Source: Heterodontus francisci
Lineage: Eukaryota
Assembly: GCF_036365525.1 (NCBI RefSeq)
Contig: NC_090392.1
Coordinates: 70,619,247 to 70,683,246 of the forward strand
DNA length: 64,000 nucleotides
Direction: 5' to 3'
A program made the translations under genes and the position numbers. The notes under the pieces are model-generated. The model did not search any database. It was not told where the DNA came from and saw only the letters and a list, made by a program, of their open reading frames with translations. Below, piece by piece: positions 1 to 64,000 of the stretch. Position 1 is the first letter of the stretch. Each line of letters begins with the position of its first letter.

Positions 1-13
1 TGTTTAAACAAAA

Positions 14-484
14 ACAACTTGCATATACACATGACATAATAAAACTTATTAAAGGTGATTTTACCAGTGTTATCAAACAAAATTTGTCAGTGAACCACAT
101 AAGGAAATATTAGACCAGATGACCAAAACCTTGGTCAAAGAGGTGAGTTTTAAGGAGCATCTTAAAGGAGTAAAGAGAGGTAGGGAGGCGGAGAGGTTTA
201 GGGAGGGAATTCGGAGCTTAGGGTCTAGGCAACTGGAGGCTTGGCAACCAGTGGTGGAGTGATTAAAATCAGGGAACGCTTAAGAGGCCAGAATTGGCAG
301 AATGCAGAGATCTCGAGTGGCTGTAAGGCTGGACATCACAGAGATAGGGAGATGCAAGGCTGTGGAGAGATTTGAAACCAAGGGTAAGAATTTTAAATTC
401 GAGGTGTTGCTTAACAGGGAGCCAATGTAGGTCAGTGAGCACAGGGGTGATGGGTGAATGGGACTTGGTGCGACTTAGGACCAA
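14..484 (-). mobile_element. L2-clade LINE 3' fragment
   Basis: Minus ORF 269-484 (SPITPVLTDLHWLPVKQHLEFKIL...LASPYL) is the typical post-RT C-terminus of L2-group LINEs. A related copy lies at ~36050-36385. Confidence 0.7.
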
Positions 485-547
485 TAACGGCAGCGTAGAG
501 GAACATGCTGCCCATCCTGAATCTATTAATTATGTTTTTCTTGCTTG

Positions 548-1010
548 GTGTGTTAGCTGTGGCTCAGTTGGTAGCACACTCCCCTCTAAACCACAAAGTT
601 CTGGGTTCAAATCCCACTCCAGGACTTGAGCATGAAAATCAAGGCAGTACAGTACTGAGAGAATGTTGCACTGTTAGAGGTGCTGTCTTTCAGATGAGAT
701 GTTAAACCAAAGCCCGATCTGTCTGTCTGTTCAGGTGGATGTAAAAGATCCCATGGCACTATCTTAAAGAAGAGTGGGGGAATTATCCCTGGTATCCTGA
801 CTAATATATGTCCCCCAATCAACATCACAAAAAAATGTATTATCTGGTCATTATAACAGTGCTGTTTGTGGGAGTTTGCAGTGTGCATACTGGCTGTTGT
901 GTTTTCTGCATTACAACAATAATTACTCTTCAAAAAGTACTTCATTAACTGTAAAATGCTTTGAGATGTCTGGTGGTTATGAAAGGTATTATATAAATGC
1001 AAGTCTTTTT
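548..1010 (+). mobile_element. tRNA-headed Deu-domain SINE (SacSINE1-like)
   Basis: Pol III A box TGGCTCAGTTGG (560-571) and B box GGTTCAAATCC (604-614). Central GCTGTCTTTCAGATGAGATGTTAAACC...AAAGATCCCATGGCACT resembles the Deu domain. Several other copies occur in the window. Confidence 0.7.
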
Positions 1011-1139
1011 TTAATTTCTGTGTGCCATGCATTATTTCCCTGCCATAAAATGAATGTATGGCCTGTTCTGAGATACTAAGCAATAATATTTATTTAACAG
1101 CTGTTAAAATGCATGTAACTCAGCAGCAGTCTTTCCTCA

Positions 1140-2421
1140 CAGAATCACAGAATTGTTACAGTGCAGAAGGAGGCCATTCGGCCCATTGTGTCCACACTGG
1201 CTCTCTGAAAGAGCAATTCCCTCAGTTCCATTCCCCCGCCTTCTCCTCATAACCCTTCACATTCTTCCTTTTCATATAACTGTCTAATTCCCTTTTGAAT
1301 GCTTCAGTTGAACCTGCCTCCACCACACTCTCAGGCAGTGCATTCCAGACCTTAACCACTCGCTGCGAGAAAAAGTTTCTCCTCGTGTCACTTTTGCTTC
1401 TCTTACCAAATACTTTAAATCTGTGCCCTCTCGTTCTCGATCCTTTCACGAGTGGAAACTGTTTCTCTCTATCTGCTCTGTCCAGACTCCTCATGATTTT
1501 GAATACCTTGATCAAATCACCTCTCAGCCTTCTCTTCACCAAGGAAAACAGTCCTAACTTCTCCAATCTATCTTCATAACTGAAATTCCTCATCCCTGGA
1601 ACCATGTCATGAATCTTTTCTGTACTCTCTCCAGTGCCGTCACATCTTTCCTCAAGTGCGGTACCTAGAATTGGACGCAATACTCCAGCTGAGGCCGAAC
1701 TAGTGTCTTATACAAGTTCAGCATAACTTCCTTGCTCTTGTACTCTATGCCGCTATTAATAAAGCCCAGAACACTGTATGTTTTATTTACCGTTCTCTCA
1801 ACCTGTCCTGCTACCTTCAATGACTTATGCACATACACCAAGGTCCCTCTGCTCCTGGACCCCCTTTAGAATTGTATCCTTTATTCTATATTGTCTCTCC
1901 ATGTTCTTCTTACTAAAATGAATCACTTCACATTTCTTTGCATTGAACTTCATCTGCCACCTGTCTGCCCATTCCACCAGCTTGTCTTTGTCCTTTTGAA
2001 GTTCTACACTATCTTCCTCACAGTTCACAATGCTTCCAAGTTTCGTATCATCTGCAAACTTTGAAATTGTGCCCTGTACACCAAGGTCTAGGTTATTAAT
2101 ATATATCAGGAAAAGCAAGGGTCCAAACACTGATCCCTGGGGAACTCCACTACAAACTTTCCTCCAGCCCGAAAAACATCCATTAACCACTACTCTTTGT
2201 TTCCTGTCACTCAGCCAATTTCATATCCATGTTGCTACTGTCCCTTTTATTCCATGAGCTACAGAGTTTGCTCACGAGTCTGTTGTGTGGCACTGTATCA
2301 AACGCCTTTTGAAAGTTCATATACACCACATCAACAGCATTGTCTTCATCAAACCTCTCTGTTACCTCCTCAAAAGACTCTAGCAAGTTAGGTAAACATG
2401 ATTTTCCCTTCAGAAATCCAT
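1140..2421 (-). mobile_element. CR1 LINE, 5'-truncated, frameshifted
   Basis: Minus ORFs with GVPQGSVFGPLLFLIYINNL, SKFADDTK and RLRGDLIKVFK...FFSQRVV; CR1-type 3' tail near 1140. Confidence 0.9.
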
Positions 2422-4467
2422 GTTCACTACATGTGGATGCATCAATTAGACACCTCTGGGTGAAAATTTGTTTTGGCCCATTTTTGATTTAAAATAGGTT
2501 GTGTACTGGTAGAGCATGGCACAAGGCTCACCCAAAATTGGTCCTCACCAGCATAATGCCAATGAGCTGCAGGCGCCAGGCGGGGAGGTGATTGGTGAGA
2601 GGGACGAGAATGATCGGGAAGCGAGGAAGGCAAAAGGGAGGGGGCTGATCAGTTGCTGGAAATGGTCTTCAGGACTATGTGGAGCCAAGAATGTAGAACT
2701 CCCGGTTCTACATTCCAATCATTTCTTTTAAAAGACATATTGTTTTGAAGACAGCCTTTAGAGACTGCTGCTTAGGTCGCATGTAGACTTGCTTATCCTG
2801 AATGCAGCAGGCCTAGCACCAGCTGTGCTCAGGGAAGCCCAATTTCAGAAAGGGACCTCAAACAGTCTTTAAACCCCCTCCCCTACATTTGCATATGCAA
2901 AATGACTAAAGCCTATTTCAGGTACAGGCTCGGATGCCTATACCATATGGTGAACAACGCAATTCTGGCATGGGATGTGCACGCAGACACTGCCCATTAC
3001 ATATCTTATCCTTCTAAAACGAACACAATATCAACAAATTCTAGGCCCTCATTTTCAATATATAGCTATGTTGCTATGTTAGTGTGTGGGGATTCTTAGC
3101 CCGGGCTAAAGTCATAATGGTCTGAATGGAACTTACTGCATCCTCTTATCTACCTGTGTAAGTCTGCAAATTAACATCATAGCTTTATTTCATCTTAGTA
3201 AATTTCAATGAAATTGCCCTTTAAATTAAACCCACCTTAAGGTTTTACATTTTGAATGATCTGTACTTCATCCAAGAGTTTTATTTTTAAATATATATAT
3301 ATCAACTTGATGAATCACGCTTTTGCTATCTTGGCCCGGATACATTGGTTCTTACTGGCACTTCAGCTGCTCATCAAGCCCGACGAGATGAAACTTTTTA
3401 TCATCAGCTAGGATCCAAAAATATGTCTGTAACAGCTGCAGGAGCTTTGTAAGTGACACAGAATATTATTTTTTCCAGCAAGTTAGAGCTCATGTAGTAT
3501 GTAGCTTTATGCATATTTTAAATGAATATTTTAATAATATTGTAAATTTTACCCAACTGTTTTTTGCATGACAAGGAATGTGAAACCTTTTGTCTGTCGC
3601 CTCCACTGATGCTGTCTTATTTACTGAGTGTTTCCAGCATTTTCTGTTTATGTTCTAGCATCTGCAGTGTTTTGTTTTTGTGAATAGTGCAGCACTTTAG
3701 CGTGCCAGGGTTGGAGAACAATAGTATGATAATACATGGGGTCAAGTTGACAGATTCGGATCTTATCTGCTAGACTGAGTGGAGAGGGGTACTGAGTGAC
3801 GACTGGATATTTATTCATGGGGAGGGAGTGAATATCAGTGGATCAAACATCACAAGCTGATCTCATGCACGTCTTGACAGCTGGTTACACACCATCATTG
3901 CCAGAGACATGGGAGTAATTGCTCTCAACCAGAGAAAGATCAAAGGAGGGAGAAACATAAACAAAAGAAACAAAACACTGGCAGATAAGAAAAGTTGAAT
4001 ATAATCAGGTGAAAATATAGTATTTTCTGACTCATTCTATTAGCCAACAACTCTGTCATACAATTGTAACTGTGCACGAGAAGGAATACTGTGATTCTGT
4101 GATTCTGAATATTAATTAGACAGTGAGCTATTTTGCAATTTGAGGTTCACAAAAACAACGACATTTGAAACTCTTTGGAATTTTCCAAAGATACTTTATT
4201 GATTTAGATTGTGCAGCAAACTAACTAGATGTAGGAAAGGAAGAGGAAGGTACTAAGATGTTATGCCTGTGCCTCAGTCTCACTGCAAGCTAGGTGAATG
4301 TGAAAAAGGAGCCTAGTTAACTAGGTAGAAGAAAAGAAAAAAAAATAATGTCCAAAGGTTTTAACAGTATCATCAAACATCAGACATCATTTTCAATGGT
4401 GGCAATTTTAACCTATCCCACCAGTCAGGAAACTGATGACATGGGGGGCAATGATGATTTTACTCCC

Positions 4468-4725
4468 TGTAATGAGAAGCTTTTTATGTTGTCTGATGCA
4501 ACATAAGTAAGATGCATGGAGTTCAGTTGATTGAAGATCTCAAACAGGTTTATTAATAGCTAACAATATATAAAGTGCAGAGCTATCTATTTACAAGTAT
4601 TGCCTCTTGGTGTTACAGTTACAGAGTGAGACTGGAATGTGGTCACATGACTGCAACCTAGTACTTGGCTCATTATCATACTAAGATCTTAAAGGCACAT
4701 TACTCTTAAAGGCAATCACACAACA
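4468..4725 (-). mobile_element. Solo LTR (258 bp)
   Basis: TGT...ACA termini flanked by a 5-bp direct repeat CTCCC (4463-4467 and 4726-4730); AATAAA on the minus strand at 4549-4554. Confidence 0.65.
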
Positions 4726-4832
4726 CTCCCCACCTGATTTTTCTCGCCATTAAAGTCAACAAGTAATATCGGATAAAGTCATCATTCCACCTGATCCTGT
4801 GGGGTTCTCACCTGGTGAATTAATTACAAATT

Positions 4833-5854
4833 ACATACGAACATATGAATTAGGAGCAGAACTAGGCCACTCAGCCCTTCGAGCCTGCTCCGCCACTCAA
4901 TAAGTTCACGGCTGAACTAATTACTCCACATTTCCACATACCCCCGATAACCTTCCACCCCCTTGCTTATCAAGAATCTATCTACCTCTGCCTTAAAAAT
5001 ATTCAAAGCCTCTGCTTCCACCACCTTTTGAGGAAGAGAATTCCAAAGACTCATGACCCTCTGAGAGAAAAAAATTCCCCTCATCTCTGTCTTAAATGGG
5101 TGGCCCCTTATTTTTAATCAGTGACCCCCTAGTTCTAGATTTTCCCTCAAAGGGAAACATTCTTTCCACATCCACCCTGTCAAGACCCCTCAGGATCTTA
5201 TATGTTTCAATCAAGTCGCCTCTTACTCTTCTAAATTCCAGCGGATACAAGCCTAGCCTGTCCAATGTTTCCTCGTAAGACAGCCCGCCCATTCCAGGCA
5301 TTAGTCTAGTAAACCTTCTCTGTACAACCTCCAACACATTTACATCCTTCCTTAAATAAGGAGACCAATACTGTACACAGTACTCCAGATGTGGTCTCAC
5401 CAATGCCCTGTAGAACTGAAGCATAACCTTCTTACTTTTGTATTCAATTCCCCTTGTGATAAACTATAACATTCTATTAGTTTTCCTAATTACGTGCGAT
5501 ACCTGCATACTAACCTTTTGCAATTCATGCACTAGGCCACCCAGATTCCTCTGCATCTGAGAGCTCTGCAATCTCTCACTATTTAGATAATATGTTTCTT
5601 TTTTATTCTTCCTGCCAAAGTGGGTAATTTTACATTTTCCCACATTCCATTTGCCAGATCTTTGCCCACTCACTTAACCTATCTATATCTCTTTGTAGCC
5701 CCCTTACGTCCTCTTCACAAGTTACTTTCCTACCTATCTGTGTGTCATCAGCAAATTTAGCAATCATACCTTCAGTCCCTTCATCTAAGTCATTTATATA
5801 AATTGTAAAATGTTGAGGCCCCAGCACAGATCCCTGTGGCACACCACTTGTTAC
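4833..5854 (-). mobile_element. CR1 LINE, 5'-truncated
   Basis: Minus ORFs PQGSVLGP..., AKFADDT and LVRPHLEYCVQYWSPYLRKD, broken by frameshifts. Confidence 0.9.
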
Positions 5855-7925
5855 GCTTAAAGTTTAAAATTGCCCCAATGTGTAAAACATATTTAAATAG
5901 AACCAAGTCCGGTCATTTTATGCTTTTTTTCTGGACTGGAGCTGAAAATTTACAAGCATATTCCAATTTGCAAGCTTCCTTTACAAAATAGCAATTGAAC
6001 TCTGATCCCAGGCTGTTTACTTATAGCAGTTAAATGTTGTAGTCATAAAGCGACAGGACAGCTTAAACACAGCTTCATTATATTAAATCATAAATCAAAG
6101 AATTATATGGCACAGTCACAATATGCTTTAGTATTTTTCTCCACATGTAACATTCTTCCCCCAAACCCTTTAAAGCTTTTTTTCAAGTAGCTATATATCT
6201 TGATTTTAAAGGTACTTGTGGCATCTACTTCAAACTTGGAATGATGCTCTTGACAATATTACCACACGTGGCCTAATGGGGTAAAAATAAATATGGCCCA
6301 ATATTGTAGTTTGGAAAACTATAAGCCAAAGTCATTTCAAAGCTTTACCTTGAAGTATATTCCTTTAAAAAAAAGTCTTCTATGCAAAACTAGAATCCAA
6401 CTCTTTTAAGGATAACACCAATTGAGGTCATCAGTAAGAGACTACAAGTGGCAGAGACCACAAGGCCAGTTATGTCTGGTAGTAACCAGAACCAAACTAG
6501 TTGGTTAGTATGCAGTGGTTTGATAGTATTATTCTCACTGTCAATGGGCTTGCCCTTATCCTTGATCACCGACAGTATGTCACTTAGATGCATCAGGAAA
6601 TCAGAAGCCTAGTACTCATCCATTTTAACAGTCCAGGTGAAAATTACTAACTGCTGGTTGCTTTGTATCATTTTGCCTAAACACTCTAGAAACACTTTAA
6701 ATTTTAAAAAGCTCCTTGACTCCATTGATTTTTCTACTTCCTTTTGATATCTTTTAATGTTTTTAGATTAGCTTTGTAGATTTTATGTGAAAGAACATTT
6801 TATTTTGCAACATGAACATATTTTCAGTATGAAAGTTGAACCAAATGGAAATGAATACTACTTCTGAATGTTAAGCCCTTTGAAGTTGTGATTAATACAA
6901 TTCTGTGTTTTAATGAAACCAGGGCTTAGGGAAGGGAATCGATCCACTTTTATCCACGGCTTATAATGAATATCATTTTTAAAATGTCAAATTCATCTTT
7001 CATTTTGCCTCTTTGTTTTAAATGAAAGAAAAGACGCAAATGCGCAAATAAAATGACTTCAATTATCATTTTGCTAAAATGTGTTTAATCATCCTCAGTT
7101 CCTTTATAAATTCAATTTAAAATTTCATGTAAAGTTTTATCAGAATAATTTAGTCCATCAAAGTCCCATAGCATTATTCGTCCAAAGTAAATTTGGACCA
7201 CGATTGCAACAGTTGTAGTTTATTCATGTAATTGAATAGAAACATACTGCCATTCTACATATTTCTCTTATTTTGTTTTATACAGTACACATGCATTTAA
7301 AAATTTACAGAAACCAAAATATTTTCTGGATTTCACTTAGAGAGGAATAGTTGTGCAGTTTAAAAACTATAAATGAATTTCAGAACTAAAGTGATAGAAA
7401 ACAATTTATAGTAAGAACACTGCACCTATCATGATCAGTGTCAAGAAGTGACATGTTTACAATGCCTTGTTAAAAATGTTTTAAAAACTTAGGCACAGAA
7501 CCACAATAAATGATATCTTCCTTCAGCGACCCTATTTACAGAGAAGTTACTTTCAATCAACAATGTACTGTTGTTGTTTTAATATCTGGTTCAGTTCCAA
7601 TATGTGACACCTTCTTCAGAATAGAGGCTCAAAGGGAAAGAAATTGGAGGCATGAATTAATCATTACACTAATCATCAGATTTCATTTGTGGCAAATAAT
7701 AATTAGGTTTCTAGCTTTATATATACAGCAAATATCAATGTGTCAAAACTAATCATTTTAGGTTTATTTGCAACTTTAAACTAGTTAAGAAAAAGTTAGC
7801 AACTTGCAACCTAGTCATTGTAATAATTTGCCCTGCTTTGTAGACTAGACTCAGATATGTCACCAAAGGACCTGCGATCAATATCAATCATGTAGAGAGG
7901 GCCAAAGAGCTCTTTTCATCTTCCT

Positions 7926-8389
7926 TCAGGAGGTACTCTTATCCTTCTGCTTCTCTTTATTGGTGTCTGCCGCAGGCTCTTGTGCCACGCGTGGCGATTC
8001 AACGTTGATTTTCACGTTGTTTACTTTGGGCTGGATTTCATCTCCTTTTCTCTGCGCCTCGATACACAAGATGCCGTCGTGGGACAGTGTTGACCGAACC
8101 AAAAGAGGGTCCACGTCCAGCGGCAGGATGTAGGTGCGTGTGAACTCTCGGGAGATGAAACCGTGACTGTCCAGTTTCTGCGGATGTCTTCCAGAAACCT
8201 CCAGCAGGTTGTCCACTGTCCGAACTGAGATCTCATCTGGCAGGAACTGGCAGACGTCCAGGAATACCTGAAATTTATGATGCTTTGTTTCAACCTTTGA
8301 AAAGCCTCGGTCCAGCTGTTTATTGATCCTGGGTCTGATATAGTAACCGTGGTACAATGTAGGAGCTAAAATATCTTCTGCTGACAAAC
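7926..8389 (-). CDS. HSPB2: Small heat shock protein HspB2, exon 2 (alpha-crystallin domain and C-terminus)
   Basis: Acceptor ttcctcag|G at 8390/8389. Encodes GLSAEDILAPTLYHGYYIRPR...FLDVCQFLPDEISVRTVDNLLEVSGRHPQKLDSHGFISREFTRTYILPLDVDP...LSHDGILCIEA, then stop. Joined CDS is 558 nt (185 aa). Confidence 0.95.
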
Positions 8390-9197
8390 CTGAGGAATTT
8401 ATTGCAAGTTATCGAACTGTAAACAATAGGACAATGTAACTTTATAATACATCATAGAACTACCTGTCAGATGCTATATTTTTGATAGATTAATGATTAA
8501 AATTAACTTAAGTTTTACATTCCAAACATCTGATTTGCTGATAAAATTCATCTAATTTGCTGTTCAATGAGGGGGAAAAATTCACATTTTTTAATTGAAA
8601 TTGTATTACATTACCTGCCCTGCTCCTGCTTCAGATCTCCACAGATCTCCACACACGCTGCATCATACATAGTGTGTACTTTCGTGTGTGACGCCAGTAC
8701 TGTAGATGTTCCCACTCCATCCCACCCCAAGTAAAATAAAATTGGTCTCCCAGCCACTAAATGCCACCTCCAATTACACAGCCAAGATCAGGGGCTAACT
8801 ATTGGAAAATCATGGGTACAAACCAGGGAATAGCGTGCTCGCCTTAAAGAGGAGGTTGGAAGGTTGCAAGCTGATTAAGATAAGTGAAGACTTGCAGGTA
8901 AAGAATGTTACAAGTTTTGGCAGCTCTGAAACATTATCCACCAAGAATCAGCGCTCCAAGAGGAGGGCAATTGAGTTAAACTAGAGAACAAGATCACCTG
9001 TAACTATTAATCAAGATCCAAATAGCATTCCAAAGAACACTGGGCATGTTCGCACTGTTAGCGTATCCCAGCATATTTCCGTCATCAGCCAGTTGTCAGC
9101 GTCTTACAATTAGAAGCAGTGAGGTTTTATGAGAAATTCACTAAGTCAGGCTATAAATCTATTGAAATGAACAGAGGCAAAGCCAAAATAAACTTAC

Positions 9198-9291
9198 CTT
9201 CCCCGACGTTCTGGTCGTAGATTGTAGTTGGTGTGTCGTTCTCGTATTCTACACTCATAGGGTATGCATGTGGGATTGTCTTGTCTTCCAT
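9198..9291 (-). CDS. HSPB2: HspB2, exon 1 (94 nt coding)
   Basis: ATG at 9291; MEDKTIPHAYPMSVEYENDTPTTIYDQNVGE(G) aligns to human MSGRSVPHAHPATAEYEFANPSRLGEQRFGEG. Donor AAG|GTAAGT; phase 1 fits exon 2. Confidence 0.93.
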
Positions 9292-11013
9292 TGTGAGGAT
9301 CAGAAAGTGAGAGCGAGCAGAGGAGCACAAAATCAAAACACTCCGGCTGCTTCCCCGCTCCCCCCAAAAGATCATCAGACTGGGTCACTCAGTCTCAGAA
9401 ACGTCGTGACTTCCGTGTCGTTTATGTCAGGACATTCCTCAGGGAGGGGAGTCAAAACTGGGACAGAAATAGACCAGGACACTGAAGAGGCTGGAGCCTT
9501 CCCAGAGGAAAGGAAATATCCTCTTGGAAACGAACACACACACCACATTCACGCCCTGAACCATTAACGATACCGTAATTTCCCCGTTTATCCTCTGCTC
9601 ACATAGAATTGTGACTCTGATGTGTCGTTAGTCCCCTTCGGAAACACAGAACCACCTCTGGATTACTTGTCAAATAAAACATTTGGCATTAAAAGAACTG
9701 AAATGAAAGGTATAATTTACATATGTTACTATATTACCAACAACACTTCGACAATACTAGGGAAAAACAGTGATAGAACAACAATTATTGAACTGAATTT
9801 GGTTAGTAGGGATTTATGAACGAAACGAGAGTCCAGTAGTCTCTGTTACTTATAATTGTCAACTTGCGTAGGAAGTACAAGGCGAAGAACTGGACTCCTC
9901 GTGGATTAACACGGCTGGCAGATGAAGCTAAAAAGGCATTATCCGAGGTACATTTATTCCAAACAACGCAATGGGTAAGCGACAAGCAGGTGCCGGATTT
10001 ACACAAAATCCGCTTTCAAATACCATCAGATTCTGTTTCTGAGCTGACAATGAAACGATTGCTGTGTGTTTTATCGAAACGTTTTTTTTTTAACGTTGGT
10101 AGAGCTTTTCCCGAAATGTCCCAGATTATTCTTATAATTTAATGCCGTGTTTTCAAAATATAATGGATTATTTTCAAAACTTGGAAATTAATACTAATCC
10201 TGTGACGGGTAATTATCTCTACAAGTACACACACTAATTTGTATTACTATTATATACTAGAATATTACAAGCTGTTAATCACTTCAGTTCTAATGGAGGG
10301 TAACCAGCATGATAATTATGGCTTTATTTCCAAAGGAAAGCGTATTGGATTAACATTGCATAGCTGCTGTGGAAGGTGGTTACAAGAGATCTAATATTTT
10401 CTGAAATAGCTAATCTGTTCTGGTTAATTTTGTTTTGCAATAGGGAGAAACGTGTTTCTGTGATACAATGAGTTCCCCTCCAGCCTTCTTCCTTTATAAT
10501 GTTTTCCAAAAACTTTGGAAGCTACAAAACATGATGAGGGGATGGAATGGCCCAGACTCTATCATTCGCCTTTAAACATTCAGTTGTGTCGCAGTGTGGA
10601 ATGATACAACAAATGCCCATATAGGTGACATCAGAAGCTTATCACCACAAATCTATTTATGGACTGTACCACTTGTGATTGCCATCGTCACCGTTTAAAT
10701 TAAGCATTCAGATAACCCATCACACAGAGACACAAAAGAAACGAAAATCTTTAATCATTGATTAAAAAAAAACTGAAACATCATAATATTCCTCTCAATA
10801 CAATAGCTTCCTTTTGAAATGCCATGAGGTCATCGTCTGGGGCATTCTGAAGTTTTGCCAGCAGAGGAAGAGGCTGATCAGCAGAGCATTGTCCCACAGT
10901 AAAAACACTGGTCCACTGCTTGTGTCAGTTCTAATCCGCCCCCCCCCCCCCAAAAAAAAATGCATCCCTAAACAATGAAATCACATGACAGAGTCAAACA
11001 GCCTCGCATCAGT

Positions 11014-11028
11014 TTTCCAGAAAGTTCA
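11014..11028 (+). promoter_or_regulatory. Heat shock element (three inverted nGAAn units)
   Basis: tTTCcaGAAagTTCa is a perfect nTTCnnGAAnnTTCn, 12 bp upstream of the TATA box. Confidence 0.8.
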
Positions 11029-11038
11029 ATGGGTTGTG

Positions 11039-11047
11039 TATATAAAG
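11039..11047 (+). promoter_or_regulatory. CRYAB TATA box
   Basis: TATATAAAG about 100 bp upstream of the CRYAB ATG. Confidence 0.75.
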
Positions 11048-11144
11048 GACTGAGACACCAACTGGCCTTCAAACAGCTCTTGGACTGAAGTCAGCACAGT
11101 TACACAGATATACATCCTCCTGCCTTTAACCGAAAAGAGAAAAG

Positions 11145-11351
11145 ATGGACATTACAGTTCAGACTCCATGGCTACGGCGTTCCCTCTTGCCAAACTCTAT
11201 CTTTCCCTCCCGTATCTATGACCAGCATTTTGGGGACCACCTTGATCCTGACTTCTTCCCCAACTTCTCATCCATGGTTAGCCCCTTCTACTGGCGAATG
11301 CCATCTCCCATGTTCAGGCTGTCAAGTTGGGTACAATCTGGACTTTCAGAG
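11145..11351 (+). CDS. CRYAB: AlphaB-crystallin (HspB5), exon 1
   Basis: MDITVQTPWLRRSLLPNSIFPSRIYDQHFGDHL...SWVQSGLSE with donor GAG|GTATGT, phase 0. Full model 207+123+204 nt = 177 aa. Confidence 0.95.
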
Positions 11352-11599
11352 GTATGTTCTGTGTGTTCTTAAAGTTGCCATGTCCTTTTCCTGGTACTTG
11401 ATAAAAATGTTTGTTTAACATGCAGCTTAACTGCTCAAATTAAGCTCTGTGGACATATTGTCTGTTTCCTAACAATAATGAATATGTCCAATTGTTCTAT
11501 GTGTGTATATAATATATATATATGTAGGAAGATAATATATATATAATATAAAGAGGAACATGGGGGGGGGGGCATAGCCTCCGGATAAGGAGACAGTCA

Positions 11600-11910
11600 T
11601 TTTGGACTGAGATGGGGGAAATTTCTTCACTCGGAGGGACTCTTTGGAATTCTCCATCTGAGAAAGCTGCGGATTCAGTCGTTGAGTATATTAAAGGTTG
11701 AGATTGAGAGATTTTTGAACTCTAAGGGAATCAAGGGATATGAGGATCGGTGGAGGTGGGGGGGGGGGGAGGGGGGGGGAGGAATGGGGGTTGTGGGGGG
11801 AAGTGGAGTGGAGTTGAGGCCAAGAATCAGCCATATTCTTATTAAATGGTGGAACAGATTGAAGGGGCTGACAGACATACTCTTGCTTCTATTTCTTATG
11901 TTCTTATAAT
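11600..11910 (+). mobile_element. CR1 3'-end fragment in CRYAB intron 1
   Basis: KVEIERFLNSKGIKGY C-terminus plus a CR1-type 3' UTR and TTCTTATGTTCTTA tail. Confidence 0.75.
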
Positions 11911-12244
11911 GAATATCAACATATAGCAAAAAGAGGAAGCTAATTAACATATTTCATTAGTGTAGTTAATGATAAATGAAAGCAGCTTGTTCACAAGTTG
12001 TTAGTTTTGTTGCTTCAGTGGTGGATAACTTCTAAATTGGATCAAGGTCTATTAGCATCTACAACTTGAAATATCTGCAAACTAATGGGAATATTGATAT
12101 TTCCCTGTGGCTACTCATCCATGCATCCCATGAGGACCAAAAGTTTGGATGTCCGGCTTAACTTTATCTGAACATATTAATGCCCTGTAGACCCAGTATT
12201 AACAAAAATTCTGATAGCTGGTAATCTGAAAAAAAAACCCCCAC

Positions 12245-12430
12245 AGAAAATACTGGAAATGCGCAACAAGATTCATCAGCACCTGAAAAGAGGCAAATTA
12301 GTTTTGTGTTTCAGTTGAAACTCTTAGTCAGAACTGTTCTGACAAGGGATCCCAACTCAAAATGTTAACTGTTTTTCCCCCCATTTTAGTCACTGACTGA
12401 TGTGCTGTGTATTTTCAGCATTTTCTGTTG
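12245..12430. repeat. Decayed palindromic Penelope-like end repeat
   Basis: Degenerate version of the 42462-42694 element, centred on TCAGAACTGTTCTGA (~12329-12343). Confidence 0.45.
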
Positions 12431-13324
12431 GCATCGCAAAACCAATATTGTTCAATACATGACACTATGGTTGTATCACTTTGAACAGCCCACAGCAACC
12501 TGGAAATGGATTGACTGTGCAGTTCAATTTTTACATTCCCTTGATGGTTTAGCAAGGTTATCTGGTGTGTCTTATAGACTGGATGTATCCAATGTTATTG
12601 TTTTTGTTTTCATTCATGAAGGCAATAAACACAATGGTTTGAATCCTGCTTCAGCTACTGGGATAAGAATCAATCTCTGCTGTTGTCCCATCTTGTGTCA
12701 GGCCAGTGAATCCCAATGACACCAGGACAACGACAAGCAGCACTACTCTCCGCTGCACCCACCACCCCCTCACTCCCACCCCTGAGAAGGAGGGCATAAC
12801 TAATAACAGAAAATCGTGACCCAAATTGAATGTTTTTTAAGCAACAATTTGATAATTACAGTTAACAAAGCAGTCAAAATCCTGTGGTGTCCACTGGGAA
12901 CATACCAAAGATTGAAATATGGACAAGCAGAGATGCTTCTTGATATTCATACACATCCTGGACCGATGCAAAATGGATTTTGTCAGGGTCAGGAGCAGAA
13001 AGTCTCTGTTGCTGTAAAGATGAATATCATTGTACATGTAGAACATAGGTTTGAATCCTGCTGTGTTACATTCCTTTTCTAAATGAAACAATTTTGTGGT
13101 GGTTTCAATTTCATGTAAGGCTGAGCCAGCAAGGCAAGAATGATTAAAATTTGGAAATAATTGCAACTGATTTGAAATCTGAACTCATGTTAAGATGCAT
13201 TTTTGGAGCAGGTAAGATGAAGCTTTACTGTGGATCTGCTTGACATAAGATGCCAAAAGATTGGAAATTGTACTTCTCCACAGCACTAACATTCGTTAAG
13301 TTGTAAATTAATTTTAAGAAAGTT

Positions 13325-13660
13325 ATAGAACATAGAACATTACAGCGCAGTACAGGCCCTTCGGCCCTCGATGTTGCGCCGACCTGTGAAACCATCTGAC
13401 CAACAGTATTCCATTTTCATCCATATGTCTATCCAATGACCACTTAAATGCCCTTAAAGTTGGCGAGTCTACTACTGTTGCAGGCAGGGCGTTCCACGCC
13501 CCTACTACTCTCTGAGTAAAGAAACTACCTCTGACATCTGTCCTATATCTATCACCCCTCAACTTAAAGCTATGTCCCCTCGTGTTTGCCATCACCATCC
13601 GAGGAAAAAGACTCTCACTATCCACCCTATCTAACCCTCTGATTATCTTATATGTCTCTA
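13325..13660 (-). mobile_element. Young CR1 (HER1-like) 3' fragment
   Basis: Translation DSESLFPRMVMANTRGHSFKLRG...LDRHMDENGI is nearly identical to the end of the 31291-34393 element. Confidence 0.9.
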
Positions 13661-14294
13661 AAATAAGTTCTGAAATATTTTAAAGTTTGAGCCTAAGATA
13701 AATCTGAGGACATTCTGTGCAATTCTAGGAATAATTCTTCACCTCAGAATGAGTTAACATTTCCCAACAATGTCTGTCTTTGTGCAATGTGAGCTGTCAT
13801 TTCAGATGACTTTGTTTGTCCCTTGCTCCGTGGGTTGACTTTACATGCCAGAATGTTGTTTATGACAAGAATGTTCTAGTAGGAGCCACTGAAAGCTGGA
13901 CAATAAAATTCCATTGAACAGATTATGGCTAATGGAAATCACAATATTGTGCCATCAATCATCTAGATATCAAAACTGAATGATTTGATGCACTTGCAGA
14001 GTTCAGTAACCTTGAAATTCTCTACGCCGTTCTTCAGCTAGTTGCTAGGTGGGGTGCAGGAGTAATTCATCCTTTGATATTTTTCTTCTTTCTCCATCCC
14101 TGACTCAAAGGAAAGACTTGCTCTCCAGTTGGCATCTTTCCATCATGATGCACCAGGGATCAGATATATTAGACATTTCTGGGATCATTGCTGTGAATCT
14201 ATATCCTGAAAAAAGCTCAGGATTAGAAAATTAGGACCATTGAAACTCACCTCTCTAGTGCCGAATGTAGAGAGTTTCTTCCCATTACCTTGTG

Positions 14295-14740
14295 CTTGAG
14301 TTGGTAAGTGGCAAGTTACATTTGTGCCACACAAGTGCCAGGTAATGACCATCTCCAACAAAAGAGAGTCGAACCACCTCCCCTTGACATTCAATGGAAT
14401 ACCATCATTGAATCTTCCACCGCCAACATCCTGGGGTGTTGCCATTGACTAAGAACTCAACTGGACCAATCACATAAGTGCTGTAGTTACTTGAGCAGGC
14501 CAGTGGTTCACCTCTTGACTCTCCAAAGCCTCTCCACCACCTACAAGGCACAAGTCAAGAGTCCAATGGAATACTCACTTCATGTCTGGATCATCCAGGA
14601 CAAAGCAATCTGCTTGATCTGCACCCCATCCACCACCTTTAAATTAACTTCCTCTACCACTGGCAGACTGTTACTGCAATATTTATTATCGACAGGATGC
14701 ACTGCAGCAACTCGCCAAGCCTTCTTCGAACAGCTTCTCT
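14295..14740 (+). mobile_element. Degenerate LINE RT C-terminal fragment
   Basis: Remnants such as LSTTYKAQVKSPMEYS. Same family on the minus strand at ~15000-15360, 45915-46315 and 61405-61530. Confidence 0.55.
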
Positions 14741-16175
14741 CATGTCAAAAAAACTATGAATGGCTAGAAAATGTGTGAGCTCTGTTATCACAGCAAATAA
14801 TTGTATTTTGAATAACCCCACTATTTTTGTCACCATTAATGTGCTTGATGATTTTTCCAGACAATGCACTTTAATGAGTATGTTTATCCTACTATTTATT
14901 TTAAATTTACCTTTCACTCATCTATACTTATACCCTGCTCTCTTACTGGGTTTTTCTGTATCATGGTTCAGACCTTTGGTTATCCACTGTTTGCTTTTAT
15001 TCGTTCTTGGGCTATGAGTGTCATAAGCAAGGCCAGCATTTATTGCCTATCCCTAGTTGCTCTTGAGAAGGTGGAGAGCTGCCTTCATGAACTGCTGCAG
15101 TCCCCGTGGTGAAGGCACTCCCACTGTTAGGCAGTGAATTCAGGATTTTAACCCAGTGACGATAAAGCAATATATGTCCAAATCAGACTGGTGTGTGACT
15201 TGTGGGGGAGGGGGGAGGGAGGGGCAGAACCTGGAGGTGATAGTGTTCCAATGCACCTACTGTCCTTGTCCTTCTAACTGGTGAAAGTCTTCAGTTTGGG
15301 AGGTGCTGTCGAAGAAGCGAATTGCTGCAGTGCGTGCTGATGGTGGAAGGAGTGAATGTTTACTTTAATCTGTGGGATATATTCTGCAAGTTTACACTCC
15401 CTGTGCAGTGCTTCACAAGATAGGAGTGCATAGCAGGAATTCTGGCATGGAAGTCAGCAACATCAGATGATTTTCTTCCAATCCCAAATGTCTGAAATGC
15501 ACTTCCCATTGCACAGTTTTGTGTTGGGAACGCTAACTCACAAAATCTAGAATCTCTAGGTTGAGAAATGTCATATCATTAGACTGCACTATTTTGTTTG
15601 AAGGGGAGGAAATTTGATGTTTTAGTATTAGAGAATAAAAATAACTACTTTCTGGTGAGAATTGGGGTAAGAAAAAGGTCAAGTGACTGATTGATCTGTC
15701 TTTTAAAAAAAATCACTGCAACTTTTGAGGGATTGCAGGTTTCTGTGTCTGTGGATTTTATCAGACATGGAATATTCACAAAAGATTGTTGAAGTGTTTT
15801 TATAGCCTTAGTCCAAGCTTACTGGGAAATTGCAGTATTAATGTTGATAATTACAGGTTGTATCCAGTACATATTATGTGATGAGTTACAAAGGAAAATA
15901 TAATGCACTCATCCAGCCACGATGGTTGAGATTTAAAGCTAGTGAACAACTGACCAGATTTTCACCCTGATTTAGCACGTTTTGGCCCCTGACTGATCAT
16001 ATACTGTAACAATATCCTGCGAGAGAGATACCAATGCCATTAGTGTTGAGCCACAGAAATTCATGATTCCAGTTCTGGTTAGTCATTTTATCACCTTCCT
16101 ATATTGATGACAAGAAAACAGCTTAGGAATTTGGCATTCATTCTTTCCTAAGCATATGTGCTTGATCTCTTGCAG

Positions 16176-16298
16176 TTGAGACTGGACAAGGATAAATTTA
16201 CAATTCACCTTGATGTGAAACATTTCACTCCTGAAGAAATCCGAGTCAAAATTCTGGGTGACTTTGTTGAAATTCAAGCTCAACATGAAGAACGCCAG
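16176..16298 (+). CDS. CRYAB: AlphaB-crystallin, exon 2
   Basis: tgcag|TTG AGA CTG GAC AAG...: [41 protein letters not shown]|gtacat; 123 nt. Not shown in the ORF track. Confidence 0.95.
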
Positions 16299-18363
16299 GT
16301 ACATCTTATTATTTCCCCTATTTTTATTCCATCTTAGACTTGCTCTGTGTTTCCAATCACTTTTGTTAGCTAGGAGAGCTGGTCTGGGTACAAATTGTAG
16401 GAGTCACACTTTGGGTGAGAGAGAGTTAAATTACATGCCAATTCCTTCACAAGGTGCTAATTTGGCTCAGAGCTGAAACCTCAGTAGCTCATGGTTAAAG
16501 ATTTCGTTCCTCATTGAGATTTGAAGCTAGGGCTATAACTAGATTTCAAAATCATCTAAAGTAACACCACATCAAATAAGGCCCATACAATCTTGCGCAG
16601 AAGAAAAGGATTTGAAATTCCTCTGAATACATTTTTTATTGATGGAATAATTCCAACTAACTTAGTCAATTTGTTTGCTTCGGTTTTAGAAGGTGCTACT
16701 CACAGCTGTAAGTGCTGCATAGAAATATTAACCGGATCTGTTATCAAGCCACTGGAGCAATTCCAGGTGCTTTTACAGCACTTTAAAGTGTTCTTACTCA
16801 TTTGTGAAGGGTTCTCAATTTGCCCAACTATCACGAAAAACGCTGACGTATATCAGCATTGATGTTGATCAAGCCACTGTTTGCGTTTTAGGTAAATATA
16901 ATGCCTGGTAAAAAAAATCTTTTGTTATAAAGTTAATTGGATCTCTGTAACACATGAACAGATACTCCAATATAAGCCAGTCTAAATTGAGGACTGGAAT
17001 GTGTTCCGTCCACTGAAACATAGCAATACAGCACTCTCTTTTATGCTGAACTAAGCCATCACATGCCCTTGCTGTGCAAAATTAAATATAGAAACATTCC
17101 TGGAACTCAGTTACAAGACTGTAATATGGTCAAGGACTTTAGATAACATCAAAAATCGTGACAGTGAATCACAAACCTTTTGTTAATATCTGGCATTTCA
17201 TGACTGAATTTCACCTAGGTGACAATTGTGCAAACATAGGCCATTGCAATGATTATTGGCAAGTTTTTTGACTGCTGTGGGCGTCAAAGCTGAGCCCAAT
17301 CCTGTCTTCACTCAATGTCCACTTCCAACAGGGATCATTGGATAGAGATCAGGAGCAGGAATCTTGCCAATTTTCCCATCCCTAACCCAAGAGTGCTGAG
17401 GCCAATTGTGGAGCTGCTATCACTGCCCTGGCTGAGATCAACTAACTCAGTGCAAACTGAGCCATCAAAGTAGTGATCTTGCTGGCCTATGTGAACTTGC
17501 ATTTATATAGCGCCTTTCATGTCTTTCGGACTTCCCAAAGCGCTTTACAGCCAATGAATTACTTTTGATGTGTAATTACTATCCTTATGTCGGTAAAAGT
17601 TGCTGAGCCATTGAGTGTTGTAGATACTGATTTTTATAAATAATTGGGCTTTTTTTTTGGAATAATGTACCTGGTGCACTCAGCAGTCTCAACACTAAGG
17701 CAGGTTCAACTGAAACCAAAGTTCATACAGTTGAATGTGATATTTGCCTTGGTTGTTTATGTGGTAAAGGAGAGGTAGTCAGTGGTGTTGAAAAACTGAT
17801 TTCCTCTTTTCCCAACAGTCAGATCATATGCTCTGACATTGTATTTATACAGATTTGTATGACTACTTGGAAATGTTGCAAAAAATATCTATCCATTTGA
17901 AATGGTGCCGCTTTTAAACATTTCTGAATTGCAAGCCCTAAATTCCTGTATAGAAACACCAGCCCTTATGCCTAAGATTTGAGGTGGCAGCACGCCACCA
18001 TGATCAATTCATATACAATAATTATTTCTAGACAATTACAATCTTTTTGTGGTAAATTCCTACACTCCCACTCAGCAGTTTCACTTAAAGGGAGCACAGG
18101 GCAACTTTTATGGTCTGTTTTGCAGCCCTCACCTTGCATTTTGAAACATTTAGAAACTTTCAGAACTATACCAGCAATGGATGAGAAACTCTAAAATATC
18201 TGAGAGACTTGGGTTGTCTGGAATTTTGCCTTACACTCAGTTTATCTGACTTTATATAAAAAGTGGTCAAAAAAAAAAAATTGAATACTTTTTTGGGGAA
18301 AATTCGTAGAGGTGACTGACTATCACTTTTAATAATCACTTGATTAAATCTTTCATTCTTTAG

Positions 18364-18567
18364 GATGAACATGGCTACATCTCTAGAGAATTTCACCGGA
18401 AGTACAAGGTCCCAGCAGGAGTTGATCCTACTTTGATCACCTGCTCCCTGTCTGCAGATGGGGTGCTTACAATCTCTGGTCCCAGGAAGTTGGCTGATGT
18501 TCCTGAGCGATCTGTGCCCATCTTCCGAGAGGAAAAGCCTGCAGTCGCTGGACCTCAGCAAAAGTAG
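18364..18567 (+). CDS. CRYAB: AlphaB-crystallin, exon 3
   Basis: ctttag|[67 protein letters not shown]. Confidence 0.95.
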
Positions 18568-18730
18568 ATCTTTTCTGTTCAGTTCAGTGCGAAATGACTT
18601 CAAGCCATTAAAGTATTGCCTTTTGCTTTAAATGTAACATTTTTGTATTGCTATATAATCACACATTCCTTAAAAACTGTTAGCCTGCAACAAACATTTA
18701 CCTTTACTGCCTTAGTGAAACTTTCATTTA

Positions 18731-18736
18731 AATAAA
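18731..18736 (+). terminator. Probable CRYAB polyadenylation signal
   Basis: AATAAA ~165 nt after the stop, followed by a T/GT-rich tract. Confidence 0.55.
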
Positions 18737-20446
18737 GTTAACTATATGAACAACCCATTGCATAGTTCCTGTTTTTTTGCTTTGGTCTTTGTCTTTATTG
18801 GTTTCTAAAATGGTAAATAATACAATGCAAAATTGAAATATATAAATTAACTATTTATTTACATTGTTCATCACTGAACAGAGCAAAGGCTTTTTTATTT
18901 GAGATCAGTTAACATTATCCCTAATCATTTATTCGTGTTCCGTCAATGATTATAAGAACGCATATCCTAACAGATGAACTACATGGGTGCATTTAGTCAG
19001 TACGGGATCTAGCTATTAATTGGCACACTTTCTTCATTGGTTTGACTCTTGTATTTCAGTGTGATACATCTATAGTTTTGCATAATACCTTCCTTTCCTA
19101 AGTTATTTTTGAAGCTGACCATTTTGCATATTATATCCGGATGTTTACTATAGTGAATATGAAATCTGATGTTCCGGAATAGAACAAAGAATTCAGAAGC
19201 CAAGGCCCTGTTGTCCAAAAAGCGAGATAGTGTTCTGACTGAGGAACCTTTAATAAGAGTAGGAGGCATGCACTTCACTCTGATTGTAATGATTAGTTGG
19301 TATCACATAGGGTTTTTGAATGTTGGCAAAGAGGCCATTGGAAATACAGAACAATAGTTGTGTGCAGTCAGGATGGAACATGAGAAATCCATGAAATTAG
19401 AGGTAAAACCTCATGGCATAAAAAAATTAACCTGTGCTTTCAAAAATAAGAACATGCAAGAGCCTCAGTCTGAAATGTTAATCCACCTTCTCCCTTTTCG
19501 GATGATAACTGTTTTGCAGAATTTTCTGTTCTTCTTTCCGATTTCCAGCATTCAGCTTTCGTTACTTTCAAGAGAAATCACTATATTTTATGACTAAAGA
19601 CAGCTCAAATTTTCAATGTTTACTATCTTAGTTGCGCGGCCCCATACATTTATTAAATCCTGGACTCTGCCTGTCTTCCCTGCCAGTAGGCCAGTTGGAG
19701 GATTGTTGTGAACCTGTTCATTGCCTTAGATCACTGCCCTCCCAGCAGAAGGAGGATGTATGTGAAACAACAGTGCTGAGTTAAAATTTAAAAATTCAAA
19801 TAGTGTTAAAAAGATTTCAAGACAATGTTATGCAATAATTTGTCACACCTATCTTATCACAGCCATAACAAAAATGCACAAGTGAATTTTAACAGTTTAT
19901 AGGTTTAACATTGGCAAAATAAGGTGCCAGCAGATTTTAATTCACAACCTTCAGTTATCCTCACTGTAAAAATATATACAACATGTTGTCAAATTTCGCA
20001 AATAAATTACAACTTCAAGCTTTGAAAAGGGGAGATCTGGTCCTATTTTTTCTGCTGGATGCACAATATTCTCAAGAAAAATCAGGTGAATTGTTAACCT
20101 TTGATTATTTTAACATCAGAACTTTAGTTTAAAAAAAAGCAATCGTCCAATAACCAGAATGACCAAATACTCAAGCTGGTAGTGACGGTCAAAAAGCTCC
20201 TATGTATTATGCAGTATTTACAAGAGATTATGAAATTATTTATTACATTCCTAAAGGAACACAAATGGTAGAAATGCAAGCATCTTTGAAGCATGGAATT
20301 TATGAAGTAATCCACTCCTGTTGCAGATGATTTAACTCATTCTTTCGGCTTCTGGATTCAACAGTCTGACACCTCTTGGTGGATTACACACCATCACTTC
20401 ACATAATTACAATTCACAGTCACAACTTGTTTTTGACAGTTGGTCA

Positions 20447-20781
20447 TTTATTTATTTTTTATTTTATTTATTTAGAGATACAGCACTGAAACAGGCCCTT
20501 CGGCCCACCGAGTCTATGCCGACCAGCAACCACCCATTTATACTAACCCTACAGTAATCCCATATTCCCTATCACCTCCCTACACTAGGGGCAATTTACA
20601 ACGGCCAATGTACCTATCACCTGCAAGTCTTTTGGATGTGAGAGGAAACCGGAGCACCCGGCGAAAGCCCACGCAGACACAGAGAGAACTTGCAAACTCC
20701 GCACAGGCAGTACCCAGAATCGAACCCGGGTCCCTGGAGCTGTGAGGCTGCGGTGCTAACCACTGCGCCACTGTGCCGCCC
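20447..20781 (-). mobile_element. HE1-like V-SINE
   Basis: tRNA-like head (TGGCGCAGTGG / GGTTCGATTCT) and a 3' tail GGGCCGAAGGGCCTGT shared with the CR1 3' end. Confidence 0.85.
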
Positions 20782-20970
20782 ATGGACTGAGTCACAGATC
20801 ATTTACATATTAAATAAATCTCATAACTCAGCATATCAGGTATATCATTCCCTATTTATTAATGAGCCATTTCAGTGCACTCAGTTTAAATAGGTCTCTT
20901 TTTATTCTCTTGCCGTTTTCATCACGTTGGCTCTTCACTGATTAATCTTCACTGTAGCCAAGTCTGCCCT

Positions 20971-21410
20971 TTAGGGAATGTAGGATCCACAACATGCAGC
21001 CAAGCCTGGTCCTGAAGGAGCTATTGTAGGTTTACAGGGTTCACAAAACTCAGCCGTGCACTTTCCTAAAGGACCTTTTGTAGGAATGTAATATCCACAA
21101 AATCCTGGAACTTCTAACTGCCTGCTTTTCATTGCCTCAGAGTCTGTCAGTGAGCAAAGTTTTAGAGGAATGTAGGAGCCACATAACTGATACTTCTCTG
21201 CAGTCTCATCAGTACCTGATGGAGCAGGGGGTCCGCAATATTGTAAATGCTCCTTTTCCACTGTGTTCGAATCAGTGCTGGTTGGAGGGTTCAGTAGGAG
21301 TGCAGGGTCCACGTAATCCAGCATGTAACAGCTCTTTGGGATTGTTTTGGTATGAGGAGGGTCCAATTCCGGTTGGTGCGTTGGATAAACATGAGGCTCC
21401 CTTTCAAAAA
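20971..21410 (-). CDS. CFAP68: CFAP68 (C11orf1), last exon with extended C-terminus
   Basis: ttcctccag|TT TTT GAA AGG...: FFEREPHVYPTHQPELDPPHTKTIPKSCYMLDY aligns to human FKREPHWFPGHQPELDPPRYKCTEKSTYMNSY. The frame stays open a further ~110 aa. AATAAA on minus at 20901-20906. Confidence 0.85.
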
Positions 21411-22779
21411 CTGGAGGAAAGAATCATTTTATACACAGTGATGTTAAATAAAAATACACTTCAAAGTTTCTTTTGTGTTAACTGAGTTTTATCATATTTT
21501 CCTCAGTAAACAAAGGTACAACATAGCAATGTGTAATCACATGCATACAGATAGGAGTTCAGTTTACAATACCCTACATATACCTTTTAAGTCACATAAC
21601 CTGCACCTCTCCATAGATTTGAATTCAGTGTCTCACATGACTGAATAACTGGAAATGGAACAGGGAAATTGGATTAGAGAGCTCTAGTTGAAGAACTATA
21701 GCACTATTTAAGGCACTGAGGGCTGAATGGTCTCCTTTTGTGCCAAAAGTCTAGATTCTATGCTTCTACAAATGGGCCCTATACAGCCTACTCCAGCCTT
21801 GTGGGGCCACTATTGTTTTGTATAAGTAGTTCAATTTGTACTTTCTTTTGCTGCATCTGTTCTGTATCTCTATATCTTTCTCTATGCCCCCATATATAGT
21901 CTTAATTCCCCTTATTGGTAGTCTGCCAACTTGCTCAGACTTATGCAGTTAATATCATTATGCCAATTAGAGGAAGTAAAGCACAACATATATTTTCCTG
22001 TGGGGGGCTGACAATGTTACTGTGACACTATATTTCCTGATGTGTAAGAAATCCTGGCTCACAGAATAGCATAGCCACGTGATGTTACAATTGGAATAGT
22101 TTCCAGGCAAGTACATTATTTGAACATATTACAGATGCGTTTGACTCTTTAGCAACCATTTTGATGTGTTAAAGGGAGGGTTTAGTGATGCATATTCAAT
22201 GCAAGAGGCATTCTAAATACACCCACCCTCTCTAAGTACCACTAACTTCTCAAGGTGTCAATTTCTATCTTTGCATTCTTGTTTTCAAATCGCTCCCTGG
22301 CCTTGCCCCAACCTACCTCAGTGACCTCCTTATGCCTTAGATTCCTGCACACACTCTCTGCACCAGAATTCTCCTTGCCTTTTGCACTCTCCCTTTCATC
22401 ATCAGTGATCATTCACTCAATCAATGCCCTCCTGGCCCAAGGAACTTCCTGTGCAGCTCCCTCCAACTTGAATCTTCCTCCCCAATTCCAAAACCTCTAA
22501 ACCCATCTCTTTGACCATAACTTCGATTCCCCACCCTAGTCTCTGCATTCTTCTCCACATCCCCCATGCTTGGTGTATCATCTTATAGATTTAATAAGTG
22601 ACCCAGAATTCCATCCTCTCCTAAAGGCATGCTGTGGTAGGGAGGCTATTCAACAAATAGGGCAACTACAGCCAAGCACAGTGCTGTCACACACATGCAT
22701 TTTTCAGCAGGAGTCAGGACCTGTAATCCCGGCTGACATTTTCTCTTCTCAAGCCCAGAGGTGCTGATATGAGTTGATA

Positions 22780-23700
22780 TGAACATACGAAAATGACAGG
22801 TCGGAAAAGACCAGCTGGCCCATCAGGTCTAGCTGCAGCATCATAACTGAACACTTCCTCCCAACAGCCATATAATCTCTTAGGATTGGCAACAAAACAG
22901 AAAGAAAACACCCAGGGCCAATAAGGGAAGCAGAAGACCTCTGGAAGCTTCCTCTCTGATCTTCCCTCCGGCAATCTAAACCAGTTCAGGACATCATATT
23001 TGGCATGGATAAATTATCTGCTAATCCACTTTCCTTCTATCTGCTGCAATCTCAGCCCTAGCCAAGGACTGGTCCAGTTCCCTCTTGTAGGTATACAGAG
23101 AGTCACCACTCACCATACCAGCTGGCAATGTATTCTAGAGGCTCACTACTGTCTGGGAAAAGATGAACCACCTAACATCTAGCCTATTTATACAATTGCA
23201 TATCTCCGGTTGACCCCATCCTATCAAACTAAAATGATCTAACAATAGGCACGCAATCCAGCTCATTCATTACCTCATACACCTTCATCAGGATGCTTCT
23301 ATGCCTATGCTGCTCTCAAGTGAATAGACGCAGCTATCTAAGAGTAACTAAGGTTCTTTAAGCTAGGGAATATTCTCGTAGCTCTTCTCTGAACCTTTTT
23401 CAAGGCCACTATATATCACCCATCATGTAAGAGAACGAAAACTGAGTGATGTACTCCTGATGCAGTCTAACCTACAGCCTACTTAATGATAGAATGTGTC
23501 CTTTGATTTGTGCTGAATGGTTCAATTAATACAAACCAATACCCTGTTTGCTTTGGCTACAGTTTCTCTGCACTCATTGTGATCCTTCTGTGATCTGTGC
23601 ACAATAGCGCCTCAATCGCACTCTCAACTACTTTCAGTATCAATCCCCATAAATGGTGTGCTCTGTATTGGTCCTACCTGAAAGCATGATATGCATTTAT
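22780..23700 (-). mobile_element. Old degenerate CR1 fragment
   Basis: Decayed CR1 RT C-terminal and 3' UTR motifs; no intact ORF. Confidence 0.55.
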
Positions 23701-23919
23701 CTAGGTTGGTTATATATAGGTTGTCATTCATTTATTTGATAAAACTTATTTATGAGAGTTCAGAAAAACTTGATAAGAATTGCAAATTCAAAATACAATG
23801 GCCTTGTAATTAGCACCAGTAAAACTAACCTCTTCAATCTGTGATAAGAGGCCCTTTCTTGGCCGACTGCAACTTGCATCTATTTTTAAGTGTATGATGA
23901 AGTATCTATTATCACTTAC

Positions 23920-23983
23920 ATCTCTGCTGCTTCTCTTCCTTGTTATATGAATCCCCATATATCGTACGATAGGCATATTCATA
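23920..23983 (-). CDS. CFAP68: CFAP68, middle exon (64 nt)
   Basis: cctgcag|YEYAYRTIYGDSYNKEEKQQR+T|gtaagt aligns to human FGHYFETTYDTSYNNK. Phases 0 and 1 fit the flanking exons. Confidence 0.85.
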
Positions 23984-24252
23984 CTGCAGGTAAAGCAAGC
24001 TAATAATAATAAATATAAATAATTTCCATGTTTATTTAATACTGTCTACTGATAATGCAGTCATCTTTGTGCTATCAAAATTAAATTAATCAATCAATTC
24101 AATTAAATTTAGTATCAAAAATATATCAGGTGATAATTTTACTTGGGAGGACTATTTTGTAATACAGTTGGAAAAGATTTTCGTTAATTGTATTGAATTT
24201 AAATTCCCAGCCCTAGTTCCAAAGTATTTGCATCGATCCTGGAATTTTTAAT

Positions 24253-26760
24253 ATGAACCTGGATTTTGCAGTCAATGGTGAAGTGACAGTGCTCACTGCG
24301 ACCTCAAAGAAAGTTGGCCATAAAGGATCGGTGTGGTAATTTATGTGCGGAGCCACGGGAAATGGACGAGGTCTTAAATGAATACTTCTCGTCTGTATTT
24401 ACCGTGGAGAAGGTCATGGAAGCTAGTGAGTTCAAAGGAGGGAACAGCGATATCCCAGAGCATATCAACATTACAAAGGAGGAGGTGTTGGAGGTTTTGA
24501 AGCACATTAAGTTGGATAAATCCCCAGGGCCTGACCAGGTGTATCATAGGATGCTATGGGAAGCAAGAGAGGAGATTGCTGGGGCCCTGGCAGGGATTTT
24601 TGTATCATCGTTAGCCACGAGTGAGGTACCGGAAGACTGGAGGATAGCTAATGTTGTGCCTTGATTTAAGAAGGGCAGCAGGGATAAGCCAGGGAACTAC
24701 AGGCCGGTGAGCCTTACATCAGTGGTGGGAAAGTTATTGGAAGGGATTCTGAGAGACAGGAATTATATGCATTTGGAAAGGCAAGGTCTGATTAGGGATA
24801 GTCAACATGGCATTGTGCTTGGGAAATCCTGTCTCACGAATTTGATTGAGTTTTTTGAGGAGGTGACCAAGAGGATTGACGAGGGCAGGGCGGTGGACGT
24901 TGTCTACATGGACTTTAGCAAGGCCTTTGACAAGGTCCTGCGTGGTAGGCTGGTCCAGAAGGTTTGAACACACGGGATCCAGGGTGAGCACGCCAATTGG
25001 ATACAAAATTGGCTTGGTGACAGGAGGCAGAGGGTGGTAGTGGTGGGTTGTTTTTCAGTGGCCAGTGACCAGTGTTGTGCCATAGGGATCGGTGCTGGGC
25101 CCTCTGTTGTTTATCATATATATTAATGATTTGGATGTGAATGTAGGGGGCATGATTAGTCAGTTTGCAGATGACACCAAAATTGGTGGTATAGTGGACA
25201 GTGAAGAAGGTTGTCTAAGGTTACAACAGGATACAGATCAACTGGGAAAGTGGGCAAGGGATTGGCAAATGGAATTTAACACAGACAAGTGCGAAGTGAT
25301 GCATTTTGGGAAGTTAAACCAGGGCAGGCCATATACAGTGAATGGCAGGGCCCTGGGGAGTATTGTTGAGCAGAGAGACCTTGGGGTGCAAGTACATAGT
25401 TCCCTGAAAGTGGCAACACAGGTAGACAGGGTGGTGAAGAAAGCTTATGGCATGCTTGCCTTCATTGGCCAAGGCATTGAGTACAAGCGTTGGGATGTCA
25501 TGTTACAGTTGTACATAACATTGGTTAGGCCGCACTTGGAGTACTGTGTGCAGTCTGGTCGCCGCACTACAGGAAAGATGTGATTAAGCTTGAGAGGGTG
25601 CAGAAAAGATTCACAAGGATGTTGCCTGGTTTGGAGGGCTTGAGTTATAAAGAGAGATTGGATAGGCTGGGTTTGTTTTCCCTGGAGCGAAGGAGGCTGA
25701 GAGGGGACATGATGGAGGTATATAAAATTATGAGAGGCATAGATAGGGTAGATAGCCAGAGTCTGTTTCCCATAATAGGGGTGACTAAAACTAGAGGGCA
25801 TAGATTTAAGGTGAGAGGGAGGAGGTTTAAAGGGGATCAAAGGGGTAAATTTTTCACACAAAGAATTGTGGGTATCTGGAATGAGCTGCCTGAGGAGGTG
25901 GTGGAGGCAGGAACAGTAGTGACATTTAAGAGGCATCTGGACAGGTACTTGAATGAGAAAGGTATAGAGGGATATGGAATTAATGCAGGTATGTGGGATT
26001 AGTATAGATAGGCATTATGGTCGGCATGGACACGATGAGCCAAAGGGCCTGTTTCTATGCTGTACGACTCTATGACTCTAAAGAGCTGGCGATCCCTGTG
26101 GCATGGATTTCCACTTTCCCGTGACAGTTTAAATCTGGTGCCAAATCAAGGAGATCTCCAGGCATCCAGCAGCAGTGATGAAAGAAAACAGATAAGCAGC
26201 CAATCACATTGAAGTATTCTCGCAGAAGCAAAGGAGGAAGTTAAAAGCACTTTATCCTTCCCTTTCAATTTAAATTTTCAGATCGCGAAATAAATTATGA
26301 TTGGATCAAGAAGCAAAAATAAAGTTAAACTTTTTTTACAAAAGAGTTGTTATTTCAAAAATGTGGATTTTCTTTCATCATAACAGAGAAATATAAATAT
26401 TTCACAAATATAAAATTACTTTTCAAGACCAGTGAGAGTGTTTAGTAGTAATTAGCAATTTATACACTGTTAAAAACACAGTTACACTTCTTTCAACAAA
26501 GTGTAACTTTTTCAAGCATTTTTACATTGAGACAAACAGTGTAAGAGTGGAAGTTCTCATCAAATCATAGATTTCCCATTGATTGCAGTCTGGAAGTGCC
26601 TCAACAGCGGAGAGCCATAGAATCACTGACAACAACTTCTGGATTTCCACCTTACCCTGTGCATTTGTGTGCTCCCGAAGTCGCTGTAGGTTTCAGTGGA
26701 GAAAAGAGACTGAACGCTGCCAGTTTTGCCATCATTACCACTGCGAAATCCGAGCCATGG
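24253..26760. mobile_element. Non-autonomous DNA transposon-like element split by a CR1 insertion
   Basis: Left end GGATTTTGCAGT...GCTCA matches the reverse complement of the right end (GGATTTCGCAGT...GTTCA, ~26710-26760). Confidence 0.4.
24305..26080 (+). mobile_element. CR1 LINE ORF2 fragment, 5'-truncated
   Basis: KSPGPD, EDWRIANVVP, YMDFSKAFDKV, QFADDTK and LVRPHLEYCVQ with stops and frameshifts; (GACTCTAT)n tail. Confidence 0.92.
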
Positions 26761-27242
26761 TTTCAAAAATCATTTTAAAATATCACTGTACCTACCATGT
26801 GTTGCCCTTAAGTCTAAGGTTGGTTGTATCTTTTCTTTCTGTGCTATACCCTGTTCAGTTCCAGCTTGAATCTGTCACTCTATCTATCCTTATTCTCCTA
26901 TTGAGTTGAGGGATGAATATTGGCCAGGACACAAAGAGCTCCTCTGCTCTTGTGCTGCCTCAGTACTGCACTGGAGTGTCAGCCTAGATTTGTTGTGTTC
27001 GAGTGGCTGCGAGAGTGCTACTACTGAGGCACAGCTCACACAAAATATATCCTCCATGCTTAAAGAACAGCAAAGTAAACTTTATCTAAAGGGTTGGAAA
27101 CTTTATAAAGAACTTCACTTCCCCTCTCCCTCGTCATACAATTTATTCTCGGATTTGAGTTTAAATTCAGAGAAAGAAAATGATTGGTTAATCCTCCATA
27201 CTATCAAGAGAAGTCTACAAGGAAGGAAGCCAAGTTGATCAC

Positions 27243-27446
27243 CTGTGTTGGTAAAGGCTTAATTTTCTTGATTTCATCGATGCCATTCCTCTCTTCGTAC
27301 CATTTTGCTATGAGTGTTTTTGGAGTATAGCGGTTATCCCCATCACTACTATACTCATTGTGTAATCCGAAGCGCTCCGGTGGATTCTGGTAAACTGGGC
27401 ATATATCTTGATCTGAGAGAAATAAGCGCTGATTGTTTGCTGCCAT
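27243..27446 (-). CDS. CFAP68: CFAP68, first identifiable coding exon
   Basis: ATCATGG start; ...YTPKTLIAKWYEERNGIDEIKKIKPLPTQ|gt aligns to human YSNRTLMGNWNQERYDLRNIVQPKPLPSQ. Syntenic position between CRYAB and FDXACB1. The start codon is less certain than the 3' boundary. Confidence 0.8.
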
Positions 27447-27549
27447 GATGAAGGGGCTGGTGAGGGTCGGGTCGGGTCGGGTCTGGGTACAGCAGCTCTG
27501 TGAGTGATGGGTCTGCAACTAACCCGAGCCAGGATGTATCGATGTTTCA

Positions 27550-27563
27550 GTTGTCTTGGTAAC
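27550..27563. promoter_or_regulatory. RFX X-box upstream of CFAP68
   Basis: GTTGTCTTGGTAAC closely matches the X-box consensus GTTNCCATGGNAAC; ~105 bp upstream of the ATG of a ciliary gene. Confidence 0.6.
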
Positions 27564-27959
27564 TGGACGCAGCCACCGACCCAATTCCTTTGCTAATTGC
27601 ATCACAGAGCTAAGCAAAGTGAGTCACACACTGACTCCCATTTGTGGACAACTATGTCTCTTTTTAGATGATTCGTCTGAACTACAACGCGTGTTTATTC
27701 TGTGATTTATACTGATAGTTGTAAAAATGTGAAACATCTGTTAACCTGTATTCAGAGATTCCTGGTTCAAAGGGGTGGCCACTTTCTCTTTCAGAGTTTT
27801 GTTTAATCCCATTGCCATACTGAAAGAAACTCAAATATGGCATAATCGCCACCACTCCAATGCCAGGAGTAACTTTATTCCTATAACATTATTGAAAGAA
27901 AATAAGTAATTAAATTGTCAAGTTAGTAGAAATAGAGGCAACAAATATAAAAGCAAACA

Positions 27960-28540
27960 GATCACATTAGAATGTTATGAAACATTGGTTAGGCCTCAGC
28001 TGGAGTATTGTGGACAATTCTGGGCACCACACTTCAGGAAAGATATAAAGGCCTTAGAAAGGGTACAGAGGAGGTTTACCAGGGATGAGGGACTTCAGTT
28101 ATGAGGAGAGGTTGGAAACAATAGGACTGTTCTTCTCAGAACAGAGAGGGTTAAGAGGTGACCAAGAGAGGTTATCAGGATGATAAGAGGTTTGGATAGA
28201 GTAAATAGTGAAAAACTATTACCTCAGTTGAGTGGGTCAAGAACCAGAGGTGATAGATTTAAATTTGGTAGCAATAGATCTAGAGGGGAGATGAGGAGAT
28301 TTTTTTTTTCCACTCAGACAATTGTCGGAATCTGGAATGCTCTGTCTGAAAAGACGGTGGAAGATGATTCCATAACAATGTTAACAAGGAGTTGGACAGG
28401 TACTTGAGGGTGAGAAACTTAGATGGTTACAGACAAAAAACAGGATGTGGGATTAAGCACAGCTGCTCTTTCAAAGAGCCAGCACATATACGATGGGCCA
28501 AATGGCTGCCTTCTTTACGGTAAGTTTCTATAATTCTGTG
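27960..28540 (+). mobile_element. CR1 3' fragment
   Basis: LVRPQLEYCGQFWAPHFRKD...IRGLDRVNSEKL remnants plus a CR1 3' UTR. Confidence 0.8.
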
Positions 28541-28859
28541 AACTCACTGGCTAGTCACAGGTGTGAGTACTACAACTCCAGTTTAGACACATGCACTAAC
28601 TTTAGTAGAAAACACCTAGCACACAATACAGGTAAATACACTTCACATGTATATCTACTTAAACATCTTCCAACAGACAGTGTGAACCTTTGCAGTCTTT
28701 TTTTTTCACTAAAGTATGGAATTAGGGCATCAATTTATCAGACACAATACATATTAGGGCAGCTTCTTGGCTGTTGCCCAGCTGCTGCGAATGATACTTT
28801 GACTTTATCAGAGACTTCATGCTGAGAATGTTGAATCACACAAGATATATCAGATGAGC

Positions 28860-29438
28860 CCCCACTCTCCATTCAGATCCTACCCCGCTCTCCATCCAGA
28901 CCCTCCCCCACTTTCCATCCAGACCCACCCTGCTCTCCATCCAGACCCTCCTCCACTTTCCATCCAGACCCTCTCCTGCTCTCCATCCAGACCACCCTGT
29001 TCTCCATTCAGACCCTCCCTCACTTTCCATCCAGACCCTCTCCTGCTCTCCATCCAGACCACCCTGTTCTCCATTCAGACCCTCCCTCACTTTCCATCCA
29101 GACCCTCTCCTGCTCTCCATCCAGACCACTCTGTTCTCCATTCAGACCCTCCCTCACTTTCCATCCAGACCCACCCCGCTCTCCATCCAGACCCACCCAG
29201 TTCTCCATCCAGACCCTCCCCTGCTCTCCGTCCAGGCCCACCCAGTTCCTCATCCAGACCCTACCCCGCTCTCCAGCCAGACCACCCTGTTCTCCATCCA
29301 GACCCACACCTACTCTCCATCTAGATCCTCTCCCACTCTCCATCCAGAGCCACACCTACTCTCCATCTAGATCCACCCAGTTCTCCATTCAGACCTTCCC
29401 CCGCTCTCCATCCAGACCCTCCCCCGCTCTCCATCCAG
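28860..29438. repeat. Pyrimidine-rich minisatellite (21-23 bp unit, 67-bp higher-order repeat)
   Basis: Roughly 25 units with core CTCTCCATCCAGACC; CTCTCCTGCT recurs at 28971, 29038 and 29105. Confidence 0.9.
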
Positions 29439-30339
29439 AATACAGTCGGATGCTGCTTTCCTTTAGTCATGATATCCGATAATCATGGTGTGAAGAAGGC
29501 TTGACGAACCAACTGGTCTTTTTCTACCTGTCAATTTCATATGTTCGTATGCCTTTCTCCATTATGTGCTCTGTTGGAGCAGCTTGTTCTTAGTTGATTC
29601 TGATGAAAGGTCACGACCTGAAATGTTAACTCTGTTTTTCTCTCCACTGATGTTGTCAGACCTGCTGAGTATTTCCAGCATTCTCTGATTTTGTTATTGG
29701 GTTTACTTTCTGCTGCTGGTCTGGAGTGGTTATTTTGATTATTCAAGCTGCGCATAATGACAGCGACCCCTCTCCGTACAATGTTGCTGTTGTACAGCTG
29801 TGTTACACACCGTGTTAGAAGTAACCAAGGAATTAAAGCACACACAATGATCACAAAACTCTCACACACTTTGTTTCTCAGCTTACCATCTTACCAACAA
29901 AGACATACGCTGTGCAAATGAGAGCATTGAAGTTGCCTGGCCAAACAACTGTCTTTTACTCATTCTTTAAATGACAAATCAATAATGCAATTAGCCACTT
30001 CTGGATTTCCAATTAGCAACATGTGGCCAGTGGCTAACATATTGGACAGTGCTGCTTTGGTAACATCACAGGCTTTATGCTCTGTAGGATGGAATATATA
30101 GTTTAAAACCGGGTGTGGTGTGAGTTACAGAGTTGAATGGATTGGGCAGGTACTTGACTCATGGAGATAAATAAATATCAGAGGTGTGGCGGAGAATTAA
30201 TATGAGTTGACATCCCAAATAAACAGGAGTGTGCTTGAAAGAAAGGAATGGAAGAAGTAAAAAAATAGAACGAGAATGAATGACATAAAAGAATTAAAAG
30301 GATGATATACAGCCAGAAACTTGGAACAATTATGAACTG

Positions 30340-30625
30340 GGGGGGATAATGTAGAACTGCAAAAGGACATAGACAAGTTGGTGGAATGGGCGAACAAGTG
30401 GCAGATGAAGTTCAATGTGGAGAAAGGTGAAATGATTCATTTTGGTAGGAAGAACATGGAGAGACAATATAATATAAAGGGTACAATTCTAAAGGGGGTT
30501 CAGGAGCAGAGGGACCTGGGGGTAGATGTACATAAATCATTGAAGGTGACAGGACAGGTTGAGAGAACAGTTAATAAAGCATACAGTTTCCTAGGCTTTG
30601 TTAATGTGGGTATAGAGTACAAGAG
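30340..30625 (+). mobile_element. CR1 host element, 5' part (continues at 31283-31290 and 34394-34930)
   Basis: VEWANKWQMKFNVEK...GIEYKS breaks at 30625 and the same family resumes as RPQLEYCVQFWAPHFRKD at ~34394. Confidence 0.85.
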
Positions 30626-31270
30626 TCCTCAGTACCTTGCTCTACGGCAGCGAGGCCTGGACAACGTATGTCAGCCAAGAGCGACATCTCAATTCATTCC
30701 ATCTTTGCTGCCTCCGGAGAATACTTGGCATCAGGTGGCAGGACTGTATCTCCAACACAGAAGTCCTCGAGGCGGCCAACATCCCCAGCTTATACACACT
30801 ACTGAATTCAGCGGCGCTTGAGATGGCTTGGCCATGTGAGCCGCATGGAAGATGGCAGGATCCCCAAAGACACATTGTACAGCAAACTCACCACTGGTAT
30901 CAGACCCACCGGCCGTCCATGTCTCTGCTTTAAAGACGTCTGCAAACGCGACATGAAGTCCTGTGACATTGATCACAAGCCGTGGGAGTCAGTTGCCAGC
31001 GATCGCCAGAGCTGGCGGGCAGCCATAAAGGCGGGACTAAAGAGTGGCGCGTCGAAGAGACTTAGCAGTTGGCAGGAAAAAAGACAGAAGCGCAAGGGGA
31101 GAGCCAACTGTGTAACAGCCCGACAAACACATTTTTCTGCAGCACCTGTGGAAGAGCCTGTCACTCCAGAATTGGCCTTTATAGCCACTCCAGGCGCTGC
31201 TCCACAAACCACTGACCACCTCCAGGTGCTTACCCATTGTCTCTTGAGATAAGGAGGCCAAAGAAGAAGA
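30626..31270 (+). mobile_element. RTE-clade LINE 3' fragment with TSD
   Basis: LYGSEAWTTY...LRRILGIRWQD, RWLGHVSRMEDGRIPK and terminal CSTCGRACHSRIGLYSH; (GAA)n tail; 12-bp TSD AGAGTACAAGAG at 30614-30625 and 31271-31282. Confidence 0.85.
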
Positions 31271-31290
31271 AGAGTACAAGAGCAAGGAAG

Positions 31291-34200
31291 CAATGTAATG
31301 GTTTCCTGGATAATTGGGGCTCTTTCTGGGGTAGGTGGGACCTCTACAAACAGGATGGTCTTCACCTGAACCAGAGGGGTACCAATATCCTGGGGGGGAG
31401 ATTTGTTAGTGCTCTTCGGGGGGGTTTAAACTAAATCAGCAGGGGAATGGGAACCTAAATTGTAGTTCCAGTGTACAGGCTGTTGAGAGTAGTGAGGTAG
31501 GGGATAAGGTTACAGGGACGCAAGAGGGCACTGGCAAGCAAGAACTTAGTTTAAAGTGTGTCTACTTCAACGCCAGGAGCATCCGGAATAAGGTGGGTGA
31601 GCTTGCAGCATGGGTTGGTACCTGGGATCTCGATGTAGTGGCCATTTCGGAGACATGGGTAGAGCAGGGGCAGGAATGGATGTTGCAGGTTCCGGGATTT
31701 AGATGTTTCAGTAAGAACAGAGAAGAGGGTAAAAGAGGGGGGGGGGGGGGTGTGGCATTGTTAATCAAGGAAAGTATTACAGGGGCAGAAAGGACATTTG
31801 AGGACTCGTCTACTGAGGTAGTATGGGCCGAGGTTAGAAACAGGAGAGGAGAGGTCACCCTGTTGGGAGTTTTCTTTTGACCTCCGAATAGTTCCAGAGA
31901 TGTAGAGGAAAGGATAGCGAAGATGATTCTCGACAGGAGCGAGAGTAACAGGGTAGTGGTTATGGGGGACTTTAACTTTCCAAATATTGACTGGAAATAC
32001 TATAGTTCGAGTACTTTAGATGGGTCTGTTTTTGTCCAGTGTGTGCAGGAGGGTTTTCTGACACAGTATGTGGACAGGCCAACCAGGGGCGATGCCACAT
32101 TGGATTTGGTACTGGGTAATGAACCCGTCCAGGTGTTCGATTTAGATGTAGGTGAGCACTTTGGCGATAGTGATCACAATTCGGTTAGGTTTACCTTAGC
32201 GATGGGCAGGGACAGGTATATACCGCAGGGCAAGAATTATAGCTGGGGGAAAGGAAATTATGACGTGATTAGGCAAGATTTAGGATGTGTAGGATGGGGA
32301 AGGAAACTGCAGGGGATGGGCACAAACGAAATGTGGAGCTTATTCAAAGAGCAGCTAATGCGTGTCCTTGATAAGTATGTACCTGTCAGGCAGGGAGGAA
32401 GTTGTCGAGCGAGGGAGCCGTGGTTTACTCAAGAAGTTGAAGCGCTTGTCAAGAGGAAGAGGGCGGCTTAAGTTAGGATGAGACGTGAAGGCTCAGTTAG
32501 GGCGCTTGAGAGTTACAAGCTAGCCAGGAAGGATCTAAAGGGAGGGCTAAGAAGAGCAAGGAGAGGACACGAGAAGTCATTGGCGGATAGGATCAAAGAA
32601 AACCCGAAGGCTTTCTATAGGTATATCAGGAATAAAAGAATGATAAGAGTTAGAACGGGGCCAATCAAGGATAGTAGTGGGAAGTTGTGTGCGGAATCAG
32701 AGGAGATAGGGGAAGCGTTAAATGAATATTTTTCGTCAGTATTTACAGTAGAGAAAGAAAATGTTGCCGAGGAGATTACTGAGATACAGCCTACTAGGCT
32801 AGATGGGATTGAGATTCACAAGGAGGAGGTGTTAGCAATTTTGGAAAGAGTGAAAATAGATAAGTCCCCTGGGCCAGATGGGATTTATCCTAGGATTCTC
32901 TGGGAAGCCAGGGAGGAGATTGCAGAGCCGTTGTTGTTGATCTTTATGTCGTCATTGTCGACAGGAGTAGTGCCGGAGGACTGGAGGATAGCAAATGTTG
33001 TCCCCTTGTTCAAGAAGGGGAGTAGAGACAGCCCTGGTAATTATAGACCTGTGAGCCTTACTTCGGTTGTGGGTAAAATGTTGGAAAGGGTTATAAGAGA
33101 TAGGATTTATAATCATCTTGAAAAGAATAAGTTCATTTGCGATAGTCAGCACGGTTTTGTGAAAGGTAGGTCGTGCCTCACAAACCTTATTGAATTTTTC
33201 GAGAAGGTGACCAAACAGGTGGATGAGGGTAAAGCCGTGGATGTGGTGTATATGGATTTCAGTAAGGCGTTTGATAAGGTTCCCCACGGTAGGCTATTGC
33301 AGAAAATACGGAAGTATGGGGTTGAAGGTGATTTAGAGCTTTGGATCAGAAATTGGCTAGCTGAAAGAAGACAGAGGGTGGTGGTTGATGGCAAATGTTC
33401 ATCCTGGAGTTTAGTTACTAGTGGTGTACCGCAAGGTTCTGTTTTGGGGCCACTGCTGTTTGTCATTTTTATAAATAACCTGGATGAAGGTGTAGAAGGG
33501 TGGGTTAGTAAATTTGCGGATGACACTAAGGTCGGTGGAGTTGTGGATAGTGTCGAAGGGTGTTGTAGGGTACAGAGGGACATAGATAGGCTGCAGAGCT
33601 GGGCTGAGAGATGGCAAATGGAGTTTAATGCAGAGAAGTGTGAGGTGATTCACTTTGGAAGGAGTAACAGCAATGCAGAGTACTGGGCTAATGGGAAGAT
33701 TCTTGGTAGTGTAGATGAGCAGAGAGATCTTGGTGTCCAGGTACATAAATCCCTGAAAGTTGCTACCCAGGTTAATAGGGCTGTTAAGAAGGCATATGGT
33801 GTGTTAGCTTTTATTAGTAGGGGGATCGAGTTTCGGAGCCACGAGGTCATGATGCAGCTGTACAAAACTCTGGTGAGGCCGCACCTTGAGTATTGCGTGC
33901 AGTTCTGGTCACCGCATTATAGGAAGGATGTGGAAGCTTTGGAAAGGGTGCAGAGGAGATTTACTAGGATGTTGCCTGGTATGGAGGGAAGGTCTTACGA
34001 GGAAAGGCTGAGGGACTTGGGGTTGTTTTCGTTAGAGAGAAGGAGGAGGAGAGGTGACTTAATAGAGACATACAAGATAATCAGAGGGTTAGAAAGGGTG
34101 GATAGTGAGAGTCTTTTTCCTCGGATGATGATGGCAAACACGAGGGGACATAGCTTTAAGTTGAGGGGTGAAAGATATAGGACAGATGTCAGAGGTAGTT

Positions 34201-34393
34201 TCTTTACGCAGAGAGTAGTAGGGGCGTGGAACGCCCTGCCTGCAACAGTAGTAGACTCGCCAACTTTAAGGGCATTTAAGTGGTCATTGGATAGACATAT
34301 GGATGAAAATGGAATAGTGTAGGTCAGATGATCGGCGCAACATCGAGGGCCGAAGGGCCTGTACTGCGCTGTAATGTTCTAATTCTAATTCTA
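31291..34393 (+). mobile_element. Young CR1/HER1-like LINE: ORF1 esterase C-terminus plus complete ORF2 (APE endonuclease + RT)
   Basis: ORF1 end YKQDGLHLN...GLN* (SGNH DxxH motif). ORF2 is one frame 31431-34322 with two premature stops (31878-31880, 32469-32471). Motifs YFNARS, ISETW, MGDFN, SDH, QHGF, KFADD; (TTCTAA)n tail. Confidence 0.95.
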
Positions 34394-34930
34394 ATAAGAC
34401 CTCAGCTGGAGTATTGTGTCCAGTTCTGGGCACCACACTTTAGGAAAGATGTGAAGGCATTGGAGAGAGTGCAGAAAAGATTCACGAGAATGATTCCAGG
34501 GATTATGATATTTAGTTATGAAGATAGATTGGAGAAGTTGGGACTCTTTTCCTTGGAGAAGAGAAGGCTGAGAGGTGATTTGATAGAGGTATTCAAAATC
34601 ATGAGGGGTCTGAACAGAGTAGATAGAGAGAAACTGTTCCCACTTGTGTAAGGATCGAGAACGAGCGGGCACAGGGTTTAAAGTGATTGGCGACAGGAGG
34701 AAAAACCTCTTCACGCAGCGAGTGGTTAGGATCTGGAATACACTGCCTGAGAGTGTGGTGCAGCCAGATTCAATTGAAGCATTCAAAAGGGAATGAGACT
34801 GTTATCAGAAAAGGAAGGATGTGCAGGGTTGCAGGGAGAAGCAGGGGAGTGGCACCAGGTGAATTGCTCATTTGGAGAGCCAGTGTAGACACGATGGGCT
34901 GAACGGCCTCCTTGAGCGCTGTAACAATCC
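34394..34930 (+). mobile_element. CR1 host element, 3' part
   Basis: RPQLEYCVQFWAPHFRKDVKALERVQKRF... plus 3' UTR. Confidence 0.85.
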
Positions 34931-34999
34931 TGTAAACAATCAGGAGGAGAGGAGCAAACAAATGAACTGGTTGGGATCTACATGGAAGGAGGATGGGCA

Positions 35000-35360
35000 G
35001 TGAAGAAAGAGGCAGCGTGGTTAGAACTTGTCCTTTACTGGCTTTACCACAAGCGGCTTGTGTCGCTGTTTTTCTATCGGGACAGGTTGCGGGGAGATAC
35101 AGGCACGAATTGGGGTCCCGTCGCTGCTTTGGATGTTCCAGGCTCCCGCAGGTGGGACCTGGCTGCCTCGCTATTTGCTCTGCGGCTTGTTTTTTTGCGG
35201 CTGTGGGGCCGCAGCTGTTTCTGCTGTGCTGGGCCTCGGAGCTTTATTGGAAGTCCCTCTGCTTTGGGTGGTTGGGGAGAGCGAGAGGCCGCCGGGCTGT
35301 GGAGGGGGAAGTGTAGTGTCTCCGGAACCGTGCAGAGAAAGAGTGGGAGGGGAGAAGCAG
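35000..35360 (+). promoter_or_regulatory. GC/CpG-rich segment, probable FDXACB1 promoter or non-coding first exon
   Basis: Locally high GC and CpG in an AT-rich, CpG-poor background. The FDXACB1 ATG exon has a splice acceptor just upstream, implying an earlier exon. Confidence 0.45.
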
Positions 35361-36404
35361 CATTTTCCTCTTCCACTTTACCCACTAAACAAGCCTATTA
35401 TTCGGGAACAAGAAGTGCTGGAAATACTCAGCAAAGTCTGGCAGCATCTGTGGAGAGAGAGAAGCAAAGTTAACGTTTCAGGTCTGTGACCTTTCATTAT
35501 TATGGCCCTATTATTCGCGGTATTAAATGGGCAAAGTTCCATTGGCTGCAAGGAGTCAACTTGTGGTTTCTCATGAGAAGTAGGGGGAAACCGTCTGCTG
35601 CATCCTAAACTTGCCTCCATAAATGACTTAAGCCATTCAGTGAGACTGAACCATTGAATAGTTAATTAACTAGAGTTCAGAACATCACAAATCTCTCTCA
35701 ACAGGAGATCAGCAGGGAGGCCTCTGTCACCTGTTTTGGAAGTCTGTGAATTTATCTTTTTCTCTTATTTACAGCATGCTTCACACATCACCTCTAGCCC
35801 CAAGAAAGAGCTCAGTAAAATGAACAATTACATCTATTAGGTACATGGATGATAGTATGAAGGGTATGTAGGTAGTTTGATCCTAGAATAGGTTAAAGGT
35901 TCGGCACAACATCATGGGCCGAAGGGCCTGTACTGTGCTGTTCTATGTTACACTCGATCTGGGAGAACTTCATGCTGCCTGGGTGTGTGAAATGTAAAGT
36001 GTTCTATTCAGCAGCACTAACAACCTTCAGCCTGATGATTAGCACATCCAACAACAACTTGCATTTATATGGCAACTTTAATGTAGTATAATAACCCATG
36101 GCGCTTCACAGGAGTGTTAATAACCATAATGCCACGATCCATGTAAGAAGATATTAGGGCAGATAGTGAAAATCTTGGGTCAAAGAGGTAGGTTTCAACG
36201 AGTGTCTTAAAGGAGGCAGGGAGGTTTAAGGACAGAATGCCAGAGTTTAGGTGGTGGAGTGATTAAAATTGGGGATGCTCAAGAAGCCAGAATGGGAGAA
36301 GCGCAGAGGTCTGAGAGAGTTGTAGGGCTGGAGGTAAGTAGAGATTGGGAGGAGTGGGTCCATGGAGGGATTTGAAAACAAAAAAAAGTAGCTGAAATAA
36401 ATGT

Positions 36405-36717
36405 ATTTATTTATTTAGAGATACAGCACTGAAACAGGCCCTTCGGCCCACCGAGTCTGTGCTGACCAACAACCACCCATTTATACTAACCCTACAGTAA
36501 TCCCATATTCCCTACCACCTGCCTACACTAGGGGCAATTTACAATGGCCAATTTACCTATCACCTGCAAGTCTTTGGCTGTGGGAGGAAACCGGAGCTCC
36601 CGGCGAAAACCCACGCGGTCACAGGGAGAACTTGCAAACTCCACACAGGCAGTACCCAGAATCGAACCCAGGTCCCTGGAGCTGTGAGGCTGCGGTGCTA
36701 ACCACTGCGCTGCCCCC
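36405..36717 (-). mobile_element. HE1-like V-SINE
   Basis: Near-identical to the 20447-20781 copy. Confidence 0.85.
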
Positions 36718-36825
36718 AAATGAATGGAAAGTAAAGGTTCCATCATTGATGCATACTCATCAATATTTAAGAGAAGGCATTTGAAATGTTTGTCTGTTAA
36801 TCTTCTCCTCAGGCTGGAATAGACA

Positions 36826-37000
36826 ATGAGACAGGGAGGCAGCAACTTGCTTGTGGGAGAGGGGAATTTCTCCTTTGCCGCTGCCCTGTGTGATCGTGTG
36901 GACAGAGACACCTGGATCATTGCAACCTGCTACGAAAGTGAAAAAGAAATAACGAAGCAGGAAAATGCTGTCAAAAATATTGCCCACCTGTTAGAAAAAG
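36826..37000 (+). CDS. FDXACB1: FDXACB1, coding exon 1
   Basis: MRQGGSNLLVGEGNFSFAAAL... (DUF2431/Bmt5-like motif); donor AAG|GTAAGG. Model 175+157+204+159+1231 nt = 641 aa. Confidence 0.93.
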
Positions 37001-37379
37001 GTAAGGAGGTGATTCTGTTGGGGAAGAGGGGTTGTTTGATGTGCAGTGAGTGCGATAAAAGAAAAGTTGCACGTACTGCAATCTGAAATAAAAACTTGAA
37101 GTGCACATCAGCTCAATCAGTGTCTATCAGAGAAAGATTGGTTAATATTTGTTAGTATCTTTCATCCAAATTAATTTTCACCTAGTGATGCTTAGCAAGT
37201 GAAAAGTAATATCATGTTAGAATTATTCATTTAGGACATCTACAAAGAAATTAAAGGCACTTCTATCGGCTTCCACACCAGGATACTTTATGATGTAACT
37301 TCCAGTTCAAATCGACAGTAATCTCAGCTTCAAGACTGGCCAGCAGCTGCTGGTAATGATTCTGCTGTTGCAATTTGTA

Positions 37380-37660
37380 GCTGCACTCGATCCATCTTTT
37401 GTTTCTTGTTCCTTTACCACCCTTTTTTGCATTGCACAATCATCCTTTTTGTCATTTAATCACTCCTGCTTTCCACCCAACTACAGAGCTTTACTTTTGT
37501 CGTTTCACTCCCCTACCTCTGCATTTGCTTAAAACCTGTTACATCTCAAACTTTTTCCAGTTCTGATGAAAGGCGGTTGTCTTGAAATGTTGACTCTGTT
37601 TCTCTCTCTGCTGATAGAGGCTGCTGCCTATTTCCAGAATGTTTTCTGGTTTTACTTACC
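37380..37660 (+). mobile_element. Penelope-like element 3' end with degenerate hammerhead motif
   Basis: Longest member of the CTGATGA...GAAA repeat family (core at 37563). Confidence 0.5.
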
Positions 37661-38640
37661 GTTTCTCTGCGAGCTTGCACATTGTTAGAACTGAGTCATG
37701 CTGTAAGCAGTGATCAGTTTAATTTCAATGCTTTTGATAAATCTGCATACTGATCTGTTTTTAAAGGAGATGTTCAGTGGCAAGATGGTGGATTGATAAT
37801 TCTTTGTACCTTGGGTTTTATTGTGATAATCTAATTTGGCTTTTAAATTCTCCTACTTAAAATGACTCAATCACATGGTTCAACCATCAACAGGAAGCAG
37901 TTTGGTTGAAGTGCCATGTAACTCTTCTGTCACCCCAGAGAAGTTCAGGATTATTGGGTCACAAAAGAGATATGTTACAAACATCTACTTTATTTCATCA
38001 ATGAAACACAGGCAAACGTAACAACGATGAAATCATCAGCAACAGGACAATTATTGTGATATGGAATTTAAAAAAAAAAACACAGCATTTGCTGGATTCA
38101 ACTTCATGTATGTTCAGATTGAAGTGGCAGTCTTAGCACTGTTCATTTTAACATAGCGTAATGCACCAGCATTTGTAATTATTTAAACTTACCTAATTCC
38201 AGGAAATTATGCTCGATAAGTAGAAAAGAAAAAAAAGATTGAGTTTCTGAAGTCGTTTGGTGAGCAATATGATGAACTTAGAGGCTTGACTGGGAGCCTG
38301 TAACAGGTGGCAGCTCATTTACTAATGGAAAATCCTAACTGAGGTGGCACATCTAGACATAACAGGGTATGGTAATATGACATATCTGCTAATTTTAATA
38401 TAATTATAGGTAAATTGTATATTGTAACCTTGGAGCTGGGTGCAACATAAGATAGCATATCTCTTATGTTCAGTTTTGAGGATTAATAATATGTGCTTGG
38501 CAAAGTTAGCCCCTTCTAGTTTATTTGGTAATGAAATGGGTGTTGGCAACGCTCTAAATCTATCACACAATGTACATGGGAGACAGGAATCGATTGCAAT
38601 GGCATATTAATGCAGTGACTCCTTGACCATTATCTTTCAG

Positions 38641-38797
38641 GAGCAGAAGTTTACTTTCAAGTGGACTGTACGAACCTGCAGGAATGTCCATGCTTGAGAA
38701 GCAGATGGTTTGACAGGATTATCTTCAATTTCCCTCACTGTGGCAGGAAGGCTGGGATGAAAAAGAACAGAGACCTTCTGGCTAAATTTTTTCTGAA
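38641..38797 (+). CDS. FDXACB1: FDXACB1, coding exon 2
   Basis: tttcag|GAEVYFQVDCTNL...FDRIIFNFPHCGRKAGMKKNRDLLAKFFL|gtgagt. Confidence 0.93.
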
Positions 38798-39419
38798 GTG
38801 AGTTCTGAACATGGGTATTAAAATCCACAACGTCGAGTGTTGGATTAAAGACTTCTCTGCTTAATGTTCAATGATTGTGCTGGGTATTCCCATGTCAGCT
38901 TCGCAAGGAACTATGCAATGTAGCTTATTGGGAGCTGTTGACAACCTCAATCCTTGTTTTATATGTGTTTTTATTTAGACAAATGTAATCTATTTTTGTT
39001 TTACATTTGCAGGCCATTTGTACCTTTCTGAAACTGGTGTATGTGGGGGGAAGGGGTTGGGCAAGAGAAAGAGGAGGGGAAAGGTCACAGTCACAGTGAC
39101 AAACGTCTTCAAGACTTCATTCACCCAATCAGTAAAAAGATGGAGCAGTGTCAGTTTTCCCATTATCTGAAACGATAGCTAAATAGATGGATTTGGTCTG
39201 ACATCAATTAGGTGGAATTGTCGGCATTCCGAAAAGGGAATTTTAACTCTTGGCTGGGAAATGGTGGGATGTGCGGATCAGCTGTCTGGGAGCTGCAGTG
39301 GGAGGCGAGCTCCATTTTAACGATCGGGCCATAATAACATCAGGCCAGTGGTTGAAATGGGCATTCAGTGAGAAGATCACCAACTTCCTTCTACAATCCT
39401 CAAGCTTTTGAAATCTAAT

Positions 39420-39870
39420 AGGATCATAGAAAATTTACGACACAGAAAGAGGCCACTTGGCCCATTGTGTCTGCACCGGCCGAAAAACGAGCCACCCAGT
39501 CAAATCCCACTTTCCAGCATTTGGTCCGTAGCCCTGCAGGTTACGGCACTTGAGGTGCACATCCAGGCACCTTTTAAATGGGTTGAGGGTTTCTGCCTCT
39601 ACTACCCTGACAGGCAGTGACTTCCAGACCCCCACCACCCTCTGGGTGAAAAAGCTTTTCCTCATCTCCCCCACTAACCTTTCAACCAATCACTTTAAAT
39701 CTAGTCACTGACATCTCTGCTAAGGTAAATAGGCCCTCCCCATCCACTCTATCCAGGCCCTCACAATTTTGTGCAGTTTAATCAGATCTCCCCTCAGCCT
39801 TCTCTGTTCCAAGGAGAACAACTCCAGCCTATCCAGTCTTTCCTCATAGCTGCATTTTTCCAGTCCTGCC
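39420..39870 (-). mobile_element. CR1 3' fragment
   Basis: MRKSFFTQRVVGVWKSLP...FKRCLDVHL. Confidence 0.85.
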
Positions 39871-40086
39871 AAGCTTCACATCACCAAATTACTGATTCAT
39901 TGTTCTACTTTTAGTCACCTTTGGTGCTGTACTGTATTTTGTGCCTTAGCCCTTCACCTGTGTTTCTGAATTTAACTAATGTAATTCATGCTTGTTTAAT
40001 GTAGTCTTTTGCTTCTCCTCACTGTGCTCAGTTCAATGTTATTCACTTTGCTGACAGCAGTAATATTATTGTGGCTTTTGTTTCAG

Positions 40087-40290
40087 TTGTGCAGATGTTC
40101 TAACTGCAGAAGGTGATGTTCATGTTACCCTGTGCAGGGGGCAAGGAGGGACCGCTGCTGATCAACCAACGCGAGAATGGCACAACAGCTGGCAAATAGT
40201 TGCCATGGCTGCAAGAGCTGGTTTCGTTTTGAGTAAAGTGCAGACGTTTGACTGCACACGTTATTATGGCTACACAAGCACAGGATATAG
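40087..40290 (+). CDS. FDXACB1: FDXACB1, coding exon 3
   Basis: tttcag|CADVLTAEGDVHVTLCRGQGGTAADQPTREWHNSWQIVAMAA...GYTSTGYR|gtaggc. Confidence 0.93.
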
Positions 40291-40661
40291 GTAGGCGATT
40301 AGCAGGCTAATGCATGGCTACATGTCGTTCCCAATGTATTTTGCACGTAGCTGTGTGTAACATGGTTTCTGTATTCCTCATGATATCTGAGGAATCAAAT
40401 GCTGGAGCAGGCACCTTGAGAAAATGTTACAACCATTTTAATATCATAACAGTCAATGCTGTAAATGACCTTTGGTGATATTAGCACACACACCCCTGAC
40501 ATTCCAATGTCCACTATTTAAATGGGAGATGTTAACCCAAGTATCTGAAATGCATCTTATAATAATCCCCCCTCCCCATCTGCTCATTTAGCTGTCTATA
40601 AAGTTCTTATTGGATAATGTAAGATGCTGGTAGTATATATAAACCGTACATGATGGCAGTC

Positions 40662-41306
40662 TTTGATTTGATTTGATTTAGAGATACAGCACTGAAACAG
40701 GCCCTTCGGCCCACCGAGTCTGTGCCGACCAACAACCACCCATTTAGGGCAGCACAGTGGCGCAGTGGTTAGCACTGCAGCCTCACAGCTGCAGGGACCC
40801 GGGCTCGATTCTGGGTACTGCCTGTGTGGAGTTTGCAAGTTCTCCCTGTGTCTGCGTGGGTTTTCTCCGGGTGCTCCGGTTTCCTCCCACAAGCCAAAAG
40901 ACTTGCAGGTTGGTAGGTAAATTGGCCGTTATAAATTGTCACTAGTATAGGTAGGTGGTAGGGAAATATAGAGACAGGTGGGGATGTTTGGTAGGAATAT
41001 GGGATTAGTGTAGGATTAGTATAAATGGGTGGTTGATGGTCGGCACAGACTCGGTGGGCCGAAGGGCCTGTTTCAGTGCTGTATCTCTAATCTAATCTAA
41101 TCTAACCCTACAGTAATCCCATATTCCCTACCACCTCCCTACACTAGGGGAAATTTACAATGGCCAATTTACCTACCACCTGCAAGTCTTTGGCTGTGGG
41201 AGGAAACTGGCAGTCACAGGGAGAACCTGCAAACTCCGCAGGCAGTGCCCAGAATTGAACCCGGGTCCCTAGAGCTGTGAGGCTGCGGTGCTAACCACTG
41301 CGCCAC
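40662..41306. mobile_element. Nested HE1-like SINEs (plus copy ~40747-41105 inside a minus copy)
   Basis: Minus-strand tail 40662-40746, then a full plus-strand SINE ending in (TCTAA)n, then the rest of the minus copy. Confidence 0.85.
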
Positions 41307-41735
41307 TCTTTATAAAAGATCTGCATTTATACGATGCTTTTCACAACCCAAAGTGCTACTCAGCCAATGAACAGAGCAGCTATTCTAGATGTGGCAAAGT
41401 CCCACACAAAGCAATGAGATGAATCTTTGATGGGATGATTTTTGGCCAGGACAACCTCTTTTTAAAAAAATCTCCACCAGATCATACATTGATTTAACAT
41501 CTCATTCGACAATGCTACACTTCCTCAGCACTGTACTCAAAAATCAGCCTAGATTATGTGGGCAAGTCCTCATTCACACATCTCACTACCTTACTGTCAT
41601 GCTGATGATGTTGACTTTAAAGCTGAAACTCTCATTTTATATATCCACATGCATATCATGAGAAGCAGATTTCTCAAATTGCTTTGATTACAGTCCTTCC
41701 CTTGTAAAACATTTTAAATTGTATTTTTCTTTCAG

Positions 41736-41894
41736 GAGTCAAGATAAGCCTTTCCATGTTGATCGAGCTCTAACCCACGTGTTCACTAGAAGCCTGCCCT
41801 TCAGCAAGATAAAGCCAGTTGTCATGGAAACTGTCATTGGGAGTGAGCACTGCTCCTTCCAGATCCCTGAGGAACTTATTGAAAAGATAAACAG
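41736..41894 (+). CDS. FDXACB1: FDXACB1, coding exon 4
   Basis: ttcag|SQDKPFHVDRALTHVFTRSLPF...QIPEELIEKINR|gttgag. Confidence 0.92.
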
Positions 41895-42461
41895 GTTGAG
41901 TCGCAGAACTGCACGTCGCAAAAATAGAGATTTCGAGCCGCTGCTTAACTGTGTCGTCTGTGTTTGTTTGAAACGGTGACAAAGGTTAACTTCGCTATTG
42001 AAATAGCACGGAGAGCAAGTTCACTAATAAGGCTAGGCACTGTCAGAGAGCGCAAAAGCTTCCATTAAGTTCATTAGTTTCCTTGATTTCCTGAAAGGGC
42101 ATAATAGCCTTATGACATAGCTCAAACAGCTGTTATTTTACATAATATATGCATACCATCTGATCTGTTATTTCTTTACTTTTATTATACTTCTAAAATG
42201 ATAGTAACATTTTATTGCAGCATGATAAATTTTCTCTTTTGATGTTTATATCTGCTAACAGAAGAGAGGCTTTAGAAAATCATTGTGCAAGCAAGTGCAG
42301 ATATTAAAGAAAAGTGTTACAGGGATTCAAAACAATGATTTCATTCTGCAATTTATATATTTTTTCATCTCTTTTGCATATTTACCATAAGTTCCCCTTT
42401 ATAAGCATTAAATTGTTGCCAAGAATGATCATTAACCTCAACCTGATCATCACTTCTGTTG

Positions 42462-42694
42462 TAATAAAAACAAGAAATGCTGGAAATACTCAGCAGGTCT
42501 GGCAACATCTGTGGAGAGAGAAGCAGAGTTAACGTTTCAAGTCAGTGACCCTTCATCAGTCTAGTTCTGATGAAGGGTCACTGACCTGAAACGTTAACTC
42601 TGCTTCTCTCTCCACAGATGCTGCCAGACCTGCTGAGTATTTCCAGTATTTATTTCAAATTTCCAGCATCTGCAGTATTTTGCTTTTATTATGC
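42462..42694. repeat. Palindromic Penelope-like repeat with minimal hammerhead ribozyme motif
   Basis: ~85-bp inverted arms around TCTAGTT; plus arm AGTT-CTGATGA-A-GGGTC-ACT-GACCT-GAAA-CGTT-AACT (42563-42599). Confidence 0.75.
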
Positions 42695-42719
42695 CATTAC
42701 TTTTGTTGACTTTCTATTG

Positions 42720-42995
42720 AATGTTGTTCAGTTGTTGGGTGCTGATATGTGATTAAATATTGGCCAGGACACCAGGGACAACTCCTCTAGTCTTCTTAGA
42801 ATAGTGCCATGTGATCATTTGTGTCCACCTGAGAAAGCAGATGGGGCCTCAGTTTAACGTCTCATCTCAAAGACAGTACCTCTGACAGTGCAGCGCTCCC
42901 TCAGTACTGCATTGAAATACTAGCTTAGATTATGTATTTAAGTGGAACTTGAATCCACAACTTTCTGACTCAAAGAAGTGTTTCTACCACTGAAA
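42720..42995 (-). mobile_element. Deu-domain SINE (SacSINE1-like)
   Basis: Reverse complement of the 548-1010 family. Further partial copies near 26900-27040, 41320-41570, 46590-46855, 54950-55225 and 61140-61720. Confidence 0.65.
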
Positions 42996-43454
42996 CAGTG
43001 TTATCCACTGAGGTACCATGTGTTCTTATTTTATTCTGATGAAAGGTCATCGACCTGAAACATTAACTCTGTTTCTCTCTCCGCAGATGCTGCCTGACCT
43101 GCTGAATATTTCCAGCATTTTCTGTTTTTATTTCAGATTTCCAGCCGACTGTATTTTGCTTTTGTACAGTATTAGTGTTAATATTTTGTTTTGGCTGAGC
43201 CCTGGTATTTTGAGCCCCATTCACACCCTCCTCCTTTTTCTAAGAAACAGTATTTTGGAGTGCTCAAAAGAAAGATGGTGGAGTTCAATCCTACTGGCTT
43301 CAAAAACTGTAGCAGGAGAGGTGGGGAGCGCAGAGGTCGTGGTTACACTGAGAGAAGTATAAAGTGCTCACCTTGCCTTCAGTCATATTGAGATTGTACC
43401 TGAAACTGACACCTGCTTCAAGGATCTCTACTTTCATGTAGCAGTGAGGAGATA

Positions 43455-43779
43455 GAAACAGAGAGATACAGCACTGAAACAGGCCCTTCGGCCCACCGAG
43501 TCTGTGCCGACCAACGACCATTTATACTAATCCTACATTAATCCCATATTCTCTACCACATCCCCACCATTCTCCTACCACCTACCTACACTAGATGCAA
43601 TTTACAATGGCCAATTTACCTATCAACCTGCAAGTCTTCAGATGTGGGAGGAAACCGGAGCACCCGGCAGAAACCCATGCGGTCACAGGGAGAACTTGCA
43701 AACTCCGCACAGCAGTACCCAGAACCGAACCCAGGTCGCTGGAGCCGTGAGGCTGCGGTGCTAACCACTGCGCCGCCCC
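43455..43779 (-). mobile_element. HE1-like V-SINE
   Basis: Same family as 20447-20781. Confidence 0.85.
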
Positions 43780-44132
43780 AAATGCCACAGAAATGTCTTT
43801 CACTTTAACTGAAGCAGCCCTTGCGTAGCCAGAGAAGGTGGATTATTGGGCGATCTCAGCTCAGAGGCAGATGCTTGAATCCCCGCTAATTTCTGGAAGA
43901 CGACACGACCTATCGGAGCTGCTGGTACAACAGTAATGGTTGACTATGCACCAGAAGCAGGTCCAATGTCCATTGTGTGGAGATGGTCCCACGATTTGCC
44001 CTTGCAAGACTGCATCAGCGGCTCTTGTTCTCAGCCAGTCCATCCTCCTCGCAGACCCTTGTTCGAGAACCTCTAAACTAGAGAAATATAGGCCTTTTAC
44101 TATTGTTCTAACAGAGTTTTTAATCATTGCAG

Positions 44133-45363
44133 GAATTTTCTTCGGAAAGGTTCAAACCATCCAGTAAAAATCATTAACGAGTTGTTGAGAAAGCAGTTTG
44201 CAGATACGGTGACTGTACAGGAACTGGAGGACAACTTTCCTCTGCTGTCAAAGCAATACCTTCAGTCTGATGACACCTGTGTAGGACCTGAGATTTGTCA
44301 GGCTGAGCTTTATTGGGTTAGCTGCTCCAACTGTCAAGACGACAAATGGAGAAGCAGTGAGTGTGCACGTGTGACCGAGCCTCAATGTTGTGATGTTTCT
44401 ACGCCAGTGTCTCCTCTGAGCCTCGGGAGCAGGACAGGGCGGAATGCGGACTGCTGCGTTTTAAAACAGGCTGAGGTCCCTGATGTGAGCGAGGGTTGCA
44501 CGAGATACTGTCTCCGGCCTACTCTGACAGGGTATGTGTACAATGCTTTGCAAAGACCAGACTTCAAAGCTGAAGTAATCTATACGCTCAGTGGCACTGT
44601 TTTCAGAAAGTGCCTGATTACACCACAGACTATGCCAGTCTTCCACGAGATGGTTTTAGTTAGTACTTTTAGTGACAAAAGAAAACCAGACTTTTTACAT
44701 CGATTTATGTGCTCTGTGGAGAGTGCCATTTCATTCCTCATAAAGTCAGTGTCAAGTGCCACTGCCTCTAAAGTCCACCAGATGGACACAGGCTTAAGAT
44801 CAGTCACCTTTAAAGAGGAGGCCAGTGCAAAAAGTTGGAATATTTGTTTTCAAGACGTGGAACATCCAGAATTTACCAATCTATCTGTTGGAAAATTAAT
44901 TTCCGTTCCTTATAAACAGACCAACGACGAGCTAAGTATCTGTGTCACTTCAATAAATCTTGACCTGCTGTCCATGGTGTTGTATCACATAAATGATTGG
45001 AGAATGTTATGGACATTCGATGAACGCTTCCTAAACCAGATTAGTGGGTCGGAATTGAAACCTTTTTGTGGTTTCTCACTCTATCCGCCCTCCTATCCAC
45101 ACGATGTCAGCTTCTGGGTTGGCGTGAATGGGAAACTGGATGAGTTGGAGCTCCATGCCGTTGTAAGGCGAGTAAGCAGGGAGTCGGTGCGGGAAATGAA
45201 GTTGATTGACAGTTTCTGGCACGCTCAAACCAAGCGTATGAGCTACTGTTACAGGCTAACGTACCAGTCATGTGACAGGGCATTGTCCTATCAGCAAGCA
45301 TTGGAAATGCAACTGCATCTCCGTGATGAACTGCAGAAAAGCTTTCAAGTAACTCTCAGATAA
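44133..45363 (+). CDS. FDXACB1: FDXACB1, last exon (PheRS-like region and FDX-ACB domain)
   Basis: ttgcag|RNFLRKGSNHPVKIINELL...CLRPTL...WRMLWTFDERFL...YPPSYPHDVSFW...SYCYRLTYQSCDRALS...QVTLR*. AATAAA at 45484-45489. Confidence 0.95.
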
Positions 45364-45914
45364 AAAAAAAGTCCTTCGACCAGTGTTTGAAACGTTGATA
45401 TCTACTTCCTGCTGTGCAGGATAAGCAGAACACATACTTTGCTATTGGTGCCAGTATGTTTCAGGAAAAATTGCACTTGAGCAAATAAACGTCAGTGTTT
45501 ACAATATGCTTCTTGTTCCATGGCCTTAATTCATCACCTCAAACTTCTCTCACTACTACTATCACCAGTAACCACTAATATGTTACCTTCCTGTTAATTA
45601 ATTCAAAATGTTCTCCAGATGCAAACCGAATTCGGAAGTATAAACCTATAATTTGTACTGAATGTTTGTTTTTCACTGTTCAAGTGAACATGAGATTAAA
45701 AACTTTATGCAAATGGCACTGCAGTGTGGGGAATAATTCTCTCCTGTATGACAAGTGCCTCACTTATTAACTGATTCATATTATCTTCTAGGATTTGATT
45801 TGTGTTTTAGGGCCATGTCTGATGAGCAGAGGGATCTATTGCAAAAAGAGTTCCTCGTGAAAGAATTTTACAGCATTTTAAGTGGATTTTTTGCATAAAC
45901 ATAATTTTTTTCTT

Positions 45915-46315
45915 TTATTCATTCAGGGGATGTGGGTGTCGCTGGCTAGGCCAGCACTTATTGCACATCGCTAATTGCCCTTGAGAAGGTGGTGGTGAGC
46001 TCCTTCTTGAACCGCTGCAGTCCTTGGGATGTAGGTACACCCACAGTGCTGTTAGGAAGGGAATTCCAGGATTTTGACCTGGTGACAGCAAAGATACAGC
46101 GATATACTTCCAAATCAGGATTGTGTGTGGCTTGGAGGGGAACTTGCTGGTGATGGGTGTTCCCATGCATCTGCTTCCCTTGTCCTTCTAGGTGGTAGAA
46201 GGTGCTGTCAAAGGAGCCTAGGTGAGTTACTGCAGTGCATCTTGTAGATGGTGCACACCGCTGCCACTGTACATCGGAGGTGGAGGGAGCGAATGTTGAA
46301 GGTTGGCACCCCATC
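45915..46315 (-). mobile_element. LINE 3' end fragment
   Basis: KFPSKPHTILIWKYIAV...KSWNSLPNSTVG...GLQRFK, a typical LINE ORF2 C-terminus. Confidence 0.7.
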
Positions 46316-49229
46316 CACCACCTTCAACATATATATATACAGATATATGATCCATGGGGACTAGTTGAAGCAGAGGCAATTGCATATTTTAAGGAAAGCA
46401 TAGATAAACATTTGAAGCAAAGGAGGATGCAGGGCAGTGGGATTAGTTTTCGATTGCTCTAGTAAAGTGGTCCACAGACTCAATGGCTGAATGGCCTCCT
46501 CTCTGCTGTAAACTTCTGTGCACTGATACCTTAATTTGTTCCTACTTACTGCATCTTATCGTTGCCCGTCAGAACATATATCGGCACAATTAATTACTTT
46601 CAAGTGCAGTGACTACTGATGTGTTGGGAAATTCCTGTAGCTGATTTAATTGCAGCATGATCGCATGAACAGCAATGAGATAAATAACTAAATAATCTGT
46701 TCATTGGCAATGTTGGTTGAGAGAGGGCTGTTGGTCAAGACAGCAGGAAAATGCCCTGCACTTTGAATAATGATTGTGAGAATCTACCTAAATAGTTTAA
46801 CATCTCAGCCAAAAGATGGCACTCTGACTATGATGCACTGCAGTATCAGTCTAGGAACGCCCTTTGGCTGATTTTCTCTCACTGCTCCAGAATACCAACC
46901 TTACCGTCTTCACATAACAGATTTAATGTTCACTTGAACAGGCAGGCATCCAGTGTTCCTGCTGTAAGAGGCCGATTGAGTGAGATGCTGACAGGGCTAT
47001 TTTCTTTTGATAAGAGAAGGTAAGAAAATCATTTTGGGCAGAACCAGTAATCAGGGATAAGACAGAGTGGGCTTGAGTCTGCAAAGCTAAGCAGGTATTG
47101 ATAATTAGATCTAATTCATGAAGTCAAGAGTAGCATTGATAAGACTATATATAGGACTGGATCAGGAGCAAGGTTAATGACGTATGCAGCAGACATGCTG
47201 CTGGATAGCCTCCATAATTGTCTTGGGATTTGAGTGAAATCATTATTTAGATGGGGTATTTGGTATAGTGTGTCAGAGTTGGGTTCATGGGGGAGACTGT
47301 GAGCAGCCTCCCCAGGACAGAAGCAGAACTTTTGGGGGAATGGCAGGGCATAGGAAGTACTAAAAGAAATAGAAATGTAAGATTATATGGTCACAGATTG
47401 GCTGAGAGGCCTAAAGGGAGACAGGCCCATGGCCCAAATGGACCTGATATTGGTGAAATTGGTCACAACACTTTCCACTATTTTTTTAGGGAATCCTGAA
47501 TAGTGCTGGAGGATTGGAGAGTAGTTAATATAACGCCAAACCAATCTCTGGAAATAACAGGCCTAGTTTAGAACAGAAATTCTGCAGATGTGATATATTT
47601 AGATTGCAGCAATCCTTTTGAGAGGATGCTACCTCAGCCATTAATGCACAAGGTAGGAAGCTATGGAATAAAAGCAAGCTTCTGAAATGGACATGTTTGA
47701 CTAGACCAGAGAAAGCAAAGGTTGGTTGCAAAAAGGATCTTCATTAACATGCTGGGGGTCACTACCAGGCTGCCATTAGGATCAATGCTTTTTTGCAATG
47801 GATGTAGTTGACTTGGAGGTGGACTCAAAGGCAACATTGTTTCAGATTGCAGGCAACATCAAGTTGGGGGCAGGCGAAGGATTTCACACAATGGGAAACA
47901 TGCAAAGTGAATGCAAAAGGATTAGAATAATTTGGGAAAGTAGACTGGTGAATGGTAGATGGCATTTAATGATAACAAATGTAAGGTAATGAGGGTAGAG
48001 GAGAGAAATAAAATATAAATATGATGACAGGCTATAAAACACTAAGGAAAGGGGTCTGTGGTATTGGTACAAAGCTCACTGAAACCAACGGTGTAGTGTG
48101 TGGTGGTGATAAACTGGTTCTTAGGGTGTATACTCAGAGGGATAGAGCATAGAGTTGATAATGAATCTGTGCAAGACATTGGTATAATTATACTTGAACA
48201 ACTGTGTACAATTTTGGTGGTTATACTACAATATTCAGGCATTGGGAGCAGCACAGTAAAGATCAACCAAACATACAGCCTGTTTGAGGTATCTTATTTA
48301 CAAGTAGACATTAATGACATTTGGAGAAAAGGCTCTGAGGACATATTATTCAAATTGAATATTAAGGGTTTGGATATATTGAAACCAGGTATGCTGGAGA
48401 TTTCCAGGAACTTTAGAACAATGGAAAATTGTCTCAAAAACTTAGAAGAGGGAAGTTTGCATTTAACTATATTATACAGAAAGATGTGAACTTCTTCCTC
48501 ACCAGATCAAAATCCTGGAATTCCTGACCATCATCACACGGACTGCAGCTATTCAGGGAGAAGACCCACCACTACCACCTTCTCGGCAATTAAGGATGGG
48601 AATAGCTGTAACATTGCCAGTGCAGCCTACAGCTGGTGGAATGGATAGGGCAGTGAAATAATGTAGAAACTTGGGAGAATTGGATAGATATTAACGAGTG
48701 GGTGACTGCTTCAGTTTTATTTTTGTGGGGGTGGAATTGATCAGCTAGGCTGCATCATTTCCCCAAATTTTGTTCTTAAGATTTTGAGGATAAAGAATGC
48801 CATAATTTTCAGGTCCCAGGAAAGAATTTGAACCAGTCCATTAAGTCTTTAATACAACACAGTTAAAGTGTTCATAGCAGAACTACAATTAAATTGAAAG
48901 GAAAACACATAAATAAACGTGACAAATTATTTAAGGTAGAAGGTGAAATACAAAATGTAGAACTACCTTTTAGAGCGAAACAGGCATTTCTTTCTTCGAA
49001 CTACATATTGCTCCGGAGTCTTGGAGCAGCAGGATGTAACGGAAATCTCCCCCCACATAAAAAGGTATATTACAAAAGTAAAACAATCTGCATCAAAATA
49101 TTGATGAAAAGTCGTTGAAGTATTAGGGTAACAAAAGTAACGCGCAGAACATATTCTTGAAAATGGTTATGTGGCTGAAATTCAGCAACAGGAGGCATCA
49201 CAGTTCTTGTTCAAACGAGGGCACAGGTG

Positions 49230-49670
49230 CAGCAGCCACACGTGTAACGCGACCGCTCTTCTGTTGAGTGTAAATTTTGAGCCTCTCCGCCTGCCGTATT
49301 GGAGACGGGCTGAGCCTCGCCGGTTACCGTAGCCCGGCTGGCAAGCAATGGCCTCGAAGGTAAGGCACAGAGCCAGCGGCAAAGGAGGGAGACCGTCCCA
49401 GGATGGGAGCCTGCCTCCCGGGGGAGACAGCGGCCGGCCTCCCAGAGGGGAGAGCAAAGCGGAGGAGAGGAGCCCAGAAAGCAGGGAGGGGTGAGTAACA
49501 GAGAAGCTGCAGCCGGTTAACGGGGCCAGTGCACCGTCTGCAATCATGTCAACGCTTTGCAGTATTCACCTTGCTATTGAGCTGCTCCCCCACCACCGTG
49601 CCGGCGGCTGACTCTCTCCCCGGGGCCACACATCTGCAGGTGCGCTCAGTGCGCGTGCGCCAGTCACATT
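49230..49670 (+). promoter_or_regulatory. CpG island over the ALG9 promoter and exon 1
   Basis: Dense CpG and high GC around the ALG9 start codon. Confidence 0.65.
49348..49490 (+). CDS. ALG9: Alpha-1,2-mannosyltransferase ALG9, exon 1
   Basis: GCAATGG start; MASKVRHRASGKGG...ESRE(G); donor GGG|GTGAGT in phase 2, which fits exon 2. Human begins MASRGARQRLKG. Confidence 0.8.
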
Positions 49671-50385
49671 GCTACTTACATACATTCATTCATTCATTCA
49701 TTGTTACAATTCATTGTTACAATGTTTCTCTTTCACTCCAGAGATCCCCGTGCCTGCGGGGCACATTCCTCACTAAAGCAATTGTCCTTTTAAGTTCGAC
49801 ATATGTATTTAATATTGATATATATGTATCAGTAGGATTTTCTCGAAGGGTGAGATTGTCAGATTCGAGGAGATTTTTCTGGGTCTGCTGGGAAGCAGAA
49901 AATCCAAGACGCAGATCTGGGATAATTTCCCTTATTCTATCCAATTATGGCTACTGCCCTTTCCAATCTTGGGTTCTCTTTGCATTTTGCACTGTAGAAT
50001 ACTCGAAGGGTTGTTACAGGCCTGTCATGGCAATGGCCGTTGATGAGTGCAATTGAAAGTGATAAATGAGGCAAAGGCTATAATATTTGAAAAGGGAGAA
50101 AATAATAAAGTGGGGAGAAGGCTGCGGCATGTGATTAGTAAGTAACTCGAGTTAAATAGCTAACACTTGTCAGAGTGGGATGGAGCGATGGGTCTTCTCC
50201 CGTGTTTGGAATTTCTATGAATTAAAATCATAGGTTAATCCTCAATCTATATTGAATCATACTGGGACAGTACTAAGGGTGTGGTGACTGGCCTCAATAT
50301 CTTCCTGGGTGAAAGTGAGGAAAATCAGCCCTCAGTGCCGCCTTCAGGATGGATTGTACATGGGTGTTATGCTCCCAGTTCTACT

Positions 50386-51506
50386 TGTGATGGAGTCTGT
50401 GGTTGCAAAACTTGTTTTCTGTAGTCCCAACCTGAGAGGGGAAACTAGAATTGAAACGGAAACTGAAACAGAAGCTGGGGAAAAACCTCCAGGTTTCTGG
50501 GGAAACTGACACTGGTTGGAACCAGATAAAAGGAGACAGAGTTTTCCCCAGACCAGGCAGGAATGGAGCACTGGCAAGCAGAACAAAGTGAAGACTGAAT
50601 CCAGGAACTGTTTCTATTTTTATTTATTTTATTTAGACATACAGCACTGAAACAGGCCCTTCGGCCCACCGAGTCTGTGCCGACCATCAACCACCCATTT
50701 ATACTAATCCTACACTAATTCCATATTCCTACCACATCCCCACCTGTCCCTATATTTCCCTACCACCTACCTATACTAGGGGCAATTTATAATGGCCAAT
50801 TTACCTATCAACCTGCAAGTCTTTGGCATGTGGGAGGAAACCGGAGCACCCGGAGGAAACCCACGCAGACACAGGGAGAACTTGCAAACTCCACACAGGC
50901 AGTACCCAGAATTGAACCCGGGTCGCAAGAGCTGTGAGGCTGCGGTGCTAACCACTGCGCCGCCACTGTTGCTTAAAATAGCTGACTAACCAGACCCAGC
51001 TGTATAGTGTACAGGTTGTCACTGAAGGACTTGGATAAAGGAAAGACTGGTAAATCCATGCTATCGAGACTGTCGTGAGCAGACCTGAGGAGGATCTGGA
51101 GAAGTGTGCCTTGTGGTGAAGACTGCACCCTTGGAGTTCGGATTGAGAGGGAACTGCTGTTGGAAGAAGAACAGAGGCTAAATCCTTGAAGAGAGGAACT
51201 GAAAATCTACTTGAGGAACTTCAGAGTTCTGAAGAACTGTGTGACTGTAATTGTGACCATATATGCTGGATGGACTGACCAGTGAAACCATCTCTGTTGT
51301 ATCTGATAGTTAAGATATAATTTGTAATCTCGACCATGACCTGTCTCGCGTCATCTTTAATTTATGTTGGTTTTGGTTAGAGTGTTAAAGTAAAATCTAT
51401 AAAAGTGAAGTCTTGTCCATTTGTTTTTTGGTTTCCTAAATTGAGTTCAGTCAGTGAATACGTTTTTTTTTTGGATTTGTTGGTGGTCTCCACAGGGAGC
51501 CTAACA
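50386..51506 (+). mobile_element. Solo LTR interrupted by an HE1-like SINE
   Basis: TGT...ACA termini with 4-bp TSD TACT (50382-50385, 51507-51510); AGTAAA near 51388. Confidence 0.55.
50615..50966 (-). mobile_element. HE1-like V-SINE
   Basis: Same family as 20447-20781. Confidence 0.85.
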
Positions 51507-54500
51507 TACTCCTTTGGGTAAGGTACCAAAGGGTAGCTGCTTCCTATAGAATTATACTGCTGTTTTGAGTCGGCCCCTCGGGAGGGAATTGATCAGACAA
51601 AAAGAGTGTTATTGCATTGCGTGTTTGACCTTGCTAGGTGGAAATTGAAGGCCTTAACCTTTGATTCTAGAGGGGGGTGGGTCCAGAGCAAAACAAATCT
51701 AATAAATCTGGCATATTTGTTGGCATTAGATTTCCTGAGCGGATGGGTTGCTGACCCTGGTTGGATGTATTCCTGGAGGTTTCATCATCTGACGCCACCC
51801 CCAACCCCCGAGATGTCTGCACAGTCAAACAGCCTTCCAAAAGTAGTTTGTTGGCTTCCCTGCCCCTGCCCGCTTCTTGCTCTCTGGTAACTGTTTGCTA
51901 CAGGTTTCTGATTGAAATTGCTGATAGTTTTCATGCCAAGCTTACTTGCAAAGTTCAAATCATCACAAAGGTAGCTGTGTAGTTGTGGCTTATCGCTGCA
52001 CGCAGAAATTTACATGAATTATACATGGCCTGATATTGAAATATGACAGGAAGGGTGATGGTCAAAGCTTCTGTGTAATATTATTTGAATAACTAGGAAT
52101 TGAGCAAGAAAAGTTGATTTTAAGCTTTTAGAGAATATTCATCTGTCATAGGAAAGGAGGTGGGTGCGGGGAGGGGAAGGATAAGTAACTATGTAAATTT
52201 GTAAAGAAAGCTGAGTAAGCCACAATCTGAAGACTGCACAAGACTGTTCAGATGGGGTCAGTTATTCCTGTTTGTAGTAAGGATAATGCAACATGTTCGT
52301 GCATTTAGTAGCTACACCTGTTAGCTTAAAGAACAGGGGCTAAATGAAAAATGTACCACTGTGCTGCAGGTGAAGACGACAACAACAACTTGCACTTGTA
52401 TAGTGCCGTTAACATAGTAAAACGTTCAAAGGTGTTTGTTTTATGCACTTTGTCACGGAGAGGGGAGAGGTTGGACATGGGCCCTGGCCTGTGTTACGCT
52501 TGCTGTCATTGTGCTTTGGGGAGTACAAACTGGATAATTTTTCATAGAAAAATGTGAAGTTGCTTTCATCTCACCCCACCTAGGGGTTCAAGAGCAATGT
52601 TAACAAAGATTGCTTGCTCCCTCTTTCTGCTGTTGCATCGCCATTGTGCTAAATTACATTGCTCAAAAAGGCCTGTTCAAATAGTTTCTGAACAGATAGA
52701 ACAAAAATAATAAATTTTTTAAAAAGTCAGATTCCGAAACTTTCATATTTGATATTTTAATAGATTCACGGAAATTGCAACACCAGAGGCCATTCAGCCC
52801 ATCACGTCTATGGCAACTCTTCAACTGGAACCATTTTCCTCTAATTTCAATTCCCTGCATTTTTACATTCATTTTCAAAAAGTTATCTAATTTCCTCTTA
52901 AATATTAAGATCACCGCCTTCTGGTAAAACATTCTATCTTCCAATAACCCTTTAACATGCCCTTTTGTTCTTCTACTGATGATTCTTGGTCTACACCACC
53001 TTGTTCCCACTGGTTGACAAATGAGGAAAAAAATCATTTGCTAATTATCCTTTTAAAATCTTTTCATTTTTTTGTAAACCTCCAATAGATTCCCCATAAC
53101 CTTTTTTTATTGGAGTGAAAGTAGTCCCAATTTTTCAAACCTACTTTATAACGATAACCTCTCAGTCAGAAGAAATATTGCTCAGAACTAAGTATCTCTA
53201 GTCAACATCTGACATTAATACATGACCATGGAAGTGTTGGAATATTTTCAGTACATTAGAACAAATCTTAACCTGCATTCAATTCGTGAATGCCTGCTAT
53301 CGTGTCCTTAACAACAGTGAATGGCATGTTGTTTCCTTTCACAACCTGCTTAGGCTGAGGGAGGTAGCAAAAAGGAGAAATTGCCATGCCAATGGACTGG
53401 GATGGGATGTTAAACCAGACCGAATAGGTAGCTTTTGGGAAACCATGATCACAATGTAATTAGATTCAGTGTGAAAATAGGAAAGGATACTTTCCTGGAC
53501 GAAAAGCAAATTATAGAGAATTTTAAAAAGGGAACTTGCCCACATTAAATGGAGAAAAAATAGTCAGAACTGTAGGCCAGCAATGGGAAATATTTAAATA
53601 GGGGATGGAAAGGGTACAGAGCAAATACAGCCCAGCAAGGAAAAGAGTCAAAGGCTTGCTTTCTGTGGATGAATAGGGAGATTAGATCATGTTTGAAATG
53701 AGAAAAAGTAATTCACAGGCCAGATATTAACAGTGAAAGCTAAGGTCAAGGTAAAGAATGTAGGAAAGCTACAAAAAGAGATATTAGACTCAGAAGGAAT
53801 ACATGAAAGTTAGCAAAATTATTTAAAGGCAATAAAACTATTTCCTATAGATGCATTAGTATTAACAGGATAGTCAAATAAGAAAAATATTGGGGAGGAG
53901 ATACATCCTAAATTGGTTGAAAGCAAGATGAGCCATTTAATAAATAAAATAAATATTAGAGAGGTTATTTAAGCTAAAATGCTGGGGATGCATCCAAAGA
54001 TCATGAGGGAAATGGCAGTCCTAGCTAGCAGTTCTATTTTAAGGTTCTGTTGAAAGTGGATATGTGGCTGAGGATTGGAGAGTAGTTGATGCAAAAAGCT
54101 AAACCAGATACTGGCTTAATATTTTTGGTAAATGAATTGACCTATTTAGAGGAAGAACAAATAATTAGAAGTGCGCAACATGGATTTCAGGAAGAAAGTT
54201 GGTGCTTGACAAACCTGACAGTTCTTTATGGAGGGATCAGATGTGAAATACTTAAACTTTCAGGAAACCTTCTGACGAGGTACAACGTGGGAAACTATTG
54301 GAGAAGATTAAGAGTCATGCATTTGGTGGGGTGGCAGGACATTGTTTCTGCCTTTTGAATCAGTTTTTATTCCAGAGTAGGAGTTGAGGGGTTCAGTGGT
54401 TGCAACAGTGTTCCTTCCATTTAAAAGTGGAGACTATGCTATCTTCTGACGCTTGCCATTCCTGCACGGATACATTTTTCTCTCTCATTTAACCAAGTCA

Positions 54501-55347
54501 ACCTTGTCTCTGTATCCACCTTTTAGTGTGAGCCCAAACTGAGAGATACTAACCTTGACTTGTTGCTGTCAGTGATGCATTACAAGGACAGTGTTGTACC
54601 ATGAAGAGAATTCCACATGCCAATGTCGATGTGTGGCGCCTGGGAGGTTGAGACCGTCACATCTTAGTGACCCTGTTCAGATCCTTACTTGAGGTTTGTT
54701 ATCAACCTGATTGTAAAACAGTGCCTCGAATTTGTGACGGGAAAATAGCTGAGATTGTAAAGAAATCGCACGTAAACGAGATGTGAACAGCTGCTTCAAC
54801 TGCCTGAAATAGCACGCTTCATACAGTTTAAGCGGCGCCTTTATTAATGATGACTGTGGCATTTGCAACTGATCAGTGCCGTTTGCCTGATTATAGGCGG
54901 CTGCCTGGGATAAGCAGAACTTTAAGTGGTGGGGACTACTACTTGATTGGAGATGCTGTCCTTTGAATGAGATGTTAAAGTGAGACCATTTCTACTTGTT
55001 GAGATCCCTTGGTATTTGAAGAAGGGCGGGCAAGTCTCCCAGTATTTGAGCCAACATTTATCCCACAAAACAATGCCACTAAAAATAACTCAGTTGCTCA
55101 TTGATCTCAAATTAGTTGCCATATGTACCTCCATAAGAATCACTGCATTCCAATAAGTCATCCATTGTGTTAAGTGCTTTGAGTCATTTAATGTGATAAG
55201 GCATTATATTAACTACAGTCTTTTTGTTACCTTTCTAATAGTTTATTCCGTCTATGTTCCATACTAAATCCTGTCGTCCCTTTAATCTCTTAGTTTGTAC
55301 CCAGTCCACTTTATCTCCCCTTATCTTCGATATTTGCCCCTTTCCAG

Positions 55348-55486
55348 GCAAACAGGTGCTAAAGCAGGACAAGTGTGGGCACCCGAGGGTTCTACGGCCT
55401 TTAAATGTCTCATCTCTGCACGGTTCTGCGCAGCATTACTCAGTAACATTTCAGACTGCGATGAAACGTTCAACTATTGGGAGCCA
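55348..55486 (+). CDS. ALG9: ALG9, exon 2
   Basis: ttccag|QTGAKAGQVWAPEGSTAFKCLISARFCAALLSNISDCDETFNYWEP|gtaagt; includes the DCDE motif. Confidence 0.96.
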
Positions 55487-55749
55487 GTAAGTCTTTCGGA
55501 ATCCAGGTTTAGCGGTTGGAATGTGAGAGGCATTTGAAGTTGGTAACTCGTATGTTTTGTAATGCTATCATTTAGTTCAAGGGAACAAATGTGAAATTTC
55601 TTTTTAATAAATTAAATTGGTTGCAGAAATGTTAATAGTAGAAATGACTTTCCCCAATTAAATGCAGTGTTCAGTATTGTTTAATGCAAATTTCTTTCAG
55701 TACAGTAGGAGGTTCTTGAACCCTCGCTCAAGGGTGAGCTCCCCTTCTG

Positions 55750-56190
55750 GACATAGAATAACAACAGCACAGAAAGAGGTCAATCAGCCCATGTCCGTGC
55801 TGACTCTCTGTAAGAGCTACTCAGCTAGTCCCATTCTCCTACATTTTCTTTGTAACCCTGCAATTTTTTTCTCTTCAGTTAATTATCCAATTCCCTTTTG
55901 AAAGCCACAATTGAATGTGCCTCCACCCAACTCTCGGGCAGTGCATTCCAGATTCTAACCACTCGCTGTTGCCTCTGGTGCTTTGGCCAAACACCTCAAA
56001 TCAGTGTCCTGTGGTTCATGACCCTCCCACCAATGGGAACAGTTCCTCCCGATCTGCTCTGTCCAGACCTCATGATTTTAAACACCTCTATCAAATCTCC
56101 TCTCAACTTTCTCTTCTCTTAAGAGAACAGCCCTAGCTTCTCCAATCTATCCTTGCAACTGAAGTCTCTCATCCCTGGAACCATTCTCAT
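55750..56190 (-). mobile_element. CR1 3' fragment
   Basis: Similar to 1140-1600. Confidence 0.75.
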
Positions 56191-56653
56191 CCCACTTCTT
56201 AGTACATTATGGGGGCTGTGCATCACAGTGCGGCGTAAAGACATGGGTTGGCTTCCCACATGATTCCTGTTCTCAACAGGAGACCATAATAGTCAACACA
56301 CGGCTAGAGCGAGGGAGGAAAAGCCAGAAAAAGTGCACGGATGGGAGAGAAAAGCATACGAGACGTTTGCCTCGGAAATGATCTGTGGTAGCAGTAGATA
56401 GTTGGGACAAGGAAGGGAGCATAAAGAAAAGAATACCTGGGGTAATGCTATGACTGAATGTCGGCTGTGGTGACCTTTGGGAATACTGGCTAAACCAAGC
56501 ACTATAACAGGATTACAATTTATTTAATTTGCAATGGGGTAATTTTGTGTAAAGGGGAATAATCTTTTAAGAAGCGAAGGGAACCGGGAAACTGTCATCT
56601 ACAGCTGGTAAGTGATTAGTTTGGTGATTCACGTCTCTTATCTTTGTTCTCAG

Positions 56654-56788
56654 ACTCACTTTCTGCTGTATGGAACGGGATTTCAGACCTGGGAATATTC
56701 TCCAGTATATGCCATTCGGTCCTACGCTTATCTGTGGCTGCATGTTTTACCTGCTTGGTTCCACGCAAAAGTTTTGCAAACAAACAAG
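56654..56788 (+). CDS. ALG9: ALG9, exon 3
   Basis: ctcag|THFLLYGTGFQTWEYSPVYAIRSYAYLWLHVLPAWFHAKVLQTNK|gt. Confidence 0.96.
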
Positions 56789-56849
56789 GTGCTTTGTTAA
56801 TAAAAGGCTCTATGTGTGCAGCCTGATTGCTGGTCCACTAACCTATTGG

Positions 56850-57440
56850 TCCAAAGGAACATTAGGAGCAGGAGTTGGCCATTTAGACCCTCGAGCCTGA
56901 TCTGCCATTCAGTGAGATTATGACCCCTCAACTCCGTTTTCTGGTCTTTGCTCCATATCTCTTAATACCCTCGCCGAACAAAAATTTATCTCTCAGTTTT
57001 GAAATTTTCGATTAACCCTCCCAGCCTCAGCAACCTTTCTGGGGGAGCGAGTTCCGGATTTCCACTATTCTTTGTGTGAAGAAGTGCTTCCTGGCATCAT
57101 CCCTGTACGGCCTAGCTCTCATTTTTATGGTTATGCCCCCTTGTTCTGGTCTCTCCAAATAGAGGAAATAGTTTATTTCTACCCACTCTATCAATTCCTT
57201 TAACTGTCTTGAACACCTCAGTTGGATCTCCCCTTAATCTTCTTTATTCAAGGGAAAAACAAGACTAGTCCATGTAACCTGTCCTCTTAATTTAAGGCCT
57301 GATATCATTGTGGTGAATCTGTGCTACACCCCCTCCAAGGCCAATATATCCTCCCTGAGATGCGGTGTCCAAACTCTGTGCAGTTCTCCAGATAGGGTCT
57401 GTCTATAGGTTTGTGTAGCTGAAGCATAACTTCATCTCAG
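56850..57440 (-). mobile_element. CR1 3' fragment
   Basis: Similar to the 4833-5430 family. Confidence 0.7.
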
Positions 57441-58114
57441 TAGGTCCACTGTTTTCATTGATTATTTTGCTTTTTCTTGGGATGCTGACTGTTGGTTTCA
57501 TAAATGCCAGGAGACTGCCGCTGCATTGCCCAAGTGGCCACTTATTGTGTGTGAACCCATACAGTTTGTGTTGGCAGGCTATTCAACAATAGAGGGCATC
57601 ACACTTGAGCCAGTTCAATCCAGATATGTGCACTTTCCACCAGGTGTTACTGCATTATGATCAGAAGTGGTAACCCTGGTATATTCCTCCCTCTCCTTCC
57701 CAGTCCAAGCTCTGCTAGAGATCACTAACCCGGCATGGTATTTATTTACAGGTTTAACGGTTGTGGTACTGGGCTCGCAACCTGGAGGTGGTGTATTCAA
57801 ATCCCATCGTGGCAAATTGTGAGATAGAATTAAATAAATCTGGATGGGCACCAGGACAGAAGTGAGCATGAAAGTTGCAGGAGTGTTGGAAAAACTCAAC
57901 TGTTTTACTAATGTCCGTCAGATAGAGCCTTACCTAGTTTTGCCAACACTGTACGGTTGACTGTTAATATCCTTTACAGTGGTCTAATGAGGGTCCCTCA
58001 TATCTTGGCAATTAAAAAGTCAGGGAGTGATTTTAGGATCTGCTTGAGCCTATGACTCAGTACCAGACCATATGCTGCATTCACATCTTCTGGGGAGCTA
58101 GCCATTGTTTTTAA

Positions 58115-58650
58115 AATCATGAACTCTTGCAGCAAAGGAGGAGGCCATTCAGCCATCGTGCCTGTGCCAGCTCTTCAAAAGAACTATTGCACATTCCAAT
58201 AGCCTTGCAGATGTTTCCTTTTCAGTATCCAATTCCCTTTTAAAAATTATTATTGAGTCTGTTTCACGACCCTTTCAGGCAGTGCATTCCAGATCGTAAC
58301 AACTTGCTGCATTAAAAAAAAATTCTCCTCATCTCCTCTCTGGTTCTTTTGCCATTCACCTTACATCTGTGTCCTCTGGTTACTTACCCTCCTGCTAGTG
58401 GAAACAGAGCAAATAAAGAAAACTGTCAGAACCCCACATAATCTTGAACATCTCTATTAAATCTCCCCTTAACCTGCTCTGCTTTTAGAAGAACAATCCC
58501 AGCTTCTCTAGTCTCTCCAGTCTCTGAAGTCCTTTATCCCTGGTATCATTCAGGTAAATCTCCTCTGCACCTTCCGCAGTGCTTTGATATCCTTCCTAAG
58601 GTGTGGTGCCCAATGTTGGACTGAGTGGCTGAGGTCTAACCAGTGATTTA
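58115..58650 (-). mobile_element. CR1 3' fragment
   Basis: Similar to 1140-1700. Confidence 0.7.
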
Positions 58651-59093
58651 CATTATTCGATCTAACAAAATACTGATACAGAAATTGCTCTTTTTACCAC
58701 CCACACTGAAACATGTTTCTGCTTTCTGCCATTTTAAACAGGGTAGATTTAGCTCAAATTAGTTGCCCAGAAAGGTTAGGGTCTAGTGTGTTGTTACTTC
58801 CAAACATATAAAATCTTCTAACTTTAAACATGGGCATGTCTAGACTCGATCATGAGTTCATGCATATATTATTTTATTCATGTTCCAGCTTCACAGTAGC
58901 TAAACAAGGATGTCCAAGCTTTGCAAAGGAAGTGCGATATCAACTTTAAGGGAGTTTATAGAATTGCCATTAATTACATTATCATGAATATTCTAAAAAA
59001 GAACAGAGACTGTATTTTATAATTTCAGTTCAGTAATTGGTGTTTGACCTTGCAGCTCACCTCCATTTAATGCAAAGGTTTTTCTGTTTCCAG

Positions 59094-59164
59094 GTTCTTG
59101 TCTTCTATTTCTTACGATGCCTTTTAGCCTTTTTCTGCTGCGTTTGCGAGCTATATTTTTACAA
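59094..59164 (+). CDS. ALG9: ALG9, exon 4
   Basis: ttccag|VLVFYFLRCLLAFFCCVCELYFY(K)|gtaagt; 71 nt. Confidence 0.95.
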
Positions 59165-59879
59165 GTAAGTCAATGCAATTTATCTAATAGCCTATAGTGT
59201 TCCTATTTTGATAATTTTAAAAAAGAAATGCTAATGCTGGAAATTTGAACAGGAACAGGAAACACTGGAAAATATGCAGCAGGTAATTCAGCACTGATGA
59301 ACTAAAACCATAATGTTTTGAGTATAGAGCATTAGAATTGTTGTCCAATCTCACAAAAGTCCTGCACCCACAATATTAACCTATCCTTTCAGGTGCTGAT
59401 CGGACCTGTTGTCTATTTAGAGCATTTTCTGTAGCTTTTTTTTTAAACGAGCGTTTTAAAATAAGTTTAAAAATAGACCCTGTTCTTTTCTCCCCAGAAT
59501 CTTCAGTTGATGGCCTTTCATCAGATCAGTTCTGGCGGAAGGTCATTGACCTCAAACGTTAACTCTTGTTTCTCTCTCCACAGATGCTAGCAGACCTCCT
59601 GCGTGTTTCCAGAATTTTCTATCTTTATTTCAGATTTCCAGCATCAGGAGTATTTTGCTTTTGTGTTGACATGGAATTATTCCGACTGTGGGTGGAAGGG
59701 CAAGAATCTGTTATCCCATCTTTCCTTAGCTGGTCTAAAATAATCCTGGAGGAGTAACAGAACCCTGTAAACTTTAAATGATGAGAATTTGTAAAAAGTA
59801 TTTAATTTGACTGATTTTAAGCTGTATAATTGGATCATTATTCATTTTCATGTTAACCAGTCCTAGTTAAGGTGCAATG

Positions 59880-60600
59880 GATGAGATGTGCAGGAGCAGA
59901 TGGACCTGGGTGTATATGTGTATAAAACATTGAAGGTGGAAGGACAGGTTGAGAGAGTGGTTAATAAAGCATACAGCATCCTAGGCTTTATTAATAGGCC
60001 ATAGAGTACAAAAACAAGGGAGTTATGTTAAATTTGTACAAAACACTGGTTTGGCCTCAACTGGAGTATTGTGTCCAGTTCTGGGCGCCACACTTTAGGA
60101 AAGATGTGAAGGCATTAGAGAGAGTGCAGCGAAGATTCACAAAATTGGTTCTCAGGATGAGGAACTTCAGTTACATGGATAGATTGGAGAAGTTGGGACT
60201 GTTTTCTTTGGTGAAGAGAAGGTTGAGAAGAGATTTGATAGAGGTGTTCAAAATCATGAGGGGTCTGATTAGGGTAGATGGGGGATAAACTGTTAGCATT
60301 GGTGGAAGGATCAAGAATAAGAGGGCACAGATATAAAGTAATTGGCAAAAGAAGCAATGGCAACATGAGGGAAAAACTTTTTCACACAACGAGTGGTTAG
60401 GATCTGGAATGCACTGCCTGAGTGTGGTGGAGGCAGGTTCAACTGAAGTTTTCAAGAGGGAATTGGGTTGTTATCTGAAAAGGAAGAAAGTGCAGGGTTA
60501 CGGGGAGAAGGCGGGGAAGTGGCACTAGGCAAATTGCTCCTTCGGAGAGCCAGCACAGACATGAAGGGCCAAATGGCCTCCTTCTGTGCTGTAACAATTT
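59880..60600 (+). mobile_element. CR1 3' fragment
   Basis: MLNLYKTLVWPQLEYCVQFWAPHFRKD... plus 3' UTR. Confidence 0.88.
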
Positions 60601-61887
60601 TGCGATATTTCACGCTTGTAGTCAGTGGGCAGGAACTCGAGCCCAAGGTTCCATTGGAGTGATTCTAAAATTCTTCAAATTTTGCGATGGGAAGAAAACT
60701 GTCGAACTTTGTGCAACCTTGAATTTCTTCAATATTCATTAGTCAAAAAAAATCTACATTTGTGAAGCAACTTTTTTTTTTCTCTACATATGATGTAAAG
60801 ACTTTTTTAAAAAGTCTGTTGCAATGCAAATGCTAATTAATTCTTTATTTTTAAAAAAACACCATTTTTCAAATAAAAATTCTGCCAATCTCATTTTCTC
60901 CCTTGCCTTGCTGTACTGTTACTCTGCAGCTCTGTCCCCTTGCAATATGTTGCCGATTGCTCATTTAACAGTAACAAGTTAAGCTGTTTTTTTTCCCGCA
61001 GGGTGTACCCCAGTCCAACCAGGTCCTGTCCTCACCCAGTTTCCACAAGTGCACTTCCAATGGTTACTGACGAGTGATTGGGAGTGAAAACTTTGGCAGA
61101 TATTTTTGTTTCTCCTCTCTACCTCAGTGCACTGAAAGAAAGACTTTGCATTTCTATGGTGCCTTTCATGACGTCAGGACATCCCATAGCACTTATAGCC
61201 AAATGTGTGCCTTAGAATTGTAATAACTGCTGTGATGTAGGAAATGTGGCAGCCAATTTGTGCATAGTAAGATCCCACTAACAGTAGTGAAATAATGATC
61301 AGATAATTTCTTTTAGTAATGTTGGTGGAAGGATAAATATTGGTCAGGACACTGGGTAGAATAACCCTGCTGTTCGTTGAATAGTGCCATGGGATTTTTT
61401 ATGGGATGTGATTGTTGCTGACTAGGCCAGCATTTATTGCCCATTCCTAATTCCCCATGAGAAGGTGGTGGTGAGCCGCCTTCTTGAGCTGCTGCAGTCC
61501 ATGTGGTGTAGGTACACCCACAGTGCTGTTCGGTTGGGGTGTTCCACCTGGGAGAGCAGGCAGGGCCTCAGCGTAATATTGTATCTGAATCACTGCACCT
61601 CCAACAGTGCAGCACTCCCTCAGCCTAATATTGTGCTCCAGTCTCTGGAGGGCGTTATAGGGCTTGAACCCATAATCTTAAGATTTAGAGACAAAAGTGT
61701 TACCAACTGAGCCACAGCTGACACTGAGGCCAATTGAGTGTCTCTGCCAACACCCAACTGAGAGTTAATGGAACCGTGAGCCAGGATCAAACCTAGGACA
61801 ACCCCATTCCGTTTTATATGGCTCAGCTAATCATATTTTAATTTGATTAATATATCACTGAAAGTATATACGCTGGTTGTGTTCTAG

Positions 61888-61976
61888 AGCTGTTTGCAAG
61901 AAGTTTGGGCTCCATGTTGGGCGTCTAATGCTGGCATTCATGGTTTTGAGTACTGGGATGTTCTGCTCAGCAGCTG
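61888..61976 (+). CDS. ALG9: ALG9, exon 5
   Basis: ttctag|AVCKKFGLHVGRLMLAFMVLSTGMFCSAA|gtgagt; 89 nt. Confidence 0.95.
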
Positions 61977-62234
61977 GTGAGTAAAGAGGAAGATTCACGG
62001 TATATGGACCTGAGAATATGAAATTAAATGCAAGCCCGAGAACTCTGCAGGGAGAAAGAAATCCAAGCTGGTGTTCTAACTTAGTACTTTATGAGGAAAT
62101 GACATCTGATGTTTCAGTGTTTGGCTCCATCAGTCATGCAGAAACAAAATCTTCTGTCTAGGTTAGAAAGGGAACTAGCTTATGGATTCCCAGTCGCGAT
62201 TATATCAGGTGGGAAGGTGAGGTGGCTTACACAC

Positions 62235-62925
62235 GAAATAGGAGCGGGAGTAGACCATATGGCCCATTGAGCATGCTCTGCCATTCAATACGATCATGGC
62301 TGATCTTGGGCTTCAATTCCACTTTCCTGCCTGCTCACCATATCCCTTGCTTCCCTGAGAGACCAAAAATTTGTTCATCCAAGCCTTAAATGTATTCAAC
62401 GATGGAGCATCCACAACCCTCTGGGGTAGAGAATTCCAAAGATCCACAACCCTTTGAGTGAAGTAATTTCTCCTCATCTCAGTCCTAAATGTTCAGTCCC
62501 TTATCCTGAGACTGTGTCTGTGTGTTTTAGATTCCTTGACCAGCGGAAACAATCTCTGTGTCCGCCCTATCCGGCCCCTTCAGAACCTTGTATGTTTCAA
62601 TGAGATTGCCTCTCGTTCTTCTAAACTCCAGAGAATATAGACCCAATTTATTCAGCCTCTCATCATAGAACAACCCCCTCATCCCAGGGACCAATTTAGT
62701 AAACCTTCGCTGCCCGGCCTCTAATGCAAGTATATCCTTTCTTAAATGGAGGCAAAAGCTGCACACAGTATTCCAGATGTGGTCTCACCAAAACCCTGTA
62801 CAATTGTAGCAATACTTCTTTATTCTTATACTCCAATCCCCTTGCAATAAAGGCCAACATGCCTTTTGCCTTCCTAATTGCTTGCGATACCGACATGCTA
62901 ACTTTCTGCGTTCCGTGTATAAGCA
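62235..62925 (-). mobile_element. CR1 3' fragment
   Basis: KAKGMLAFIARGLEYKNKEVLLQLYRVLVRPHLEYCVQ. Confidence 0.88.
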
Positions 62926-63945
62926 AGGCTTGTCACAAAACTGGAGAAAGAGTTACACTGGAAGCTCTTGGTTAACTCCCAACAGTTAAATCAAGAATAG
63001 TCGGGCCCTATCAATATGTTCTTGCCTTGGCAATGAAATTAGTTGTTGATCTGTCCATCCCTGTGGCACATGGTTTATCCAGGAGGCAGCAGTGACCATT
63101 TGGAGGCAGGGGTATAATTTGGGAACAGTGACAGGTTCCCCAAGTACTGGGTGCAGAGTAACATTACAAAGTTGAAGAACTTCAACTGCATTATTGTCGC
63201 GCTTTTTAAAAATTCATTCACTGAATATGGGTGTTGCTGGCAAAGCCAACATTTATTGCCCATCCCTAATTGGCTTGTTAGGCCACTTCAGAATCATCTG
63301 TATTGCTGTGTACATGTAGGCCAGACCAGGTAAGGACAGCAGATTTCCTTCCCTAAAGGGCATTTACAACCAGATGGGTTTCTACAATAATCCAACAAGT
63401 TACTTGGTCACATTACTGGTACTAGCTTTTTTTTAATTCCAGATTTATTTATTTGAATTTCAGTTTCTGAGCTTTCTTTGGTAGGATTTGAACTCGTCTC
63501 CAGATTACCAGTCCTGTAACATACTACAGTCACTGGTGGTTCCAAGTTAGCCAAAAGATATCTTCATGGTTGCAAGAGGGAATGTGGTGGAACCTCAAGT
63601 TACATATAAAGTTTAAATTCGTGTTCCTGTTCATTTGCATGTATCTCCAGTCACTGCTATTTCGGGTGGTGATTTAGGGTAATGCACATTCTTGAGGCAA
63701 CAGCATGAAGTAAAACCAGCCCAAACTCCACAATTCAAATAAGACAAACCCGTGAATAAGAAATAAATGAGTGACAATACAATGGTGCCTGGGTTTCAGG
63801 AGCCCGATTACCGGGGCTGCAGTTTGGACGCCCCACATATTGTTGATGTGCACGGCCTTTTCTTTAATAGCCATGGGTAACAATGTGGTAACCTAATCGA
63901 TTTATTCGCTGCTTTCTCTCTCATGCCCTTTCTCTCTCTTTTCAG

Positions 63946-64000
63946 CATTCCTCCCTAGTAGTTTTTGTATGAATACAACTCTGATTGCAATGACTGGCTG
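63946..64000 (+). CDS. ALG9: ALG9, exon 6 (truncated by the window end)
   Basis: Polypyrimidine tract then cag|(A)FLPSSFCMNTTLIAMTGW. Confidence 0.93.

Follow-up and report, generated by a model that had tools for sequence, protein, structure and literature searches.

A conserved slippery heptamer at the ORF1/ORF2 junction of esterase-type CR1 elements as a candidate -1 frameshift signal

Introduction

Among the retrotransposons of most vertebrates, CR1 is the group that dominates (PMC13343379). As described in two studies, canonical vertebrate CR1 elements of the esterase-ORF1 type have an SGNH-esterase ORF1, a coiled coil, Cys motifs and an APE-RT ORF2, together with a short-repeat tail and frequent 5′ truncation (PMC13343379, PMC3905857), and the elements described here share this layout. 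How ORF2 of a LINE is translated from a two-gene RNA has been called unclear or unconventional (PMC3708506, PMC2881922, PMC5009743). Recoding in LINEs has been proposed before, since the Dictyostelium elements TRE5-A and TRE3-A, which like CR1 are APE-type non-LTR elements, are described as depending on a -1 frameshift for ORF2 (PMC5911963), and +1 frameshifting or readthrough has been suggested for Paramecium non-LTR elements (PMC5405496). TRE5-A and TRE3-A differ from CR1 in being amoeba elements of another group with another ORF1, and the source gives a statement only, in a figure legend (PMC5911963). The term 'frameshifting' has no occurrence in the accessible text of either CR1 paper (PMC13343379, PMC3905857), and CR1 has none in that of a review of frameshifting (PMC5009743). 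Across the literature searched, which left out the 1997 descriptions of CR1, we found no proposal of CR1 frameshifting. Those 1997 papers reportedly describe overlapping or closely spaced ORFs.

Materials and methods

Searches of the genome under study (G000), for which the queries were the window DNA and divergent ORF1 proteins, returned 157 loci. Removal of three duplicates (L007, L031 and L050) left 154 loci in eight lineages, A to H, with H represented by a single copy. ORF1 stops were located by tblastn using ORF1 tails minus their last four residues, followed by re-anchoring of up to 8 nt with up to two mismatches to the motif; a shift was needed for 13 copies, and the junction of L069 was lost, leaving 153 copies scored. 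A quick ORF1 tree served only to choose queries.

A metagenome scan yielded 26 loci, comprising six informative junctions (L110-L115), five other LINE junctions (L106-L109 and L121) and 15 loci that were unrelated or ended before the junction. We take L110-L115 to be bird/reptile-type CR1, a label based on their ORF1 tails rather than on record names. The 14 lineages counted below are the eight of this genome plus these six loci. Scans of viral contigs returned no relatives, and scans of genome contigs returned none or six weak matches in bacterial genomes, which were left unused.

Results

The junction lies within the window, by which we mean the whole stretch of 64,000 nucleotides of the Heterodontus francisci genome that was analysed (NC_090392.1:70619247-70683246). 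Its features are:

31299..34394, + strand: CR1 LINE copy of family A, 5′-truncated and inactivated, with a (TTCTAA)3 tail at 34377-34394
31300..31434, + strand: ORF1 remnant, the last 44 codons plus stop, comprising the SGNH esterase end with its DGLH motif and the tail GGLN-stop
31422..31428, + strand: overlapping heptamer G_GGU_UUA
31425..31431, + strand: slippery heptamer U_UUA_AAC, candidate -1 shift site
31425..34322, + strand: ORF2 in the -1 frame, with a 46-codon linker, APE endonuclease and reverse transcriptase
31432..31434, + strand: ORF1 stop TAA, directly 3′ of the heptamer
31437..31482, + strand: hairpin of the original prediction
31442..31451, + strand: G-rich box GGGG-R-A-N-GGG at a fixed distance from the heptamer, candidate linear 3′ stimulator
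31506..31508, + strand: codon 28 of the -1 frame, AAG in the window copy and ATG in a younger family A sub-lineage
31563, 31644 and 31680, + strand: ORF2 landmarks YFNARS, ISETW and first in-frame ATG

The element is 95% identical over 1908 nt to the family copy L022, and the match begins at 31299; only 44 ORF1 codons are left because the element is 5′-truncated at that point. The full ORF1 of the family copy P0001 matches PF13472 (SGNH esterase; E 6e-15), and ORF2 matches PF03372 (E 2.9e-20), PF00078 (E 3.5e-36) and also PF14529. The 3′ end consists of short tandem repeats, with no poly(A) and no LTR. We presume the element to be a CR1 from its domain layout and its ORF2 motifs, only ORF1 having been placed in a (quick) tree. 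Family A is young and abundant in this 6.0-Gb genome, and its closest named ORF1 relatives come from sharks and rays. Owing to the 5′ truncation and to premature ORF2 stops at 31878 (specific to this copy) and 32469, the window copy is a dead, shortened relic that preserves the signal and cannot itself make the product; neither the truncation nor these stops had been remarked on in the original prediction.

Several neighbouring features were recorded. The young CR1 copy is nested in an older CR1 3′ fragment (window 30336-34920), which also holds a second insertion at about 30626-31272 that ends in GAA repeats and that we take, from its translation, to be RTE-like. A long low-complexity tandem repeat at 28800-29480 has Pro/Ser-rich open frames on both strands. 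Elsewhere in family A, the 5′ UTR carries sequences resembling a splice donor (GTAAG) and a branch point (CTAAC), together with a pyrimidine tract and a CAG immediately before the ORF1 ATG (L022:2730-2812, minus strand; L033 and L039), and the family C copy L078 shares the donor; no joint across this intron-like stretch was seen in putative RNA contigs, which are weakly informative here.

The original prediction for this locus was that tandem slippery sites followed by a possible stem-loop may direct a -1 frameshift from ORF1 into ORF2. Its reading of the junction was accurate: ORF1 ends GGG GGT TTA AAC TAA, with GGGTTTA at 31422-31428 and TTTAAAC at 31425-31431, both in X_XXY_YYZ phase, and TAA at 31432-31434. 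The -1 frame has an upstream stop at 31407-31409 and is open from 31410 into the endonuclease, and its first ATG does lie beyond both YFNARS and ISETW. Because the + strand of the window contains 317 strict heptamers as a chance background (about 0.005 per position) and 11 TTTAAAC, one such site in one copy would be only suggestive, and the case rests on conservation.

TTTAAAC is exact in 138 of the 153 G000 copies, which were chosen as best matches and anchored with up to two mismatches to the motif allowed, and a stop comes next in 149. The heptamer before the ORF1 stop is conserved well beyond this family: heptamer plus TA(A/G) is invariant in 14/14 lineages, which share ancestry and amount to perhaps three or four deep groups rather than independent samples. 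The final codons are NNT, TTA (Leu), AAC (Asn) and TA(A/G) in every lineage, with TAA in five, TAG in nine and TGA in none. The wobble T that precedes TTA is kept in 14/14 across six codon types and five amino acids. Other conserved Leu columns within the same 30 codons use three to five codons each, conserved Leu, Gly, Asp and His columns taken together use two to five, and TTA accounts for 3/27 Leu codons in the rest of ORF1. From codon usage alone, and assuming four independent groups, the chance of this pattern is about 5e-6. T_TTA_AAC_TAG stands at all six bird/reptile-type loci, and their -1 frame holds ORF2-type sequence; L113 has a later indel and L115 ends early. Comparison at synonymous positions supports the view that the nucleotides of U_UUA_AAC before the ORF1 stop, together with the -1 overlap, are conserved much more strictly than the encoded proteins require.

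Protein records extend the pattern. An LN ending is present in 94 of 156 ORF1 tails, a set that includes near relatives, and its sources include sharks, rays, Latimeria, Paramormyrops, Xenopus, Chrysemys, Erythrolamprus and Varanus, among others. A residue compatible with NNT occupies position -3 in 93/94 of these tails, compared with 52/94 at -4 and 60/94 at -5. The distance from DGxH to the end of ORF1 varies from 22 to 39 aa, and LN or GN stays with the stop and not with the fold. Thirteen ORF1 proteins end in GN; the single DNA obtained for them (L106, a distant relative) reads CAG GGA AAC TAC TAG, giving a site G_GGA_AAC, a class known from this one contig, which ends 14 nt further on. 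L107 carries G_UUA_AAC, an imperfect version of the site, and L109 lacks a slip site and has its ORF2 in the +1 frame. We regard the junction as a real and deeply conserved candidate recoding signal.

Further observations concern individual records. L109:900-1220 is CR1-like with no ATG ahead of the endonuclease motif, and represents a decayed copy or another route. Four distant ORF1s (P0098, P0100, P0104 and P0214) have Lys-Asn a few residues from the end, compatible with A_AAA_AAC. P0008, recorded as an SGNH hydrolase of Pseudomonas aeruginosa, shares 75% identity with shark-type ORF1, and P0079, recorded under a frog parasite, clusters with ORF1s of Xenopus type; both records are probably host contamination.

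The other half of the tandem site fared differently. G_GGU_UUA is the slip site of the L-A totivirus; here it occurs in 100/153 copies but only in lineages A, C, D, F and H, so that GGGTTTA is present in 5/14 lineages and missing from nine (0/11 B, 0/12 E and 0/13 G copies). We therefore rejected the tandem arrangement as a conserved feature; G_GGU_UUA is a lineage-specific by-product of a Gly-Gly or Glu-Gly ending.

Downstream of the stop, G occupies +11 to +14 in 14/14 lineages with no indel in the spacer, followed by G at +15 and A at +16 (13/14 each) and G at +18 to +20 (12-14/14); GGGG stands at the box position in 132/153 copies. In the -1 frame, two positions of this G-box fall at the wobble base, and one of these stays G under five different codons. 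The predicted stem-loop did not survive comparison. Its pairs, CAGC with GCTG and GGAAC with GTTCC, are real, and the MFE fold of 31432-31500 reaches -12.5 kcal/mol, but this is at chance level against shuffles (z = -0.25). Among 58 family-A copies the outer stem is intact in 10, the inner in 25 and both in nine, and the hairpin has no counterpart in other lineages. RNAalifold over 15 sequences gave no consensus pairs, and 60-nt z-scores for a hairpin 5-9 nt downstream ranged from -2.24 to +1.89 over 16 sequences, with F alone below -2. The C content of the region is only 7-19%, which would make pseudoknots less likely. A G-quadruplex was likewise not supported for the window: G4Hunter-type scores are 0.92 in family A and 1.2-2.4 elsewhere, and most lineages have only two or three G-tracts. 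A search of the window element for a long-range partner of the G-box was unconvincing, the best duplexes (about -14 kcal/mol) falling on protein-coding motifs.

The -1 overlap is conserved: of the 139 scorable copies, meaning those with a recognised endonuclease motif, 115 carry ORF2 in the -1 frame, with a majority in families A-F. The frame is retained in 5/12 G copies and 0/1 H copy, scattered indels breaking the rest. Family linkers span 46 to 71 codons. The absence of an in-frame ATG ahead of the APE domain holds for some families only. Such an ATG is found in 0/19 D copies, 1/6 B and 3/17 F (at three different places), compared with 23/51 A, 9/9 C, 8/8 E and 5/5 G; no in-frame ATG ahead of the endonuclease is common to the copies of family B, D or F or of ancestral A, whereas C, E, G and young A carry one. 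In family A the variable position is codon 28, which is AAG in 32, ATG in 22 and another codon in three of 57 copies. The ATG copies have a mean identity of 98.4%, and 20 of the 22 fall in one young nested clade that keeps the heptamer, a distribution from which the ATG is read as derived. Of the 29 copies closest to the window copy, 27 have AAG, and the ATG clade is nested and younger, so the ATG-less state is not a defect peculiar to the window copy; the case that would have refuted the original prediction, an ATG missing from this copy alone, does not apply.

Indels occasionally join the two frames naturally. In some copies (G000:C5:208511469-208511984, L014 and L006) ORF1 reads on in frame, the examples including a 1198-aa open frame and, in L014, 442 aa through a longer G run. 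Such continuation through FKL is also present in four database proteins.

Discussion

We consider it probable that -1 frameshifting at U_UUA_AAC produces an ORF1p-ORF2p fusion at the ORF1/ORF2 junction of esterase-type CR1 elements. The phase of the heptamer, the -1 overlap, the invariance at the nucleotide level, the absence of a common start codon in several families and of a conserved local fold are the observations from which we infer the slip, the fusion and a role for the G-box. A minority of ribosomes, holding UUA in the P site and AAC in the A site, would slip back by one base and so avoid the stop, tRNA-Leu and tRNA-Asn presumably re-pairing from UUA/AAC to UUU/AAA. Decoding would resume at CUA and continue through the linker, endonuclease and reverse transcriptase, giving a fusion of roughly 1,270 residues that reads ...GGLN-L(N/I)QQG... 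across the junction. Most ribosomes would stop and release ORF1p, resulting in an excess of ORF1p akin to that of Gag over Gag-Pol. More tentatively, the shift may be stimulated by the adjacent stop and the unstructured G-box, and not by a hairpin, with the box acting either through a bound protein or by contact with the mRNA entry channel of the ribosome.

A separate ORF2 protein might instead be made through termination-reinitiation, at the ORF1 stop or immediately beyond it, from an AUG or a near-cognate start, with the motif and the G-box positioning the terminating ribosome. Reinitiation has been demonstrated for SART1 and proposed for L1 (PMC3708506, PMC2881922, PMC5972666), and the calicivirus type tolerates start-codon substitutions and non-AUG starts (PMC5972666). 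In 5/14 lineages an in-frame ATG sits 2-5 nt from the stop's first base, namely in family C, where the stop forms a SART1-type TAATG, and four of the six bird/reptile-type loci (L110, L112, L113 and L114), where it begins 2 nt past the stop. These ATGs, and those that precede the endonuclease in C, E, G and young A, keep reinitiation the main rival, and a near-cognate ATT or GTG also overlaps the stop in families A, G and E. Yet an in-frame AUG overlapping or beside the stop is missing from the window's own lineage and from 9/14 lineages overall, and in F and H an ATG placed 1 nt past the stop is out of frame. Past the stop the codons are free to vary (ATT, AAT, ATG, GTT, GTG, AAA, GAA, GGT, GAT, GCT and GAC) while the heptamer is constant. 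As regards a TURBS, no UGGGA stands at a shared upstream distance, and five of the six bird/reptile-type loci have none within 180 nt. There is no conserved downstream fold of the SART1 kind, and the switch to another slippery heptamer in L106 would be left unexplained. We judge reinitiation unlikely as the explanation of the junction, and lineages bearing an ATG may use both it and frameshifting. The frameshift reading of the original prediction is thus upheld in part: the conservation of U_UUA_AAC and of the -1 overlap speaks for it, the tandem site and the stem-loop drop out, and reinitiation had been understated.

Two other explanations were weighed. The motif and G-box could be a non-translational signal for RNA packaging, ORF2p binding or splicing and processing, with ORF2 expressed from a spliced or internally initiated RNA; the intron-like signals in the family A 5′ UTR fit such a scheme, and a linear box could bind any G-run protein. 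We find this improbable, given that the motif is locked to the ORF1 phase and stop despite the variable distance from DGxH and that no polypyrimidine tract follows it. Contigs from four putative RNA runs, whose RNA status is guessed and whose weight is small, cover the junction and contain no joint between the 5′ end and ORF2. The heptamer could also be a by-product of overlapping coding, with Leu-Asn kept at the end of ORF1 and Phe-Lys-Leu and Gly-x-Gly kept in ORF2, as overlapping frames do fix nucleotides and most of the heptamer is dictated once L-N-stop lies over F-K-L. However, F-K-L can act only if the -1 frame is translated there, and this itself requires a frameshift because that frame is closed upstream (at 31407-31409 in the window) and has no start; F and K are not even decoded under the frameshift model. 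Moreover, the wobble G at +11 is invariant under five different codons, and L2-type esterases end without LN. The synonymous-site control largely refutes this explanation, to which we attach very little probability.

If frameshifting at U_UUA_AAC is taken as the CR1 route, related elements may use others. Two esterase-ORF1 LINE loci (L108:1316 and L121:1326) carry ORF2 in the ORF1 frame behind a single TGA then CTA, a candidate stop-readthrough junction, with no Met before the endonuclease motif in L108 and two in L121. TGA followed by CTA (CUAG) is a stop-readthrough context. The joining of the ORFs across TGA-CTA in both loci suggests that fusion by recoding recurs in esterase-ORF1 LINEs. 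A wider scheme, which we put forward as speculation and consider less likely than not, is that esterase-type LINEs have made an ORF1p-ORF2p fusion by retrovirus-style recoding since before the vertebrate radiation. CR1 would do so through -1 frameshifting, with an unstructured G-box as the driver and a protein as its reader, either a host G-run binder or ORF1p itself, the latter amounting to feedback control. Distant relatives would use other heptamers and L2-type relatives UGA-CUA readthrough, mirroring the retroviral split between frameshifting and readthrough.

A conserved -1 frameshift, if true, would provide a short and directly testable cassette, and the active CR1 enzyme would bear an esterase and a coiled coil at its N-terminus. 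The annotation of 'intact' CR1 copies and their construction for assays would then change, because ORF2 is usually taken to begin with the first ATG. The unstructured, G-rich box would also join the candidates for natural stimulators of frameshifting.

Among LINEs, the CR1 junction shares with SART1 and L1 a bicistronic RNA and, in family C, the TAATG of SART1 (PMC3708506, PMC2881922, PMC5972666). It is unlike them in that 9/14 lineages have no in-frame ATG at the stop, whereas all have the slippery heptamer. With the retroviral, totiviral and coronaviral cassettes it shares an X_XXY_YYZ site where the first ORF ends and a polymerase in the -1 frame, and both U_UUA_AAC and G_GGA_AAC are among four heptamers named as most shifty in a review (PMC5009743). 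It departs from those cassettes in that no conserved hairpin was found at 5-9 nt and a pseudoknot there seems unlikely, the stop is immediate and the 3′ element is a linear G-box. The frameshift of one virus does depend on a nearby stop codon (PMC5009743). Structured stimulators are spaced 5-9 nt from the shift site, compared with 11-14 nt in arteriviruses and cardioviruses (PMC5009743). The arterivirus PRRSV (nsp1beta/PCBP) resembles CR1 in having an unstructured, low-complexity motif that starts 11 nt 3′ of the shift site, but the PRRSV motif is C-rich and protein-bound whereas the CR1 box is G-rich and known from sequence alone, so that the analogy is one of position only (PMC5009743).

Follow-up and report, generated by a model that had tools for sequence, protein, structure and literature searches.

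Insertions of Penelope-like elements (PLEs), as described by Arkhipova et al. 2013 (PMC3846280) and Craig et al. 2021 (PMC8557442), contain head-to-head, inverted and 5'-truncated copies of the pLTR with palindromes at the junction, bear a tail of 30-40 bp at one end only, and are accompanied by duplications of 8-10 bp. For Poseidon of the green anole, Frangieh et al. 2024 (PMC11167929) place the tail between two reverse-transcription start sites and report that both target strands are cut and extended. Cervera and De la Pena 2014 (PMC4209133) report opposite-strand pairs of minimal hammerheads 100-700 bp apart and, in Drosophila virilis, an intron that ends at helix I. Cutting by the minimal hammerheads in the literature is weak even in dimers or requires the protein of the element (PMC4209133, PMC11167929). 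Of nine frog hammerhead dimers tested, eight showed no cutting. A preprint by Li et al. 2026 (10.64898/2026.07.22.740005) describes non-LTR retrozymes, which were found in the one chondrichthyan sampled, and PLEs are reported as expanded in introns of the whale shark. Further literature was drawn on as well (10.1101/443036, PMC6765202, PMC6155905, PMC5753468). In this literature, how inverted pLTRs come about and what the hammerhead does for PLEs remain questions, and the family described here is therefore useful.

Our subject is a palindromic element in intron 4 of FDXACB1, located in a window of 64,000 nucleotides (the whole stretch of DNA that was analysed, to which all coordinates refer). 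We consider it likely that the element is a single, dead-on-arrival insertion of an endonuclease-positive PLE, in which the hammerhead-bearing 3' pLTR end was laid down head to head and the hammerhead is predicted to be sequestered. The motif itself is real, the insertion is of a kind already described, and at the level of the family there is a testable mechanistic lead. The single locus is of little weight, being one decayed insertion among many.

Host gene and genomic surroundings

FDXACB1 is encoded on the plus strand, and its intron 4 runs from the donor at 41895 to the acceptor at 44132, with the hammerhead-bearing arm of the element in sense orientation. Between the donor and the element there are 568 nt, and between the element and the acceptor 1,443 nt. 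Placement in this intron, as proposed in the earlier note, is borne out by the gene model: exons 1-3 match BMT5-like, exon 4 was taken from an open frame and joins exon 5 in frame, and the last exon matches FDX-ACB.

Other repeats are found nearby. Intron 3 (40660-41310) holds inverted and nested copies of another abundant short repeat, which also occurs near 20460-20780, 36400-36710, 43460-43770, and 50620-50960. A different stretch, 42754-42935, belongs to an abundant repeat that begins about 50 nt to the right of the element and has copies near 650-807 and 61334-61623. On the minus strand, long and near-intact reverse-transcriptase frames occupy 31410-34322 (RVT_1 in 32472-34322), which we take to be a CR1-type LINE, and an exon of an HSP20/alpha-crystallin gene is found at 7926-8408.

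Anatomy of the palindrome

The element contains two inverted arms of 88 nt, at 42472-42559 and 42567-42654, which are 95% complementary with four differences and stand 7 nt apart; the near-perfect arms and 7-nt spacer described earlier from the letters alone are thus confirmed. The 261-nt stretch at 42448-42708 folds at -166.7 kcal/mol (z -24), and none of 200 shuffles folded as well. Beyond their paired parts, the arms are unequal. The left arm, read on the minus strand, is an end module without the tail (42463-42559) that stops at the short 3' end of the family; it keeps the hammerhead core, has lost helix I, and yields no minus-strand match to the hammerhead descriptor. The right arm, on the plus strand, lacks about 10 nt of family sequence near 42646-42651 in its paired part (42567-42654) and extends 36 nt further, to about 42690, through an optional tail (42655-42690) that window alignment places in this arm only. 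Behind 42689-42690, family reads diverge from one another in the read mapping. Between the arms, the 7-nt centre (42560-42566) ends in four native letters, 42563-66, which form the 5' strand of helix I, while its first three letters, 42560-62, match neither the upstream body of the family nor the other two 7-nt centres in the window. The two arms are mutual nearest relatives, with 97% identity over 80 columns compared to at most 91% for other window copies.

Two other accounts of such a structure were considered. Four substitutions, one gap, and the tail set the arms apart, which makes a fold-back artefact of sequencing unlikely. None of the reads or contigs listed for the mapped region (42556-42900) spans the element's own centre within 42463-42690. 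Terminal inverted repeats reaching both ends, as in a MITE or other non-autonomous DNA transposon, were not found, because the 36 nt at the right end have no partner on the left.

Flanking the element is an imperfect 14-bp direct repeat, which the earlier note had suggested as a possible duplication of the target site and which is present at the stated positions. Its left copy (42448-42461), 1 nt from the left end of the element, and its right copy (42695-42708), about 4 nt from the right end, are identical at 12 of 14 positions, a score that random right flanks equalled in 37 of 2000 draws (and in 13 of at most 300 draws in a smaller scan). With this modest support, the repeat is probably a real, aged target-site duplication.

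A minimal hammerhead motif in the right arm

The hammerhead motif is real. It occupies 42563-42599 on the plus strand and is recognised by descriptor, by layout, and by agreement with the published consensus for the minimal type I. Helix I pairs 42563-66 with 42596-99 and is followed by CUGAUGA (42567-73) and an extra A (42574); helix II pairs 42575-79 with 42583-87 around a loop of 3 nt, with a closing G-U instead of G-C; and GAAA (42588-91), C-G, and U complete the core, with a predicted cut after U 42595. Each part of the layout that had been claimed for the plus arm was found at its expected position. The descriptor for minimal hammerheads has its sole match here among both strands of the 64 kb and matched once in 200 simulated windows of that size. 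Moreover, the motif combines the features of PLE minimal hammerheads, namely CUGANGA with an extra base, helix II, GAAA, a palindromic 15.2-16.2, UH, and a helix I of at least 3 bp. The proposed check against Rfam failed to recover it: hammerhead models were absent among 21 matches at E<=10, and nothing in the window reached a gathering score. The microRNA and 23S-methyl models among the Rfam matches, all below their gathering scores, were set aside as generic likeness to a long hairpin.

Variation among copies was assessed from eight aligned window rows and from read tables, which give counts per position with no linkage between positions. The closing pair of helix II is G-U here and A-U in five of the eight rows, and C is found at 42587 in 11,897 of 31,129 reads (38%). 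Pairing in helices I and II is retained in 79% of cells across the rows, compared to at most 47% when the partners are slid. Changes on both sides of a helix number one, from an old and uncertainly aligned copy, and 189 of 500 shuffles of the eight rows reach that count. Within the core, position U4 (42568) is C in 7,592 of 19,646 reads mapped from run X21 (39%), and U7 (42571) is A in 10,244 of 21,724 family reads (47%). Either a sizeable subfamily departs from the canonical core, or the remaining copies have undergone CpG decay. In the reads with C, 42568 and 42587 would each fall in a CpG, and the T found there in other copies may accordingly be a product of decay.

An AUG within the core is unlikely to serve as a protein start, because the frame that it opens stops within the element's own arm and U7 is so often A (those 10,244 of 21,724 reads). 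A 40-residue query from this frame gave two candidates and no match.

One copy of a very abundant repeat family

We built a profile from seven window copies, which returned 24 matches in the window at E<=10 and 13 at E<0.01, the seven seeds included. Four read runs (X21, X22, X12, and X1), of which X12 is from another organism, were mapped on 42556-42900, that is, the right arm and its flank. In X21, 60,394 of 11,989,820 reads (0.5%) mapped there, mostly on 42563-42690, as did 16,259 of 13,967,370 reads in X22; the element thus belongs to a repeat that exists in very many copies. Of the sampled words, 0.28-0.52 also occur in RNA-like runs, which was not counted as evidence of expression because the repeat is so abundant.

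The module is the 3' end of a longer repeat, since 12,244 reads of X21 continue upstream of 42563 as loose ends (depth is 19,646 five bases further on) and their consensus, at an agreement of 0.7, resembles what precedes the window copy at 37563. This older copy (37530-37660, plus strand) retains the upstream body and thus the native 5' context. In shark genomes, the upstream body presumably leads into a GIY-YIG region. In the 64-kb window, three frames upstream of the long copy gave no Pfam match. Toward the 3' side, family copies stop at two sites about 36 nt apart.

Both solo and paired copies are present in the window. A solo copy with the tail lies in the same intron (43034-43163, plus strand), and is 90% identical to the right arm across 87 nt, shows 87% complementarity with the left arm, and has its helix III palindrome and helix I broken. 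Another solo copy, near 35405-35506, is flanked by a perfect 11-bp duplication (equalled in none of 2000 random draws). The region of the latter (35394-35517, minus strand) comprises about 100 nt of family sequence with some 9 unrelated bases at the 5' end. Head-to-head pairs occur at 12205-12435, 42463-42690, and 59235-59435, and each of the three has one short and one tailed end; the count covers pairs with both ends recognisable and excludes a weak candidate at 37076-37665 (E 0.28). In a fourth pair, at 59506-59664, the left arm is reduced to a 24-nt stub. The three pairs other than the element differ in age. A spacing of 7 nt is common to three pairs, the element and those at 12335 and 59528, with differing letters.

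Inversions recur in the family, because other copies fold back at a different site, the centre of the helix III palindrome at 42593 (78 reads with 59 starts in X21, and one contig in X12). Among the 15 joints listed of 428, none is of the type of the element's centre. Loose ends of X12 contigs before 42597 were examined as possible truncations at the cut site and rejected, because their consensus has a terminal G in place of the A of the window, as would suit a subfamily variant. Pattern scans for relatives in prokaryote and viral collections yielded two single matches, in a ribosomal-protein region of a bacterial contig and in a bacterial genome, which were attributed to chance; viral contigs gave none.

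Origin of the inverted arms

The element has the anatomy of a PLE insertion, with an inverted, 5'-truncated, head-to-head copy and a single-ended tail, here of 36 nt. We suggest that its formation would have begun, as the literature on PLEs indicates, with a PLE protein nicking AT-rich DNA and reverse transcription starting at the tail. Synthesis would then have covered about 130 nt and halted at the 5' edge of helix I, and a mirror copy would have been made either through a U-turn on the newly made strand or through second-strand priming from the other start site. The product seen in the sequence combines a short end and a tailed end with a duplication of roughly 14 bp. We infer, with three pairs at hand (n=3), that the inversion arises at insertion, through such a U-turn or through priming from both start sites. 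Against reading the element as a PLE insertion, the duplicated 14-mers do not match fully and stand about 4 nt off, and neither the three frames upstream of the long copy nor the 40-residue query tied a PLE reading frame to the family. The earlier note had proposed a non-autonomous, ribozyme-bearing Penelope derivative; the hammerhead is of PLE type, and both its consensus and the anatomy of the insertion uphold a PLE origin, but a distinct unit that moves as a palindrome is not supported, given the longer upstream body in many reads, the solo copies with their own duplication, and the three differing centres.

A dedicated non-autonomous element of this kind, in which PLE proteins would move a whole master hairpin of about 230 bp, is quite unlikely. 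The identical 7-nt spacing of three pairs also fits a common master copy, and exactly this distance between cores recurs in three pairs within 64 kb; the probable duplication flanks the whole unit, and nine of ten alignable arms are without the upstream body within 0-5 nt of C3. Against it, this young copy departs from the most symmetric of the centres at three of seven letters, while its own arms differ at 4 of 88, a discrepancy with a binomial probability of 0.0004 to 0.026 at 2.3-10% decay, although loops may mutate faster. In addition, long-bodied and solo copies are common, and an RNA hairpin so stable could not fold the ribozyme.

A history in two steps is very unlikely. Here a solo insertion would have been followed by a local inverted duplication that made the mirror arm, or the arms would have been homogenised by gene conversion, which could account for their high identity. 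The arms are indeed 97% alike in the core, above any other pair in the window; the pair at 59506-59664 carries a left stub of only 24 nt; and long palindromes are unstable. Opposed to this, the left arm retains letters of the family consensus that are missing from the right arm (the 10-nt gap, and a C at the position of 42647 that is present in 68% of reads). The left arm also finishes at the short end of the family, and the layout of one short and one tailed end is repeated in three of three pairs.

Folding and fate in the host transcript

Folding predictions for the right arm alone give helix II a probability of 0.91-0.96 and helix I one of 0.15-0.32. In the whole element, these fall to between 5e-19 and 2e-16 for helix II and to about 1e-36 for helix I, and in a transcript ending at 42599 helix II is likewise at most 2e-16. 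The ribozyme fold is predicted to be absent even in the nascent transcript because the antisense arm is transcribed first. It had been anticipated that the hairpin would compete with ribozyme folding; this understates the prediction, in which the fold is absent outright (helix II at most 2e-16). In the sense neighbour at 43036, helix II is kept, the helix III palindrome is lost, and helix I has a probability of 0.0. Cleavage of FDXACB1 pre-mRNA by the hammerhead is therefore unlikely, since the fold is predicted absent, the neighbour is broken, and published minimal hammerheads are weak or protein-dependent. The hammerhead would be an inherited PLE motif. In host pre-mRNA it is computed to form part of the 88-bp hairpin, where it most likely stays inactive.

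A duplex of 88 bp is a plausible ADAR or Dicer substrate, and editing of this one is plausible. Use of the hairpin or ribozyme by the host, for editing, as small RNA, in the control of FDXACB1 splicing, or for intron cleavage, is nevertheless extremely unlikely, for although an 88-bp near-perfect duplex with 49 A within its arms lies in a transcribed intron and is matched by Rfam hairpin models (generically, and all below gathering scores), it is one among many copies, lies at the distances given above from donor and acceptor, carries private decay, has its ribozyme sequestered and as its sole sense neighbour a copy with helices I and III broken, and is flanked by unique sequence (42712-42735) on which X12, from another organism, has a depth of zero, with no conservation seen. 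For annotation, such stumps resemble microRNA hairpins and intronic ribozymes and are probably neither.

Boundaries of the module as possible marks of template ends

If the element is a PLE insertion, its shortest relatives could be informative about the template. We tentatively put forward, as an unlikely idea, that the shortest insertions mark the ends of PLE templates, with one boundary at a fixed, acceptor-like edge of helix I, where the enzyme would make a U-turn in a fixed 7-nt register with error-prone letters, and a second boundary at the hammerhead cut site. Concerning the first boundary, nine of ten arms that could be aligned at the core lose the upstream body within 0-5 nt of C3, a count that excludes older arms without a recognisable core. 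The native upstream sequence (37540-37562, 42563-42566) ends in pyrimidines followed by CAG, two bases before C3, and is acceptor-like. Two further acceptor-like sites are found downstream in the module, and many family copies keep the body; the acceptor-like appearance of the edge could be due to chance, because the module holds these two additional sites.

Concerning the second boundary, a 68-nt tandem unit spans the distance from the predicted cut site to the short 3' end (window 42594-42646), with the short 3' end joined to 42594-42596 in 1,720 reads of X21 that have 248 starts and comprise at least four variants. This unit is absent from runs X22 and X12 and present in one contig of X1, and it could be a single satellite that arose on one occasion by way of a 2-nt microhomology. 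The literature covered, mostly open-access and outside Repbase, contains no account of this hammerhead repeat family or of a fixed fold-back register.

Should both boundaries hold genome-wide, the DNA itself would testify that the PLE cycle involves splicing as well as hammerhead cleavage in vivo, and the choice between self-priming and twin priming would be decided. With this many short fold-back copies in one genome, a purely computational test is available through their centres, 5' ends, and tandem joints.

Comparison with known systems

The element may be likened to newt satellite 2, which is also non-coding, PLE-derived, and hammerhead-bearing. The hammerhead of the element shares with the PLE minimal hammerheads of Cervera and De la Pena 2014 (PMC4209133) a 4-bp helix I, CUGANGA with an extra base, a U-rich flank, a helix II that opens with G, GAAA, the C-G palindrome, and UH. 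It differs from their consensus in its closing pair, which is G10.1-C11.1 there and G-U here, though G-U also occurs in several of the published rows. The opposite-strand pairs in that paper lie 100-700 bp apart, whereas the cores here are separated by 7 nt, and the rows examined of its Fig. S3 include no cartilaginous fish.

With endonuclease-positive PLE insertions, as described in PMC3846280 and PMC8557442, the element has in common the inversion, the palindrome at the junction, the one-ended tail, and the short duplication. In those insertions the inverted piece adjoins a longer element, whereas here both pieces are the last 100-130 nt, with no reading frame. Poseidon of the green anole, as described by Frangieh et al. 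2024 (PMC11167929), has two alternative 3' ends about 100 nt past its hammerhead, as this family does, and its cutting and extension of both strands could yield a two-armed product like the present element. The Poseidon hammerhead cut only with protein and was dispensable for insertion in vitro, whereas the family described here is known from sequence alone.

Non-LTR retrozymes, described in the preprint of Li et al. 2026 (10.64898/2026.07.22.740005), are likewise non-coding, PLE-derived, and hammerhead-bearing. At this locus, the two or more head-to-tail units with a whole hammerhead each that characterise retrozymes were not found, the arms being head to head with one whole motif. In retrozymes, tandem head-to-tail units allow the hammerheads to fold as dimers, while in the element described here the units stand head to head and folding is predicted to be blocked.
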